A DNA stretch of 64,000 nucleotides from positions 32,001-96,000 of IMG/VR virus record IMGVR_UViG_3300014204_000112; one strand, 5' to 3'. The translations under genes and the position numbers were made by a program. Source of the stretch: a virus. Taxonomy: Duplodnaviria; Caudoviricetes. Shown in pieces: positions 1 to 64,000 of this stretch. Position 1 is the stretch's first letter; each line of letters starts with the position of its first letter. Below the pieces are notes generated by a model. That model saw only the letters and a program-made list of their open reading frames with translations, searched no databases and was not told the origin of the DNA.

Positions 1-3000
1 TTGTACGTGGCCCTCACGTTTACCATGTTCAGAGAGTTCTCGTCGTATGCCGATGGTAAATGACCAGTTTGAACGCCAAGAACATTATCGTATTCAACGT
101 AACCTGCTTCGATCCAGTATCTTATGTCAGAAGCATTCGCTCCCTTATTCGTACGATACGAGATCAATTGATCTGGGAACGGGCAGTTCAGGAATAATAG
201 GTCTTCGTCCAAGCTTAGATCTGCATTCGACAAAGTGGTCTGTATGCTAGCGATAGTTTCCCTATCGAAAACGTGAACTGGTTTTTCGAACGTGTAAACT
301 GTGTCCACTATTGCCAAATCGAACTCTTCGAAATCGCCAATATCATTGATGAGGTCAATATCAACGATTATGTCATAATCTGATAGACCAATTACGTATC
401 CTTCTGCGTATCCGCCGGAGGCATTCCTGATTCTCAAACGGTTTCCTAATGTTAGGAATGTGTTCGAATAAACGGTCGGGAATAACCAATTTGATGGGCC
501 TGGCCATAATGGGCCGGATGGATTTGGAAATTCTTCATATGAATCGTCGGGCCATAATGATGGGCCGCTTGCTCCTATTCCAGATGGACCGATCCAATAC
601 GGATCGCAAGATGGAGTTTCCCACCATGGTCCAGAAGGACCGTACCACCATGGACCGGAAGGCCCTGACCAGAACGGGCCAGATGGGCCGATCATAGCCG
701 TTTGAACTAGAGCACAGATGCCCAATTTTATTTCTTTTGACGAGATGTCCAGGTCAATTGAACTCGGTAAGTACGGAGTAGCATTGTAAACTCCAGATAG
801 GGTGTAAACGAACTTCAGGATCGAGTGATTCTGTTTGTCCTGGAACTTGGCAGTAGCTTTTACTCTATCTCCAATCACTTGATAACGATACTCTTTCCAA
901 CCTGGTAGATCTGCTGATTCTAAGTAAGCAACCAAATCTTCGGGGGTCTGAATAAGAGTGAAGAATTCGATTGGATCGTATCCTCCGAACTGCATGCTTG
1001 TCAAGTAAGAGTCTGGACTGTCAATGAAAAGATTGTAAAAATCAATGTAGAACCCATCGATGTTGTCACCAACGTATCCCATTTCTGCGAACGTGACGAA
1101 CTTCATATCGTTCAATGTTGCTGGGGCGTAATCCGAAATCGTAGGTTGTCCGTTAGCTGCACCAGTTCCCCACCTGTTCTTTTCTGGGCGAGTGGAGATC
1201 TCATAAGGTTCGAAACCTGTCAACGGATTGTAAATCTTGACGTCGATTTGAGGACTACCTACTCCATAATTCATGGAATAGGTGAACCAATCGAGGTAGT
1301 GTGAATAAACACTCGAAATTGGAGCATTATCCCCATTTATGTTTATGACGGTTGCGAACGGCCTGTACAATGGGCTTTCTCCCAAATCTGCTATCGTAAC
1401 GTTGCTCAAGCTCTTGAAGTCGTATCTTGTCTTATCTTGGATCTTCACGAAAGCTTCAAGAACAGGTTCTTCTGACATCACCGTGATTTTCTTGTGGGCT
1501 GTCGAAGTTCCACCGTGCATGTCATGAACTTTCAAGTCTATGTTGTATTCTCCAGTGTGTGGAAGAATGTGAGGGATCTTATGGACGTTCTCCACCTTAT
1601 CTCTCCATTGGAAGTAGTAATTCTGTGGGCCAGTAATGATCCATTCGATCTCGTAACCGTTCTTGTATCGGATCATTCCTATCGTAAAATGAGTATCGAC
1701 TAAGTTTACGGTCCATCCGGTGCTAGTAGTGAATCCACTAGCAGTGTCAACTTGGACCTTTATTGTGTTTACTGGGTATCCAATTGGTGATAGTTCAGTA
1801 ATGATTCCTTCCATGTACGAAGATTGATCGATGTTCACGGTGATCTTCACACGATTTCCGACCATGAACGATTGAATCGTTGCACATCCAAAATACTTCG
1901 TTCCAGTTCCTATCGTGTTAAGGGTGGAAGATGTTGTGGCTTCAGTAAGAATGAAATCGCCGAAAGTTATTCCGTCGAAGTCCTGTAACTGAAGGTCAGG
2001 AATGTATGCTTCGAGAACTATTGGGCAACCTATCTTTGGAAGAGTATCATCACCGTAATCCAATGGGCTGGTTTCTCCCATGTGATAGTAATCGTAATGA
2101 TTGATGTCTGCATAAAATGCATACACTGCATCCATCAAGTAATCGATTTGATCCGGTGTGTACTTCTGTCCGTCCTGGTAAGGTTCAACTTGACCGAGAT
2201 TGTAAGTTATTTCTGGGAATTCGGAAGTTCCATCGAGTTTTGGGTATAATGTCTTTAGATCACGGATCTTCAAGTTGGTGACAACTGAATCCGGCATTAG
2301 AACTTTTACCAAGTAAGTGTCATTGATCTGAGAAGATTCTACGTAGGTAGTGTCATCCCAGTTCCTAAGGTTGAACTTGCTGAAGTAAATAAACTCTCCA
2401 ATCACGTCTTTAACCACGACATTGATCGGAAGAATTTCCTGCTTCAATTTATTCGAAATTCCGTGCAGCTTGAAGAATATTTCCTCGACGCTGAAATCGG
2501 TAGTCGATTCCACTTCTGGTAAACCGTCTTCGTCTATGTGATCACTAGCTACCGTGAATTCGTAGGCTAATGCCAGGAACTCTGTCTTCTTGAACTTTCC
2601 ACCACGTTTTATCTGGCCGTTAGCATCGACCAAATCTATCTGAGTTGAATCTCCGATATTCATGAGGTCGGTCACGTCTACCGTTGCGAACTTCTTGTAG
2701 TAAAGCGAATTTGGGTCGGTGTCCTGCCAGTATTCCCTTACTCTTAGTACGTCCTTGTACCCCAATAAGCTTAGCAAATTCAAAAGCCCCTTGTACGTAC
2801 CGACATACGGGTACACCTGATCAATACTTACTAGCAGGCCCTTTCGTGCTACGTTTATCTGTTGCCAGTCTGGGAGACCTTCTTTTAGGTCGTAATCCTT
2901 AAGCAACAATGCGTCTTCACGATTGAATTTTATGCCGAAGTTTTCGAGCCATATTCTGTAACGTTCGTCCTCGTCCTCGCCTTCCCCATAGAATGTCATT

Positions 3001-3467
3001 TCCAACACAAGGGTTGAGATAGTGGACGTGATGTAATACAGTTGAAGGACTCGAGTGTAAGATTTTTCCTGAGTCGGAGTGAATGCAACATTGATCTGTA
3101 TTGGATATGCAAGGTCGATGTTTCCTACTTGATTGAAATCGCTATGATTGATTGTGAGTGATTCCTGCTTCTCCAAGTAAATGGTGGAATCTGAGTGAAC
3201 GTCTTCTCTCTGGACTGTGAATAGGAAGAAGTTATCCTTTGCATCGCTGGTCACCCACTTTGCTTCGAACCTGGAGCCAGGTTCCATTTCCGGAAACTTG
3301 TAAACGTCGGGAGCTGTGTTCTCCAGCACGAATATGTTCGAACAGTCATAGAGAGCCAACGAAATTGGTAGAAAGTAATCTGCTCCTTCCCAGTAACCAT
3401 TACTGTTGTAAGTTAGGTTGTACGATTCGCCTTTCTTGTCGAAAAAAACTAAATTGCTAAGATTCAT
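1..3467 (-). CDS. Large (>1150 aa) putative baseplate/structural protein, 3' end outside the window
   Basis: Not in the ORF track because there is no stop inside the window. Manual translation from the ATG at 3467 (MNLSNLVFFDKKGESY...) stays open to base 1. It contains a YVGTYKGLLNLLSLLGY baseplate-wedge-like motif, a PKD-like stretch (GEYNIDLKVHDMHGGTSTAHKKITV) and GPSGPWW repeats. A late promoter lies just upstream. Confidence 0.75.
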   Translation of the reverse strand, partial: MNLSNLVFFDKKGESYNLTYNSNGYWEGADYFLPISLALYDCSNIFVLENTAPDVYKFPEMEPGSRFEAKWVTSDAKDNFFLFTVQREDVHSDSTIYLEKQESLTINHSDFNQVGNIDLAYPIQINVAFTPTQEKSYTRVLQLYYITSTISTLVLEMTFYGEGEDEDERYRIWLENFGIKFNREDALLLKDYDLKEGLPDWQQINVARKGLLVSIDQVYPYVGTYKGLLNLLSLLGYKDVLRVREYWQDTDPNSLYYKKFATVDVTDLMNIGDSTQIDLVDANGQIKRGGKFKKTEFLALAYEFTVASDHIDEDGLPEVESTTDFSVEEIFFKLHGISNKLKQEILPINVVVKDVIGEFIYFSKFNLRNWDDTTYVESSQINDTYLVKVLMPDSVVTNLKIRDLKTLYPKLDGTSEFPEITYNLGQVEPYQDGQKYTPDQIDYLMDAVYAFYADINHYDYYHMGETSPLDYGDDTLPKIGCPIVLEAYIPDLQLQDFDGITFGDFILTEATTSSTLNTIGTGTKYFGCATIQSFMVGNRVKITVNIDQSSYMEGIITELSPIGYPVNTIKVQVDTASGFTTSTGWTVNLVDTHFTIGMIRYKNGYEIEWIITGPQNYYFQWRDKVENVHKIPHILPHTGEYNIDLKVHDMHGGTSTAHKKITVMSEEPVLEAFVKIQDKTRYDFKSLSNVTIADLGESPLYRPFATVININGDNAPISSVYSHYLDWFTYSMNYGVGSPQIDVKIYNPLTGFEPYEISTRPEKNRWGTGAANGQPTISDYAPATLNDMKFVTFAEMGYVGDNIDGFYIDFYNLFIDSPDSYLTSMQFGGYDPIEFFTLIQTPEDLVAYLESADLPGWKEYRYQVIGDRVKATAKFQDKQNHSILKFVYTLSGVYNATPYLPSSIDLDISSKEIKLGICALVQTAMIGPSGPFWSGPSGPWWYGPSGPWWETPSCDPYWIGPSGIGASGPSLWPDDSYEEFPNPSGPLWPGPSNWLFPTVYSNTFLTLGNRLRIRNASGGYAEGYVIGLSDYDIIVDIDLINDIGDFEEFDLAIVDTVYTFEKPVHVFDRETIASIQTTLSNADLSLDEDLLFLNCPFPDQLISYRTNKGANASDIRYWIEAGYVEYDNVLGVQTGHLPSAYDENSLNMVNVRATY

Positions 3468-3492
3468 GCTGATGGTGGCTCCTTTCAATTAT

Positions 3493-4128
3493 TTATTCAA
3501 GGCTACCAGAGTTATCAGATTTAGGTTTGCACCATCCTCCTTTGTTTGGAAGTCCCGCAGCTTTGCGACGAGCATGAGCATCTTTCGTTCTTTGTGACAT
3601 GATTTTCCTATGCTCTTCGGATTTCATTTTGCTCTGAAATTTCTCAGAACTCTTTACTGCCAGTCGGTTGTTTTCCTTATGCTCTTCTGTTCTAGTGAGG
3701 TTTTTATGAGATTCTGACATTTTCTTTTTGGTCTCAACTGATACAGGTGACCTATTGCTTCTTGCAATTATCAGGTTCTGTCGATGTTCGTTGCTCATTG
3801 GTGGCATTTTCCAACCAACTTTCATTTTACTACCATCGTAATTATTACCGCCATTGACTAAATTCATGCACAATGGATCAGATAATAGCGTTTCATTAAT
3901 TATTTCGATTTCTTTGTCAGTTAACGCTTCTCTAGATTCACAGAATTGTAAAATTTCAAGTGAGTGATTGGATTTTCCATATTTCCTAATTGATCTCCTC
4001 AATATTTTACCTGAACCCAGATACGAATCATTCAAGTCAACAGCTGAATGCATACCTATGTAGTATTTTCCAGTTACAGAACATGTAGTTTTGTAAATGT
4101 AATGGTACTTTTTTGCTTTACGTGGCAT
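3493..4128 (-). CDS. GIY-YIG homing endonuclease (Seg-like) with NUMOD3-like DNA-binding repeats
   Basis: YIYKTTC...YYIGMH...YLGSG motif; C-terminal ETKKKMSESHK / EEHRKIMSQ repeats; free-standing. Confidence 0.9.
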   Translation of the reverse strand: MPRKAKKYHYIYKTTCSVTGKYYIGMHSAVDLNDSYLGSGKILRRSIRKYGKSNHSLEILQFCESREALTDKEIEIINETLLSDPLCMNLVNGGNNYDGSKMKVGWKMPPMSNEHRQNLIIARSNRSPVSVETKKKMSESHKNLTRTEEHKENNRLAVKSSEKFQSKMKSEEHRKIMSQRTKDAHARRKAAGLPNKGGWCKPKSDNSGSLE

Positions 4129-4175
4129 ATTACGTTGATTTTATTTCTATTTATCAACGGTTAGGTACAAAAAAG

Positions 4176-4595
4176 TTACAAGGTATAAATCTCAGAATCG
4201 CCAGTAAAACTCAGTGACACGAATTCGACCCTTTCTCCCTTTCCTATGTGCTTATGAATCTTCTTGAATTCCTTTGCGTACCCGTTCTTGACTATCTGCG
4301 TGAAATACGCAAAAGCATTGTTCGATTTTTCCTCGCTGAAGTTCTTCCAGTATCGTAATAGATCTAACAGGGCTGACTGGATGCAATCTTCCTCGTCTAA
4401 CGGATTTGAGAAGTGCAATCTCTGTACTGCCCTATTTGCCAGGAGAACGAAGTAATCAATAGCTTTGGGGGATAGTTCACCAGCTTTATGCTGGTATCCG
4501 GTTTCTTCGTTGAGGTGACCGTACTTGCACCGTATTATCTCGTTGGTGAAGTCTCGGTTGTTGATATAAAATTTGTTATCCTTTGCTTTGGACAT
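4176..4595 (-). CDS. gp55: T4 gp55-like late sigma factor
   Basis: YINNRDF N-terminus and NFSEEKSNNAFAYFTQIVKN motif typical of the gp55 family. Confidence 0.85.
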   Translation of the reverse strand: MSKAKDNKFYINNRDFTNEIIRCKYGHLNEETGYQHKAGELSPKAIDYFVLLANRAVQRLHFSNPLDEEDCIQSALLDLLRYWKNFSEEKSNNAFAYFTQIVKNGYAKEFKKIHKHIGKGERVEFVSLSFTGDSEIYTL

Positions 4596-5265
4596 GGTCT
4601 TGTGGTTGTTTTAACGATTCATGAACTTTCAGAACCGCTGCGTACGCATCGATCATGTCCATGAATGGGGACTTAATATCTTGTCCCTTAATGATCAGAT
4701 CGACATACTGTTCCATAACCGCATGGAGTTGACTGTTGCTTCCGGGGGAGGGGATTGTCAGGAATGCACGACACACGTCGAATTTTCCAGCGTTGCCCTT
4801 TGCCCCAATCGCGTTCTTCAACTCGCCTGGTGAAAATATAAAGACTTTCTCTCCATGTCCCATCAATACCCTGTCCAAAATAGCTTTCCGCATCATGCCA
4901 GTAGATTGGCAGATGTCCAATAACGCATTTCCTTGAGCTCCGTACGATATTCCTTCTATTGCTACTATAAGTCTGTCGTCTCCGGCTATTTCTTCGTGCA
5001 CTGCAGCAACTAACGCGTCAACGAGACGCGAATAGTTCATTAGCTTCGAGCGTTCGATAATCGAGTAAGTTTCTTTTGATTTGTCTCGTGGCTCAAGGTG
5101 AATGAACCTGAAGTCTCTATACTCCAGTTCAATGTCGTCTAAGAATTTTCGGTAAATTTTTGGAATTGAGGTATTGACACACGCTATCCACTTGAAACTT
5201 TTGAAGTCTCTACTGATACAAACAGCTGGGAACTGAATCGAAAAATCTATGCCAATAACGATCAA
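4576..5265 (-). CDS. RuvC-like Holliday junction resolvase
   Basis: IGIDFS...IEGISYG...DMIDAYA acidic RNase-H-fold catalytic pattern. Confidence 0.75.
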   Translation of the reverse strand: MIVIGIDFSIQFPAVCISRDFKSFKWIACVNTSIPKIYRKFLDDIELEYRDFRFIHLEPRDKSKETYSIIERSKLMNYSRLVDALVAAVHEEIAGDDRLIVAIEGISYGAQGNALLDICQSTGMMRKAILDRVLMGHGEKVFIFSPGELKNAIGAKGNAGKFDVCRAFLTIPSPGSNSQLHAVMEQYVDLIIKGQDIKSPFMDMIDAYAAVLKVHESLKQPQDHVQSKG

Positions 5266-5461
5266 TTTTCATGGTAATCATTTATCTTTATTCTACATCA
5301 AATTTTTTTACGGTTTTGAAAAACTATGTGGAGGATTAGTGTATAAAAAGGGTGTTGGGAGGGTGTAGATAAGATTCTAAGTACCTAAGTCTACTAATAT
5401 CAATAAGATATAAAATAAGATTACTTAGGAATCTTAGGACGGGCACGTACAAAAAAATCTT

Positions 5462-5488
5462 AAACCCAAATCACTAGGTGAGTATAAT
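5462..5488 (+). promoter_or_regulatory. Early/middle promoter AAAC-N17-TATAAT (representative copy)
   Basis: Same architecture at 5321, 6213, 15273, 15577, 22575, 26093, 61134 (N17), at 12530 and 33152 (N18), and on the minus strand at 5316-5290. Confidence 0.75.
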
Positions 5489-5505
5489 TTTGAAAAACAA
5501 TCTCT

Positions 5506-6249
5506 ATGTTCACACAAGCACAGATTGAAAAATTCCTATTTTTCGACGTAGAAACGGCAGGATCAGCAAAGAATGTTGATCAACTGTCAACAACAATGTT
5601 AAGGCAATGGGAACACCGTTGCGAGTACTTAAGGGCAATAGCCGATAAGCATCCCGAGAATGCAGCCCTATCGATAGACGAGCTTTTTCAGCAAAAAGCT
5701 GGACTTCAGGCCGAATTCGGCAGGGTAGTCTGCGTGTCTTTCGGCAAGGTCAAATTCAAAGAAGACGGCACCCTCCTAGTACAAATAGTATCGTACGCAG
5801 GCGAGGATGAAGTTGAAATTCTCAAGCAATCTTTCAAGGTCATGAATGGAATGGCGAAGAACGGCGTGAAGCTTTTCGGCCACAACATCAAGAGGTTCGA
5901 CATCCCCTACCTCTGCAAGCGGGCTTTCATCAACTGTATCGAACCGGCCCTTCCTCTTCAGGTTTGGGACAAGAAACCTTGGGAAATTTCCGCCACAGAT
6001 TCATCTGAATTGTGGAGCTTCGGAGCATGGCAGGAAGGATTCACCTCCCTCGAATTGTTATGCACCGTTCTCGGACTCCCAACTCCTAAGGACGACATGA
6101 AGGGCGATCAGGTTCACGATAATTTTTATGTTGGAAACATCGAAGGCATCAAGACTTACTGTCAAAAGGACGTTATTGCCCTCATTCGTGTAGCTTTTCA
6201 GCTTTCCAGCCTAAACCAATTCACAGAATCAGATATAATATTCAAGTAA
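5506..6249 (+). CDS. Stand-alone PolB-related DEDD 3'-5' exonuclease
   Basis: FFDVET (ExoI), GHNIKRFDIPY (ExoII), YCQKDV (ExoIII). Confidence 0.85.
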   Translation: MFTQAQIEKFLFFDVETAGSAKNVDQLSTTMLRQWEHRCEYLRAIADKHPENAALSIDELFQQKAGLQAEFGRVVCVSFGKVKFKEDGTLLVQIVSYAGEDEVEILKQSFKVMNGMAKNGVKLFGHNIKRFDIPYLCKRAFINCIEPALPLQVWDKKPWEISATDSSELWSFGAWQEGFTSLELLCTVLGLPTPKDDMKGDQVHDNFYVGNIEGIKTYCQKDVIALIRVAFQLSSLNQFTESDIIFK

Positions 6250-6261
6250 TACGTAAACCAC

Positions 6262-8255
<1,994 letters not shown>

Positions 8256-8272
8256 GTCAACAGCCATCGACG

Positions 8273-8314
8273 AAGCGATGCCTGGACGGTAAACGTTCAG
8301 GCATTCGCTTTTTT
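8273..8314 (+). terminator. Rho-independent terminator after groEL
   Basis: Long stem aagcgatgcctggacg / cgttcaggcattcgctt followed by a T-run. Confidence 0.8.
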
Positions 8315-8350
8315 AGGACCAGCGATAGATAAAATAAAGGCGAATAGTTA

Positions 8351-11300
8351 ATGGAAGCAGCCGATTTCAAAGAACTTATAAGACAAGTACGTTGCGAGAC
8401 AACTTCAGGTTTGGGATTCACTGAAGTAGATTTGGCCCAGGTGAAAGCTTGCGTGGAACAAGTAAAACCTATTGAAGTCGTTGAATACGCTGAACCTACT
8501 CTGAACATTGCAGATTCAAGTTGCATCCCTGGAGCTACTGCTGAACTTCAAAAAATGCTGGAAGCCCAGCAGGGTCAATTGATCATTGGCATGAAGCAGG
8601 GAATATTAAGGGCAAAAGTCCAGGAACTTCGAGACAATCTCGATACGGTTAAACAGTACTACGATGCTAGGTTCAACCTAATGTCCGAGCTTATAAACTT
8701 ATCAGCTACTGGCGGAAGTGGAGCAGTAAATCAACGAATCCAGAACCTATCGGACCTTCCACCGTTAGACGGAGGCGTGCAGAACCTAATAAAGGAAGCT
8801 TTTGCCAAGATTTCGAATCAGTTGCTGGTGAATTATTCCAATTTTCCTACCAAACAAATTCCTTCTCGTACAGCTACCATCACTTTCCGGTTAATCGGTT
8901 TGAATGGAGTAACCGTAAAACTACCAAACATGCAGACCAATCAATTGGAAGATACTATAGTGAAGGTGTACGATAGCGAGTACTTGAACGTGAACGTCTT
9001 TGCCGATGTATCGTCGTTCGGTTTCGTGAATCAAGATCCTTACAATCCAACGGACAATAAACCTCTACCGAAGGAAGAGTCCGATTACGATACTTTGCCT
9101 GGGTTGTTGTACAACGGAACTCCTGGAATCGACTACGCTGGCCTTTATCGAAAGCTCTCAAAACCATTCACCTACTTGTTCACATTAGAGGAACGCGGGT
9201 TAACTCTAAACGAGGGCCTTATTGATCCAAATCTGAAGAAAATACAGGACGCTCCCACCTCCATGAAAGAAGGGGATGTGACCTACTACATACAGAGTCA
9301 ACAGACATACGAAACGTTCTATGGAAATCTTGAACAGGAATATCCGAAGCGAGTAAAGAAGGAAAAGGAAGAAATTTATCCATCAGTTTGCAAGTCTTCT
9401 ATTCAATCCATTGTTGAGCTCGCTCAGCGCGAGGTTGCAGAAATGTACAGGAGAAATCCATCGTACGAAACGTCTGTTGCCTTAAAATTCTATCGTAGCA
9501 GCAAGGAAGAAATCGATAAGCTCATCAAGGATACTGATGCCCAATTGAAAAAATTGGACGGTCTCGTCAAGGAGAACACGATGGACGAGGAAACGATAAA
9601 AAAGAAGATCCTCGGAATTCCGTGTTTCACCAAAGCTGGCAGCATAGTTCCAGAAACCGATCCATCGTGTGAGGGAGAAGCAAAGAAACATTTAGGAACT
9701 GACCCATTGTACTTAAGGACGATAAATCAATCGGGCGGAGATTACCCAGATTTCACGACTCAATGCTACTGGAAGGAATTCGCGAAGGCATTGAACAGGA
9801 TCTGCTTGCTCCCGTACCCGGATCTGAGTGGACCTCCGCCTTCCAATCTATTATTCAGGTACTGGCCGGTCAATTGTGTCATTCCAGCAGGTCCAGCACT
9901 CGTTCTGTTGACAGTTCCACCAGTATGGAAGCCATTATTCGTTCTTCCTACTCCGTTAGGAACTCTGGTATGCTTCCTAACGATGCCAATCGCACCAATA
10001 GGAATACCTCTCCCTTCGATCTACTTATTTTTCTTGGCTCCAGACGGGACCAAGTACTTGGCATTGGCTGTCAACCTTCCATTGCTGTACACAAACACGA
10101 AGAACTTGATATTCGGATTCGAATTGGACACCTCGTCCGCTTCACAGAATCCATTGGGCCTCAGTCCTACCAATGCTTACAGGGGCTATCCGATAAAGGG
10201 AGCGTACTTGACTCCGCTAAAGGTGAGTGCTTCAGTAGCGAAAGCTACCAGGCTTGCTAACTTGGCAGTGACGATAGCTAGCGGAGAGCAGCCTGCCATA
10301 GAAAATCTTAATGGAGAAAAGCTACCGTTCAACATATCTTACGAAGATTACGCTAACGGTTACTTGAGCGAGACTGAAATGATGCTAGGAATAGTGGATG
10401 CGGTTCCGTCCAAGGAATTCGATAGGACCGTAACGCAAATGAAGGGCCAAATAAACAAGCAGATCGATAAGTTGGGAGACATGCAGACTACTGCAGTTGA
10501 CTCGCTAAGGCAAAAACTGCGTAATGTCAGGGAAGCTGGGGTTACCGAAGCGGAAAAGGAAAAGGACTTGGCGACCAAGCGAATGGCAAAGAGGACAGCT
10601 AGAGCCCTGAATCCAATCACGATAGACGAGAAGATCTCCTCAGTAACTGACTCTTTCAACACGTACATCGATAACATCAAGTTCGGGACCATCCGTTTTC
10701 CAAAGGATGCGACTAAGAACAATCCAGGTCTACCAGAAGCATTGACTGCAATATTCGATCTGATAACTCTTGGTTCTGTTGGCGACCTGAAAATCGACGA
10801 AAGTGCTAAGAGCTTGAATGCTCAGATAAAGAAAGCATTGGCAAGGATAAACGTGGAAGCTTTAACCGCAAAGACGGAGTTCGATCTTGACGTAGCGGAA
10901 GACGTTGCTGAACTGAAAAGTACGTTGACTAAAATGGTCGATAAGTGTCTCGCTTATTTGAAAGGAGATACTGTCGATTTCGATTTGAGCACGGCGAAGA
11001 CAAAGGAAGAGGAACAGGAAATTCTCAAGTCGAGCAGAGCTATACAGGAAATAGCTAGGGATGCTTTGACTTTCACCGCTGTAGCGCTAACAAATCCCCC
11101 TAAGATAACACTTTTCGATTTGTCCAAGAAATGTTGCGAGGTAAAACCAGTCGCAGTGTTCTCCGGGGTTCCACCATTGGTTTCGATGGCATTCACAGTT
11201 CTTTCAGCTCTGATGCAAGCTATCATTGACGAACTATCGGTTGAAGCTATAGTTGGATTCGTCGGTACGAGCAGTAGGAAAATAGGAATATCGTTCGTCA

Positions 11301-12514
11301 CCACGCTTTTTGACGGGCTTGTTTCGGCAATACCGAACGTTTCTCTTCCTGACCCAGCTAACTTGTTACTGATGATTCAGACCTTTTTGGTTCCAATCCT
11401 ATCCATACTATCCATTCCTAAGGCCTTCAATCCATTACAACCGCCATTAGTATCCCTGGTTATTCCATTGGACCCAATTTTGAAGCCTCTGATCAAGCTG
11501 TTAGTATCCGCTTTGATCGCAGCAATCTTTAAGCTAATGGACGAAGCCAACACGGCTTATATAAATTCTACCGTAAAGAAATCAACTAGGTCAACGACCA
11601 GAGATTCTGTTGTCACGGAAGGCTTATCTGGGTTGATAGGAACGTCGGACGTATTCGGAGTTTCTTCGAGCGATAATGAGACCCTAAAGCAAATATTTTC
11701 AATGGCTTGTGGTTTCGGAACTACTGTGTCAGTCTCGGTTTCCAAACCAGATATGAGTATAGACGGTACTCAATACTCGACCATAATAGGACCGGACGGA
11801 GAACAAACAAAAACAGCAGATCCAGTTTTTACCACGACCATAACCACAGCAGATGGTACAATATTCGTATTGCCAGCTTTACCATTTTTAGCTTTGGACA
11901 TAACAGGATATTTCCATTTGCTTACCGGCAATGACATAATTGAGTTCGTCAGGCAATTGATAAACTCCGTATTCGATATGATAATCGCACCGCTTAAAAT
12001 TGTGGTAGATTTGATTTCGAAACTAGCGCTTTCGTTGAACACGTATAGCTACAACATAATTGAAGCGGCCATACCATTGATCTCGATCATCAAACTAGCA
12101 AAGATGGCAATAGATGCTGCGATACCACCATCCGTAAAGTTAAGAGTCATAAGCCCTGACATGATAAACCTGCTTCAGCTTTCGATAATTCCAGCCCTGG
12201 AAGTGGTCGAACCTGTTCTGAAGGAGATAGCTTGGATAGGAACTACTGCTCTGTGCGCTCTGTCTTCGCCAGTAACTCTATGGAAGACCGTATCGATAGC
12301 TAGGATGGTTCACCCAATCATGAATGCTGACGATCTTCCACCTTGGGAAAGGCTGACTCATAAGAATCCGTTGTTCGCCATCTTCTTGGACGAGATTGCT
12401 TGGCGCGGGTCAATCTATTCTACTGGTTCTCTGATCTTTCAAACGAAAACTCCAGCAGTTCTTCCGTACACACCAACATTTCCTATCATGCATATTAGTC
12501 CCCATTTGACTTAA
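8351..12514 (+). CDS. Large hypothetical protein (1387 aa), possibly virion-associated
   Basis: Long ORF with coiled-coil segments and Pro/hydrophobic-rich segments; no recognisable catalytic motif. Confidence 0.7.
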   Translation: MEAADFKELIRQVRCETTSGLGFTEVDLAQVKACVEQVKPIEVVEYAEPTLNIADSSCIPGATAELQKMLEAQQGQLIIGMKQGILRAKVQELRDNLDTVKQYYDARFNLMSELINLSATGGSGAVNQRIQNLSDLPPLDGGVQNLIKEAFAKISNQLLVNYSNFPTKQIPSRTATITFRLIGLNGVTVKLPNMQTNQLEDTIVKVYDSEYLNVNVFADVSSFGFVNQDPYNPTDNKPLPKEESDYDTLPGLLYNGTPGIDYAGLYRKLSKPFTYLFTLEERGLTLNEGLIDPNLKKIQDAPTSMKEGDVTYYIQSQQTYETFYGNLEQEYPKRVKKEKEEIYPSVCKSSIQSIVELAQREVAEMYRRNPSYETSVALKFYRSSKEEIDKLIKDTDAQLKKLDGLVKENTMDEETIKKKILGIPCFTKAGSIVPETDPSCEGEAKKHLGTDPLYLRTINQSGGDYPDFTTQCYWKEFAKALNRICLLPYPDLSGPPPSNLLFRYWPVNCVIPAGPALVLLTVPPVWKPLFVLPTPLGTLVCFLTMPIAPIGIPLPSIYLFFLAPDGTKYLALAVNLPLLYTNTKNLIFGFELDTSSASQNPLGLSPTNAYRGYPIKGAYLTPLKVSASVAKATRLANLAVTIASGEQPAIENLNGEKLPFNISYEDYANGYLSETEMMLGIVDAVPSKEFDRTVTQMKGQINKQIDKLGDMQTTAVDSLRQKLRNVREAGVTEAEKEKDLATKRMAKRTARALNPITIDEKISSVTDSFNTYIDNIKFGTIRFPKDATKNNPGLPEALTAIFDLITLGSVGDLKIDESAKSLNAQIKKALARINVEALTAKTEFDLDVAEDVAELKSTLTKMVDKCLAYLKGDTVDFDLSTAKTKEEEQEILKSSRAIQEIARDALTFTAVALTNPPKITLFDLSKKCCEVKPVAVFSGVPPLVSMAFTVLSALMQAIIDELSVEAIVGFVGTSSRKIGISFVTTLFDGLVSAIPNVSLPDPANLLLMIQTFLVPILSILSIPKAFNPLQPPLVSLVIPLDPILKPLIKLLVSALIAAIFKLMDEANTAYINSTVKKSTRSTTRDSVVTEGLSGLIGTSDVFGVSSSDNETLKQIFSMACGFGTTVSVSVSKPDMSIDGTQYSTIIGPDGEQTKTADPVFTTTITTADGTIFVLPALPFLALDITGYFHLLTGNDIIEFVRQLINSVFDMIIAPLKIVVDLISKLALSLNTYSYNIIEAAIPLISIIKLAKMAIDAAIPPSVKLRVISPDMINLLQLSIIPALEVVEPVLKEIAWIGTTALCALSSPVTLWKTVSIARMVHPIMNADDLPPWERLTHKNPLFAIFLDEIAWRGSIYSTGSLIFQTKTPAVLPYTPTFPIMHISPHLT

Positions 12515-12590
12515 AATGAACAAATATGAAAACTTTGCCAAAAAACTTCCGTATAATTGATTTGAGTTATTCACTTAATAATTAAAAAAG

Positions 12591-13775
12591 ATGAGCGTAA
12601 ATCCAGTAAACTTGTCACCAACTACGGCTGACATTCTTAATCAACCTACCTCCAAGTATAACGAAACGATCAAGTTAGCCTCGACCGATCGCAAATCCCG
12701 AGTAAAAATCTTTTGCAAAGAGCAGTACGCTCAAGAACTGTACGATCTGTACCTCAATAACGAGGTGACCAATGAGATCGGTTCGAAAGATTTTAGCGAG
12801 GGCCAGATTTGTACGGTTATTGCTAAGTCAATCGATTTCAATGAGAAGATCATTATCGCGGAGGAAAAGTATTCAAAATCCAGCGTTATCGTAGCCTTCC
12901 GGGAATTTTCCGACGACCCAGCATCCTTAGTTGAAAATGAGGCTGCCAGAGAATTCAAGGTCATGATCACCAAGGCGAATTCCGGAGATTATTACGGCTC
13001 CGAAAAGGAAACCGCAACCATTACTAACCGTGAGAACTTGAATGAGTTCATGCGCACGGACAAGTGGTTCACAGTTAAAGTCACCAGCTTGGTTAAGGGT
13101 GGGTACTTGGCTCTGTACAAAGGAACGATCAAATGCTTCCTTCCTGGTTCACACGCTGCCGCCAACGTCATTCGCGATTTCAATGATTACTTGAATAAGG
13201 ACATTCCAGTAATGATTGAGAATTACGATTCAACCAACGCTCTGTACATCGTTTCTTACAAGAAGTACGTCAAACAGACCATGTCACAGAGGGTTCACGA
13301 ATTGGAATTCGGAAAGAAATACACCGGAATCCTTACGAACGACCCGTATCCATTTGGTATCTTTATCGAACTCGATGGTTACTTCACCGGCCTAATGCAT
13401 CAGACCGAATTCGAGGATTATGCAGCTTTCTGCCAGAACCTCAGGTCCGGCCAGGAATTGGAATTCTACGTGAAGGACATCGCAATCAAGAAGGGAGATC
13501 CACGAATCATTTTGACCGACACCCTTGAAAAAGTAGATCCCGACAAGTTAGCTTGGCAGGAGTTCAAGAAACGTATCGAAGGAAAAACCCTGAAGTACAT
13601 TTTGGATAAGAACGACTTCCATATCGAGGTCGACATGCCGGACGAAGACTCAACCTTCCGGACTGACGTAAGTCATCTTAAAGGCAAGATCCGTATCCCT
13701 AACAACGGAAACGTAACGATCCAGAGGGTCGACATTATTCGCAAAAATTTGAAGCTCGACTTTATCAATTTATAA
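12591..13775 (+). CDS. Multi-S1-domain protein, ribosomal protein bS1-like
   Basis: S1/OB repeats: VKVTSLVKGGYLA...CFLPGS and YPFGIFIELDGYFTGLMHQTE, resembling RpsA domains. Confidence 0.8.
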   Translation: MSVNPVNLSPTTADILNQPTSKYNETIKLASTDRKSRVKIFCKEQYAQELYDLYLNNEVTNEIGSKDFSEGQICTVIAKSIDFNEKIIIAEEKYSKSSVIVAFREFSDDPASLVENEAAREFKVMITKANSGDYYGSEKETATITNRENLNEFMRTDKWFTVKVTSLVKGGYLALYKGTIKCFLPGSHAAANVIRDFNDYLNKDIPVMIENYDSTNALYIVSYKKYVKQTMSQRVHELEFGKKYTGILTNDPYPFGIFIELDGYFTGLMHQTEFEDYAAFCQNLRSGQELEFYVKDIAIKKGDPRIILTDTLEKVDPDKLAWQEFKKRIEGKTLKYILDKNDFHIEVDMPDEDSTFRTDVSHLKGKIRIPNNGNVTIQRVDIIRKNLKLDFINL

Positions 13776-13790
13776 GTGCCGCGATAAATA

Positions 13791-13923
13791 ACTTAAAGGT
13801 ATGAGTCAACCCTTAAGTGGAATTGTTTGTTGATGACCTAGTATAGCAGTCAATTTAGTATTTTCAGCTTAACTATTATCAAAAACCTAGCGCTCATATC
13901 CAATTGAATACTTTAGGCCTAGG
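13791..13923 (+). ncRNA. Candidate structured late ncRNA
   Basis: About 130 nt bracketed by a GATAAATA promoter (13783-13790) and a terminator (13922-13953), with no convincing ORF and several complementary segments. Confidence 0.4.
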
Positions 13924-13953
13924 GAAGGAGGGAGAAATCCCTCCTTTCTTTTT
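13922..13953 (+). terminator. Rho-independent terminator
   Basis: gaaggaggga-GAAA-tccctccttt stem with a GNRA loop and a T-run. Confidence 0.85.
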
Positions 13954-13984
13954 AATAAATAACCCTAGTAAAAAGTCTAACCCA

Positions 13985-14551
13985 ATGGAAATACTGAAAT
14001 TTGATCAATTTAGAACAAAATTGATTCTTGAAGCGGCCAGAGATGATCCAGCAGCAATGGCAGCAGGAGCACCACCTCCACCTGCTTCTCCAGCAACTGA
14101 TACTCCACCGCCTCCGCCACCACCAGCTTCAGACTTGGGAACAACTCCTTCAACATTACCACCAGATCCAAATGCACCGCCTCCTGGTCCGGAAGAACCT
14201 GCCGACCTGAAATTTGTTTTCATTCAAGACGCCGCTCAGAAAAAATGGTATGGAACTCACGATAAGGATGGTGGAGTAAAGAGATTCACAATCTATTCAG
14301 TTACTAAAGAGGACCTGGATAAATGGCTTACCACCCATAAGGACGACGAAAATAAGGAAATTGTAACAGCAGCATTGAGTGGAAAGCGTCCGATGCCATC
14401 ATCAGTGTATTCAGATTTCAAATGTGAAGTTACGAATGGAACGTTGGGTTCTGACAAGGGCACGATCGACATCACATTCGATTCCGAAACGGATTTCGAA
14501 AATCCTGCTACTGAAGATCTGTCTGTGGTATTTCTAAAATCAGGAAAATGA
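13985..14551 (+). CDS. Pro-rich hypothetical protein, putative head internal protein
   Basis: The ATG at 13985 follows late promoter AATAAATA (13954-13961); N-terminus MEILKFDQFRTKLILE resembles a capsid-targeting sequence. Confidence 0.7.
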   Translation: MEILKFDQFRTKLILEAARDDPAAMAAGAPPPPASPATDTPPPPPPPASDLGTTPSTLPPDPNAPPPGPEEPADLKFVFIQDAAQKKWYGTHDKDGGVKRFTIYSVTKEDLDKWLTTHKDDENKEIVTAALSGKRPMPSSVYSDFKCEVTNGTLGSDKGTIDITFDSETDFENPATEDLSVVFLKSGK

Positions 14552-15273
14552 TAAACGATTTTTTGAGGTTCGTTTACGAGTCAAAGTACGATTCTTTCGC
14601 TGAAAAGATAGCGGCTGATGTCATGCAGCTAGTATCGCAAGGTACGGATGGCACGACAAAAAAGAGAATCAACAAGACTATGGAATTCATCGATCTTGCG
14701 AACTTCTCGTTAGTTCTTTCGATCGTTAGGAGCTCCGTGTTCGAACCGGCAAAAAGAACCAATTTCAAGAGCTTACCCTGGGAGAGCATAAATTTCAAGC
14801 ATAATGGATTCGCATTAGACGCAAATTCGTTCATCCCAAAGGACGGAGAGGATCCAGAGATAGTCCTGAACGTAGTTATCAATCCAGAAACTGAACCAGA
14901 ATGCCATGATAAGCTCTATTACAAACTCTTAGACTCAATACGTCACGAACTGGAACACGTTCTGCAAAAAGGAACCAACGTCCAGTACACTCATTCTGGC
15001 AGGGAAGTCGATAAGAATCGAAAGGAATCGGAAGATTCTTACAAATATTTTTTACTTCCTGACGAAATGCCAGCAATGGTGTCAGGGATGAGACTTGCAT
15101 CCATAAAAAAGGGAATTCCAATTGACCAAGAGTTCCAGGAGTATTTGGCACCAATACTTTCGACAGGTTTCATAACTCACGAGGAATTCGAAAAAGTAAT
15201 GAGTGCTTGGGTAAAATTCACAATCCGCCATTTTCCTGACACTCAAATAAGTAAAAAGTACCGATTTCGTTAA
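14548..15273 (+). CDS. Putative zincin-like metalloprotein (HExxH)
   Basis: IRHELEHVLQ motif plus downstream YFLLPDEMPA glutamate. Confidence 0.55.
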   Translation: MINDFLRFVYESKYDSFAEKIAADVMQLVSQGTDGTTKKRINKTMEFIDLANFSLVLSIVRSSVFEPAKRTNFKSLPWESINFKHNGFALDANSFIPKDGEDPEIVLNVVINPETEPECHDKLYYKLLDSIRHELEHVLQKGTNVQYTHSGREVDKNRKESEDSYKYFLLPDEMPAMVSGMRLASIKKGIPIDQEFQEYLAPILSTGFITHEEFEKVMSAWVKFTIRHFPDTQISKKYRFR

Positions 15274-15320
15274 AACCGATCACTGTCCACCTATATAAGA
15301 CAACAAAAATAACATTTATC

Positions 15321-15509
15321 ATGGCAAACACTTGGTTAGACAATCTGAAATCCGCGCTAAGCGAACTTGAAGTCGAGTATGCAAAATTCAGTGAAAAGGG
15401 TAACAACTCAGCAGGAACACGCGCTCGTAAACTTTTACAGGACATTAAGCTTGCTGCACAGGAAGGTCGTAACGACATCCAGGACACTAAGGCTGCTGCT
15501 AAGAAATAA
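15321..15509 (+). CDS. Histone H1-like nucleoid protein, Hc1 family
   Basis: 62-aa basic protein with KGNNSAGTRARK signature; own promoter and terminator. Confidence 0.8.
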   Translation: MANTWLDNLKSALSELEVEYAKFSEKGNNSAGTRARKLLQDIKLAAQEGRNDIQDTKAAAKK

Positions 15510-15537
15510 GTAGGCACCTATCTCCTTTCTTTAATCA

Positions 15538-15573
15538 GAAAAGGGCGAGAGTGAAAACTTTAGCCCTTTTTTT
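15538..15573 (+). terminator. Rho-independent terminator
   Basis: aaaagggc...gccctttttttt hairpin with T-run. Confidence 0.7.
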
Positions 15574-15643
15574 GTGAAACTTTTTTGAGCCCAGTTGTAC
15601 AATTTTATATCTAAAAGTCTCTAAAAAATAATCATTACGAACA

Positions 15644-16747
15644 ATGGAAGACCTTTTTAACCTTAATCCTGACGATTTCACCGGAAAAGCTGGTGGAACA
15701 AGAAAAGTCGACGAAAACCTTTACAATCCAGGCCCTGACCAAGGTCAGAATGGCATTTACAAAGCTATCATTCGATTCGTGCCTTGGGCACAAGATCCTA
15801 AGCAGAGCAAGTACAAGAAATACTCTGCGAAGCTGGTTAATCCGTTAACGAACGAACGTCTCTTCATTGACTGTCCTTCTACTACCGGCGCACCATCAAT
15901 TCTTTGGTCGCTTGATACCGAACTGAAAAATCTGAAGGAATCAGAACCTCAGACCGTTGAAGAAATCAAGAAATACTTCAACCGGTTCTACAATTACTAC
16001 TCTTGCATTTACATCAAGAGAGATCCGCAGTTCCCAAACCTAGAAGGACAAATCAAGGTTTACTCTTACGGCTACGGCATTGACAACCTCATTCAACAAG
16101 AAATCAATCCGGAATCGGAAATCGTGACCGTGAAGAAAATCAATCCGTTCTCTCTTACCGAAGGTAAGGATTTCGTTCTTGTAGTAAAACGCAAGACCAA
16201 ATCATGGAGAGATTACAGTGCTAGCAAGTTCATGAATGAAGTTAGTCCTCTCATCATTTCACACAATGGCAAGGAAATCCCGGTTTCTACCGAGCCTAAG
16301 GTTGCAAAATTCGCAACTGAATTCCTTAGGGCAAATTCACCGGACCTCAGCCAGTACTTCCTGAAGAAATGGACAGAAGAAGAATACGTCAAGATCGCAG
16401 AATTCATCAAGGCAATCGTTCCTTACAAGCAGATCATTGACAATTTGACTGCCAACCTAAAGGACGAGAAGATGAAGAAACTCTTCACTAGCTCCAAGAC
16501 CATCACGCGTAACAGCGCACCAGCAGGCGAATCTCTTGAATTCACCCCGGCTCCAGCCAATCAACAGAAAAGCGAAGCCTTATCGATCGAGATAGACGAA
16601 CCAGGCAATGAACAACCTCCAGTTTCTAACGATCCACTCGATGAGATCGAAAATGAAGCTCCTCAGTCCGAAGCTCCAGCTCCTCCTGCTAACACAGGTA
16701 AAGGAAAGAAGAACGACGAACTGAACGACCTCTTCAAAGACCTATAA
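15644..16747 (+). CDS. gp32: Single-stranded DNA-binding protein (T4 gp32-like)
   Basis: AIIRFVP, IKVYSYG, NPFSLTEGKDFVL, DYSASKF motifs; acidic tail ending DELNDLFKDL. Confidence 0.9.
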   Translation: MEDLFNLNPDDFTGKAGGTRKVDENLYNPGPDQGQNGIYKAIIRFVPWAQDPKQSKYKKYSAKLVNPLTNERLFIDCPSTTGAPSILWSLDTELKNLKESEPQTVEEIKKYFNRFYNYYSCIYIKRDPQFPNLEGQIKVYSYGYGIDNLIQQEINPESEIVTVKKINPFSLTEGKDFVLVVKRKTKSWRDYSASKFMNEVSPLIISHNGKEIPVSTEPKVAKFATEFLRANSPDLSQYFLKKWTEEEYVKIAEFIKAIVPYKQIIDNLTANLKDEKMKKLFTSSKTITRNSAPAGESLEFTPAPANQQKSEALSIEIDEPGNEQPPVSNDPLDEIENEAPQSEAPAPPANTGKGKKNDELNDLFKDL

Positions 16748-16763
16748 AAATATCAGTTTACGG

Positions 16764-17144
16764 ATGGAAGAAAACCTCAATAAGGCTGAAGCAGCTGTCC
16801 CTTCTAACGAGGGGACAGCTCCAACAGCTGAGAACAAACAGCCCGTGACCACTCTTTTGGGGTCTATTAGCTACAGCAGCGAAGCAGATTACGAAGCATT
16901 CCTTAACGGATTGACTTTGGAACATGCAGTCGTTATCTTGATTGCTTCCGCGAATTATGCACAAGCCAAGGGAGCATTCAGCCTGAGTGAAGCAGAACTT
17001 ATCAACAAAGCTATCAAAAGGATACGCCCTGCACGGAAAGCTGAGCAACCTGCTCCAACTTCGGAACCGACAGCACAGCCTGAAACGGTGCCAGCAGAAC
17101 CTGAACAAATTGAACAGCCACCTTTAGACGAAAATCAGTCATGA
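16764..17144 (+). CDS. Hypothetical protein
   Basis: 126-aa ORF in the operon, coupled to the next gene. Confidence 0.65.
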   Translation: MEENLNKAEAAVPSNEGTAPTAENKQPVTTLLGSISYSSEADYEAFLNGLTLEHAVVILIASANYAQAKGAFSLSEAELINKAIKRIRPARKAEQPAPTSEPTAQPETVPAEPEQIEQPPLDENQS

Positions 17145-18250
17145 ACATAGTTATCGACGGTAACGCATTCTTAAACGTATCAACGAGCATTGTCAAGAAT
17201 ATACTTGCAAACGATAAATCAGTAGGGGAGAAGTATTACGTTAACGACTTACTGTCGGACGATAAGTTCATGCTCAAACAGGCGAGCAAGGACCAATTCA
17301 GGAAATTCTCCTTAAATTACTTGGGAAGCATTTTCGCCCCATTCAAAGAGAACATCAGTTCGGTTTTTATTGTATTCGACTCCAGAAGCTGGAGAAAGCA
17401 ATTCATTAAGGACCATTTTGATGAACACGGTGAGGGCGATTTTGCGTATAAGGGCTCGCGTAAGTACGATGATAAATCCTACTTGTTCTTTGAGTACTTT
17501 CAGAACGAACTTCTTCCGGATTTGGTAGAAGAGTACGGTGTGATTACTGCAAGAGTTCATGGGGCAGAAGGAGACGATTTAATCGCTTACTTATGCGAGA
17601 ATGTGAAGGAAGACATCTGCATTTGGTCTGTCGACAAGGACATGACTCAACTTCTTGAAACAGGAGAGCGCAAGGTCATCCTTCTCATGCCAAAACAGCA
17701 AACGAAATTCAAAAAGATCTACACAACTACTGATTTCGATAACATCGAGAAGAAGGACGTAGATCTTTTCAACATGGAACTCGATTCAATCGATAATTCT
17801 GCCGTCATAAACGTTCTGAACGACTTGATCACCAAGGACTACAAGCATTTTCGTATCGATCCAGCTGAGGATATTTTGCTGAAAATCCTGGCAGGAGACT
17901 CTTCTGATACTATCCCACGAGTCCATCCTCGATTGACTCCAGGAAAAGTTGCGAAAACAGTTGAGCTTATCCGTGAAACCGTTGACTGGAACGATATAAA
18001 AAACCTAGTTGATATGGGTGATCCTGAGTTCATGACATTCATGAATAAGGTAATATGTGACGTTCTGAAGATAAGCGATCCTGGTGAATCTCTGACGATT
18101 CAGAATAACGTGAGCCGTAATCGTAGACTTATCAGATTGAGCACCAAGGTATTTCCACCAGAAATATTGGAAGCAATCACCGGATCAATGAACCTTAACG
18201 AACGCAGAAGATTCAATTACTTCAAGTTCAAAAAAAATTACAAGTCCTAA
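17141..18250 (+). CDS. rnh: T4 RNase H-like 5'-3' exonuclease (FEN family)
   Basis: IVIDGN, FDSRSWRK, YKGSR, AEGDDLIA, SVDKDMTQL, GDSSDTIP motifs. Confidence 0.9.
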   Translation: MNIVIDGNAFLNVSTSIVKNILANDKSVGEKYYVNDLLSDDKFMLKQASKDQFRKFSLNYLGSIFAPFKENISSVFIVFDSRSWRKQFIKDHFDEHGEGDFAYKGSRKYDDKSYLFFEYFQNELLPDLVEEYGVITARVHGAEGDDLIAYLCENVKEDICIWSVDKDMTQLLETGERKVILLMPKQQTKFKKIYTTTDFDNIEKKDVDLFNMELDSIDNSAVINVLNDLITKDYKHFRIDPAEDILLKILAGDSSDTIPRVHPRLTPGKVAKTVELIRETVDWNDIKNLVDMGDPEFMTFMNKVICDVLKISDPGESLTIQNNVSRNRRLIRLSTKVFPPEILEAITGSMNLNERRRFNYFKFKKNYKS

Positions 18251-18573
18251 TGATAGAAATTCACGGGTTCATCCCATTATTCGAAAGAGTTCTCATCAAG
18301 CCAGACGAGCCTGAAAAATTAACGGAAACCGGCATCATTCTTCCGGCTTCTTCCATAAAAAGACCGAATACTGGAATTGTCATGGCAATAGGGCATTTGG
18401 TTGGCCAGTCTAAGGCTCCAATCAATATCGGAGATCACGTTCTTTACTTGAGATATTCAGGTTTTGATACGGTGATAAACGGTGAGACCTATCACCTTGT
18501 CATGGTAAATGACTTAGTCGGAATTATAGATAACTCAGGTAGCAATACCTTCGAGTTAAAAGACTACAGTTAA
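18250..18573 (+). CDS. groES: Co-chaperonin GroES (Cpn10)
   Basis: PLFERVLIKP, TETGIILP mobile loop, IGDHVLY..YSG. Confidence 0.93.
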   Translation: MIEIHGFIPLFERVLIKPDEPEKLTETGIILPASSIKRPNTGIVMAIGHLVGQSKAPINIGDHVLYLRYSGFDTVINGETYHLVMVNDLVGIIDNSGSNTFELKDYS

Positions 18574-19268
18574 TGGAAAAGATCGTACATGACTTCAGAA
18601 CTTACCTATTGAACGAATCCAAGGAGGAATCCGGTGGAATTCGTTTGTTTTGCGACATGGACGGAGTCCTAACGGACTTCGATCGTGGGTTCAAAAGATT
18701 AAAGGCCAACGAAGATCACCTTAAGCCAAAGGAATACGAGAAGAAGCATGGAAAGAATTCAATCTGGCCGTTAATTGATCATCGCGGAATAAAATTTTGG
18801 AAGCGTTTGCCGTGGAAAAGCGATGGCAGAGAGCTTTGGGATTACATTCACAGGTACTCGCCAGTCATTCTTTCGGCTCCAAGCAGAAGTCCAGATTCAG
18901 TCAAAGGGAAACTTTATTGGTTGAAGCTTAACCTTGGAATCAATGAGAAGCACCCAGCTCGAAAATTCGAAGAATGGGATGGCACGCAGAAGGTAATACT
19001 GACTGCAGATAAGGGAGCTTTTGCTGAATCCAAGAACGACATTCTAATTGACGATCGTAGGCCGAACATCGACAAATGGACGGAGGCCGGCGGAACCGGA
19101 ATCCTTCATAACGATTCAACTGATACCGTCCGTATCCTGGAAGGTATAATTTCAAAACTAAAGGGCGAGCCGGACGACGATAAAGAACCGGCAGAAAAGA
19201 TTGAACCTAAAAACACGGAGCAGAACGAACAGCCCGAAGATACACAAAACCAAGATCAAGGAGCATAA
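18573..19268 (+). CDS. HAD-family 5'(3')-deoxyribonucleotidase
   Basis: FCDMDGVLTDF (HAD motif I), ILIDDR..NIDKW..AGG.GILH. Confidence 0.85.
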   Translation: MEKIVHDFRTYLLNESKEESGGIRLFCDMDGVLTDFDRGFKRLKANEDHLKPKEYEKKHGKNSIWPLIDHRGIKFWKRLPWKSDGRELWDYIHRYSPVILSAPSRSPDSVKGKLYWLKLNLGINEKHPARKFEEWDGTQKVILTADKGAFAESKNDILIDDRRPNIDKWTEAGGTGILHNDSTDTVRILEGIISKLKGEPDDDKEPAEKIEPKNTEQNEQPEDTQNQDQGA

Positions 19269-19295
19269 GTTCTCGGACTTAAACCGAGTGGTGGA

Positions 19296-19374
19296 GTTGA
19301 CCAGATGGAATATTGGCTTGGAAGCAACCATCTATCTAAGGAGTGCGTAACTGCTCACCATCGAATCGGTCAGC
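19296..19374 (+). ncRNA. 23S rRNA GTPase-associated-centre (H42-H44, uL11-binding domain) mimic RNA
   Basis: 19304-19362 (GATGGAATATTGGCTTGGAAGCAACCATCTATCTAAGGAGTGCGTAACTGCTCACCATC) aligns colinearly with the 58-nt E. coli 23S 1051-1108 domain, with compensatory substitutions; an outer stem gttgacc/ggtcagc encloses it; no other rRNA sequence surrounds it. Confidence 0.8.
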
Positions 19375-19381
19375 CTAAAAT

Positions 19382-19411
19382 GAAAAAGGGACTCAATTGA
19401 GTCCCTTTTTC
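19382..19411. terminator. Bidirectional terminator between convergent operons
   Basis: Perfect palindrome gaaaaagggactc-aatt-gagtccctttttc. Confidence 0.9.
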
Positions 19412-19428
19412 TATTGACAAAGTCTGGG

Positions 19429-22400
19429 TTAGAAGGATGGAGTAAAACCCGTAGACTGCGAAGATAATTGTCCTCCAACTCGTGTGATCGTGATGCGGTT
19501 GATGAATTTGTGAATTCCTCTTGGGAAGTCAACCAGAATGTCAACGACTCCTGCATTGTTCTCCAGAACTTCAGTTCCGTTGTTGCTATCATCGAAGATA
19601 ACATCGTACCATGAAATTCCACGAGCGTCTTCAACTGCTGCAAGGTAATTCTTGACCATTGTTTTAACTCTCATTCTGGTCGTAACGTCGTTCCAATCAA
19701 ATAGGAAGTTAAGGAGGATACGTTCGATGTCCCTTTCAATCGTGATGAGGGCTTCTCTTACGTGAGTGTTGTTGAGGGCGGATTTTACTCTCTGGTAACC
19801 TGTGTTGTTCGAGAATACCATGACTCCGAATCCCCTACGTCTTACGATCAGGTTGAAACCTGCTGGTTCCAAGTAATCACGATCTTCGTTTATGAGATCG
19901 TATTCGATGCCGGTGATTTCAGGATCGGTTAAGATACCCCTCTTACCTGCAACGATTGAGAAGGTGTTTCCACTGGTGTATTTTTTCATGAATGTGTTTG
20001 CTACGAACATAGCTGGAGGAATGGACTTGTTCTTTCCATTCTCGTAGATGATGATGTTCGGCATGAAGTAGGAAACGTAAGAAGATAAAGGAATGCCGTT
20101 CTTTTCGCCAGTTGCGAATGAGAATAGGAATTCAGGATTCGAGTTCAAATCTCCACCAGTTGAAATTGACTGAGCGGAAACGAGGCGAGTTACTGGATCG
20201 ATGAATCTTGGGCTTACTGATCTTTCGTACTGAGCGAAGGAAGGAGCATTTGCAATCACCAATAATTTTCCATGATCTGCTGCGAGCTGAGCGAGTTGCT
20301 GTTTTGATCCAGGGTAAATCTGACCTTCGAAAGAGTCGATTAAGTACCTGAAGTCCAGAGTTTCTCCGTCTGCTAATGTTGAAGCTAAATTGCTACCATT
20401 GAACATGAAGTCCAGGATGGTGTTCTGCCTTTCAGCTGTGCCGTTAGGATAGAGATTGAAATCGTCAAGGTTCATTGCTGGAATGCTGTAACCTGCGATT
20501 GAGGTAACGAAATTCTTGATTCCCTTATAAGCGCGAATCGTAGTTCCGTCGAAATTGATTCCACTGTTGTTCACATCGATCGGAGCTGCAGTTTTTACCG
20601 TGTATTTGAGAACGGTTACTGCTGAGCTTGATGGGCCGTAGCCGGTGATTGATACTTTTTGTGCATAGACTGACGTGATGCGTAGCATACGACCACGTTC
20701 TGTTCCTGCTACAACTTCGGCTTTCAGGTATTGACCAACTTTGAAGAAGTTATCAATTTCTGCCCTACGTGTTGAATTGTAAGGATAACCGGCTGCAGTG
20801 TTAGGTGTTTCGTTCTTGTTCGGGTTACCGTATAGGGTAGGATCGATGTAGAACGTGATCTGATTAGGAGCAGTGTATGTGTACTGATAGTCTCCGTCTA
20901 TGAAGTAGTCGGTGTCAGTAAGATCGAAATCTTTCTTGTAGGTTGCCGAGGTTGCATTGACCATCCATAGGAAGTCGTCTCCTGCGTCCGTGATGGACTG
21001 AGCTGATACCTGGTTTAGTCGAGTAATATCGGAAAATACGTTGAATGTGATGTACTTCACTGAGCCGTTTAGTTTTACTGCTCCGTCTGATGCAATATAA
21101 AGAGAAGTAGGGGTCAAACTAGGACCGCCAGCGTATTTCAGGTAGTCTCCATTCTTTACGAATCCATTGAACCATGCATTGTAAAGCTTGCTGTTTTCGG
21201 TAGCAACTATCGTGTTAGGAGTAACTGCTGTGTTGATGTAAACTTCTCCAGCGATATACGTAGGAACGTAAGTCGATAGGAGGAAGTAGAAGTTAGAGTC
21301 GAGAGGTTTCTTGTAGCTGAGAACGTCGATGAGACCTACTGGCTCGGTGCCGGTAATACCGTCATCAACCACGTAAGCAGTTTTAGTTCCATTGTACAGG
21401 TTGAGATCATCAATACCGTATCCGACTAGGTCGAGACGCTGTTCTTCCATTGGCTCAGTTGCGGATCCGCTGTCGAACGTAGAGTTCGAAAGGTCGATTA
21501 TGTCAACTTTCTTGTAGTCAATAGCGCAGTAAACTCCGGTAGTTGGGAAGTTACGGTTGAAAACTGTGTCCAGAGCAACGATTGTTCCAGTAAGATCCCT
21601 GAATCCAGGAATGATGCATCCCTGAGTTTTTGCGATTAGGGTAACTTCTTTAAGTGCTGTGAAATCGTTGATCTTCGAATTGATGAGACCAGTTGACGTA
21701 AAGTATTGCTTGTAAACAGGGTCGCTTGCAAGTTTTAGATTGTCTGTCCAGTTTCCTTCGACTACGATAAGTTCGACGAAATAATCCTGAACGATGTCAT
21801 CTGGATTGAGGTATTCTGGAACTTCTGTTTTATCTCCGAGGAGAGCGAAGTATTCCTTAACCGTAATATCATAACCGGTAACATCAGCGACTCTTACGAA
21901 TGCTGTGATTTCTTTGCAGGAAAGGTTAACAACGGTTAAAATCTTATTGGAATCGCGATCGGCCGTGCCGTACTGACTAGGATTGTAAATGTAATCATCA
22001 CCCAATTTGATATTCTTCCATTTATTGACCATATCAACGTCAGCGAACCAAAGTTTCTGAACGTTATAGAAGTTGGACATGCTGCTCTGGTTGATATTCT
22101 CTGCCCATAGAGAGTTGGTCGAAGCAGGTTCAGAGTTGAACGTTCTGAAGTACGCTAGATCAGTTGAGGAAACCGGTAGAATGTTCAGACCAAAAACAGG
22201 ACCTTGTCTCAAAGCAACGTCGAGTGTTCTGTGGAAGTAACTTCCGTTTTTCTCTAGCTTGCTGTCGGTGTCCCCGTATACGGCCTGTAGAGTTTTGCTA
22301 TCCTGAATCAGTGCGACTGAATTGATAGGGCCTTTTTTGCTGGAACCTATTACAAGTCTGCCAGTGGAAATAGGAAGGGCAAGATTTTGGCTTTCATCTA

Positions 22401-22458
22401 TTTCTATCGTGTATACGCCACTTGACTTGAACCTGTTCAGATTTAATTTTTCTGCCAT
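19429..22458 (-). CDS. gp18: Contractile tail sheath protein (T4 gp18-like)
   Basis: N-terminal SSGVYTIEIDES; C-terminal AGKRG, SALNNTHVRE, FDWNDVTTR, FDDSNNGTEVLENN sheath motifs. Confidence 0.93.
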   Translation of the reverse strand: MAEKLNLNRFKSSGVYTIEIDESQNLALPISTGRLVIGSSKKGPINSVALIQDSKTLQAVYGDTDSKLEKNGSYFHRTLDVALRQGPVFGLNILPVSSTDLAYFRTFNSEPASTNSLWAENINQSSMSNFYNVQKLWFADVDMVNKWKNIKLGDDYIYNPSQYGTADRDSNKILTVVNLSCKEITAFVRVADVTGYDITVKEYFALLGDKTEVPEYLNPDDIVQDYFVELIVVEGNWTDNLKLASDPVYKQYFTSTGLINSKINDFTALKEVTLIAKTQGCIIPGFRDLTGTIVALDTVFNRNFPTTGVYCAIDYKKVDIIDLSNSTFDSGSATEPMEEQRLDLVGYGIDDLNLYNGTKTAYVVDDGITGTEPVGLIDVLSYKKPLDSNFYFLLSTYVPTYIAGEVYINTAVTPNTIVATENSKLYNAWFNGFVKNGDYLKYAGGPSLTPTSLYIASDGAVKLNGSVKYITFNVFSDITRLNQVSAQSITDAGDDFLWMVNATSATYKKDFDLTDTDYFIDGDYQYTYTAPNQITFYIDPTLYGNPNKNETPNTAAGYPYNSTRRAEIDNFFKVGQYLKAEVVAGTERGRMLRITSVYAQKVSITGYGPSSSAVTVLKYTVKTAAPIDVNNSGINFDGTTIRAYKGIKNFVTSIAGYSIPAMNLDDFNLYPNGTAERQNTILDFMFNGSNLASTLADGETLDFRYLIDSFEGQIYPGSKQQLAQLAADHGKLLVIANAPSFAQYERSVSPRFIDPVTRLVSAQSISTGGDLNSNPEFLFSFATGEKNGIPLSSYVSYFMPNIIIYENGKNKSIPPAMFVANTFMKKYTSGNTFSIVAGKRGILTDPEITGIEYDLINEDRDYLEPAGFNLIVRRRGFGVMVFSNNTGYQRVKSALNNTHVREALITIERDIERILLNFLFDWNDVTTRMRVKTMVKNYLAAVEDARGISWYDVIFDDSNNGTEVLENNAGVVDILVDFPRGIHKFINRITITRVGGQLSSQSTGFTPSF

Positions 22459-22616
22459 CGCGTGCTATTGTTATTTTGAGTTATTTATTTATCATTCCGT
22501 TCCCAAAACCGACTTCTGTCGAATTGGGCATATCATAACTGGAATTATTTATCAAATGCTATCATGCTAAACCTAAACCGTCTCATTATTTTTGATACAA
22601 TATAGAACTATAAAAA

Positions 22617-23138
22617 ATGGTGAACTATATGCAAACAAAGATGAAATTCATAAAGATCCGTGATGTCAAAACTCCAGCATACGGTACGGTCGGCTCGGCC
22701 GGAATCGATTTCTTCGTTCCAGAGGATTTTCGAGAGCAGAGATTACATCCAGGCGATGATATTCTCATTCCGAGCGGAATAAAAGCTAACGTCCCGGATG
22801 GATACGCTCTCATTGCACATAACAAGAGCGGTATCGCAACTAAAAAGAGGCTTCAGGTTGGAGCATGCGTCGTGGACAGCGATTACCAGGGAGAAATCCA
22901 CATTCACGTGTTCAATTCGAGGTCGAATGGATTGGTTGAAATTGCTCCAGGAATGAAGCTCGTGCAGTTCCTTCTTATCCCAGTAGCTAGCGCAGAACTG
23001 ATCGAATGCAAGGAACTTGAAGAAGTATTCCCAGTGGAGACTGACAGAGGCCCTGGTGGTTTCGGGTCAACCAATGCAATAGAAGCTAGCTACTCGCTAA
23101 CAAAATTGGGTCTCTTTTATGAAAACGAAACTCACTAG
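22617..23138 (+). CDS. dut: Trimeric dUTPase
   Basis: GSAGIDF, KSG, GACVVDSDYQGEI, RGPGGFGST. Confidence 0.95.
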   Translation: MVNYMQTKMKFIKIRDVKTPAYGTVGSAGIDFFVPEDFREQRLHPGDDILIPSGIKANVPDGYALIAHNKSGIATKKRLQVGACVVDSDYQGEIHIHVFNSRSNGLVEIAPGMKLVQFLLIPVASAELIECKELEEVFPVETDRGPGGFGSTNAIEASYSLTKLGLFYENETH

Positions 23139-23397
23139 AGAAGATGTTCTGAATTGGTGGTTGCAAAAGTATCATAACACCACAGTTGAAGAGTTAGTCA
23201 AGACCCTTTCGGACGATGTAAAGAATTCAGCCGATTGGTTCAAGCTTTACCCAGTAACTCAGGAACAGCATGATGAATGGTACACGTGGGTAGTCGATGC
23301 ACTAACAAAGGAACGCCGCATGTCAAAGACATACATCATCAAGCATTTCGCTTTAGATTATCTCAATTGCGCTCCGTACATTGAACAAAACAAGTAA
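23119..23397 (+). CDS. Hypothetical protein
   Basis: 92-aa ORF in the operon. Confidence 0.6.
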   Translation: MKTKLTREDVLNWWLQKYHNTTVEELVKTLSDDVKNSADWFKLYPVTQEQHDEWYTWVVDALTKERRMSKTYIIKHFALDYLNCAPYIEQNK

Positions 23398-23403
23398 CTG
23401 AAT

Positions 23404-24789
23404 ATGATAATAAGCACAGAATTTAACGTAGATGAGTCCGCTCTAGTCGTTTCGTATTATGACGAGCAAGGAAAGATTGCATTCATCAAAAAACCGATTC
23501 CACAAACGGACCTTTTCAACTGGACCGTCACTGCAAATCCAACTGAATTCAGGAATTGGGACAATAAGTTTTTACGCAAATCTCCAAGCAAATGGTTGAG
23601 TCGCTTTCGATTGGAAGAATTGACTCAAGCTCGATTAAACCAAGCAGAACTCGACAGGATCTATTCAGACTTCAGCCCGAAGAAGTTCTACCTTGACATC
23701 GAAATAAAGCTGGAATCTCAGGAGTTTCCTGATCCAGCAAAAGCATTGATGGAAGTCAACATGATAACCTTCGTGAACGAGGAAAACATCGTTTTCACGA
23801 TGTCGACCATGGACAATTTCGATCCAGAAACGGTTCAACTTCTGGAAGCGGAGGTCAATGAGTACCTCAAGTCATGTGGGCAAACGTTCGTTGTCAAGTA
23901 CATGTTCTTCCAAACGGAACGAGAACTTCTAGAAGCATTCTTTTACAAAGCTCTTCCAAAAATATCGTTCCTTACTGGTTGGAACTTCATTGGCTTTGAC
24001 TGGTTGTATCTCATGAATCGGGCAAAACGATTGGAAATGGATCCAATGCGTTTCATGGCTTGCAACAAACTGATCGGCCAGGCAAAACTGCCGATTCACC
24101 TTGGCCTTCTCGACTACATGGAAGTATTCAAGAACATCAAGCCGTTCAAGGTCGTTGAAAATTACAAGCTCGATTACATTGCCTACATGGTTCTAGGCAT
24201 CACGAAATTGCACAACGAATATAGGTCAATGCTCGAAGCTCAGGGAGACACTTTCAATTTCGCAAAGTACAACATCATCGATACTTGCCTAGTCAAGTTA
24301 ATTGACGATAAGACTGGATTATTGGAAGTAGCTTTCGCTATTTCAAAATTCGCTAGGGTCGACGTGTCGAAAATATTCAGCTCCGTATTCATTACTGAAA
24401 CTATGATGTGCCGCGAATTCTTGGAAAGAGGTCGATTCATGTCGAACGATAAACGAGAGCTCGATGAGGAAGCAACGTACGACGGAGCATACATCATGAA
24501 ACCGATTCCCGGATATTACAAGTACGTAATGCTCAATGACTTCGCTTCGATGTACCCGAACCTCACGATTCAGTTCAACATGTCTCCGGACGCTTACATG
24601 GGCAAGATGAAACCAGACATGGAAATTCCGGCTCACATGATATTCACAAAGAACGATACGTTATTCGCCAATACGTTCGACTCAGCAGCTAGAACGATTC
24701 TTACTCGAATGTACAATGGTCGAGTTGAAACAAAAGCAGAAAAGGAAAAGCTTGAGGAGCAATTGGAACGTGAAAAAGTGTCTGCATAA
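23404..24789 (+). CDS. Family-B DNA polymerase, N-terminal subunit (split gp43A-like)
   Basis: Exonuclease motifs YLDIE, GWNFIGFDW, YNIID; polymerase motif A DFASMYP; ends after the first finger helix with no motif B or C. Confidence 0.88.
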   Translation: MIISTEFNVDESALVVSYYDEQGKIAFIKKPIPQTDLFNWTVTANPTEFRNWDNKFLRKSPSKWLSRFRLEELTQARLNQAELDRIYSDFSPKKFYLDIEIKLESQEFPDPAKALMEVNMITFVNEENIVFTMSTMDNFDPETVQLLEAEVNEYLKSCGQTFVVKYMFFQTERELLEAFFYKALPKISFLTGWNFIGFDWLYLMNRAKRLEMDPMRFMACNKLIGQAKLPIHLGLLDYMEVFKNIKPFKVVENYKLDYIAYMVLGITKLHNEYRSMLEAQGDTFNFAKYNIIDTCLVKLIDDKTGLLEVAFAISKFARVDVSKIFSSVFITETMMCREFLERGRFMSNDKRELDEEATYDGAYIMKPIPGYYKYVMLNDFASMYPNLTIQFNMSPDAYMGKMKPDMEIPAHMIFTKNDTLFANTFDSAARTILTRMYNGRVETKAEKEKLEEQLEREKVSA

Positions 24790-24813
24790 CATAGGAAAAA
24801 AATTAAACAATCT

Positions 24814-25498
24814 AATGGCAGGATTCGATATTGACGAACTGATGTCCGTTAAGAACAGTTATCAATCGCAGAAATTTCAATGGGTAAAAACCAATGACCA
24901 AAAAAAGTTAGGGACGGTAGTCACAGTAAACGATGTCATTCCTGGTAAACGTCTAAACACGATAAACGGACCGATGCAGAGGTACAATGCTATCCTGTCA
25001 GACGGTACCAGCTTGGATACGGAAGACCTTACCAGTAGGCTAATGATGCTGCTGGATGATCAACCGCCAATGACCATCCTAGAACTTCTTTCGATAAATC
25101 TGGATGCAGGAGTCAACACTGAAGAGATCAAAGCAGCTCTTCCTGCAGACCTAAAGGAATTGTCAACACTTAAGCCTTCTGCTCCTCAACTGAATCAGGG
25201 AGCTCCAGGACATGACGATTCTAAGTTCGGACCAGGAAGAAACATGGGGCCGGCGGTCAACTCAAAGGATATTTTTGGGCTATTCTCAGTAGAGGAAACT
25301 AACCTCAATCTAAGCATTTTGGTAAAAATGCCTTCTAAACCTCTTCTCAAGATTATGTATTCGAATGCTCAGGACAAGGAACAGTTCCTAAATCAGCTGT
25401 CCGTGTATATAAATAATAGCATAACACAAATGGCCATCCACGATTCAGTAAAACGAATGTTTGGCCTGGACAAAAATAAAAAAGCTGATGACCAATAA
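24814..25498 (+). CDS. Hypothetical protein
   Basis: Likely start MAGFDIDE... downstream of the polymerase stop; no polymerase motifs. Confidence 0.65.
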
Positions 25499-26093
25499 TC
25501 GTAATCCGCTAACTCCGGCACAAATCATTAAGTCAGTTTCTCCATTGGGGAGCGGTAAGTTCAATCTCATTTCGATGACTCGTGATTCCGACAGGGCGGA
25601 GAAAATTTCATCACCTGAAAATTACATTCTTATCCTTCCATTCGAAAGAACGGACGATGATAAGATCAAAGCTATTTACGGAGTGAAGTTCGAAAATCCG
25701 GCAACCGGACAGCCGGACGTAAGTCTGCTGACGGACGTCATCGATTTCGAAAAGGACACCACTTCTTTCGATTCAGTAGGACGAGCTCTTCTCGAAGAAG
25801 CTGGTCTGAACATCGAAGATGCTGGCCTGAACGAGGACGACATTTTTTACATTGGTACGATGACAACTTCCGAACCCGCCATAGCCAAGTTCAAGTGCTA
25901 TGCTATCGATCTAACGAAAATCAGCAAGCCAAACGAATCCATACAATTCACGCGCAACCTGTCAAAATCCGCTTTCACCAAGGACGATTCATCAGAAATC
26001 GTAAAAATCGGATTTCACGAAATCGTTAACGGCGATTATTCGGATGCATCAATTTTAGCCGGATCCTTCCTTTTAGTTTCGTATTTTCAATGA
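25488..26093 (+). CDS. Nudix-fold protein (degenerate Nudix box)
   Basis: SVGRALLEEAGL resembles the Nudix RELxEExG signature; the upstream Gx5E part is missing. Confidence 0.5.
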   Translation: MTNNRNPLTPAQIIKSVSPLGSGKFNLISMTRDSDRAEKISSPENYILILPFERTDDDKIKAIYGVKFENPATGQPDVSLLTDVIDFEKDTTSFDSVGRALLEEAGLNIEDAGLNEDDIFYIGTMTTSEPAIAKFKCYAIDLTKISKPNESIQFTRNLSKSAFTKDDSSEIVKIGFHEIVNGDYSDASILAGSFLLVSYFQ

Positions 26094-26146
26094 AACTAGG
26101 TTAGCCTTTTGTGTACAAGAGAATACATAAAACTAACCAATTTTAC

Positions 26147-27340
26147 ATGGCAAAATCCCCTTTAGAAGCGTTTGCGAAGTTCAATGATCTTCTCGAAAAA
26201 CGCGTGAAAGCAACAGTTGAATTAAAGGGATTCGCGGATATTAGCGAGTACATCTCAACCGGAAATTACCTCCTTAACGCCCAACTTTCGGGCTCATTGT
26301 TCGGAGGATTCCCAAACACAAGAAGCATTGGAATCGCAGGCGATCCTGGTTCTGGAAAAACTTTCCTCTGCATGAATGCAGTGCGCGAGTTACAGAACAT
26401 GGGGTACTTCGTGTTTTATATTGACACAGAAGGCGCAATCGATTCCATTGACTTCCCAAAATTCGGAGCAAATCTCGACCAGCTCAAGTACTACAGGATG
26501 AAGCTGATCACGGACGTGAAGTTCTTCGTTGACGGTCTTGTCAAGCAGAAGAAAGAAAGTTCTGAACTTAAGATCGCTCTGTTCGTTGACTCCATCGGTC
26601 TGCTCAATTCTGACAAGGAAGTCGGAGACTTCGAAAAAGGAAAGAGTGTATCGGATATGGGTCTCAAAGCAAAGGACCTTCGTGCAATGTTCAGATCGTT
26701 CACACTCGATCTTTCTAATGAAAGAATTCCATTCATCTTCACGAACCACACGTACAGTGGAACTGACGTTTATTCTGGAAAAACTCCAGGCGGTGGTGGC
26801 GGTCCAGAATTCGCAGCATCAATCATTCTCATGCTCAGCAAGGGAACGTTGAAAGACGAAAACAAAACTGCAACCGGAATCATCGTCAGGTCGAGGACTC
26901 GTAAGAATCGTCTCGCTCGTCCGATTGAAATCGAATTCCACATCTCTCATCAGAAGGGCATGAACCCTTACGTCGGCCTTCAGGACTACATTAGCTGGGA
27001 AGCTTGCGGAGTCGGTCGTGGAAAGAAGCTTACCGAGAAGGAATTTTCGAAGCTGAAACCAGATGACCAGAGTGATTGTGTACAATTCGAGGTCGGAGGT
27101 GGTACGTTCTATTTCAAGCCTGGTAAGTTAGCTCAGAACTACATCCTGCGTCACAACGGTGATGAAGTTCCAGTCAAGCAGTTCTTTACTTCTAGATTGT
27201 TCACTGACACCGTCCTGCACGAGCTCGACAAAAGGGTTATCAAGCCTACGTTCAAGTATCCAGAAACAATTGACGCTCTCATGGAAGAAGAGAGCGAAGA
27301 GATCTTAGCCGACGAAAAAGAAGTCGGCGATGAACTTTAA
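26147..27340 (+). CDS. uvsX: RecA-like recombinase (UvsX)
   Basis: Walker A GDPGSGKT, YIDTEGA, FVDSIG, NHTY, GGGG.P.FAAS motifs; likely start MAKSP. Confidence 0.92.
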   Translation: MAKSPLEAFAKFNDLLEKRVKATVELKGFADISEYISTGNYLLNAQLSGSLFGGFPNTRSIGIAGDPGSGKTFLCMNAVRELQNMGYFVFYIDTEGAIDSIDFPKFGANLDQLKYYRMKLITDVKFFVDGLVKQKKESSELKIALFVDSIGLLNSDKEVGDFEKGKSVSDMGLKAKDLRAMFRSFTLDLSNERIPFIFTNHTYSGTDVYSGKTPGGGGGPEFAASIILMLSKGTLKDENKTATGIIVRSRTRKNRLARPIEIEFHISHQKGMNPYVGLQDYISWEACGVGRGKKLTEKEFSKLKPDDQSDCVQFEVGGGTFYFKPGKLAQNYILRHNGDEVPVKQFFTSRLFTDTVLHELDKRVIKPTFKYPETIDALMEEESEEILADEKEVGDEL

Positions 27341-27668
27341 CATCCAGCCAACGCTTCCGATAAAGTACGCAATGAAGGTTCATCAAGCATTGCCGAACTA
27401 TCCTACGCACCAAGATTTCATGTTTGAAATCATTTCCTATATCGTTAGGGTCACCGAACAGAAAGAAAAGGATTGGGACCCTAACGATATAAAATTCTCA
27501 GCGAAAACTCTCAAGTACATTTTTGGAGACAATGTTAAATCTGAAGAGTTCCTTGATCGTATAAAAACAATACTCAAGGATCTCATTGAATCTGGAGCAT
27601 TGGCAAAGAGAGGAGAATTCATTTTCATAAGTGCTGATGAGTTCTCCAAGTACTACTCAATAAGTTAA
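27330..27668 (+). CDS. Hypothetical protein
   Basis: 112-aa ORF between uvsX and the helicase. Confidence 0.6.
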   Translation: MNFNIQPTLPIKYAMKVHQALPNYPTHQDFMFEIISYIVRVTEQKEKDWDPNDIKFSAKTLKYIFGDNVKSEEFLDRIKTILKDLIESGALAKRGEFIFISADEFSKYYSIS

Positions 27669-27677
27669 TTTACGAAT

Positions 27678-29207
27678 ATGGTAATAGATTTTAAGGAAAA
27701 TATCGAACTCTTAGAGAAATTGATATTCAATTTTGTCTTAACTGAGGACGATAATGATGTTGTCATCAAGCCGAAGAGTTACGAGACTCTTGACAAGCGT
27801 GAAATATTGCCGATGATAAAGGCACACTATTTCAACGACGATACGTTACAACGTCTTTATCGTGAAGCGAAGAAGTTCTTTCTCGAATACAAGAAAATTC
27901 CGACTAAGAACGAAATTCGTCAACTGGCAAATCTCGCCAACCTCGACATCCCAGATGATAAGTTCGATAAGATCTTCGCCATCAACCTAAAGGATCACAC
28001 ATACGAATTCCTTTACAAGTACACAAAGGCTTTCGTATTCTACAAGAACCTGAATGAAGTGGTCATAGACACTCTCTCATGGTTAAAGACAACCGAGATA
28101 AATCCAGACAATGTCGAACTAATAACGAACGATGTTAGATCAAAGTTCAACGAAAAACTAAATCTATCTTTCACTAGTTCCGAATCCGGTCTTAGCTTCT
28201 TTAATCCAAAGGATCACATTCAGCTTTCGAAAGTTGGAACGCCTACTGGTTTCAGATTCTTCGATAAAGTTCTTGATGGTGGATGGAACCCAAAGACCCT
28301 CGTAGTTTTCCAGGGTCGTCCAAAAGTAGGAAAGTCAATGGTGCTTTCCAACATTGCAGCTAGAGCATTCCTTCATGGCAATGATATTGGTATTGCAACG
28401 CTAGAGCTTTCTGATCGAAAGTACATGAAGAGGCTCGGTGCGCAGATCCTTAACATGACGATGAAGGAATACGATACGATCCTTCGAGAAGAAGACTTGA
28501 ACGGAATCATCGAGAGATTGAATCAGCTTCGAGAAACGGTTCCGAATTTGGGGAACCTCGAAGTAAAGGAATTCGGAGCAGGTACAGCATCAGCTATCGA
28601 CATCGAAAATTACTTCCTTAAGGTTCAACAGAGAACTGGTATTAAGTTTAAAGTAATCGTCGTTGACTACGTTAACTTAATGAGACCGCTTCGCGACCGT
28701 GGAGACAGTTACGGTAACATCAAGTCAATCACCGAGGAATTACGCGCAGTAGCAATGCGTAACGAATGGTGCATCATTTCTGCTACTCAGATCAAGAGGG
28801 ATGCAGTCGACGATCAGGACTTGAACATGTCCGACGTTGCTGAATCTTTCGGTCTCGTTCATACGGTCGACTCATTATTCGGATTGACTCGTGGACCAAT
28901 GGAAAGTAGGATGAAAGTCAAACTAATAGCTAACCGAGACGGAGGATACAATGAGAGTTTCAAGATGTTCAGGCTCAATTACGAGTACGCAAAAATGATA
29001 GAGGAAACGGATCCAGCTTCCGAATTCTATTCAGACGATGATGACACGCAGTCTCTGGAAAATCAAATGAGAAATCAATACCATACAGTTCAAACTACCG
29101 AACCGCCGAACATCGATTTTTCGAGTGATCTTCCTCAACTGCCGCCACCAATAAAACCAAATAAGCAATTAGAATCGCATGATGATATTCTCGATTCTAT
29201 AAAATAA
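27678..29207 (+). CDS. gp41: DnaB-like replicative helicase (T4 gp41-like)
   Basis: GRPKVGKS Walker A, TLELS, VVDYVNLM, SATQIKR, VAESFG. Confidence 0.93.
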   Translation: MVIDFKENIELLEKLIFNFVLTEDDNDVVIKPKSYETLDKREILPMIKAHYFNDDTLQRLYREAKKFFLEYKKIPTKNEIRQLANLANLDIPDDKFDKIFAINLKDHTYEFLYKYTKAFVFYKNLNEVVIDTLSWLKTTEINPDNVELITNDVRSKFNEKLNLSFTSSESGLSFFNPKDHIQLSKVGTPTGFRFFDKVLDGGWNPKTLVVFQGRPKVGKSMVLSNIAARAFLHGNDIGIATLELSDRKYMKRLGAQILNMTMKEYDTILREEDLNGIIERLNQLRETVPNLGNLEVKEFGAGTASAIDIENYFLKVQQRTGIKFKVIVVDYVNLMRPLRDRGDSYGNIKSITEELRAVAMRNEWCIISATQIKRDAVDDQDLNMSDVAESFGLVHTVDSLFGLTRGPMESRMKVKLIANRDGGYNESFKMFRLNYEYAKMIEETDPASEFYSDDDDTQSLENQMRNQYHTVQTTEPPNIDFSSDLPQLPPPIKPNKQLESHDDILDSIK

Positions 29208-29216
29208 TGAAACCCT

Positions 29217-29879
29217 TTGAAAAAAGATAAAGATGAAGACATTTTCGAAGAACCAGAAGATGACCTAACCGATTCCGTAATGGAACTAGAAGGTCCGTCG
29301 TTTTTGGACCCTGAAGATCTTGAAGAGGAACAAATAGACGAAGAAGCTGAAGAAACCGAAAGGCGAAGGGTCGCGTACTCTGCATTGAAGAAGAATGATA
29401 AGATCTTCAACAATTCGTACACGATGGGCCATCCTACTGGTGAAGAGCCTGAAGAAACAAGAGCTCACACCGAAATCAGAATAGATCCAGGTTCTCCGGA
29501 CTATCAGCTTTATGATAGGGATCAGCATTCAGATTTCGTCGACAATTCAATAACCCAGATTGACATACACGAATTCGTTTCGAATTCTACCGAAGTAAAG
29601 GAAATACTTGGAGACGATCCAGACAAAAAGAAGTTCGGAAAGGCCGAAGTCAATTTACTGTTCGAGAAAATTCTAGCTGGAGTAAGAGTCGGAAAGCATG
29701 CAAGTTCTTTTGTGAATCCTGTGCATGTCTTCGATTCCATTTCATCCCTAACTGGCTTAGAGTACAAGAAACTTTTCGACATGCTGAAATACGAGAACAA
29801 GGAAATTTTGCTTCTCGAACTAGACGGCAAGTATCACATTTTGGATAAGTCATCTAAAGAATTCAGAATCTACGAATAA
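29217..29879 (+). CDS. Acidic hypothetical protein
   Basis: 220-aa ORF with TTG start; stop overlaps the gp47 start. Confidence 0.65.
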   Translation: MKKDKDEDIFEEPEDDLTDSVMELEGPSFLDPEDLEEEQIDEEAEETERRRVAYSALKKNDKIFNNSYTMGHPTGEEPEETRAHTEIRIDPGSPDYQLYDRDQHSDFVDNSITQIDIHEFVSNSTEVKEILGDDPDKKKFGKAEVNLLFEKILAGVRVGKHASSFVNPVHVFDSISSLTGLEYKKLFDMLKYENKEILLLELDGKYHILDKSSKEFRIYE

Positions 29880-30997
29880 TGAAACTTGACAACATACGTA
29901 ACATATATCTCATCGGAGACACTCACCTTGGAGTAAGGAATAATTCAATTGAATGGTCAGCCATTCAGAAGGATTTCTTGCTGAACCATTTCATTCACAA
30001 GATCGATAAGGATTTTGATGAGGACAGAGATATTCTCGTTTTCGAGGGAGACATTTTCCATTATCGCGAAGCAATCAATGTTAGAATACACAATGAGGCG
30101 CTTGATATATTTACTGTATTGGGTAAAAAATTCAAACGTGGAGTATTCATCATCATAGGCAATCACGATACGTATTACAAGGATAATAGCGTGGTGCACT
30201 CTCTGAGGGCAATCGGTAATTTGGCCGACAACATTCACGTGTTCGAAAATCCGGACATCCTTACCATCAATGGAAAGCACTCGTTTCTCATGCTTCCTTG
30301 GCTCGAAGATTTAGCAAAACTGAACAGCGTAATAGCTGACCATCAGTCATTCTGTTCCTACATCATTTGTCATGCTGACATAAAGGGTTTCAAGCTAAAC
30401 AAGTGGGTGAAATTAGAAAAGGGATTGGAATCGGAGTCAATGAAATCGTACAAGCGAGTTTACAGTGGTCACATACACATTCGTCAGGAAAATGGAAACG
30501 TTCTGTACACCGGAACTCCATACCAAATGGATCGTGGAGACATTGGAAATACCAAGGGCTTTTACACGCTAAACGTTGAAGGAGATGAGATAGTCGAAAC
30601 GTTTACCAGGAATACGAAATCTCCCATTTTCTTGAAGATAGATCTTAGCGATCTCTTAGAACTGTCAAAACCTGAGATAATTGATCTCTTTGATAATAAT
30701 TTCGTGGACGTGATGGCCCGTATAGATTTCGTTAACAAATTTTCTGTGCCTCTGTTCATTGAAGAAATTGCAGGCTCAAAGCACAGAACCATTCAGTTCT
30801 TTACCTATTCGGAAAAAGAAAAGCTCAATGCACAAGCAGCCGATCCAGAGTTCAACATCGAGGACGGCTTCAACATCACAGATATTTTCAAGAGGTACTT
30901 GAAGACCAAAGATTACTCGAAGGAATTCAAGAGACAACTTGCCACCAAATTCGTTGAAATTCACGAAAACGTAAAACAAGAAAAGTCCTATGCTTAA
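29879..30997 (+). CDS. gp47: SbcD/Mre11-like nuclease (T4 gp47-like)
   Basis: GDTHLG, GDIFH, GNHD, SGHIH metallophosphoesterase motifs. Confidence 0.92.
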   Translation: MKLDNIRNIYLIGDTHLGVRNNSIEWSAIQKDFLLNHFIHKIDKDFDEDRDILVFEGDIFHYREAINVRIHNEALDIFTVLGKKFKRGVFIIIGNHDTYYKDNSVVHSLRAIGNLADNIHVFENPDILTINGKHSFLMLPWLEDLAKLNSVIADHQSFCSYIICHADIKGFKLNKWVKLEKGLESESMKSYKRVYSGHIHIRQENGNVLYTGTPYQMDRGDIGNTKGFYTLNVEGDEIVETFTRNTKSPIFLKIDLSDLLELSKPEIIDLFDNNFVDVMARIDFVNKFSVPLFIEEIAGSKHRTIQFFTYSEKEKLNAQAADPEFNIEDGFNITDIFKRYLKTKDYSKEFKRQLATKFVEIHENVKQEKSYA

Positions 30998-31481
30998 TCC
31001 ATTTGTCAGCGAGTACGTCGAAGTAATCAATTCCGGCAATGGAAAATTCATTGTCATTGCTAGAACAGACATCCCAATAAACACTGTCGTAGAGATATGT
31101 CCAGTGTCAATCATTACGATGAAGGATGCAATCCTTCTTGGTAAGGCAATGCCTTCAATTAAAGCTAAGATTTTTTCGGACGAATCTGTGATGGACAAAG
31201 AATACCAGATATTCGCCCAGCTTGGTGAATTGGAATTGGAAAAACGATTGGATGAGGGCAAAATATCAAGAGAAGAGTACGTAAGGATATTACGGTCAAA
31301 GGTAAATCCTTCCGCCCTATTGGAATTAAAATCGCACATCTTTATGCTCGGCAATGGATTACTATATCAGGTGAGCGAAACGCCTAACCTGGTGTGTGCC
31401 TATCACTCAGATCAAAAGGTATGCGTTTTCAAATCTGTTCGGTACATCGCAAATGGAACCGAACTCACTTACTACAAATAA
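30990..31481 (+). CDS. SET-domain-like protein (divergent)
   Basis: SGNGKFIVIARTDIP..TVVE N-terminal SET pattern; LYQVSETPN in place of NHSxxPN; RYIANGTELTYY C-terminal SET pattern. Confidence 0.65.
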   Translation: MLNPFVSEYVEVINSGNGKFIVIARTDIPINTVVEICPVSIITMKDAILLGKAMPSIKAKIFSDESVMDKEYQIFAQLGELELEKRLDEGKISREEYVRILRSKVNPSALLELKSHIFMLGNGLLYQVSETPNLVCAYHSDQKVCVFKSVRYIANGTELTYYK

Positions 31482-31488
31482 TCATCGA

Positions 31489-33153
31489 ATGAAGATACTC
31501 AATTTCTCATTTAGGAACCTGTGCTCGTACGGAAATAAATTGCAGAGCTTTACCTTCTCGGAGGATCCTCAGCTTATTTTAGTTGAAGGAAAGAACGGTG
31601 GAGGAAAGTCAACGATTTCCGATGCAATAACCTTTGCCATTTACAGTAAGTCATCGATCCGTAAGACAACTGCTCTGCCGAATCGACTCAATAAGAACGG
31701 GTACACCTACATCGATTTTATCACTGGAGCCGGAGACACTATTTCGATAGAACGTGGTCTCCAGCCAAATTTTTTAAGGTTAGCAATTAACGGAGTCGAT
31801 CACAACCTTCCTGACAAACGAAGGATTGACGAATTCATTGAGGATGAGCTAGTAAAGATCCCGTTCAATATTTTTTCGAACACGATAAGCTTGTCGATAA
31901 ACGAGTTCAAGAGTTTCGTAAAGTTAAGTCCAAATGACAAGAGGCAGATCATTGATAAGATATTCGGAATTGAGATCGTCAATGATATGTCGAAGAAGAA
32001 CAAGGAGGATCTCAAATCTCTGAGATTAGCTCTGCATACTCTTGACGTTTCTATCGACAGCAACACGACTACTCTTAACAATTCATTGGCCCAATTGACC
32101 AATATGAAGGAGGACCTGTCGGTCCTAAAGGATGCTCGTAAAAAGGAACTCGAAGAACGTATCGCTCAATTACAAGCTGACAAAGAACTGTATCAGAAAA
32201 ATTACAACGAAATGACGGTAGCCGCGACAGCTTTGGACAAAGCAGTCGCTGCAGCAAGAGAAGCAAGAACAGCAGCCCAGTTGACCATTGCTGATTGGCA
32301 GAAGAAGCTTCAGATTTACGAGAGCAATAAGTGCCCGCATTGTTTGTCAGATCTTACTGACGAGGGGCATTCGAAAATAAAGGACGAGATCGTTTGCAAG
32401 AAAACCGAACAGGAAAAATTACTCCCAGTCCTTGCTAAAAAGGTTCAGGAAGCAGAGATGACTTTGACAGAAAAGAACGGAGAAAAGGAATTCGCCAGAA
32501 ACCAGTTCTACAAGGTCGAAGCTATTCTGACACCATTGAAACGAGAGCTTTCATCCCTGTCGATAGATGAAATCGAAACTGAAGGTTCCGAATACATAAA
32601 CGGAGTCATCGAATCGATCAAGAAGACGCTCGAAGAAGCCAGAATCGAAAAAGGCAAGATCTCCGAACAGATCAAGATCTCTCAGGAAATGGAGGACATC
32701 CTTTCGGAGAACGGAATGAAACGTCTGCTAATGAGTCAAATCGTTCCAATTCTCAATAAGAAGATCCTAAGAACTGCAAAGATCCTCGATTTTCCATTCG
32801 CTTTCGAATTCAACATGGACTTCGATCCTATCATAACCCAATTGGGAATACAGGTTGACATAGACTCTCTTTCTACTGGCGAACAAAAGAAAATGAATCT
32901 GATAGTTTTGTTAGGCATCATTGAACTCATCAAGCTAAAGCACCACAGTGTCAATTTGCTATTCCTTGACGAAATATTCTCTTCCCTGGACGTGGAGTCC
33001 ATTTACCAGGTAGTCGACCTGCTGAAAACGTTCTCGAAAAAGTATCGAATGACCGTTTTTGTAATATCGCACGATCCGCTTCCTGAGGAACTATTCGATC
33101 GAAAGCTGTCAGTAAAGAAGATAGATCACTTCTCTGACATAGAATTCTCGTAA
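31489..33153 (+). CDS. gp46: SbcC/Rad50-like ATPase (T4 gp46-like)
   Basis: GKNGGGKS, CPHC zinc hook, LSTGE signature, FLDEIFSSLD, ISH. Confidence 0.93.
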   Translation: MKILNFSFRNLCSYGNKLQSFTFSEDPQLILVEGKNGGGKSTISDAITFAIYSKSSIRKTTALPNRLNKNGYTYIDFITGAGDTISIERGLQPNFLRLAINGVDHNLPDKRRIDEFIEDELVKIPFNIFSNTISLSINEFKSFVKLSPNDKRQIIDKIFGIEIVNDMSKKNKEDLKSLRLALHTLDVSIDSNTTTLNNSLAQLTNMKEDLSVLKDARKKELEERIAQLQADKELYQKNYNEMTVAATALDKAVAAAREARTAAQLTIADWQKKLQIYESNKCPHCLSDLTDEGHSKIKDEIVCKKTEQEKLLPVLAKKVQEAEMTLTEKNGEKEFARNQFYKVEAILTPLKRELSSLSIDEIETEGSEYINGVIESIKKTLEEARIEKGKISEQIKISQEMEDILSENGMKRLLMSQIVPILNKKILRTAKILDFPFAFEFNMDFDPIITQLGIQVDIDSLSTGEQKKMNLIVLLGIIELIKLKHHSVNLLFLDEIFSSLDVESIYQVVDLLKTFSKKYRMTVFVISHDPLPEELFDRKLSVKKIDHFSDIEFS

Positions 33154-33198
33154 ACCGATTCACTACTTTTAAGTAAAAGATCATACAAAAACAGTACG

Positions 33199-34083
33199 AT
33201 GATAGTATTCAAAGCAAAATCATTTGGCGAAGCATATAGGGATTCGCTAGCCCATGTCATGAAATACGGTCCAGAAAATGGTGCCAGAGGCACTAAAAGT
33301 AAGGAAATTTTGGACGTGGCTCTAGTCGTTGAAAATCCCGCACTGTGTCTTTACACTAACCCAGCCAGAAGCTCGCAGTTCAAGTACATCGCTGCAGAGT
33401 TCCTCTGGTATTACATGGGAAGAAAGGATGCAGCTTTCATTACGAAATGGGCCAAATTCTGGGATCAGATAAAGAACGATGACGGATCGTGTAATTCAGC
33501 TTATGGAAATTTGATATTCAACATTAAAAACGAGCACGGAATGTCCCAATACCAATGGGCAATGCTGAGCTTAATGAAGGATCCAAATACCAGGCAAGCT
33601 GTCATGCATTTCAACATGCCGTTACACCAGTACGAAGGAAATAAGGATTTCGTTTGTACGATGTACGTGAACATTCACATTCGTGACAACAAGTTGAATC
33701 TCAAATTGAACATTCGTAGCAATGATGCTCTATGGGGAACCCCAACGGATGCAGCATTCTTCTGTTCATTACAGATGCAAATGCTCAGTCACCTGAGACT
33801 TACCTATCCGGACCTTCAATTAGGAACTTACACGCATGTAGCCGATTCGTATCACGTTTACGACAGGCATTACGAGCTTACCGAGAAAATGTTAGAATCG
33901 GATTTCGTTCCGTGTGAATTACCTCCGGTCATGAATGATCTAATCAATCTCGATGGAACTCCAACTGGAGACCTAATCACTTTATTCAATCACGTTGACA
34001 CAGGAAACCCAGAATTTTTACTTTTCCAGGACGGCGAAGATATTTACAAATGGATTCACACAAACATTACTAAGACAAAATAA
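33199..34083 (+). CDS. Thymidylate-synthase-superfamily enzyme, dCMP hydroxymethylase (T4 gp42)-like
   Basis: NSAYG, DFVCT catalytic Cys, RSNDALWGTPTD (Asp at the base-specificity position), HVYDRH. Confidence 0.75.
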   Translation: MIVFKAKSFGEAYRDSLAHVMKYGPENGARGTKSKEILDVALVVENPALCLYTNPARSSQFKYIAAEFLWYYMGRKDAAFITKWAKFWDQIKNDDGSCNSAYGNLIFNIKNEHGMSQYQWAMLSLMKDPNTRQAVMHFNMPLHQYEGNKDFVCTMYVNIHIRDNKLNLKLNIRSNDALWGTPTDAAFFCSLQMQMLSHLRLTYPDLQLGTYTHVADSYHVYDRHYELTEKMLESDFVPCELPPVMNDLINLDGTPTGDLITLFNHVDTGNPEFLLFQDGEDIYKWIHTNITKTK

Positions 34084-34536
34084 ATGGCATCTAGCAGACA
34101 ACCGCTCATCGATCAAGTTTACATGGACATGGCTAAAATTTGGTCGAAATTATCTCATGCTTCGAGAAAGAAAGTAGGAGCATTGATCGTTAAAAATGGC
34201 ACAATCATTTCCGACGGTTACAATGGAACCCCTTCTGGTTTCGAAAATGAATGTGAGGAAGTGCTCAATGACGAACAGGGCAATTTCGTTGGTTATCAGA
34301 CGAAGTGGTACGTTCTTCATGCAGAGGCTAATGCCATCCTAAAGATCGCAAAGTCTACTCAGAGTTGCGAGGGTGCCACCATTTATCTTACCTGTTCTCC
34401 ATGTGCAGAATGTAGCAAACTTATCCTGCAGGCAGGAATTAAAAGATTGGTCTATGACGAAGAGTATCGGGATCTAACCGGTTTACAGCTTCTTCAGAGG
34501 GCAGGAATCGAAATCAAAAAAATGGAAAATGGATGA
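34084..34536 (+). CDS. dCMP deaminase
   Basis: GYNGTPSG, HAEANAI, SPCAECSK. Confidence 0.95.
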   Translation: MASSRQPLIDQVYMDMAKIWSKLSHASRKKVGALIVKNGTIISDGYNGTPSGFENECEEVLNDEQGNFVGYQTKWYVLHAEANAILKIAKSTQSCEGATIYLTCSPCAECSKLILQAGIKRLVYDEEYRDLTGLQLLQRAGIEIKKMENG

Positions 34537-34934
34537 TCGACGAAACTACTCGTGTACTACAAATTGTTTTCGTAAGTGATCAGAAACAATTCATTCAAGT
34601 ACTACAGAAAAAAAGAAAATCAGATTATTTACTGAATGTCAATAAAATAATACGGGACAAGTTTGGCCATGAAATCGTGGTTCCGAATAAGATCCAAGCA
34701 TTCTTGATCAATTACGAGATTAAGAAAATCATTGACAAAGCAGTAAACGTTCGGAACCGTAAGTACGAGAGAATCGTTTACATCAATTCGAATTTAACGC
34801 CAAATACGATACTGAACACAATTGACTTTCTGACTAGCACGTATGGAGAGGTTCATTTCGAACCATTGTTAATCGATTTGGAAGAGGACATTTCTCCGCA
34901 TATCAACATAAAGACAATAAAAAAGGGGCTATAA
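34533..34934 (+). CDS. Hypothetical protein
   Basis: 133-aa ORF with ATGA coupling to the deaminase. Confidence 0.65.
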   Translation: MIDETTRVLQIVFVSDQKQFIQVLQKKRKSDYLLNVNKIIRDKFGHEIVVPNKIQAFLINYEIKKIIDKAVNVRNRKYERIVYINSNLTPNTILNTIDFLTSTYGEVHFEPLLIDLEEDISPHINIKTIKKGL

Positions 34935-34949
34935 AGCCCCTTTCTTTTT
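34921..34949. terminator. Bidirectional terminator
   Basis: aaaaggggct-ataa-agcccctttcttttt between convergent genes. Confidence 0.8.
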
Positions 34950-34967
34950 ATCTATTGAGTTCCTGAG

Positions 34968-35669
34968 TTATGCTCCAGTCTGATCGTCTTCCTGTCCGGG
35001 TTCGGTTCCTTCGTCTTCCTTAGGCTCTCCACCTTCTTCTTCGTCTTCAGGTTTGCAAATCTTCTCGACTGCTGCACACAATAAGTCGCAAACTGCGTCC
35101 TTTTCGATTTCCATTTCTTCGGCGATTTTGTCGATGAGCTCATTGAGATCATCTCCGAATTCGTCCATTACTTTTTCTAACTGTTCTTCGTCTACTTCGT
35201 AGCCAAGATCAGGAGTTTCTTCGGTGTTGTCACCGCCCATTGCGCCAAGGTCATCAACAGGTTCTTCAGCTTCATTTGGCATCTGATTCATCTCGTCGAA
35301 GTTTTCGTTCACGAATTGTTCAAATCTCATGATTCTACCTTCTTCTACGGACTCGGTTGCGATTGTTGGTTTTGCGTACATAACTTCAGTTGGTTTTTTC
35401 TTTGCGTCTCTGGATACTTTGTCACGGGTGACTGCTTTCCACGTGGTATCGTAATTTGGCTGATTCATTTCTTCTCCAGTTTGCGGGTTATGCAAATTTC
35501 CTTCGAAGTCACGATTTCGTTGCACTATTCTTTGATATTTATTCAAGGACTTGCGCTTATTTCCCTCGAAATCACTTTTTTCATTGGGTCCACCAAAAGG
35601 AGGTTTCTTTGGGTCCATGTACTGGTCCATTGATGGGTGGTCTCTCCTATTTACATCGAACATGTCCAT
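34968..35669 (-). CDS. Acidic hypothetical late protein
   Basis: Internal IMRFEQFVNE motif; very acidic C-terminus. Confidence 0.65.
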   Translation of the reverse strand: MDMFDVNRRDHPSMDQYMDPKKPPFGGPNEKSDFEGNKRKSLNKYQRIVQRNRDFEGNLHNPQTGEEMNQPNYDTTWKAVTRDKVSRDAKKKPTEVMYAKPTIATESVEEGRIMRFEQFVNENFDEMNQMPNEAEEPVDDLGAMGGDNTEETPDLGYEVDEEQLEKVMDEFGDDLNELIDKIAEEMEIEKDAVCDLLCAAVEKICKPEDEEEGGEPKEDEGTEPGQEDDQTGA

Positions 35670-35687
35670 TTCTTATATCTTAATTTT

Positions 35688-36290
35688 TTACTGACCAACT
35701 CTGGTTTCGACGTAACGGTCAGCAACGAACGGAACAGTTAGGGTAGCGATCTGATCCTGTAAGTAATCTAACTGAAGTTCATTGAACTTTGCAGTATCGA
35801 GGAACACTGGAGAGAATACGAATTCCCTGTAAATCAAACCGGCCTTATTGAACATCGTTATCTGAACGATAGCTGGGTTAGCACTCGAACCTGCGTAATC
35901 ACGTTTTAGTCCCTGAGCACCGGTCATAGGATCGTAGATCAAATTTGCCCATGCTCTGAATGCATTGTAAATGTAGTTGTCGTTATCGTCATTCAAGTTC
36001 AATGAGAATTCGATTGTAAACTTCGACAACGTGGTTGCAGGTTTTGCAGCAGAGTATGCTCTTTCTGCAAACTTGTACCTCTGAACCTGTAGAGGACCTC
36101 CAGCATTACCGGAAAGTTCAGGTAATGGCCCAACCTTATTAACATGCTCCAAACTGAGGTTGTTGTTGAATCCAATCTTAGTCGAAACTGCCGGTGGAGG
36201 GGTAATTATTACTTCAAACTGGTTGAGGTATAACGGTTCGTATCTTCCAGGACCAGCTGTGTGATTTTTGAAATGAGGTAGACCAGCCAT
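35688..36290 (-). CDS. Tail tube protein (gp19-like)
   Basis: EPLYLNQFEV, RAWANLIYDPMTG..GLKRDY, ELQLDY...LTVPFVAD tube-type pattern; late promoter upstream. Confidence 0.75.
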   Translation of the reverse strand: MAGLPHFKNHTAGPGRYEPLYLNQFEVIITPPPAVSTKIGFNNNLSLEHVNKVGPLPELSGNAGGPLQVQRYKFAERAYSAAKPATTLSKFTIEFSLNLNDDNDNYIYNAFRAWANLIYDPMTGAQGLKRDYAGSSANPAIVQITMFNKAGLIYREFVFSPVFLDTAKFNELQLDYLQDQIATLTVPFVADRYVETRVGQ

Positions 36291-36356
36291 CTTGTATTGT
36301 GTTTTTTGTTTATTTATTTATTCGTGTCTTAATGAATTCCATGAGGATGAAAGTTA

Positions 36357-37274
36357 CTACTCTTTCTTAGTCACGTGTTTCCTGTTTTTATATATCTCCT
36401 GTTTTACTCGAGCAAAACGTTCTTCTTCCCTGCTCACACGTATGCCGCTCATGAATTTCAACTTATCGCGATACTCAACTTCTTCTTCGGATTTAGGAGT
36501 CACGTGCTTTTCACCGACTGTGAACGTTAAGTCAAGAGTAGGAAGAACTTGCACTAGCAGATTCATTTCGTCTTTGGTTGTGAACTCGTCAATTTCCATC
36601 CGTTTGGATGCCATCAGGCCAGTTTTAACTTCTAGCCATATCCTTTTCGAGTTGTCCAAAGTTTCGTCTCCTAGCTTACGCACTAAGTTTTCCGAGATCT
36701 TATGCCGTATCCTAACGTTTGCACTGGACACCTGGCAGTCTATCATTCGTATCTTCTCACCATGAACTATCACGGTGTACGTCTCGGGTCCCTTGGAATC
36801 AGCAGGCTCATTAGTTTTAGCAGGTTCATTAGTTACCTCATCTTTCGGATTGGGTGAACCAGGAGCGCTTGGTTTGCTAGGTTCGCTTGGTTGATTCACA
36901 GGTTTCTGTGGAACGGTTGGAACCTGAGATACTGGCGCTTCTACTTTTTGAATAGCAGTAGGTCCAGTGGTCTGCAGAGCAGTGTTTTCGACAGAACCGA
37001 GCATAGCTTTTGCTTCGGAAACGTTTCTGAATTTTGCATCGATCACGGCATTTATCTGTTTTAGGAGAGTAGTTAGCGTATCAATTGACGTGTACTTGTA
37101 ATAGGTGGCCAGACCCTGAGCCTTGGTGTAATGCAGATCTGGATAAACGGAGGTTTCGTGCAGCGTTATTTCCTGATCGGTCTGATCCCACGTGGGCTGT
37201 TGTCCAACTCCTGTGCTTTTCCAAGTTATCTTGAAACTAGCAATGGATTCAGCAATTACTCCGTTCCCTATCAT
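36357..37274 (-). CDS. Hypothetical late protein
   Basis: 305-aa ORF with a Pro-rich linker. Confidence 0.65.
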   Translation of the reverse strand: MIGNGVIAESIASFKITWKSTGVGQQPTWDQTDQEITLHETSVYPDLHYTKAQGLATYYKYTSIDTLTTLLKQINAVIDAKFRNVSEAKAMLGSVENTALQTTGPTAIQKVEAPVSQVPTVPQKPVNQPSEPSKPSAPGSPNPKDEVTNEPAKTNEPADSKGPETYTVIVHGEKIRMIDCQVSSANVRIRHKISENLVRKLGDETLDNSKRIWLEVKTGLMASKRMEIDEFTTKDEMNLLVQVLPTLDLTFTVGEKHVTPKSEEEVEYRDKLKFMSGIRVSREEERFARVKQEIYKNRKHVTKKE

Positions 37275-37277
37275 TTA

Positions 37278-37610
37278 TTATCCGATTTCTTTGTCACCCC
37301 GAAATTCTTTACCCTTGTTGGATTTCTTTTTCTTAGGATCGACAGGTTTGTAATTCGCCCAAATCTCATTGTAGATTCGGCAGGAAGCTCCCATGAAGTT
37401 AACGATACCGATGTATTTCTTTCGGTCGTCTCCGTGCATTTTAGAGATCTTCTTTCCGATCGTCCGAGCATCGCCGAGATCGAGTTCTTCGTCGTCGGCT
37501 TTTCCAACTAGGTCCTTAAGGGAATTTTCTTCCCTAACGGGCTCTACTGGAACCATCGACGTCGAAAAGGACTCAAACGTTTGGTGCACTTTATTTGACG
37601 GCTTGGTCAT
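37278..37610 (-). CDS. Hypothetical late protein
   Basis: 110-aa ORF in the late operon. Confidence 0.6.
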   Translation of the reverse strand: MTKPSNKVHQTFESFSTSMVPVEPVREENSLKDLVGKADDEELDLGDARTIGKKISKMHGDDRKKYIGIVNFMGASCRIYNEIWANYKPVDPKKKKSNKGKEFRGDKEIG

Positions 37611-37620
37611 CGTGAGATTA

Positions 37621-38037
37621 TTATTTTTTGTAGGACGATACCTTCTTTACCTGAGGATTAGGTGTAACTTTTCCGATTGGGAGGTTTGCCATGTTAGGCT
37701 TCACTTCTTTCGAAAGAGGTTTTCCCTTGATGACCAGGTTTGTATTGGCCTCGGTTGCTACCATTTTCTTTGGTTCGGAACCCTTTTTCGTAGGAAGAGC
37801 AGTCGTACCGGTTTTCACGCTTTTCGAAGGAACACTACCCTTACCCTTAGGCATGTCAGCCATTTCAGGTTTTACGGTTTTTGTGGTTGCTTTTCCTTTA
37901 CCAGCTGGAAGGGCAGAAGTTTCAGTGCCTACTGACTTCGTGATTTGTTTACCTTTAGCGGGCGCTCCCTTAGAAAGTTCTTGGTTCATCTTTTTTTCCA
38001 AAAGATATTCCTCATAACTTAAAACTGACTTTGACAT
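37621..38037 (-). CDS. Lys-rich repetitive protein, putative DNA-binding head internal protein
   Basis: About 19-aa LPxxKG...KxV repeats; N-terminus MSKSVLSYEEYLLEKK. Confidence 0.65.
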   Translation of the reverse strand: MSKSVLSYEEYLLEKKMNQELSKGAPAKGKQITKSVGTETSALPAGKGKATTKTVKPEMADMPKGKGSVPSKSVKTGTTALPTKKGSEPKKMVATEANTNLVIKGKPLSKEVKPNMANLPIGKVTPNPQVKKVSSYKK

Positions 38038-38075
38038 GTCGATTTCATTATTTTATGCGATTGATTCTCGCTAGG

Positions 38076-39788
38076 TTATTTATCAATGCTTGGTTGATAA
38101 TTCTTAGTAAATAGCCAGTTGCCGCATTCGAACGTTCTATAACGACCAGCATCGTGCATTATTTCAACTGCCGTCCTGGTGTCAGTGGAGTCCTTATCCA
38201 CCAGTTTATGCTTCATGAAGTTCATACGATTCATACGAATGCCGTCGATTACCCATGAATGACTTGACGTTCTTCTTTCCAGGATGAATCCTAATTTTGA
38301 ATAGACTGATCTAGTAGGATCCGGCGATATGTCTATGTCACAGTAGCTTATCAAGGTCTCTGGATTGAATTCGCGAACGAACGCTGTAAGAAGTTTTGAT
38401 GCTCCGCCAATTACCGATATTCCCAATTTGGTGCAAAGTCTATCGACTTCCCAGCGTTCATTTTTTCTAGTAAACGTCATGACTGAAGCTAGTCCAGCTT
38501 TATCGCTAAGACCGAAGGCAACTGTGCAGTATTTTCCGCCTTTTAGGTGATTTTCCTCACAGAACGAATATGCTGTTGAATTCGGTATTCTCGAGCATTC
38601 GTACTTCCGAGCGTACGTTACTGCTGATTTGCCCAACCAATTCAGGATCATGCTTTTTACGATCGCCGGTTTTAATTTCCAATCGTCCTCCCAAACGTTG
38701 AATATTCGTATACCACTCGATAATGCTCTTTGACTTTTATCGAAATGATACTCTTCCGATTTTTCCATCTCGCTATGCCAGTACGTACCGTTTACTTCTA
38801 TTCCGATTTTTAAGTCCTTAACGTATATGTCAATTTCCGATTTTTTTAGAACGGACTTGCAATTCAGTAGAATTTCGTTAGCCTCGTAATTTTCAATGAC
38901 GAAATTTGCAATTTGCTTCTCCAAATTGGAACTCATTGAAATGACTGATCTATTGCAAATTATGCAAGGATCAATGTTCATTCGGAGTTTGGAATTCACA
39001 GTACAACCGGCTGCTATGAACTCTCCACCGCATCTATCACATTTTAACTTGTACGTTTGTGTTTGTGGTAAGTATTCAACGATCGACATTTCGAATTTTG
39101 CAAGCTTCTCATTGGCGATCCGCATTGACGTTCGTTTATTTGAAACTTGTATTTTCTCTATGATACCTCTATTTTTTGCTGCGTTTTCGAAACCATATAC
39201 TTTAATATTGGTTAGTTTGGTTTTTTCCAGACTGAACATATTTATCGTTCCATTTCGATCCATTGTTGTTCTCTGCTGACGATCATGTATTTCTTTATTC
39301 TGTAAGGCATGCTTTACTCCATATAATTTCATTGAGGTTTTTTCACCAGTTTCGCGAAGTGTACCCTTCCAATTATGGTCTACTCCATACAAGGCAAGCA
39401 TGGTTTTTTTATACTGATCCTTTGTTGATTGTAACTTAGTTGGATGGTCGACTCCGTACTTAATGAATGTGTTTTTGCGTAACGTGCTTAACCGATTGAT
39501 ACTGATACATTCCTTAGCTCCACATGTCTTAGCGTATCCCTTGGAATAATTGATAAACGCTTTCAATTTTCCACACGTGCATAGACCTGATGTCTTTGGA
39601 TTTGAAATAGTATACAAAATTTGGTGAGGGTCATCTGGTACCTGCAATCTATTAGACAAAAACTTTCGTAGGTTTGAATTATTTCGTATTATCGATAGCT
39701 CTTTTTGTATTCTTATGTTCTGCTCTTTTTTTTGAATGAGCGACTCTGTTAAGTATTGTAGGTATCCATTATTGTCCAGGGGTTTCAT
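38076..39788 (-). CDS. Hef-like putative homing endonuclease (PD-(D/E)xK domain plus GNAT-like C-terminus)
   Basis: KYGVDH repeats, CxxC motifs, EIDIY...IGIEVNGTYWHS nuclease motif, C-terminal GGASKLL...SYCD...VYSKLGF. Confidence 0.75.
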   Translation of the reverse strand: MKPLDNNGYLQYLTESLIQKKEQNIRIQKELSIIRNNSNLRKFLSNRLQVPDDPHQILYTISNPKTSGLCTCGKLKAFINYSKGYAKTCGAKECISINRLSTLRKNTFIKYGVDHPTKLQSTKDQYKKTMLALYGVDHNWKGTLRETGEKTSMKLYGVKHALQNKEIHDRQQRTTMDRNGTINMFSLEKTKLTNIKVYGFENAAKNRGIIEKIQVSNKRTSMRIANEKLAKFEMSIVEYLPQTQTYKLKCDRCGGEFIAAGCTVNSKLRMNIDPCIICNRSVISMSSNLEKQIANFVIENYEANEILLNCKSVLKKSEIDIYVKDLKIGIEVNGTYWHSEMEKSEEYHFDKSQRALSSGIRIFNVWEDDWKLKPAIVKSMILNWLGKSAVTYARKYECSRIPNSTAYSFCEENHLKGGKYCTVAFGLSDKAGLASVMTFTRKNERWEVDRLCTKLGISVIGGASKLLTAFVREFNPETLISYCDIDISPDPTRSVYSKLGFILERRTSSHSWVIDGIRMNRMNFMKHKLVDKDSTDTRTAVEIMHDAGRYRTFECGNWLFTKNYQPSIDK

Positions 39789-39850
39789 ATCGCCGATAAT
39801 TAGGTTTTAATTTATTTATACTAAATATCGTGTAATTTTTGCAAATTCAC

Positions 39851-39883
39851 ATGAAAAAAGCTCCACATGGGAGCTTTTTTCAT
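39851..39883. terminator. Terminator after the major capsid gene
   Basis: atgaaaaaagctcc-acatg-ggagcttttttcat. Confidence 0.85.
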
Positions 39884-39908
39884 ATATCAATTAAGATTTA
39901 GTATCGGT

Positions 39909-41600
39909 TTAGTATCCAGTTGAAGGAGCAACTGAACCAGTAAGTACGCCAAGACCGTTAACGGTAATGGTGATGTACTGGGTTTCAGGATGCCAACCTG
40001 CTTCTGTGATAGCGTACCTTGATTTCAAACCAATCTTTGGTGAGAAGGTACCTTCTGCGATTGTCTGGAGAGATTCTGCCATGATGTATGGGAGGAACTT
40101 AATACCAGGTTCTTCGTCAGCGCCCTTACGAGCGATGTGGATACGGTTGTCACCGAATTTCAGGTTAGGATCAACGTACACGGTAAGTCCGTGAACTTTA
40201 CCAGCTGGGTAAAGCTGACCAGGTCCCGAAGGAAGGTCATTGTTGAATGGAGCGAATGTGTAACCTGCTACGTCAGCAAGAGCTGAAGCAACACGACCGT
40301 TGGTTACGATGTGGGTTGCGGCACCGAAACGACCCCTGTGGTAAATAAGGTTAGCCATTTCGAGGATCTTCGTAACAACCCTACGCTGTAGCGTTGAGAT
40401 GTTTTCGAATCCGGAACCTACTGTTAGGTCGAGGTTGGTAATACCCGAACCCTCAATTGCATTGATGTTCGTTGTGTGAGCTGCGCCGAGGACGAAGCAA
40501 CGGTCAACCAATTTCTTGTTGATCGACTGAGCAACTTCGTTAACTGCAACGTTTTCCAACATGGAAATAACGTCAAAGTTCCATACGCGGTTGAGGTCCT
40601 GGATCTGCTCAACGGTTGCTGAGATAGCTACCTGATCACCTTTAGCTTCGATGAACTTGGTGAACATTTTGAGACCCATCTGGCGGAACTTGCTTACTTC
40701 AGCAACTTCCCTCTTCATTCCTTCGATCTGCGTGCCGTTTGCACCGAGGTAAGGACCATTCCATGCATCAGTTGCATAGTTGTCATCGCTCGATGTGGTG
40801 AAACCAGAAATATGGTTTTCCAGTGCGGATGCAAGACCGGGAGTGTTAGCTGCTAGCAGGGTGTAGGTCTTTACGACTGCTGCACCACCGATAGTAATGG
40901 TAGTAAATACTTCGCCGGTTTTAACGTAGTCGTTGATCTTCTTCGTTCCGTCACTACCGTCGCTGACGACTTTCCACATACCGACTCCGTCAACACGTGA
41001 GAAGCCGATGAATGAAAGGGTTAGAGCGTTACTATCAACCGTAATGGTTGCGGTATCGCCGCTGATAAGCTGTGAGAAGGTTCCACCTGCTGTAAGAACA
41101 GTGTCTCCCTTTACTGCTTCGATCTTAATTACGAATGGATCGTACTGCTGATCGAGGTTACCACCCTGGTACACGTAGTCCAGATATGGAAGGAATCCGA
41201 CAGGAGCGTCCATAGGAACAACTCCTACGAGGTCGAAACCGATTGTTTTTGCTGCTACCTGAATTGCTACAGGAAGTAAGCTAGGGAACTTGTCACCGGA
41301 ACCTGAGTTCGAGTAACTCTGTTTTGCACCGCCGATGAATGGGGTCATAGTGTTAACAGGAGCATGAATGCTACCCATTGCACTGATGGAACCAGGCTGC
41401 TGAAGGAATAAACCAGGGGCTACGGATTCGTTAACTGGCGAACCAGTGTTGTCGAAGATTGCATGGTAGTGAGCTACGTCAACTAACCAAGGGCGACTCT
41501 TCATAACTGCTGCGTCTGCACCATAACTCTCCAAAACAGGTATCCAAGTATCCTTGATTGACTGATCATTCAGTCTCTTGAAAATTCTTGTTGTTGCCAT
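39909..41600 (-). CDS. gp23: Major capsid protein (T4 gp23-like)
   Basis: FDLVGVVPMDAPVG, ATVEQIQDL, NEVAQSINK, FLPY...EGTFSPKIGLKSRYA. Confidence 0.92.
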   Translation of the reverse strand: MATTRIFKRLNDQSIKDTWIPVLESYGADAAVMKSRPWLVDVAHYHAIFDNTGSPVNESVAPGLFLQQPGSISAMGSIHAPVNTMTPFIGGAKQSYSNSGSGDKFPSLLPVAIQVAAKTIGFDLVGVVPMDAPVGFLPYLDYVYQGGNLDQQYDPFVIKIEAVKGDTVLTAGGTFSQLISGDTATITVDSNALTLSFIGFSRVDGVGMWKVVSDGSDGTKKINDYVKTGEVFTTITIGGAAVVKTYTLLAANTPGLASALENHISGFTTSSDDNYATDAWNGPYLGANGTQIEGMKREVAEVSKFRQMGLKMFTKFIEAKGDQVAISATVEQIQDLNRVWNFDVISMLENVAVNEVAQSINKKLVDRCFVLGAAHTTNINAIEGSGITNLDLTVGSGFENISTLQRRVVTKILEMANLIYHRGRFGAATHIVTNGRVASALADVAGYTFAPFNNDLPSGPGQLYPAGKVHGLTVYVDPNLKFGDNRIHIARKGADEEPGIKFLPYIMAESLQTIAEGTFSPKIGLKSRYAITEAGWHPETQYITITVNGLGVLTGSVAPSTGY

Positions 41601-41617
41601 TTGTTTTTGAGGCTTTT

Positions 41618-43603
41618 TTATGATTGTGCTCTGCGCTTGAGAGCTTCAATGTACGCGTTGGAATAACCACGCTGTACTTGATTTACTTGATCTATCGATA
41701 CGTAACCCTCTTTACCTTGGTTTTCGTTGATAGCTGTGTTATTTATATTTGCACTTTGTGCAATTCTTTCATTGATTCCCCTTAGATCGCGAGTGTCCCA
41801 GAAAGCTTTCGCTTGGTAAGGAGTGTTGATCACTACGGTTGAAGCTTGAGCGGCGATCCAATTGAGTTCGACTTCGTTCATCTTCTCGTATAGAGGTTTG
41901 TACTTTTCTGGCATGAAGCGAATGTAAGTAGGAGTATTCTCTGTCTGTTTGTTCATTACTGCTTCCATGATGTTGATCACTTCGGATTCATTGAAGAACA
42001 CTGCTCCACGTAGTGTCTCAACGATTGCGGTCTTGATGTCCGGTTCGAGAGCGTAGAACTTCTGTTTGTTTTCAGTAGTCAAAAGCTTCAGGAACGGGTA
42101 TTTGCTTTCGAGAACGGCATTTGCTGAATTCGATTTGATGTTTGCAAGGATTCCGTCAACTGCTGAAACGAGGTCTTCTACTGGAGAAGCATCCGTCACG
42201 TTAACTTTGCTTTCGTTTAGCTGAGCGACATCGGACAGTAACCTACGCGTTGTGAGCTTAGTGTTAGGACCAACTTTCTGGTTCATCGTTTCAGCAACGT
42301 ATTCCGTGTAAGCGATACCCTTCTGGATGTTTCCGCCGAGGTATTCAGCATACTTGATAGCTTCGTTCAAACTCTTTGCTAGGTAATTGGAGTAATTCAA
42401 GCCCTTTGACGATTGCTCAGCAACGTATTCGGTGTACTGAATTCCCTTATCCAACTGTTCAGCTAGATAATTACCGAACTTGATACTCTTCTCTGTCATT
42501 CCGCCAACGTATTCAGCGTAATTGATGTTCTGGTTCAGTTTTTCTCCCAGGTAGTTAGAGAAGTGGATATTCTTTTCGGTCATTCCTGCTAGGTAATCGC
42601 TGTAGTCAATCACGTGATTTACCTTTTCGGCAACGTGTTCTGTGTAACCAATTCCCTTGTTCAACATTGTCGATAGGTAGTTGGTAAACTCAACGATCTT
42701 TTCCATTTCGCCAGCCAGGTAATTAGTGAACTTGACCAATTTCTCGGTAACCGGAAGGTCATCAGTTTTTTCGCTAAGAGCTAGCAAACCAGCGTTATTG
42801 TTATTGATGCTTTCACGAAGGGATTCGATTTGCTTCTTAACAACTTTTGAATACTGGTTATATTCTTCTCTTGTTACTAAGTCATTAGCCATTTGCTTTT
42901 CGTTATTTTGTAGAGTCTTGGTTTCAGGATTATTTATTTTGTAAACTCTCACAGAATCCTCGAAGTTAAAGCTTTCGGAAACATCCATCAAGTTGTTTGT
43001 TACCGAATGAGCCTTAAGGAAATCTAGGGATTCGAAGAGCATAGTGTAATTACCCTGTAGGTTTTCCGCAACCTGAGACAGGGCGGCTTGTGCGAACCCG
43101 GGCTCGGCCACGAGGTCGTACGTAAATATTTTATGAAGTTTGACCTTGCCGTTGTCAAGAACTTGACCGGCAGCTCTCGAGGAAATCGAGATTACACAAC
43201 CTGCTAGAACTAAGGTTTTTGCGATTCTTCCGCTAGGTGTATCGAGAAGTTTTACTTTGATCTTTACGCTGTTGGACGCTTTATCATGGTCCAATGCGAG
43301 GATAACGTGAGACACGTTCTTTAGCGAAACGTCGAAGCTCTGTGGGTGATCGAGCTCCCCGAATAACTGGCCTTTCTTGATCTTCTCAACCAAATAGGTG
43401 AGATGAGGAAGGTATTCAGCTTCCTCGTAAACGCGGTTGTTATCGTTCTTCTGGCCAAAAACCGCACAAGTTCCGTCCATAATGATGTCACCGGTTTCAG
43501 TCGTGGTGACACCTAACGGTGTGTTCGATCTTTCTAGAATAAAGACAACGTCCTTAGGTAGTAAGGTCGGCGTTTGTAGATTTACTGCGGTAGTACTAGT
43601 CAA
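41618..43603 (-). CDS. Prohead protease (gp21-like) fused to a scaffold/core domain
   Basis: NDNNRVY, LFGELDHP, ISISSRAAG, TYDLVAEPGF; then about 14-aa helical repeats; directly upstream of the capsid gene. Confidence 0.88.
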   Translation of the reverse strand: MTSTTAVNLQTPTLLPKDVVFILERSNTPLGVTTTETGDIIMDGTCAVFGQKNDNNRVYEEAEYLPHLTYLVEKIKKGQLFGELDHPQSFDVSLKNVSHVILALDHDKASNSVKIKVKLLDTPSGRIAKTLVLAGCVISISSRAAGQVLDNGKVKLHKIFTYDLVAEPGFAQAALSQVAENLQGNYTMLFESLDFLKAHSVTNNLMDVSESFNFEDSVRVYKINNPETKTLQNNEKQMANDLVTREEYNQYSKVVKKQIESLRESINNNNAGLLALSEKTDDLPVTEKLVKFTNYLAGEMEKIVEFTNYLSTMLNKGIGYTEHVAEKVNHVIDYSDYLAGMTEKNIHFSNYLGEKLNQNINYAEYVGGMTEKSIKFGNYLAEQLDKGIQYTEYVAEQSSKGLNYSNYLAKSLNEAIKYAEYLGGNIQKGIAYTEYVAETMNQKVGPNTKLTTRRLLSDVAQLNESKVNVTDASPVEDLVSAVDGILANIKSNSANAVLESKYPFLKLLTTENKQKFYALEPDIKTAIVETLRGAVFFNESEVINIMEAVMNKQTENTPTYIRFMPEKYKPLYEKMNEVELNWIAAQASTVVINTPYQAKAFWDTRDLRGINERIAQSANINNTAINENQGKEGYVSIDQVNQVQRGYSNAYIEALKRRAQS

Positions 43604-43622
43604 CTCCGTGAGACTTTTTTGA

Positions 43623-43630
43623 TATTTATA
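43623..43630 (-). promoter_or_regulatory. T4-type late promoter TATAAATA for the head operon
   Basis: Exact T4 late consensus about 20 nt upstream of the protease gene; NATAAATA variants on the minus strand at 3490, 4148, 22486, 22546, 36315, 38077, 39813, 43669, 58019, 61098 and on the plus strand at 13783, 13954. Confidence 0.85.
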
Positions 43631-43667
43631 ACGGGCCCACTATTAAAACAAGGGGTACCCGCTATCG

Positions 43668-44567
43668 TTATTTATCAAAGTCTCTAAGTAATTCTTTAAG
43701 AGTTGCTAGCTTATCGTCACTAATTTTTGAAAGGTCTGGCTTTTTGACGGTGATGTTGAATATGTATGAGCCTCGTTTGCCGAATGCCGAGACTAAACCC
43801 TGTTCAGGGATTCTCACCTGTATGTTGGAAAGGGTAGGCGAATTGATTGAGTTGATCTTGTACTTTTTGCCGAATGGATTTTGGAGAAAAAGTTCATTTG
43901 TGAACAGTATGTCGCTAAGAGAAAGTTCGACGGTTTGGACCAAATCTGAAGCATCAGTTATCTCGAGACCTTCCGTGTCGATGATGATCCGTATGAAAAG
44001 ATCGCCAGTAGCTTCTCCATGGTGCCTTCTGTGAAACACATCGTCGAAGCCATCGATTTCTTGGCTTGAACCAGCATACCGCATTCTCACGATTATTCCG
44101 AGCTTTCCGCCGATCAGAGCAAGAGGATAACCATTGGTAGACAAGTTCACCTTGTACCTAACGGTCTTGTGCTCGATCTTGGATTCAGAAAGGCTTGACT
44201 TGGAAATCTGATAAGAAACTGAATCCTCGATGCCATTCATCAGTTCGGATATTTTGAAATGACGATCAACATGAATGTTCAAATGTTCGAGGTCCATCAT
44301 CGAGAAAGCAACATTTCTGAATCTCGAGTACGGGTCGTTCGCTGGGTTAGCTGTTACTGGATGGTCGAGTTGGTAATCGTACTCTGCTCGTTTCTTCTTA
44401 TCACTAAGAGTGGAGTAGGCTTCATTGATTTTCTTGAAATGTTCCTCTCCATTCGGATTTTTGTCCGGATGATATTCCTTGGACAGCTTTCGAAACGATT
44501 TCTTTATGTCTGTGTCCGACGTGTTACGCGCGACCTGTAGGATAGAATAATAGGTTTCGGCTTCCAA
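43668..44567 (-). CDS. dnaJ: DnaJ-family (J-domain) co-chaperone
   Basis: YYSILQV...YHPDKNP...[14 protein letters not shown]-domain; C-terminal GDLFIRI; no zinc finger. Confidence 0.88.
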
Positions 44568-44643
44568 ATCTGTTCGTACTTTTTTAGTATATTACTACTT
44601 AATTGAACATTTGGTTCAAAAGTCCTTAAAATAATCCGCTTTC

Positions 44644-47205
44644 ATGCTGATTTTCACCTACTATGATGAAACTTCTAAATTTGTTTTCATGAAATCCATG
44701 GAATCAGTTAGTCGAGCATTAGATAATGCGAAAACAATTTCCTTAGTTATCTTGTCAAATAGTCAACCATCAGCGAAAGAAATTTCGCAATTGAATACTT
44801 GGTTCTCTACTACTTCCGTGATAAAACCTACTAGAGTTAAGGAACCGGATACTGCCATATCAGGTAAGCCAAATACGGAATTTGTGGAAATTCTATTAAC
44901 TTATTCAGCTTACGATCAATTGTATGTCGACCCGAATATCATTCTGACAAATAAGTTAATCATCCCTATTGATACTTCACTATTTTTCAAACAGTATAGG
45001 GGTCAGCTCTCAACTAAGCTAGTTTATTTGAAGGCAGGCACGCAATTCAACACGGCATTTTCTACGATAAGCAAGGGAAAATGGATAACGAACATAACCG
45101 ACATGGAATTCACGTACGTTGTTCACAATAATTTCTTGATTCCAAAGAAAGTACATCCGAACAGTATTCTTAACGGAAAAGCATTCAGTGAGTCGGCGAT
45201 AACGAATATCGTAATAACTGATCAAGCAGCGATGGATATTAGCAATGTTGACTTACAGAATAGCAAAATACAAAAAATTCTAACTCAAGTACTTCCATCC
45301 ACTGGGACTCGAATACTGTCACGAATTTTGAAAAAATCGGAGAGTAGCGAACTCGTACCTTTCTCAGCACTGATCGGAGAAAATAAAGAGGTTGCAATCA
45401 TGAAGCCCAAACCGAAATCTGTCATCAAACATATCGTAATGGAACTGCCATTCTACGATAAAACTTCGGGAGGAATAAATCGGTCGCTGAGAATAGTGAT
45501 GGAGCTTCCGTATTACTCAAAAATATGTGGAGGAGTAAGAGACAGCGTTTTAATAGCACAACAGTTTACTCCTACTGCGGAATTACGGTTTCAGCGGTTA
45601 ATCTCTGAAAGTAATCCAGCTGAACTATCAACTAAATGGTCAGTTGGATTACCTGATGAATCTTTCCCTACTTGCGATATTTGCATAACGTATTCTGATA
45701 ATCTGTACCTTGAAAAATTAGTGAACTTGCCACAAGTTGGAAAAGTTTACATTCTCATGCTGTCATACGGAATGAACCTTCCAGTAGAGAGAGCTAACGT
45801 TTTGAATCCAAAGGTAACCGTTCTGTGTTCGAGCAAAAAACTCGAGAAAGCAATATCTGAAGAAAAAGTAAAGGTATACCGTCTCGGTCTAGGTTTAGAC
45901 ATGTCAGCAATGTACGTTGATAAGGAAATTAAGAGAAAGAAGTACTTGGCCATCCTTTACAATAACATGCTAATGAAAAAGTACACCACTGCTGTGGAAG
46001 TAGCCAACACCTTGTATAAGAACAAAATCATAGATGGCGTGATAACGTTTGGACGAGAAGAGGGATATTCCAATTTCCCAAAACCGATCGGCCTGGTAAA
46101 ACACTATGCTAAAGCAACGCCGGACCAGATCCGTGAAATTTTCAATACATGTCAATGCTTTCTTATGCCTTCAGTTACTGAGGGTCTAAACTTAACTCCA
46201 ATAGAGTCCACTCTTTGCGGTTGCCCTGCCATACTATGTGATGGAGCAATTAACGAAGTGTTCTTCGATCGAGTAAACTGCTTCATCTCCCCACCGGAAG
46301 ATACGAGCACAATGGTCGCTTTGTGTACTGAAGTAATGAATAAGTTCAATAAGTATTCCAATGCTTTTAGAAAAGACATGCAATCTCTCGTAGATACCAT
46401 GACCTGGCCAGCAGTTTACGATAAACTAACGACAGTACTATTAGAAACCGAACCAAAAAACGTAGTCATAATTCCAGTTCACAATCAGTTAGATTACCTA
46501 AAGTCTTGTGTTAAAACCGTTGTAGAAAAAACCGACAATTTGAAACTTATCATTGTCAATGACGGTTCGACTGATAAGGAGATCAATTCTTGGGTGCAAG
46601 CGAACATTGACTGCACGTTAATCAATCACGAAACTCCTCAGGGCTTTTCTGCTGCTTGCAATGATGGAATCGATTTCGCTATGAAAAATTTCGATTTTCA
46701 CTGTTTGTGCTTGCTTAATAGTGATACTGAGATTATTACGGATGGATGGTTCGATAAGATAGAAAGAGAAATGCGTAGACATGATCTCGGAATCGCTGGG
46801 CCGGTTAGCAATAATGCGGTTTGCCAAACTGTACGGGAACCGTTTACTTACATGAAAAATATCGAAACCAAACCAGTAATCTATACTCCGTTAGTTCATG
46901 GGTTCTGTTACTTTATCAGAAAGGACGTCATAACTAAAATCGGAATGCTGGATGGCATTCTGTTTCCGCATTACGGTAGTGAGGACGATTATTCGCTAAG
47001 ATCCCTACGTTTCGGTTTTAGAAGCGCAATTGTAGGATCTGTGTTCGTAAAGCATAATGGTGAAGCTAGTTATTCTCCTAGTAAGAGAGCTGAACTATTA
47101 AAGACCAGTGTTCCTAACTTATCCAAACGTTGGGGAAATGCGCACGTAAGCGAATGCGTTTCTTTAGCTACTCAAGCCTTCAAAAAACTAAACGAAGATC
47201 TATGA
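44644..47205 (+). CDS. Multidomain glycosyltransferase (GT-B/GT4-like plus GT2-like)
   Basis: FLMPSVTEGLNLTPIESTLCGCP (GT4 signature); VIIPVHN, IVNDGSTD, LLNSDT, YGSEDDYSLR (GT2). Confidence 0.88.
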   Translation: MLIFTYYDETSKFVFMKSMESVSRALDNAKTISLVILSNSQPSAKEISQLNTWFSTTSVIKPTRVKEPDTAISGKPNTEFVEILLTYSAYDQLYVDPNIILTNKLIIPIDTSLFFKQYRGQLSTKLVYLKAGTQFNTAFSTISKGKWITNITDMEFTYVVHNNFLIPKKVHPNSILNGKAFSESAITNIVITDQAAMDISNVDLQNSKIQKILTQVLPSTGTRILSRILKKSESSELVPFSALIGENKEVAIMKPKPKSVIKHIVMELPFYDKTSGGINRSLRIVMELPYYSKICGGVRDSVLIAQQFTPTAELRFQRLISESNPAELSTKWSVGLPDESFPTCDICITYSDNLYLEKLVNLPQVGKVYILMLSYGMNLPVERANVLNPKVTVLCSSKKLEKAISEEKVKVYRLGLGLDMSAMYVDKEIKRKKYLAILYNNMLMKKYTTAVEVANTLYKNKIIDGVITFGREEGYSNFPKPIGLVKHYAKATPDQIREIFNTCQCFLMPSVTEGLNLTPIESTLCGCPAILCDGAINEVFFDRVNCFISPPEDTSTMVALCTEVMNKFNKYSNAFRKDMQSLVDTMTWPAVYDKLTTVLLETEPKNVVIIPVHNQLDYLKSCVKTVVEKTDNLKLIIVNDGSTDKEINSWVQANIDCTLINHETPQGFSAACNDGIDFAMKNFDFHCLCLLNSDTEIITDGWFDKIEREMRRHDLGIAGPVSNNAVCQTVREPFTYMKNIETKPVIYTPLVHGFCYFIRKDVITKIGMLDGILFPHYGSEDDYSLRSLRFGFRSAIVGSVFVKHNGEASYSPSKRAELLKTSVPNLSKRWGNAHVSECVSLATQAFKKLNEDL

Positions 47206-47930
47206 TAAATGTCATTCAGTTACCTGCGGAACATTATCTTAATGCAATAGAAAAAAATGAACCCTTCTCATTTTCTAGGTTCGGTGACGGTGAAGTTTTG
47301 TGCATGTTGCGCCCGGAATTTTATAAGAATCGGCCGCAGTACAAGGATTGGATATTCACATGTGGTATCGAATTGAAACAGATTTTCAAAAACAAGTATG
47401 ACTATTACCACTGTTTTTTAGATTGCACATTTTGGAATAGGGGACCACACCCAGGAGACGATTTCGAAATTTTTCTTAACGAAACTTGCCCAGACTTTCT
47501 ATTTTACGATGGCGAAATCTGGCAGAACCTTTCATTCTCTGGAGAAATTACGAAAATAACTAGAACGATTTCTCCGTATAATCCAGTTTTCATCGGTGGA
47601 AAGCACCTGGCAAATATGAAATACGTTACTGGGATGGATCACAATATTGAGTTGATTGCTATCGACGATAATAACGGGTACTTAGAAAGAGATCAAGTAA
47701 AGGATGCTATACTGAAAAAAGTAGAAGAAGGACATCGCCTTTTTTGTTTTAGTGCAAGCGTTCTTACTAAAGTGTTGGTGGACGAGCTTTATCCAGTAAT
47801 CGGAGATTCGTGCTTCTTAATTGATTTCGGCAGTATGTTCGATCCGTACTGCGGGATTCTATCCAGGTCGACTATGGTGTCCGTTGGATTTGAAAAATTT
47901 CAACCGTACACCACTTTGCGCTTATCCTAG
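47202..47930 (+). CDS. GT-D fold (DUF1792-like) glycosyltransferase
   Basis: SFSRFGDGE motif and C-terminal LIDFGSMFD; ATGA coupling at 47202. Confidence 0.7.
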   Translation: MINVIQLPAEHYLNAIEKNEPFSFSRFGDGEVLCMLRPEFYKNRPQYKDWIFTCGIELKQIFKNKYDYYHCFLDCTFWNRGPHPGDDFEIFLNETCPDFLFYDGEIWQNLSFSGEITKITRTISPYNPVFIGGKHLANMKYVTGMDHNIELIAIDDNNGYLERDQVKDAILKKVEEGHRLFCFSASVLTKVLVDELYPVIGDSCFLIDFGSMFDPYCGILSRSTMVSVGFEKFQPYTTLRLS

Positions 47931-47968
47931 TGGCAGTATCGTAGTATAAAAGTAAAAATATCAATGGC

Positions 47969-48544
47969 ATGGCAGCAAAAACTTCTTTTTATAGCGAATC
48001 TGAATTAGCTGAACTCGGATTCAAAAGCTTTGGAAAAAACGTGTTAATTAGCAGGTATGCTAGGTTTTACGGAGCATCGAGAATAACATTGGGAAATCAT
48101 GTTAGGATCGATGATTTTTGCATAGTCAGTGCCGGTTCGGAAGTAATATTTGGGGACTACATACACATTGCGTGTTATGCGTCAATAATCGGTCAAGGAA
48201 AAATAGTGCTAGAAGATTTTACGAGCGTTGCAGCAAGAAGCACAATTCTTTCTTCGTGCGATGATTTTTCTGGAGCGGCACTGGTGAATCCGATGATCTC
48301 TGAAGAATTCCTCAACGTACTACATGCTCCAGTAATCATGAAAAAACATTCAGTAATTGGAGTCGGTACGGTTATTTTACCAGGAGTAACTCTCGAAGAA
48401 GGTTGTGCAGTTGGAGCTATGAGCTTGGTGAAACGTGACATTCCAGCATATCAGATATGGGTAGGAAACCCAGCCAGGTACGTCAAAGACCGTTTACCTG
48501 CATTAAAAAAATTAGAAAGGGAATTCCTAGATGCACAACTCTAA
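47969..48544 (+). CDS. Left-handed beta-helix sugar N/O-acyltransferase (VioB-like)
   Basis: Hexapeptide repeats, RIDDFC, SSCDDFSG..L.NP, VGNPARYVK. Confidence 0.88.
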   Translation: MAAKTSFYSESELAELGFKSFGKNVLISRYARFYGASRITLGNHVRIDDFCIVSAGSEVIFGDYIHIACYASIIGQGKIVLEDFTSVAARSTILSSCDDFSGAALVNPMISEEFLNVLHAPVIMKKHSVIGVGTVILPGVTLEEGCAVGAMSLVKRDIPAYQIWVGNPARYVKDRLPALKKLEREFLDAQL

Positions 48545-49454
48545 GATAATTGGAACAGGTCATTTCGTTCCAAAAACAATCCTCACCAATGAAGAAATTG
48601 TCAAGTTCGTAGACACGACTGACGAATGGATAGTAAAGAACACCGGCATAAGACAACGGCATATTTGCAGCAAATGGGAATCAACTTCGTTTTTGGGCAG
48701 TAATGCTGGATCCATTGCAATGGCTAATGCTTCAATAAAACCTGAAGAAATTGACGTGGTGATAGTGGCTACCACAACGCCAGAGAAATTGTCTCCATCA
48801 ACTGCTTGCATCATAAAAGACATACTCGGTCTTAACAATGCGATCGCATTCGATATTTCTGCTGTTTGTAGTGGGTTCCTTTTTGGAATGTCCATAGCGA
48901 ATGAGTACATTCAATCCGGAAAGTACAAAAATATTCTGGTGATAGGAGTAGATGCATTTTCGAACATAACTGACTGGACTCACAGGCACTGTATTTTCTT
49001 TGGAGACGGGGCTGGAGCTGTAGTAATGAGTCGGTCTGAAGAAGCTGGTTTTCTTGGGTTTACTCTGTATTCTGACAGTCTGGACCGTGCTGGCTTCTAT
49101 TGTAATCCTGGAGAAAAGTTCGTAATGAATACTCGGTCAGTGTATGATACTGCTACTCGAGTAATGCCAATCGCAATACAGGGAGTCCTCGATCAAGTGG
49201 GAATGACCATTGATCAAGTCGATTACTTGGTTCCACACCAACCGAGCATCAGGATTCTCACCGAGGTCGCAAATCGAATCAACATACCTGTAGAAAAGGT
49301 AATGATGAACATGGACAAGTATGCTAATACAGTTGCTGGAACCATTCCAATCTTGCTAAACGAAACCTGGCATAATTACAAAAAGGGCGATATTATTCTA
49401 TTTGCCGCAATCGGTTCAGGCTGGACGTATGGTGCAGCTCTTTATCGAGTATAA
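48531..49454 (+). CDS. fabH: 3-oxoacyl-ACP synthase III
   Basis: AVCSGF (Cys), FGDGAGA, PHQPS (His), YANT (Asn). Confidence 0.93.
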   Translation: MHNSKIIGTGHFVPKTILTNEEIVKFVDTTDEWIVKNTGIRQRHICSKWESTSFLGSNAGSIAMANASIKPEEIDVVIVATTTPEKLSPSTACIIKDILGLNNAIAFDISAVCSGFLFGMSIANEYIQSGKYKNILVIGVDAFSNITDWTHRHCIFFGDGAGAVVMSRSEEAGFLGFTLYSDSLDRAGFYCNPGEKFVMNTRSVYDTATRVMPIAIQGVLDQVGMTIDQVDYLVPHQPSIRILTEVANRINIPVEKVMMNMDKYANTVAGTIPILLNETWHNYKKGDIILFAAIGSGWTYGAALYRV

Positions 49455-49468
49455 AAAATGAGAACAGT

Positions 49469-50140
49469 ATGAAAACGATGGTAGTATTCGGTGGTACTGG
49501 TGGCTTGGGAGCAAAGCTCGTACCGCTATTAAAAGAAAGGCTTGATGAAACCGGAATACACCCAGCATACAATGTTATGGTCCTTGGGTCAAAGGACGTT
49601 GACGTGACAAATTTGTCTGAGGTCAAAGCATTTTTTGATCAATACGATGTTGACATTGTTCTGAATATGAGCGGCAAAAAATACGATGCATTCTTAAGCA
49701 AGATAACCGAAGAGGATATTCCAGAAATAGAAAGCATGTTAGCTGTTAACATGATGGGAAACGTCAACATTTTAGCTGGATGTTTACCGAACATGATAAA
49801 CACGAAATGGGGGAGAGTAATTGCTATTTCGTCAGTATTCGCCGAACTTAACGTTCCAAAGAATTCTTTGTACTGCGCATCGAAGGCATTCGTTGATCGA
49901 TTGATAAGCACAGCAAATAAGGAAAACATCAAATTTGGAGTAACCTGCAATACGATTCAACTTGGGTATTGGGATGGTGGAATGGGCCAACGTATTGACT
50001 TGAAATTTCAAGAATTGGCAAAGGAAAAGATCGGTCTGAAAAGATGGGGTTCAATTCCTGAATTGTACAATACCGTAAATTACATCATAGACAATGAATA
50101 CGTTTGCGGTAGTAATTTAAGAATCGACGGCGGCCTATAA
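49469..50140 (+). CDS. fabG: SDR oxidoreductase, FabG-like
   Basis: GGTGGLG, YCASK, RIDGGL. Confidence 0.85.
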   Translation: MKTMVVFGGTGGLGAKLVPLLKERLDETGIHPAYNVMVLGSKDVDVTNLSEVKAFFDQYDVDIVLNMSGKKYDAFLSKITEEDIPEIESMLAVNMMGNVNILAGCLPNMINTKWGRVIAISSVFAELNVPKNSLYCASKAFVDRLISTANKENIKFGVTCNTIQLGYWDGGMGQRIDLKFQELAKEKIGLKRWGSIPELYNTVNYIIDNEYVCGSNLRIDGGL

Positions 50141-50970
50141 TGAAATTAGCAGCAGGCTACATAGTCTTTGACGGCTTGGAGACTCTAGAAGGTTCTATCA
50201 AGTCCATTCGTAGTAATGTCGACGAAATCATCGTATCCTATCAGAAGATTTCATGGGGCGGAACAGAATCTTCTCCTGATTTAATCCAGAGACTTGAGGA
50301 GCTACGGGATCGTAAACTGATAGATCACATCATCGAATTTACTAAGTTCCGACCTAGCATCCTGAGAACTCCTGGTGAGGTACTCCAGGCAAAGAAATTC
50401 GAGCTGAACAAACGACAAGATTGTTTGTCCTTGGCTCTTTCCCATAACTGCTCTCATTACCTATCAATGGACGCTGACGAATTCTACAGAGCAGAAGAGT
50501 TCAAGGAAGCAAAGAGGCAGATCGAATCTGAAAACCTCGATGCTACTGCAGTTCATTACATCAATTACATTACTCCGACTCTAAACCGAGGATATGCAAG
50601 GTGGTTAGTTCCATTCATTTATCGAATCACGCCAAGGACCAGGCATCATGTCATGCAAACTCATTTTTCCGGAATTGATCCAACTCGTGGAATGATAGAC
50701 GACACGTATGCAAAGTGGAAAGTTTTCGAAAAGGATACGATCTCAATGCACCACATGGAAATGCTTAGAAAGGATTTGACTGGAAAGTATCTTGCCTCCA
50801 GTAGATTCTTTCCCAATCGCGCACTTCTTCCGATTCTGGAAAAGGACGTCAGAGAATCTGTAGATTCTGGCGTTTTGAAATTCACAGCATCTCATCTTGG
50901 GGATACTAGCAATCCAAGGGACGGTCAACCTCTTTTCGAATGCGAAAATGAATTCGGACTGAATCTTTAG
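50140..50970 (+). CDS. Putative GT-A-fold glycosyltransferase
   Basis: MDADE DxD motif; last gene of the glycosylation operon. Confidence 0.6.
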   Translation: MKLAAGYIVFDGLETLEGSIKSIRSNVDEIIVSYQKISWGGTESSPDLIQRLEELRDRKLIDHIIEFTKFRPSILRTPGEVLQAKKFELNKRQDCLSLALSHNCSHYLSMDADEFYRAEEFKEAKRQIESENLDATAVHYINYITPTLNRGYARWLVPFIYRITPRTRHHVMQTHFSGIDPTRGMIDDTYAKWKVFEKDTISMHHMEMLRKDLTGKYLASSRFFPNRALLPILEKDVRESVDSGVLKFTASHLGDTSNPRDGQPLFECENEFGLNL

Positions 50971-51773
50971 AACTTACTTATCGTAACTGATCTCGAAAGG
51001 ACCATTGGTTTTGCAGCTTCTACTGCTGCAGTCATTGCTCCAGCTGACGCTGGCATTTTGAGGTCTATCGTGCTGGCCATCACCTTTAATAGGGCGAATA
51101 ACGGTTCTCCAAGAACTGCACTGTTCTGGATCTTGCTAGGTCCGAGAATGGTGTTCTGACCGTCAATGTGCACGGTTTTTGCAGAAACGGTTGCTTTCGA
51201 ACCCGTGGTTACTCTGACTTCAGAATCCGAAACAATTCGAATAACGTTTCCCTCTAAGGCGATCGTAGAAAGGTCATCCTTGTGTTCAATGATTATGTTG
51301 GAAGTTTCGTTGTCAATTCTGACAAACGATTTCTTAAGTTCCATTTGGAGTCCGATCTGTTTGTCGAACCAGAACTTGATCTCCTCATCTCCATCAAATA
51401 GGATGAAGTGGGCTCCCTCGTATTTCTTTCCACCCTTTCTCAATTGTTCCTTGATGTCCTCTCCGATTTCCTGTATCTGAATGTACTCTGGGCTGTAAAT
51501 ATCTCCAGTTGCGAACTGCACCTTCACTATTGCTCCGACCTTTGGGATGGAAATTGATCCGCCTCTAGCGTCCTGCCCAAAAAACATTGGTTTCGCTGCA
51601 GGCACTGCCCAAGGTATGTCTTCGACTGGAATGTCATCGAATACCGAAAACACTCGGACACGGCAACGACCTTCGTACTGTGGATCGTCAATGTCCTCAA
51701 CTTTTCCCAAGTAAGTAGAAATGAAGGTTTCCTCACTCGGTACGCCAATTAGATCGCTATCTGAATATTTCAT
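50967..51773 (-). CDS. Baseplate spike/hub protein with gp5-like OB-fold
   Basis: GKVEDIDDPQYEGRCRVRV...IPWAVP...IPKVGAIVKVQFATGD. Confidence 0.85.
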   Translation of the reverse strand: MKYSDSDLIGVPSEETFISTYLGKVEDIDDPQYEGRCRVRVFSVFDDIPVEDIPWAVPAAKPMFFGQDARGGSISIPKVGAIVKVQFATGDIYSPEYIQIQEIGEDIKEQLRKGGKKYEGAHFILFDGDEEIKFWFDKQIGLQMELKKSFVRIDNETSNIIIEHKDDLSTIALEGNVIRIVSDSEVRVTTGSKATVSAKTVHIDGQNTILGPSKIQNSAVLGEPLFALLKVMASTIDLKMPASAGAMTAAVEAAKPMVLSRSVTISKF

Positions 51774-51786
51774 GCTTGTCTTCTAC

Positions 51787-53661
51787 TTAGTTTGAATTTT
51801 CGGATTCAGGGTAAACGTCTCCCAAATCGGCAATTTTTTCAGGTTGTTTAACGTCAGGATAAACGTCTCCTAACGGTTCTACTGGTTTAACTGATTCCTT
51901 GTCAGGATACGCAAGGCCTATTATTGAAGCTTCTTCTTTTTCTGGATTTCCTGGATATACATCGCCTATTTCAGAAACGCTAGGACTTGTCAGGTCTCCT
52001 TGATATACGTCTCCGATTTCAGCAACCTGATTGGTAACTGGATCAATTGGGTAAGCATCTCCCATGTCAGAAATAGCAGGGGGAAGCGGCGGATCTGGAT
52101 AAACGTCTCCGATGTCGCTTACTGATGGAGTCTGTTGATCTTGGTAGAGATCTCCCATGCCTGAAATCGCTGGAGCTGGAGGTTCATCGGGATAAACATC
52201 TCCAATTGTCGAAGTTGCTGGAGCTGGAGGTTCATCTGGATAAACGTCTCCAATGTTAGGCGCTGGAGGAACTGGAGGTTCATTTGGGTAAACATCGCCA
52301 ATATTTGAAGCAGGCGGAACTGGCGGTTCAGTTGGGTAAATATCTCCAATTGTAGCCACCGGTATTCCAGGAGGATCCGTTGGATAAATGTCCCCAATAT
52401 TTTGAACTTCTAGCGTAACTTCGTCAGGATAGAGATCTCCAAGAGTATTAACCGGGGGTCCAGGTAAAATTGTTGGGTAAGTATCACCTAATGCAGCAAT
52501 TGCTGGTGTTACAGGAGTTCCCTGATAAGCTGAACCTATGCTTGCGACTGGAGCTTCGCTGGAATCTCCAGGATAAACGTCCTGATTCAGGTTACTGACC
52601 AATGGCGGACCTACAACTGGATTTCTACCGGTCAAATTTCCGCTAACATTATTCATGTCAGTCATGAATGCATTGAATCCTGAATAAGCATTTCCGATTA
52701 CCTTGGTTTCAACTATCGTTTGAATTTCGTTTAGCACGGATCCAACTATCGCACCAGGAAGTCTAGTAGCGGCTTGCATGAATCTCGTTATCGAACTATT
52801 AAGCGAATCCAGTACTCCAGAGAACATTCCCATCTGCCTGAATGCATGCGCTTCGGCCAAAGAAACTGGTTCCTGAATGACCCAACCAACGTTTATGTTG
52901 AAGGACGGAGCGAACGATTTTTCTTCGGTTGCAGTCTTGTGATCGGATTGACTTCCTCCCATGAATCCGCTAAAATCGAATTCGCACATCTTGCATCTGA
53001 ATTGAACTATCCTCAATCCTGAAGTAAGCTCATTTCCGTCCGCTTTGTAAAACTGCCCAGACTTATCGACTATGTCCCTAATTTCTACTAGGTCAATCAC
53101 CATGTCGAACCATCTTAGATTCTCTGGAACTCGGTATGCTAACCGTTCTTGATCGTAAATTGCGTATCGATAGTTTTCCGCCATTTCAGTTAATGGCTGC
53201 TTTATCGAATCCAAGCAGTTGACGATCACGGTAGTTTTCTGATTTCCTTCCTTAACTCTGTGCATAGATTTCCAAAGATCGCCTATCCCTTGGATGGATT
53301 GAAAATACCATGGAGAATCCTGAACTTGCTTTAGCTTCAATTTGAATTGCTTTAGCGCTAGCTGTGGATCCATTCCTGCATTGAAAGGATAACCACGATA
53401 ATACTCGTTCAACCAATCTTCAGTTGAGTACTCAACTATTTCGTTCGGACTTTTTGGAGAGAACGATGCGTCTAAGTTTTGAATTTCCTGAACAGTTTCT
53501 TTTAACAGTGAGGAATTAGTCAAGCCATCGAACCGAGGATACTGCTCGGACGGTGGAAAGAAATCGATCCTAAACGTTAGAAAAACCGGATCCTGAAAAT
53601 CATCGACCGACGATTTTATGAACAGGTTGGTTTTCTTTATTTCTTCTATTCCTCTAGCCAT
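51787..53661 (-). CDS. Putative structural protein with C-terminal 16-aa Pro-rich repeats
   Basis: Many IGD(V/I/L)YP repeats; located in the baseplate cluster. Confidence 0.65.
   Translation of the reverse strand: MARGIEEIKKTNLFIKSSVDDFQDPVFLTFRIDFFPPSEQYPRFDGLTNSSLLKETVQEIQNLDASFSPKSPNEIVEYSTEDWLNEYYRGYPFNAGMDPQLALKQFKLKLKQVQDSPWYFQSIQGIGDLWKSMHRVKEGNQKTTVIVNCLDSIKQPLTEMAENYRYAIYDQERLAYRVPENLRWFDMVIDLVEIRDIVDKSGQFYKADGNELTSGLRIVQFRCKMCEFDFSGFMGGSQSDHKTATEEKSFAPSFNINVGWVIQEPVSLAEAHAFRQMGMFSGVLDSLNSSITRFMQAATRLPGAIVGSVLNEIQTIVETKVIGNAYSGFNAFMTDMNNVSGNLTGRNPVVGPPLVSNLNQDVYPGDSSEAPVASIGSAYQGTPVTPAIAALGDTYPTILPGPPVNTLGDLYPDEVTLEVQNIGDIYPTDPPGIPVATIGDIYPTEPPVPPASNIGDVYPNEPPVPPAPNIGDVYPDEPPAPATSTIGDVYPDEPPAPAISGMGDLYQDQQTPSVSDIGDVYPDPPLPPAISDMGDAYPIDPVTNQVAEIGDVYQGDLTSPSVSEIGDVYPGNPEKEEASIIGLAYPDKESVKPVEPLGDVYPDVKQPEKIADLGDVYPESENSN
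51800..52580 (-). repeat. Tandem ~48-bp (16-aa) coding repeats, GDVYP core
   Basis: Recurring ggataaacgtctcc-like units. Confidence 0.85.
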
Positions 53662-55208
53662 TACACTTTAACTGTATTTTTTGCGGTAGGAATCATCCAA
53701 TGACGCCTAGATAAAGTTACTTCAGTTTGAAACTTTCCGTCGTAATACGAATAGTTGACTGACCTAACGTAGTAAAAATCGCTCAGGGCTTTGTCAAGTA
53801 TCATTGATTGAGGTTTACTGTCCAATGCAGGTATTCCAGTTTTGATGGTATTAAGCATTGGATCGTTGGTTCCATCGTCTGCCATTGTGTTAGCCATCAT
53901 CGCAGATGCTTTCGACATGTAAAGGTTGACACGTACTCTACTTCCACGCATTAGATTCACGCTGAATCCAGGAAGCGTCACATTCAAAATATTTTTTTCA
54001 GTTTCCAACCAATTATGGTGATTCAATAGTTCTGCGAACTTGTAAGAAGCATGAGCATTGTTGTAATCTATTCCGCTCCAAACGTTGGTAGAAATCTTTG
54101 GCCCATCATCTGGTTTTTCTACGGAATTGGTGTATTCGGGAATCTGAACAGTTTGTGGTGCCATGCCATCGTTCGAAACAGTTGAGGTCAACGGTTCTGC
54201 AAAATGGATTCGGTAATTGGCATCGTCCTGTTTGCTAGAATCTCCATTAGCTCCATGTTCGTACCAGTAAACGTATTTTCTGACAGCGTTTTTCTTTACG
54301 ATTTCTCCGTGATTGCTATCGATAGAAAAGTCCTTGATGAAAAATTCGGTCTGATTAGCTTCTGGGTAATTCGTCAAAATCATAGGAACTTCAACTTCTT
54401 CCTCTACGTTCTGTTCAGGATCTTGCCTACGTTTATCGATAACTGACTGATCCAAAGCTTGCCAACAAGTATCGATCTCTTCGTCCCTGCTGAATTGCTT
54501 TTCAACGTTCACAAAATTCAAAATGTAGTATCGATCTATGAAACAATCGAAAAAATTGCTATCGTCTCGATAAGCAAATTTCGAAACGTGATTCAAGAAT
54601 GATTTATACGTGTAATTCGGCATGATCCAAGTCATCGTATCGTTAGTTCCTTCTGCTTGGTTATCGGCGAATCCCAATTGCAATTCTCCAGCAACCTTTT
54701 GCATTACCTGTAATGAAGTCAGGTTAGCGTACGATTTGGAATAGTTTCCATAGAGAAACGGAACGTTCAACTCTCCGCTCAGGGTGTACACGATGGAGGT
54801 TGAATTAGGAATTGGCATGGACGAAATCGAAGTTATTAAAAAATCGGCAGCCATCGATTTCAGTTTCTTTAATGGGGACTGTATGAATACGCTGACGATT
54901 ATGTTTGATAGAGGGTAACCACGAGATGTAAAAACGTAACCGTTATCAATGATTGTTATCGAGATGGTCGGAAGTAGACCTTCTTGCCATATTTTCAAAG
55001 CTTTCACTGAATGCTTTGCAAGCCTAACTGCTCCGATCTGAACGACAGGTTCCATGAGACCTTCCCTCTGTTTGAAACCTGAGAGATTTCCCCTGAACAG
55101 TTGACGATCATTATCCTTAGCCTTACTACTTTCGAAATCTGCGTACTCGATTAAAGTTGGACGTATTGTAGCAGCCGATCGAACCAGTATCTTATTCTTT
55201 TCGGCCAT
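53661..55208 (-). CDS. Putative baseplate hub protein
   Basis: Size, position upstream of the gp5-like gene, and C-terminal YYVRSVNYSY...TEVTLSR hub-type pattern. Confidence 0.5.
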   Translation of the reverse strand: MAEKNKILVRSAATIRPTLIEYADFESSKAKDNDRQLFRGNLSGFKQREGLMEPVVQIGAVRLAKHSVKALKIWQEGLLPTISITIIDNGYVFTSRGYPLSNIIVSVFIQSPLKKLKSMAADFLITSISSMPIPNSTSIVYTLSGELNVPFLYGNYSKSYANLTSLQVMQKVAGELQLGFADNQAEGTNDTMTWIMPNYTYKSFLNHVSKFAYRDDSNFFDCFIDRYYILNFVNVEKQFSRDEEIDTCWQALDQSVIDKRRQDPEQNVEEEVEVPMILTNYPEANQTEFFIKDFSIDSNHGEIVKKNAVRKYVYWYEHGANGDSSKQDDANYRIHFAEPLTSTVSNDGMAPQTVQIPEYTNSVEKPDDGPKISTNVWSGIDYNNAHASYKFAELLNHHNWLETEKNILNVTLPGFSVNLMRGSRVRVNLYMSKASAMMANTMADDGTNDPMLNTIKTGIPALDSKPQSMILDKALSDFYYVRSVNYSYYDGKFQTEVTLSRRHWMIPTAKNTVKV

Positions 55209-55209
55209 G

Positions 55210-55953
55210 TTATGCTAGCTTATTTTTTATCAGAGTTTCTTTTAGTTTTGCTCTAGAAACTGGTTCAGGACAATCTTCTTTCTTAACGTTGGTAACGTCA
55301 GATCCAAAAATGATCTTTCCATTAGCCAGTTTAACTCCACTGTCAAGCGCTACGTTTGGTGGAACTGGCGCAGAATTAGCTGCTTGGTAAGCAGAAGTCA
55401 ATGGTCCAGTTCCGGAGAAGTTTCCTCCTTGTATTATATTCGCTAATTGCCCGTTGAACCCTGTAAAGTTTCCGCTCTTCAATAAAGATTCAAGCTTTGC
55501 TAAATTACCGGAAACGGCATTTCCTCTCTGCAGCAAGTAAGCTAAGCGAGCTTTGTCTTTTCTGGTCTTTGGAGCAAGAACAACGTTAGTAGGCTTCTTT
55601 CTTATGCCGGTCAATCCAGCTGGAGTTCCTCCCAATCCCGTGCTCGCGCCAACGCTTCCAAATTTATTCAAATCCTCCGAGCTTGGAATCCTAATGATGT
55701 CGCCCGTGTTTATCGAAAATGGATTGGAATACCCGTTGTACTTCAAAAGAAGGTCAGCATATCCCTGATTCTGATAAAAATAATTGGCGATCAAGTCTGG
55801 GCGCATTGCTGTTTCTTCAGATACAACATAAGCCTTTCCTGTGTTCAATCTAACTCCAAGAAAAGAGACAGCCCTACGAATAAGGTCAACTACCACATCA
55901 CCGTTAGGCTTTGTGAAATTAGGTTTATTCGCTAATGTTTTTAAGTTAAGCAT
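55210..55953 (-). CDS. Baseplate wedge protein (gp53/LysM-like)
   Basis: RPDLIANYFY...LLKYNGYSNPFSINTGDIIRIP. Confidence 0.75.
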   Translation of the reverse strand: MLNLKTLANKPNFTKPNGDVVVDLIRRAVSFLGVRLNTGKAYVVSEETAMRPDLIANYFYQNQGYADLLLKYNGYSNPFSINTGDIIRIPSSEDLNKFGSVGASTGLGGTPAGLTGIRKKPTNVVLAPKTRKDKARLAYLLQRGNAVSGNLAKLESLLKSGNFTGFNGQLANIIQGGNFSGTGPLTSAYQAANSAPVPPNVALDSGVKLANGKIIFGSDVTNVKKEDCPEPVSRAKLKETLIKNKLA

Positions 55954-55962
55954 ATCACCACG

Positions 55963-57996
55963 TTAAGTTTTATCAGCTGCCCTATCGAAGTACAACCAGA
56001 GAAGCGAATCGTCCATCTTTCCATCTTGCGATTGATCGCCGGACACTTTGCCATTACCATCAACTGCAGCGTACCTATATGATTTTCGTATTCTGTTACG
56101 ATAACGGTCGAACGAATTAGTACCGAGAGTTTGAACGATTGACTGTTGTTCCTCTGTCGATAATCCTTTGGCTACTGCTGCCCAATCCTTATTATTCACT
56201 TCGCCAAACGTATCGTTAGCGGACGAAGGATTTCTCATCTTGTTGAACATCATCTTAGCTTCTCCCAAGTTGAACATTCTTTCGATGGACACCTTGTCTC
56301 TAGGCTTTCCTTGTGCCAGTTTCACTGTGAATGTGCAACCGGTTGGAAAATCATCAGGTCCCATTTCTTCGTCGAACTGCATTGTGCAATTGCTGCATAC
56401 CAAGTCTCCCATTACCATTATCGGATTCATTGGATTTCCTACGACCAAGTGCCATTCTCCTATTGGTCTATCAGATAAAGCCGATTTGATGGAGATCAAT
56501 TTAGGAATAGCGTCTGCCAATAGAGAAGCTGTTCCAGCTTGTAAAGTTTTAGCAGTAACCGCGCTCAATTTACTAAGATCTCCGCCCAATGCACTAGAAA
56601 ATATTTCTTGGCTAGATTCAACCGTTTGCTGCGTTGCTGATTTGATAGCATTTAGGATCGGAGATAATTTGTGAACAATTTCACCAAGGTCCCCATTGAA
56701 GTTAGTTCCCCAATCAGTTAACAATTTTCCCATAGTTTGAGTCATATTCTCATCGAATTTCACTCCAAGACGAGGAAAGTACCTAGCAAGCTGACCAAGA
56801 AACTGAGCATCATTGTACGTTAAGTTCAAGAAGCTAGAGATCAAATCTAGAGCTACTATCTTTGGACTAAGCCCATTGAACGAACGAAAAGAGTAATGGA
56901 AACTCAAGGTGAATGGGCTGTTCCAACCGTCCTGCATTCCTCTTGCTCTCCTTGTTGAGCTATTGATGACATTGACTGGACCATAAAGTCTATTCCAATA
57001 AGGTCCTTCTGACGTGTAGAGTTTTCTAGAGTATTCCTGTAATCTGGATTCTTGCTTGCTCAACTGTTGCAATTGAGTGTCTTCTCCGTTTAAGCCAACG
57101 TACAAAGCTTCCAGAGCTCCACCGACTTTTTCGAGACCCTTTATGTTTGAGAAAATGTTAACGATATCAGTGACAGTTACTTCATTTCCTTCTATCATTT
57201 GTGGTTCGTCAACTGTCAAGGTTTCCCAACGTAATCCCCAGTTCATTACTCCGATTTTCGAAAGAACGTTATCCGTTCCCTCTCCGAACCAAGTGACCGC
57301 CTGCGCGATCGGAACAGGATTCTTTTTTCCAGGAACACGAATGAGGTCATCGATAGGAAATGGATACCTACGCAAGGTTATCAGCCTATTGTTAGGGATC
57401 TTTCCGTAATTCTTACAGAACATGAAGTCCGTCATTGCGTACGGTTGAAAACCGGTCACGCTGTACATTGATTGCGAGCTAGCCCAGCTAATGATTGAGC
57501 TTGCAGTAGGATTGGCAAGGGTCGATGCATTCTTTATGGCATACGATTTAGCAGATAAGGCATAGTGATCCTTGAGAGCTAGGTTATCATTGATTGCTTT
57601 GTTAATGGCATCAGGAGATCTATTTTCGGCAATGGCTCTCTGTGCCATATCCTGATCGCTACGTATCTGGGCAGTAAGATCGTTCTGAATCGTGTTGTTT
57701 AGTTTGTCTGTGTATGGGTCAACCTTATTCTTTGAAGCATAACCAATAAAGTGAGCATCCGGTTGATAGACGGCACCGTTTATGAACTTGGAGTACTTAA
57801 AGATGGAGAACTTATTGAAAATGGAATCGACGTCAGCTGAGATGAGAGAACCTCCCGAAGAGGATTTATCACTTCTGTAACTGTCAGACAAGTCAATCAC
57901 CAAATCTTCCTTTGGGACTCTAGCCAGAGCTTCGAGGTAATTTATCCCGCTGAATATTTCTCCAACTGAGGTATTTGGTCCAATCGGTTTACTCAT
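55963..57996 (-). CDS. Putative baseplate/tail-tube initiator protein
   Basis: First gene behind late promoter 58019-58026; C-terminal IMVMGDLVCSNCTMQFD...DDFPT..TFTV pattern. Confidence 0.45.
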   Translation of the reverse strand: MSKPIGPNTSVGEIFSGINYLEALARVPKEDLVIDLSDSYRSDKSSSGGSLISADVDSIFNKFSIFKYSKFINGAVYQPDAHFIGYASKNKVDPYTDKLNNTIQNDLTAQIRSDQDMAQRAIAENRSPDAINKAINDNLALKDHYALSAKSYAIKNASTLANPTASSIISWASSQSMYSVTGFQPYAMTDFMFCKNYGKIPNNRLITLRRYPFPIDDLIRVPGKKNPVPIAQAVTWFGEGTDNVLSKIGVMNWGLRWETLTVDEPQMIEGNEVTVTDIVNIFSNIKGLEKVGGALEALYVGLNGEDTQLQQLSKQESRLQEYSRKLYTSEGPYWNRLYGPVNVINSSTRRARGMQDGWNSPFTLSFHYSFRSFNGLSPKIVALDLISSFLNLTYNDAQFLGQLARYFPRLGVKFDENMTQTMGKLLTDWGTNFNGDLGEIVHKLSPILNAIKSATQQTVESSQEIFSSALGGDLSKLSAVTAKTLQAGTASLLADAIPKLISIKSALSDRPIGEWHLVVGNPMNPIMVMGDLVCSNCTMQFDEEMGPDDFPTGCTFTVKLAQGKPRDKVSIERMFNLGEAKMMFNKMRNPSSANDTFGEVNNKDWAAVAKGLSTEEQQSIVQTLGTNSFDRYRNRIRKSYRYAAVDGNGKVSGDQSQDGKMDDSLLWLYFDRAADKT

Positions 57997-58064
57997 TGAA
58001 TGTGTCCTTATTTCTGATTATTTATTTAGGACAAACCGGAATGAGCTAAAGTAAGATGAAGTAA

Positions 58065-58838
58065 CTAATGATTAACGTAAAATAAGTGATCTAGGATCAT
58101 CCGATCATCTCGTGAAATCAAGATCAGGTTAGGTATTTCATTCCACCTTCTTTCGGCATTTCCGCCGGTTCCCCTAGCCAGTTGAACGGTTATTGCTTTC
58201 TGTTTCAAATAACTCAGAGCCTCATCGTACTCGCCGTAATTCACGAGATTTTCGACTTCTGTTGCATCGCTAGGAGCGAGCTGAACTCTGTAAATTATCG
58301 GCCATCTTTGTGGATTAGCTTGGGCTCTCATTTTTAACATTTTGATGATGCCATTGTATTTCTTTCTGGCTGCGGTTTCTGTTCCCTCCTTAGGTAATAG
58401 ACCAACATGAAATAGTTCGTCGAAATCTGCCCAGTCAGCAGCTTCTGCAGGTTCCTCGATGAAAGAATCGATTCCTAAACAGTCAGCTAATCCGAAGTAC
58501 CATTTTGGTTGAGCAGTTGATAGTGATTCGTTAAAAGCAGCAAATGAGGTTATTGCTCTGTTAGATTTCATTCTCTCGTTAATTTCGTCTTTTTCGTCAT
58601 GCTCAACATAAGCTTCCAAGTTATCACCATATAGCCCAGGAATAACTGTCCTGTTCTCTCCATTTATTTCAATTGCTCTTTCTAGCGTTACTTCGTACCG
58701 TTTCACATCCGGTTCGTAACGAGTCGAATAAACTTCGCTCACCTTAGCCTTCGCACCGGCAATTGCTTGAAATAGCTCGCTCTTTAATTCTTCGCCATCC
58801 GCTTTTATTCTAACTACGTCGTCAACGTTAAATTCCAT
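58065..58838 (-). CDS. Hypothetical late protein
   Basis: 257-aa ORF; internal ITSFAAFNES motif. Confidence 0.6.
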   Translation of the reverse strand: MEFNVDDVVRIKADGEELKSELFQAIAGAKAKVSEVYSTRYEPDVKRYEVTLERAIEINGENRTVIPGLYGDNLEAYVEHDEKDEINERMKSNRAITSFAAFNESLSTAQPKWYFGLADCLGIDSFIEEPAEAADWADFDELFHVGLLPKEGTETAARKKYNGIIKMLKMRAQANPQRWPIIYRVQLAPSDATEVENLVNYGEYDEALSYLKQKAITVQLARGTGGNAERRWNEIPNLILISRDDRMILDHLFYVNH

Positions 58839-60438
58839 TCTTTGGAGTCTTATTTTCGTTAAGGAACTGTGAGAAGTTCATTATTGTCATATTGTCCTCG
58901 TAAACACTACGATGCTTCTTTTTCTTCTTTTTCTTTCCCATGTTGAAATCACCAGATCCTAACGAGTTTTCGGTAGGAACTCTAATTGCACCAGCTCTGC
59001 TTATCGAACCGGGAACTTGCATAGAAACTCCAGGAGCGACTCCGCTGTCTCCATCTTCTGTGATAGGAGCAATTGCAGGTTTCTTATCCAGGACATTTGG
59101 TCCAGGGATGAACATCCTAGAAATAGCATCAGCTTTCATCTCTCCTTCTCTTCCACCGAACAAGCGGCCTATGAACTTGGCTGCAGTGTTCAATGTTTTT
59201 GCATAGGCTCCATGAGTCTTTTCTCCAAAATCGGCCCATGCTCTTCCAGCAGATGTCATTTCTGGTTGAGCTGCAGGAAATGCACCGAGAACCGAAGTCA
59301 ACCACTTCCTGAATTTCATTAGTGCAGAAGAATCGGCAATTTGTTGACCAGTAACAGGCAGAGTAGTCAATTCGTGAAGCTTGAGTTTTGTGTTGAACTT
59401 GTAATGAATTCCCTTAGCTTTTCCAAGGTCCATTGACTTGTCCCTTACTCTATTGAGAAGCTCGTCAACCATTTTGGCAAGCTCATCAGTCAAGTACTGA
59501 ATGATTTCGGAAATTGACTGAGTATGAAACTTATTGTTCGTTCCGCGTAGACCATTGATCTGCTTTTTGATCTGATCGGCTTCTGAGTAAATTTCTTCCT
59601 TCGTGGTAAACAGTTTGTACCTCATGTCAAGGATCCTACGTAAGATCACAGCTTCCTGTTTGTTACGTAAAGCTTCTTCCTTTACTCGATTGAAGTTTTC
59701 TTCTCCAATCTCGGTTTTTATGGTCTGTTCGGCTTTCGCCTTCGCTTGCTTTTCTCCAGTCTGTACTTCAGGCGGGTACATTTCGATGACTTGATCAGCT
59801 GAGTCAAATGCATCAATGATTTTCCTAGCGCTGTCAAATTTTTCTTCTTGATCGGAATCTGGGCTTTCGACTATGGAGATTTCAGGTTTCACCTTATCTC
59901 CAAGGGTTGTCAAAAAGTCCATGTACTGACCGGCGAATTCCATTTTTAGAGCAGTGATTGCTTGAAGAACTTCGTCAGCGATGCGCTTAATTTCTTCGCT
60001 GTTTATGAGCTTAAATGCAGAGTAAACTTTTTCTAAAACCTGAATCCTAGCAGCTATCCTTATTTTTACAAGCATCAGTTCTTCTAACCTAGCAGTATTG
60101 ATAGGATCGTCCGACATTATTGATTGAATTTCGGAATCAACGTCGGCTGCTCTGCTTTTACAGTAAGCTATGTAGCGCTTGATTTTTTCCTTGGAGAATT
60201 CGGTTCCTAGTTCTTTTTCGAAGATTGGTCTCTTTAGGTCCTGGGCAATATCAACTATTCCTCTTTCGAGAAGCTGGTCTATCAGGTAATCGACTTCGTT
60301 CCAATTATCACTAGCCTCGCCACCAGTTTCTTTCTTGTCACCGACTTTGGCTAGAGCGTCCCCAATCTTGATGATGTCAGACTCTAGTAATAAATCCTCG
60401 AATTGTTGAATTCTGTTTATCTTTAGAAACATTCTCAA
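58828..60438 (-). CDS. Hypothetical helical late protein
   Basis: 536-aa ORF; IQQFEDLLLES at the N-terminus and IMNFSQFLNE at the C-terminus. Confidence 0.65.
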   Translation of the reverse strand: MRMFLKINRIQQFEDLLLESDIIKIGDALAKVGDKKETGGEASDNWNEVDYLIDQLLERGIVDIAQDLKRPIFEKELGTEFSKEKIKRYIAYCKSRAADVDSEIQSIMSDDPINTARLEELMLVKIRIAARIQVLEKVYSAFKLINSEEIKRIADEVLQAITALKMEFAGQYMDFLTTLGDKVKPEISIVESPDSDQEEKFDSARKIIDAFDSADQVIEMYPPEVQTGEKQAKAKAEQTIKTEIGEENFNRVKEEALRNKQEAVILRRILDMRYKLFTTKEEIYSEADQIKKQINGLRGTNNKFHTQSISEIIQYLTDELAKMVDELLNRVRDKSMDLGKAKGIHYKFNTKLKLHELTTLPVTGQQIADSSALMKFRKWLTSVLGAFPAAQPEMTSAGRAWADFGEKTHGAYAKTLNTAAKFIGRLFGGREGEMKADAISRMFIPGPNVLDKKPAIAPITEDGDSGVAPGVSMQVPGSISRAGAIRVPTENSLGSGDFNMGKKKKKKKHRSVYEDNMTIMNFSQFLNENKTPKNGI

Positions 60439-60440
60439 AA

Positions 60441-60905
60441 TTATTTCATTTGTAATAGGTACTGAACTTTGTTCTTCAGGCTGAGCATTTCGTCAACTAT
60501 ACTGAAGAGCTCAGAATCCTTATCTCTGTCGAATATCTGGTAGAACATTTCTCTGAGAATGCTGTCCACCAATTGCCAAAATGCTGGCAAAGCAATCTCA
60601 TAATCGTAAAGCATTACCGAAGCTTGCCCGAATTTCAACTTATCTTTACCGTACTTCCCTGCGATCGCTTCGATCAGCACATCCATCTGGCCGATGAACG
60701 TATCATAGAACATGTCAAAATGCCTGTGTTCAGTATCGAATCCGGTCTGAAGATGAATAATTTTAGCTTGATCAGCTATCTGAAACAACGAGAGCATGAA
60801 AACTGCTACTGTTGATTCTTTTTGACCCTGTGGCTCGGTTACGTCAGGCGCATCCTGTTCCAACTGAGGATCTTCCGGAACAGTTAAAGCTTCGATCTTA
60901 AACAT
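60441..60905 (-). CDS. Ferritin/Dps-like four-helix-bundle protein
   Basis: IIHLQT...EHRHFDMFYDTF...DVLIEAIAGKYG...DEML...KVQYLL. Confidence 0.6.
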   Translation of the reverse strand: MFKIEALTVPEDPQLEQDAPDVTEPQGQKESTVAVFMLSLFQIADQAKIIHLQTGFDTEHRHFDMFYDTFIGQMDVLIEAIAGKYGKDKLKFGQASVMLYDYEIALPAFWQLVDSILREMFYQIFDRDKDSELFSIVDEMLSLKNKVQYLLQMK

Positions 60906-61089
60906 TTTTCTGTGTACGAATTTTTTGATTTTTCTCCCACTTGGCGAACGGAATCACCCAGAAATTACGTTCGACTTTGCTTTTTACGTAATCGTAAACT
61001 GGGTTACCCTCAGGGTGCTGGAGTACAGCATTCTTCAAAGGTTCCTTACCTGCACGGTAATTCTTAGCGTTCTGGTGAGTTTTTTCCAT
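60898..61089 (-). CDS. Small hypothetical protein
   Basis: 63-aa ORF directly behind late promoter 61098-61105. Confidence 0.55.
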   Translation of the reverse strand: MEKTHQNAKNYRAGKEPLKNAVLQHPEGNPVYDYVKSKVERNFWVIPFAKWEKNQKIRTQKNV

Positions 61090-61191
61090 ATCAGGATTAT
61101 TTATTAGCGGAGCCTACAAATAAACTGGTATCAAAACTTTATTTCAAGTGTTAATAAAATAGATACATAAAACTGTAATAACGTAACGTTA

Positions 61192-62763
61192 ATGAAATTT
61201 GAAGATTTAACCCAAGAGCACATCCAGACGATTTCCCAGTTATACAGGAACACGGAACTCAGTTGGGATGAACGAATGAATAGATTGAGCAACTACCTTA
61301 ACAAATCAGAACGCACAGTTGCCAAATGGTTATCCCGATTTGGATTGACCGAGCGATCTATAATCGAATCACCGCAGTTAATAAAAGCAAAGGAACGCCA
61401 GCTTGGTGAAAAGAAGCGGTTCCTGATTACTTGGGCTCAAAACGATACTCCGGTAAACGAAGCTTTCATTTCCAACATGGAAAAGTACGCGGACCATATC
61501 GATGCTGACATCCACGTGATTGCCGGCCGATACAAGAATCCAACCTCAATCTTTACTGATAAGAATTACGACACCTGGGCGGAACGCATAGAGGAATACC
61601 TAGATGCTAACCGACACAATGTTCACAAGCACATGTGGATCATGTCAGACATCAAGATTCAACCGACTGCAACAGACCCGATGACGGGTCTTCGTGGTTT
61701 AACTGGAGTGAACTCTTGCGTGTTTGGATCGCCAAAGGTTCAGTTCGAGACCGTTCCTGTTCTCGAAGGAAACCTTCCGAAGATCATGATGACCACCGGA
61801 GCTTGCACAGTAAGGAACTACACCGACTCCAAATTAGGAAAGAAGGGAGAATTCCATCACACTTTGGGATTTGTCATCATTGAAATCAAGGATGATTCTA
61901 CATTCTTTGTTAGGCAGATAACTGCTACAGATGATGGAAACTTTACTGACCTGAACACAAAAGTCCAGTACGATTTCGAAAAGCAAGAAAGCTCCATCAG
62001 CAAGGTGGACAAGCTTGCAGCAATCATTTTCGGAGACATCCACTTCGGCCAGCATGATCAAATGGTAGTCGACAAGACTTTAGAATTCATGGAGATCATG
62101 AAGCCAGAAAACGTTGTTCTTCATGACGTGTTCGATGGGCTTTCGATAAATCACCATGACATCAAGAATCCGTTCATCCAGTACGAACGCGAAATGAATG
62201 GGACTAATTCCCTAAAGGACGAAGTTGAGTCAATGCTAGAAGGTCTCGAAGATTTCGATGGAACTTTCAAGACCATCATCATTCGTGGAAATCACGATGA
62301 CTTCCTGGATCGTTGGCTGCAAACGTCGGACTGGCGAAAGAATGGAACCTTGAAGAACTCTCTCGAGTACATGGAATACGCTTCGCTCATTCTCAGCGGA
62401 AAAGCCAAGAGCGGAGTCATCCCGTACCTCATCAAGCAGAGATTTCCAGATTTCATAACTCTTGATCGCAATGACAGCTATGTCATTAAGGACTGGGAAC
62501 TCGGACAACACGGAGATCTTGGAACGAATGGAACGTGCGGTTCCATCAATCAATATAGGAACCTGAACACAAAAATTATTGTTGGTCACTATCATTCACC
62601 TGGCAGGAAGGACGGCGCACTCGCCGTGGGGACTTCGACCAAGTTAAGAGTTAACTATAACTTCGGACCTAGCAGTTGGCTGCAATCACATGTGATAGTC
62701 CATGAGGACGGTAAGGCTCAACATATCAACTTCACGAATGGGGAATTCACGACCCTATTATAA
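61192..62763 (+). CDS. Calcineurin-like metallophosphoesterase with N-terminal HTH (resembles T5 A1-type proteins)
   Basis: GDIHFG, LHDVFDG, RGNHDDFL, QHGD, GHYHS motifs; the A1 resemblance (LITWAQNDTPV) is from memory. Confidence 0.7.
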   Translation: MKFEDLTQEHIQTISQLYRNTELSWDERMNRLSNYLNKSERTVAKWLSRFGLTERSIIESPQLIKAKERQLGEKKRFLITWAQNDTPVNEAFISNMEKYADHIDADIHVIAGRYKNPTSIFTDKNYDTWAERIEEYLDANRHNVHKHMWIMSDIKIQPTATDPMTGLRGLTGVNSCVFGSPKVQFETVPVLEGNLPKIMMTTGACTVRNYTDSKLGKKGEFHHTLGFVIIEIKDDSTFFVRQITATDDGNFTDLNTKVQYDFEKQESSISKVDKLAAIIFGDIHFGQHDQMVVDKTLEFMEIMKPENVVLHDVFDGLSINHHDIKNPFIQYEREMNGTNSLKDEVESMLEGLEDFDGTFKTIIIRGNHDDFLDRWLQTSDWRKNGTLKNSLEYMEYASLILSGKAKSGVIPYLIKQRFPDFITLDRNDSYVIKDWELGQHGDLGTNGTCGSINQYRNLNTKIIVGHYHSPGRKDGALAVGTSTKLRVNYNFGPSSWLQSHVIVHEDGKAQHINFTNGEFTTLL

Positions 62764-62780
62764 ATCAAACCTCTTCACAT

Positions 62781-62808
62781 GAAAAAAGCTCCTTACGGAG
62801 CTTTTTTC
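62781..62808. terminator. Bidirectional terminator
   Basis: gaaaaaagctcc-ttac-ggagcttttttc between convergent genes. Confidence 0.88.
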
Positions 62809-62811
62809 GTT

Positions 62812-63999
62812 TTACATCATTGCTCCTGGCGGAACGTTAGCTTTACCTTTTCCCCTGATCAGAACACCATTTTTATCTTCGGCTAAGTATTCTGCCACTC
62901 CACCGAATTTCTTTACGATTTCTGATTCTTCATGGCCGACCAAACATTCGATCGTTATGAAGTTATTCACCGGATCAACCGTATATTCAATCTGTTTCTC
63001 AGTCAATGCATCAGCAATATCTTGGAGCTTGTCTGCGTCTATCTTGTAGAATCCGCAGTACGGATTGACTGATTCCATTATAGGTAGAGCACTAGTTCCG
63101 GAGGTACCGCTAGAACCTGAAGTTCCTGGGCTAAGTTGAACTGGCATTCCATCCTGATAGTATTCCTGTTTCTTTTCCTCGAGAATCAAATCAACCGTAT
63201 CGTCAATCTCAATCACTGGAACTCCAGGTGATTTGAATTGAGATAGGTCTACTGTTTTCGATTCATTCAATTTTTCGCTTAGGTCACGGTTCATGTTGAA
63301 GAATTCTGAATGAATTGCATTTGGAGCTGCTGACTTGAATGCCGTGTAATCATTGTTGCGAACTGCATCCATTATAGATTCTTTGACTCCAGCGGTAGGA
63401 AGTTCCATCAGCCTTAGATCTTTCTTCAAGTTCAAGTTTCTCGAACGCTTACGCGCAAGTTCCAACTGAAGAGCTATGTCTCGTATCCTGCTCTTGTTTG
63501 CGGCTACGATGTTAGGCTCGTATTCCGGCCGAATTTCCTTTAGTAAGCTTTCAACTTCCCCGTCCGGAACAATAACCAGTCCTACCATGAAACTAGGATA
63601 GAGATTCACTAACTTGTGAAGAGCATTGACTATGGTTTCTTTTTTGAAAGGCTTTGCTTTTGAAGTAGCTCCACAGTGAACGCATACTAACAGGCAAGGA
63701 AGCCCATTCTCGTTGAACAAACCCTGTGCCGATTTTATGTGCCCTGGGTGAATGGGTTGAAAGTCAGAGATGATCAAGTTTACCGGTTTAGTTCTCCTAT
63801 CCTCAATTCCTTTGAAGCTCTCAAAATAACCAGGTTCCTTATCTTCACCAACGAACTCTTTGAATGTTGGAAAGTAATTTTCGTAAATTGCATCTCCCAT
63901 GATTACTTTGCTAATTTTGTCTACCTGAGTGTTCAGGTTGTCTTTCATCTCCTTCGTGAAGAACGATGAGCTTACCCTAATTTTTTTCTTCCTAAACAT
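62812..63999 (-). CDS. Protein with HIGH-type nucleotidyltransferase-like domain (probably 5'-truncated by the window edge)
   Basis: FQPIHPGHIK motif; GTSGSSGTSGTS linker. Confidence 0.55.
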   Translation of the reverse strand: MFRKKKIRVSSSFFTKEMKDNLNTQVDKISKVIMGDAIYENYFPTFKEFVGEDKEPGYFESFKGIEDRRTKPVNLIISDFQPIHPGHIKSAQGLFNENGLPCLLVCVHCGATSKAKPFKKETIVNALHKLVNLYPSFMVGLVIVPDGEVESLLKEIRPEYEPNIVAANKSRIRDIALQLELARKRSRNLNLKKDLRLMELPTAGVKESIMDAVRNNDYTAFKSAAPNAIHSEFFNMNRDLSEKLNESKTVDLSQFKSPGVPVIEIDDTVDLILEEKKQEYYQDGMPVQLSPGTSGSSGTSGTSALPIMESVNPYCGFYKIDADKLQDIADALTEKQIEYTVDPVNNFITIECLVGHEESEIVKKFGGVAEYLAEDKNGVLIRGKGKANVPPGAMM

Positions 64000-64000
64000 G

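Follow-up and report, generated by a model that had tools for sequence, protein, structure and literature searches.

Genomic Context of the Element

We analyzed a stretch of 64,000 nucleotides, hereafter called the window, which corresponds to positions 32001–96000 of a 213,922-bp IMG/VR record whose completeness is estimated at 83% by CheckV. By its gene layout, the phage is a large T4-like myovirus, and its host is probably a member of the Bacteroidota. On the plus strand, a row of genes encodes a gp32-like ssDNA-binding protein, a 5′-3′ exonuclease/RNase H, a GroES homologue and, at its end, a deoxyribonucleotidase whose stop codon lies at 19266–19268 (Table 1). The nucleotidase was recognized by its PHROG match and by its synteny in relatives; a Pfam search of the 231-aa product gave no match. 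The tail sheath gene converges on it from the opposite strand, and the two stop codons are separated by an intergenic gap of 160 nt (19269–19428). This gap contains, in order, a small hairpin (hairpin 1), a larger one (hairpin 2) that holds a stretch of 59 nt, and a terminator-like palindrome. A first-pass annotation of the same DNA, made from the letters alone, had placed an unusual RNA element at the 3′ end of an ssb-rnh-groES-nucleotidase row, and both the Pfam/PHROG annotation of these genes and the 3′-UTR position of the element bear this out.

Searching GenBank DNA for close phage relatives returned none, and a short-query blastn on the locus matched the terminator only. The closest cultured relatives of the sheath protein, at around 30% identity, are those of Flavobacterium phage MaF61 and of the Prevotella Lak phages; the element described below was looked for in MaF61 and is absent there. 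The record carries 41–42 tRNA genes, all at 127–159 kb, i.e., 76–108 kb away from the element, which lies at 51.3 kb, and a tRNA search of the 64-kb window itself gave nothing. Homologues of uL11, bL12, and RelA/SpoT were also sought in the phage's own record (83% complete), and none was found, the only related result being a borderline MazG.

Table 1. Coordinates of the features at the nucleotidase–sheath junction (window numbering).
Feature	Position	Strand	Description and basis
5′(3′)-deoxyribonucleotidase, HAD type, 231 aa	18573..19268	+	ORF list; PHROG 2643 "5′-3′ deoxyribonucleotidase", E 4.6e-21; synteny in relatives
Hairpin 1, 23-nt motif	19269..19291	+	5-bp stem 19272–19276/19284–19288, 7-nt loop; sequence and fold
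Hairpin 2	19290..19375	+	basal pairs 19290–19292/19373–19375, GGAG internal loop, outer helix 19296–19302/19368–19374
Putative mimic of the GTPase-associated center, 59 nt	19304..19362	+	closing helix 19304–19308/19358–19362 (equivalents of 1051–1055/1104–1108), H43 with 1065–1073 loop, H44 with 1093–1098 loop; Rfam LSU local match, own covariance models, pair counts, comparison with real 23S
Bidirectional intrinsic-terminator-like hairpin	19383..19410	both	stem 19388–19394/19399–19405, A run before, T run after
Tail sheath gene, 1009 aa, convergent	19429..22458	-	PHROG tail sheath, E 2e-84; weak Pfam sheath C-terminal domain

A Free-Standing Copy of the H43/H44 Domain of 23S rRNA

The GTPase-associated center (GAC) of the large ribosomal subunit is the place where EF-G, EF-Tu, IF2, RF3, and the RelA-bound tRNA meet the ribosome, and it is the target of the thiopeptide antibiotics. 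The first-pass annotation had proposed that the intergenic gap holds a phage-encoded mimic of this center. The sequence that it quoted does lie at that place in the window, and the E. coli 23S sequence that it had used for the comparison was confirmed by a true enterobacterial 23S piece present in a viral contig (L281, 1392–1449, minus strand). In a search of 251 nt, the Rfam bacterial LSU model (RF02541) matches 19292–19396 on the plus strand over model positions 1071–1185, that is, H42–H44, with 42.3 bits and an E value of 8e-12. When the whole 213,922-bp record is searched, this site is the sole LSU match (48.5 bits, E 1.5e-14). The annotation had predicted a local match restricted to H42–H44, which is exactly what was obtained. 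Both scores lie below the gathering score of the model, which is 50 bits, and a default Rfam scan of the window is empty. A bacterial 23S rRNA gene was rejected: only positions 1071–1185 of the approximately 2.9-kb model are matched, below the gathering score.

We also built our own covariance models. The first (R1) scores the window copy at 79 bits, and the second (R2) was built including it. The closing helix, H43, and H44 are found in order and in register, and 14 of the 15 model pairs are canonical. Like the cellular center (H42–H44; E. coli 1051–1108, the 58-nt fragment that binds uL11 and thiostrepton), the phage copy presents colinearly the closing helix, H43 with its 9-nt loop, the 1082–1086 turn, and H44 with its 6-nt loop. 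It differs from the cellular center in that it stands alone in an mRNA 3′ UTR, lacks the 5′ strand of kink-turn 42, where 9 nt are missing in the alignment to the Rfam model, and has its closing helix and two inner pairs rewritten. The colinearity with the E. coli domain, with one extra nucleotide, had been noticed at the outset, and we located this extra base after position 1078. The compensations listed at that time are also real: GCCAG/CUGGU becomes GAUGG/CCAUC, the 1059–1079 pair passes from G-C to A-U, and the 1082–1086 pair from U-A to C-G.

The phage copy keeps U1060, U1061, G1071, C1072, A1077, A1088, the C1092-G1099 pair, A1095, and U1101, several of which we take, from the crystal-structure literature, to form tertiary contacts. 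Indeed, all the loop and junction residues conserved in Rfam are present except 1067 and 1074. The equivalent of 1067 is a G and not an A, so that the early claim that the 1067 and 1095 loops and the tertiary residues are kept holds for G1071, C1072, A1088, and A1095 but fails at 1067. The equivalent of 1074 is an A (G1074A), which creates a C·A mismatch between 1064 and 1074 in the H43 stem. This places the mismatch within the uL11 surface or close to it. Judged from its sequence, the segment 19304–19362 thus reproduces the structure of the uL11-binding H43/H44 domain of 23S rRNA as an element standing by itself.

Substitutions Relative to the Host-Type Center

In the Flavobacteriaceae, the 23S center is 59 nt long and carries G1067, an extra base after 1078, and C1097 in 12 of the 12 copies extracted; its sequence is identical in the 12 genomes. 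In the Rfam consensus and in three other 23S copies, position 1067 is an A and the center measures 58–59 nt. The phage copy possesses all three traits, G1067, the extra base, and C1097. It thus follows a Flavobacteriaceae-type center, which points to a Bacteroidota host and agrees with the Flavobacterium and Prevotella relatives of the sheath protein. The covariation that the first-pass annotation read against E. coli was therefore genuine, the pairs being really compensated, but overstated, since G1067, the extra base, and C1097 belong to the Flavobacteriaceae type.

Against this closer comparator, the phage copy is 78% identical, with 13 differences in 59 nt, ten of which fall in paired columns. 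Four pairs are changed on both sides and still canonical, one G·U has become G-C, and only the 1064–1074 pair is broken. Such a conservation of pairing (14/15 pairs canonical despite the substitutions) was reached in 0.06% of random paired-column trials (P 0.0006, with a comparator that was picked post hoc). We also aligned 11 sequences, six from phages and five true 23S copies: 96.1% of the cells are paired, versus 78.5% in shuffles, and 11 of the 15 pairs show changes on both sides, a number reached by none of 500 shuffles. Taken at the sequence level, this substitution pattern is that of selection acting on the fold. Hence, the initial proposal of selection on the fold rather than a decayed fragment is supported by the compensated pairs as well as by the shuffle and random-substitution tests.

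The domain has no close cellular source in the genomes surveyed. A 19-mer specific to the window and spanning H43 occurs five times in 185,579 species genomes; four of these are fortuitous matches within coding sequences, and the fifth belongs to a genuine 23S gene of a Flavobacterium MAG. The helices of this gene differ, and it carries the same base at 1074 as the phage copy. In 201 Flavobacteriaceae genomes, the best cellular 23S match is 82–86% identical, with a maximum of 86% over at least 49 nt. A recent capture from a cell was rejected on the basis of the 19-mer survey and of this identity of at most 86%. An assembly chimera or contaminating rRNA was rejected on the basis of the single local LSU match together with phage flanks that are common to independent assemblies. 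Both a chimera and a near-identical cellular 23S gene had been named from the start as findings that would speak against a mimic; the flanks are phage DNA, the best cellular identity stays at 82–86%, and neither was seen.

Another danger named was a competing fold, through the pairing AGAUGG/CCAUCU, and it is a real one: nearest-neighbor folding, which ignores the tertiary energy, favors it. The alternative helix (19303–19309/19331–19337) reaches a pair probability of around 0.94 in an 81-nt context, and, in the 59-mer, the structure with the native closing helix lies only 1.9 kcal/mol above the minimum free energy (MFE) fold, in energies that leave tertiary contacts out of account. Real 23S centers fold natively under the same folding test. 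The MFE fold of the whole UTR has a z-score of -4.5.

The Hairpins That Carry the Domain and the Terminator

The small hairpin preceding the domain, already noticed in the first-pass annotation, is present, but it turned out to be an independent and widespread phage motif. Identical or nearly identical copies of hairpin 1 were found in 73 viral stretches representing 52 distinct contexts, and its stem covaries (C-G/G-C in 32, U-A in 18, A-U in 1). In its own genome, it exists as a single copy. It is trailed by UGGAR and then by a hairpin 2 of highly variable sequence, and it is encountered downstream of stop codons, ahead of HNH endonuclease genes, and within tRNA arrays. It has no match in Rfam, and a literature search for its sequence retrieved no paper. 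We compared it by eye with tRNA-like, HDV-like, pistol, boxB, and CRISPR repeat structures, none of which fits; a role as a processing signal or as a scaffold is only a guess. The GAC domain was sought in 26 + 48 other loci carrying hairpin 1, and hairpin 1 in 2.26 Mb of GAC-family and other loci, with no occurrence in either case; in the JGI metagenomes, the combination of both was retrieved from a single other contig (L004, see below). As neither is found at the remaining loci of the other, hairpin 1 and the GAC domain are independent modules.

The consensus of hairpin 2 was obtained with RNAalifold from 14 relatives devoid of the GAC domain. Most relatives have a loop of 3–6 nt at its tip, precisely where the window phage has the GAC domain, and in other phages the sequence and the sub-hairpins of hairpin 2 vary widely. 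An LSU search of the records of eight relatives, those with a domain-less hairpin 2 included, gave no match. The first-pass annotation had read the outer helix as a mimic of H42 with a shortened 5′ side of kink-turn 42. The shortening is there, as the 9-nt deletion, but the hairpin is conserved without H43/H44, and its likeness to the Flavobacteriaceae H42, on both strands, is only suggestive. Consequently, we rejected H42/kink-turn 42, the site of uL10 and the stalk, as an identity for this part: the 5′ strand is deleted and the outer hairpin also exists in relatives lacking H43/H44.

The palindrome that follows is conserved in position in all syntenic relatives, and its stem and flanking A and T runs predict that transcription stops here from either side, for the nucleotidase as well as for the converging tail sheath gene. 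A simple promoter/terminator scan of 18400–19700 returned nothing, this terminator hairpin included, probably because the scan sees the palindrome as leaving no loop.

Presence and Absence among Syntenic Relatives

Eight relatives were fetched through the sheath protein and others through the hairpin motif. The order nucleotidase, hairpin 1, hairpin 2, terminator, sheath is kept in at least eight syntenic relatives. The sister lineage (L022), whose nucleotidase is 88% identical, and at least six other syntenic lineages present only the capped hairpin. One other syntenic lineage, and only one, has more than a short loop at the tip of hairpin 2: L004 (identical to L012 and L149; 27% GC) carries there a stretch of 56 nt with 16% GC. 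The Rfam LSU model does not detect this copy, even in a 251-nt search, and it was not among the matches listed in a first loose scan for a GAC pattern, which were chance matches. A version of model R2 built without L004 aligns it from end to end with 30.7 bits (E ~2e-5), and 14 of its 15 pairs are canonical. It associates U1072 with a U-A pair at 1092–1099, which, following the work of Draper and Gutell, is reportedly an alternative form of a known base triple. The search for homologues at the same locus, suggested by the first-pass annotation, therefore gave a mixed outcome, with a diverged copy in L004 and a closest relative, L022, that lacks the domain.

In the nucleotidase tree, the window phage is sister to L022 (support 100/99), and L004 belongs to the other subclade. 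To reconcile the distribution of the domain with this tree takes two or more gains at one and the same hairpin tip, or else three or more losses. The domain is dispensable in this T4-like clade.

A further copy resides in a contig (L280) of an unrelated phage with 26% GC, only 2 of whose 28 ORFs have weak matches in the genome of the window phage. The core lies there in an intergenic region of its own, has a GC content of 44%, and differs from the window core at 5 positions. Four of these differences constitute two compensated pairs of the closing helix, and the fifth is G1074, which restores the C-G pair. Gain of the domain by transfer of a module is plausible from these comparisons.

A Wider Family of Phage GAC-Like RNAs

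Scanning IMG/VR for the H43 core retrieved more than 118 loci, and the closing helix, H43, and the junction are common to over 100 viral contigs. Nearly all of the matches listed have a larger format, in which H44 is interrupted in its 5′ strand, between 1090 and 1091, by an insert of 52–375 nt. The typical member is ordered as follows: a closing helix of at least 8 bp, H43, the 1082–1086 turn, the start of H44, the variable insert, the rest of H44, and the closing strand. Among 63 distinct members, five pairs of the closing helix are canonical in 92–100% of cases, versus 38–84% in shuffles, and use all four Watson–Crick types; the 1058–1080 and 1082–1086 pairs also covary, and G1067 is found in 10 of the 63. 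Typical members have A1101; A or G at 1056 and U-A or C-G at 1082–1086 are features that the family has in common with the window copy. No flanking 23S motif was found at the family loci, and a scan of 12 of them at the Rfam gathering thresholds returned tRNAs only. Indeed, a tRNA lies within 500 nt at 57 of 89 family loci.

Partial matches also occur in unannotated gaps of cultured jumbo phages, namely, GAP32, CBB, XacN1, XaC1, fHe-Yen9-04, Serratia BF, and Aeromonas 4_4572. In Cronobacter phage GAP32, both halves and the closing helix are found at about 289,510–289,760 of JN882285, between the hypothetical genes GAP32_395 and _396.

The window copy belongs to this family as we define it: an H43/H44 core that is closed on itself by a covarying helix, in a phage genome and outside an rRNA gene. 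It has neither the H44 insert nor the adjoining tRNA of the typical form. In contrast to the typical members, it has U1101 and a closing helix of 5 bp nested in another conserved motif. Such compact, insert-free copies are rare, and were found, besides that of the window, in L280, L278, L162, and L237. We sought a description of the family in Rfam 15 and in the literature and found none, in agreement with the first-pass annotation, which knew of no such element in phages; the element is, however, not a one-off, as more than 100 viral contigs carry it. The phage GAC-like RNAs form a widespread and apparently undescribed family.

What the Phage Domain May Do

The activation of RelA requires the uL11 protein at the GAC, a site that every translational GTPase contacts. 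A decoy of this site could for this reason blunt stringent signaling or soak up a factor or a toxin. The reading that we favor, at a probability of roughly 0.55, is that the domain belongs to a widespread family and acts as an off-ribosome decoy of the uL11/GAC surface. The domain would be made as the tail of the deoxyribonucleotidase mRNA, grafted on the tip of hairpin 2 ahead of the bidirectional terminator, and might be trimmed from this mRNA. It would then take on an rRNA-like tertiary fold and bind the host uL11, or a factor recognizing the uL11-GAC surface, away from the ribosome. Such a decoy or sponge would alter what the host translation apparatus senses or does during infection, for instance, the uL11-dependent activation of RelA. 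Here, we infer the transcription, the tertiary folding, the binding of uL11, and the physiological effect from the sequence comparisons described above. Four observations were counted against the decoy: the alternative helix in folding, the C·A mismatch, the domain-less sister lineages, and the lack of a partner homologue in the record. One version proposed earlier, a decoy titrating the stalk proteins, lost ground in the analysis: a uL10/stalk site is improbable in a copy that lacks the 5′ half of kink-turn 42. A more ambitious extension, to be taken as tentative, is that many phage lineages deploy GAC decoys matched to the type of their host, which would capture uL11 or a factor reading the uL11-GAC surface and thereby disable an alarm or a defense linked to the ribosome, such as stringent signaling through RelA. 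In the T4-like clade, the decoy would be a portable module grafted, perhaps twice independently, on an unrelated conserved UTR hairpin.

The same structural evidence would also serve a decoy or platform for a ligand other than uL11, such as a host defense toxin or modification enzyme directed at the GAC of ribosomes, a translational GTPase, a RelA-type sensor, or a phage protein using the RNA as a scaffold. We consider this rather unlikely. The large variable insert that typical members add to H44 would suit it, as would the location of the family among tRNA genes, often a place of counter-defense cargo. However, the compact copy studied here has neither the insert nor a second rRNA-like piece, as there is one LSU match in the record; a candidate partner was sought and none was identified; and, from established ribosome biochemistry, an isolated domain devoid of uL11 and of the stalk is a poor ligand for GTPases. 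The domain could also have no specific ligand at all and be a stable tertiary cap that blocks 3′-5′ exonucleases or shapes termination, its rRNA ancestry being incidental. Its position at the end of the mRNA, directly 5′ of the terminator, fits such a role, and so do the relatives that manage with a plain hairpin 2 and the very different sequences and sub-hairpins that this hairpin tolerates in other phages. On the contrary, a mere cap leaves unexplained why over 100 phages carry this very rRNA domain in other settings, with the residues of its loops and junction preserved. Nor does it account for the near-identical 44%-GC core kept by the 26%-GC phage L280, or for the fact that the copy follows the host-type variant, and we hold this explanation to be improbable.

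Finally, the element could be neutral debris, either host 23S rDNA decaying after illegitimate recombination or an assembly chimera. In favor of debris are its scattered occurrence in closely related phages, the C·A mismatch, and the competing fold, and real pieces of 23S do contaminate "viral" contigs and phage records. Against it stand the compensated substitutions and the core of the unrelated phage L280, which is nearly identical but has compensated its closing helix anew; moreover, the domain sits exactly at a hairpin tip, with both flanks common to relatives, and has neither flanking rRNA nor a near-identical cellular source. This explanation is very improbable and close to refuted.

Relation to Known Systems

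RNAs that imitate an rRNA protein-binding site outside the ribosome are already known in the L10, L1, and L20 leaders of Rfam, and the phage copy resembles them in this respect. The ribosomal protein leaders are cellular cis-regulators located upstream of ribosomal protein genes, and they reproduce a minimal motif only; unlike them, the phage copy is a near-complete tertiary domain, viral, and located downstream of a nucleotidase gene. A ribosomal protein leader was rejected, as no Rfam leader matches at E values up to 10, the element is positioned 3′ of the nucleotidase gene, and the record contains no ribosomal protein gene. GOLLD and ROOL are large ornate phage-associated RNAs that cluster with tRNA genes. 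The insert-bearing members of the family are likewise structured phage RNAs near tRNA genes, and the 12 loci scanned gave no match to either RNA, by sequence or by model; to our knowledge, GOLLD and ROOL have no rRNA-like domain.

Other phage RNAs imitate a host RNA. RNA anti-CRISPRs are phage RNAs that imitate CRISPR repeats and whose partner has been shown. Similarly, the pseudo-ToxI RNA of phage PhiTE is a decoy imitating a host antitoxin RNA, again with its partner shown (PMC3475682). The imitation of a host RNA, shared with these systems, is our working model; the difference is that the imitated RNA would here be ribosomal and that its partner is deduced.

Significance for Phage Biology

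Genes for tRNAs, ribosomal proteins, and translation factors have been described in viruses. We searched Rfam 15 and the literature for a functional rRNA domain copied in a virus and found none. The Flavobacteriaceae-type variant present in the phage copy suggests that such RNAs are matched to the host, and the evidence from L280 suggests that the core of 59 nt is passed on as a unit from one phage to another, unrelated one. The close relatives form a presence/absence series in which the short loop of L022 is a natural deletion control, and the carriage of family members by cultured phages such as GAP32 makes the decoy idea testable at the bench. If this idea is true, a phage RNA competing for uL11 or its factors would represent a new way to seize or to blind the translation and the stringent control of the host.

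A conserved hairpin beside the GAC copy

The hairpin that carries the copy of the 23S GTPase-associated centre (GAC) is preceded, 3′ of the deoxyribonucleotidase stop codon, by a conserved motif, hairpin 1, which was found in 52 distinct contexts among viral contigs. Its stem shows covariation, its loop reads ACUUAAA or ACGUAAA, and it is followed by UGGAR and then by a second hairpin of variable sequence. It occurs 3′ of stop codons, 5′ of HNH endonuclease ORFs, in tandem copies, and within tRNA arrays. This loop looks like an anticodon loop of the tRNA-Tyr/ochre type, except that a C occupies the place of U33. Searches of Rfam and the literature returned nothing matching hairpin 1.

One phage tRNA array (L015) that holds two tandem copies also contains a weak match to the Y-RNA-like YrlA family (31 bits; gathering score, 69). 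The tRNA block of the present phage includes a MazG-like ORF of 145 aa, a borderline assignment (22.3 bits; cut-off, 22).

Coordinates of the features discussed
Feature	Location	Strand	Description
Hairpin 1	window 19269-19291; also in L010-L035, L298-L345		23-nt motif; 5-bp stem, 7-nt loop
Polymerase ORF	window 23404-24789		461 aa; family-B DNA polymerase exonuclease domain
tRNA block	G000:C1:127663-159138 (whole phage record), outside the window	all -	41-42 tRNA genes
MazG-like ORF	144290-144484, in the tRNA block		
YrlA-like match	L015:5102-5228		
Flavobacterium sp. MAG 23S	L285:1507-1565		true 23S copy
Compact GAC copy	L280:230-372		26%-GC phage; own intergenic region
GAP32 GAC-like element	L346:1190-1440 (JN882285, about 289,510-289,760)		unannotated 293-nt gap, GAP32_395/GAP32_396

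In the polymerase ORF, the polymerase domain is limited to the first ~130 positions, so this family-B gene may be split or interrupted.

Cellular comparators and other carriers

The Flavobacterium 23S copy carries A at the equivalent of E. coli position 1074, which places a C·A mismatch in H43, as in the phage GAC copy. The 1067 equivalent is G in all 12 Flavobacteriaceae 23S copies examined; in E. coli, the identity of this base governs thiostrepton binding.

A TATAAT-like box lies ~50 nt 5′ of the compact copy in the unrelated phage contig L280; this copy probably represents a small RNA gene of its own. Among cultured phages, the jumbo Cronobacter phage vB_CsaM_GAP32 has a GAC-like family member that bears an insert, and similar partial matches occur in CBB, XacN1, XaC1, fHe-Yen9-04, Serratia BF, and Aeromonas 4_4572. 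GAP32 and the other phages with GAC-like matches are possible bench systems.
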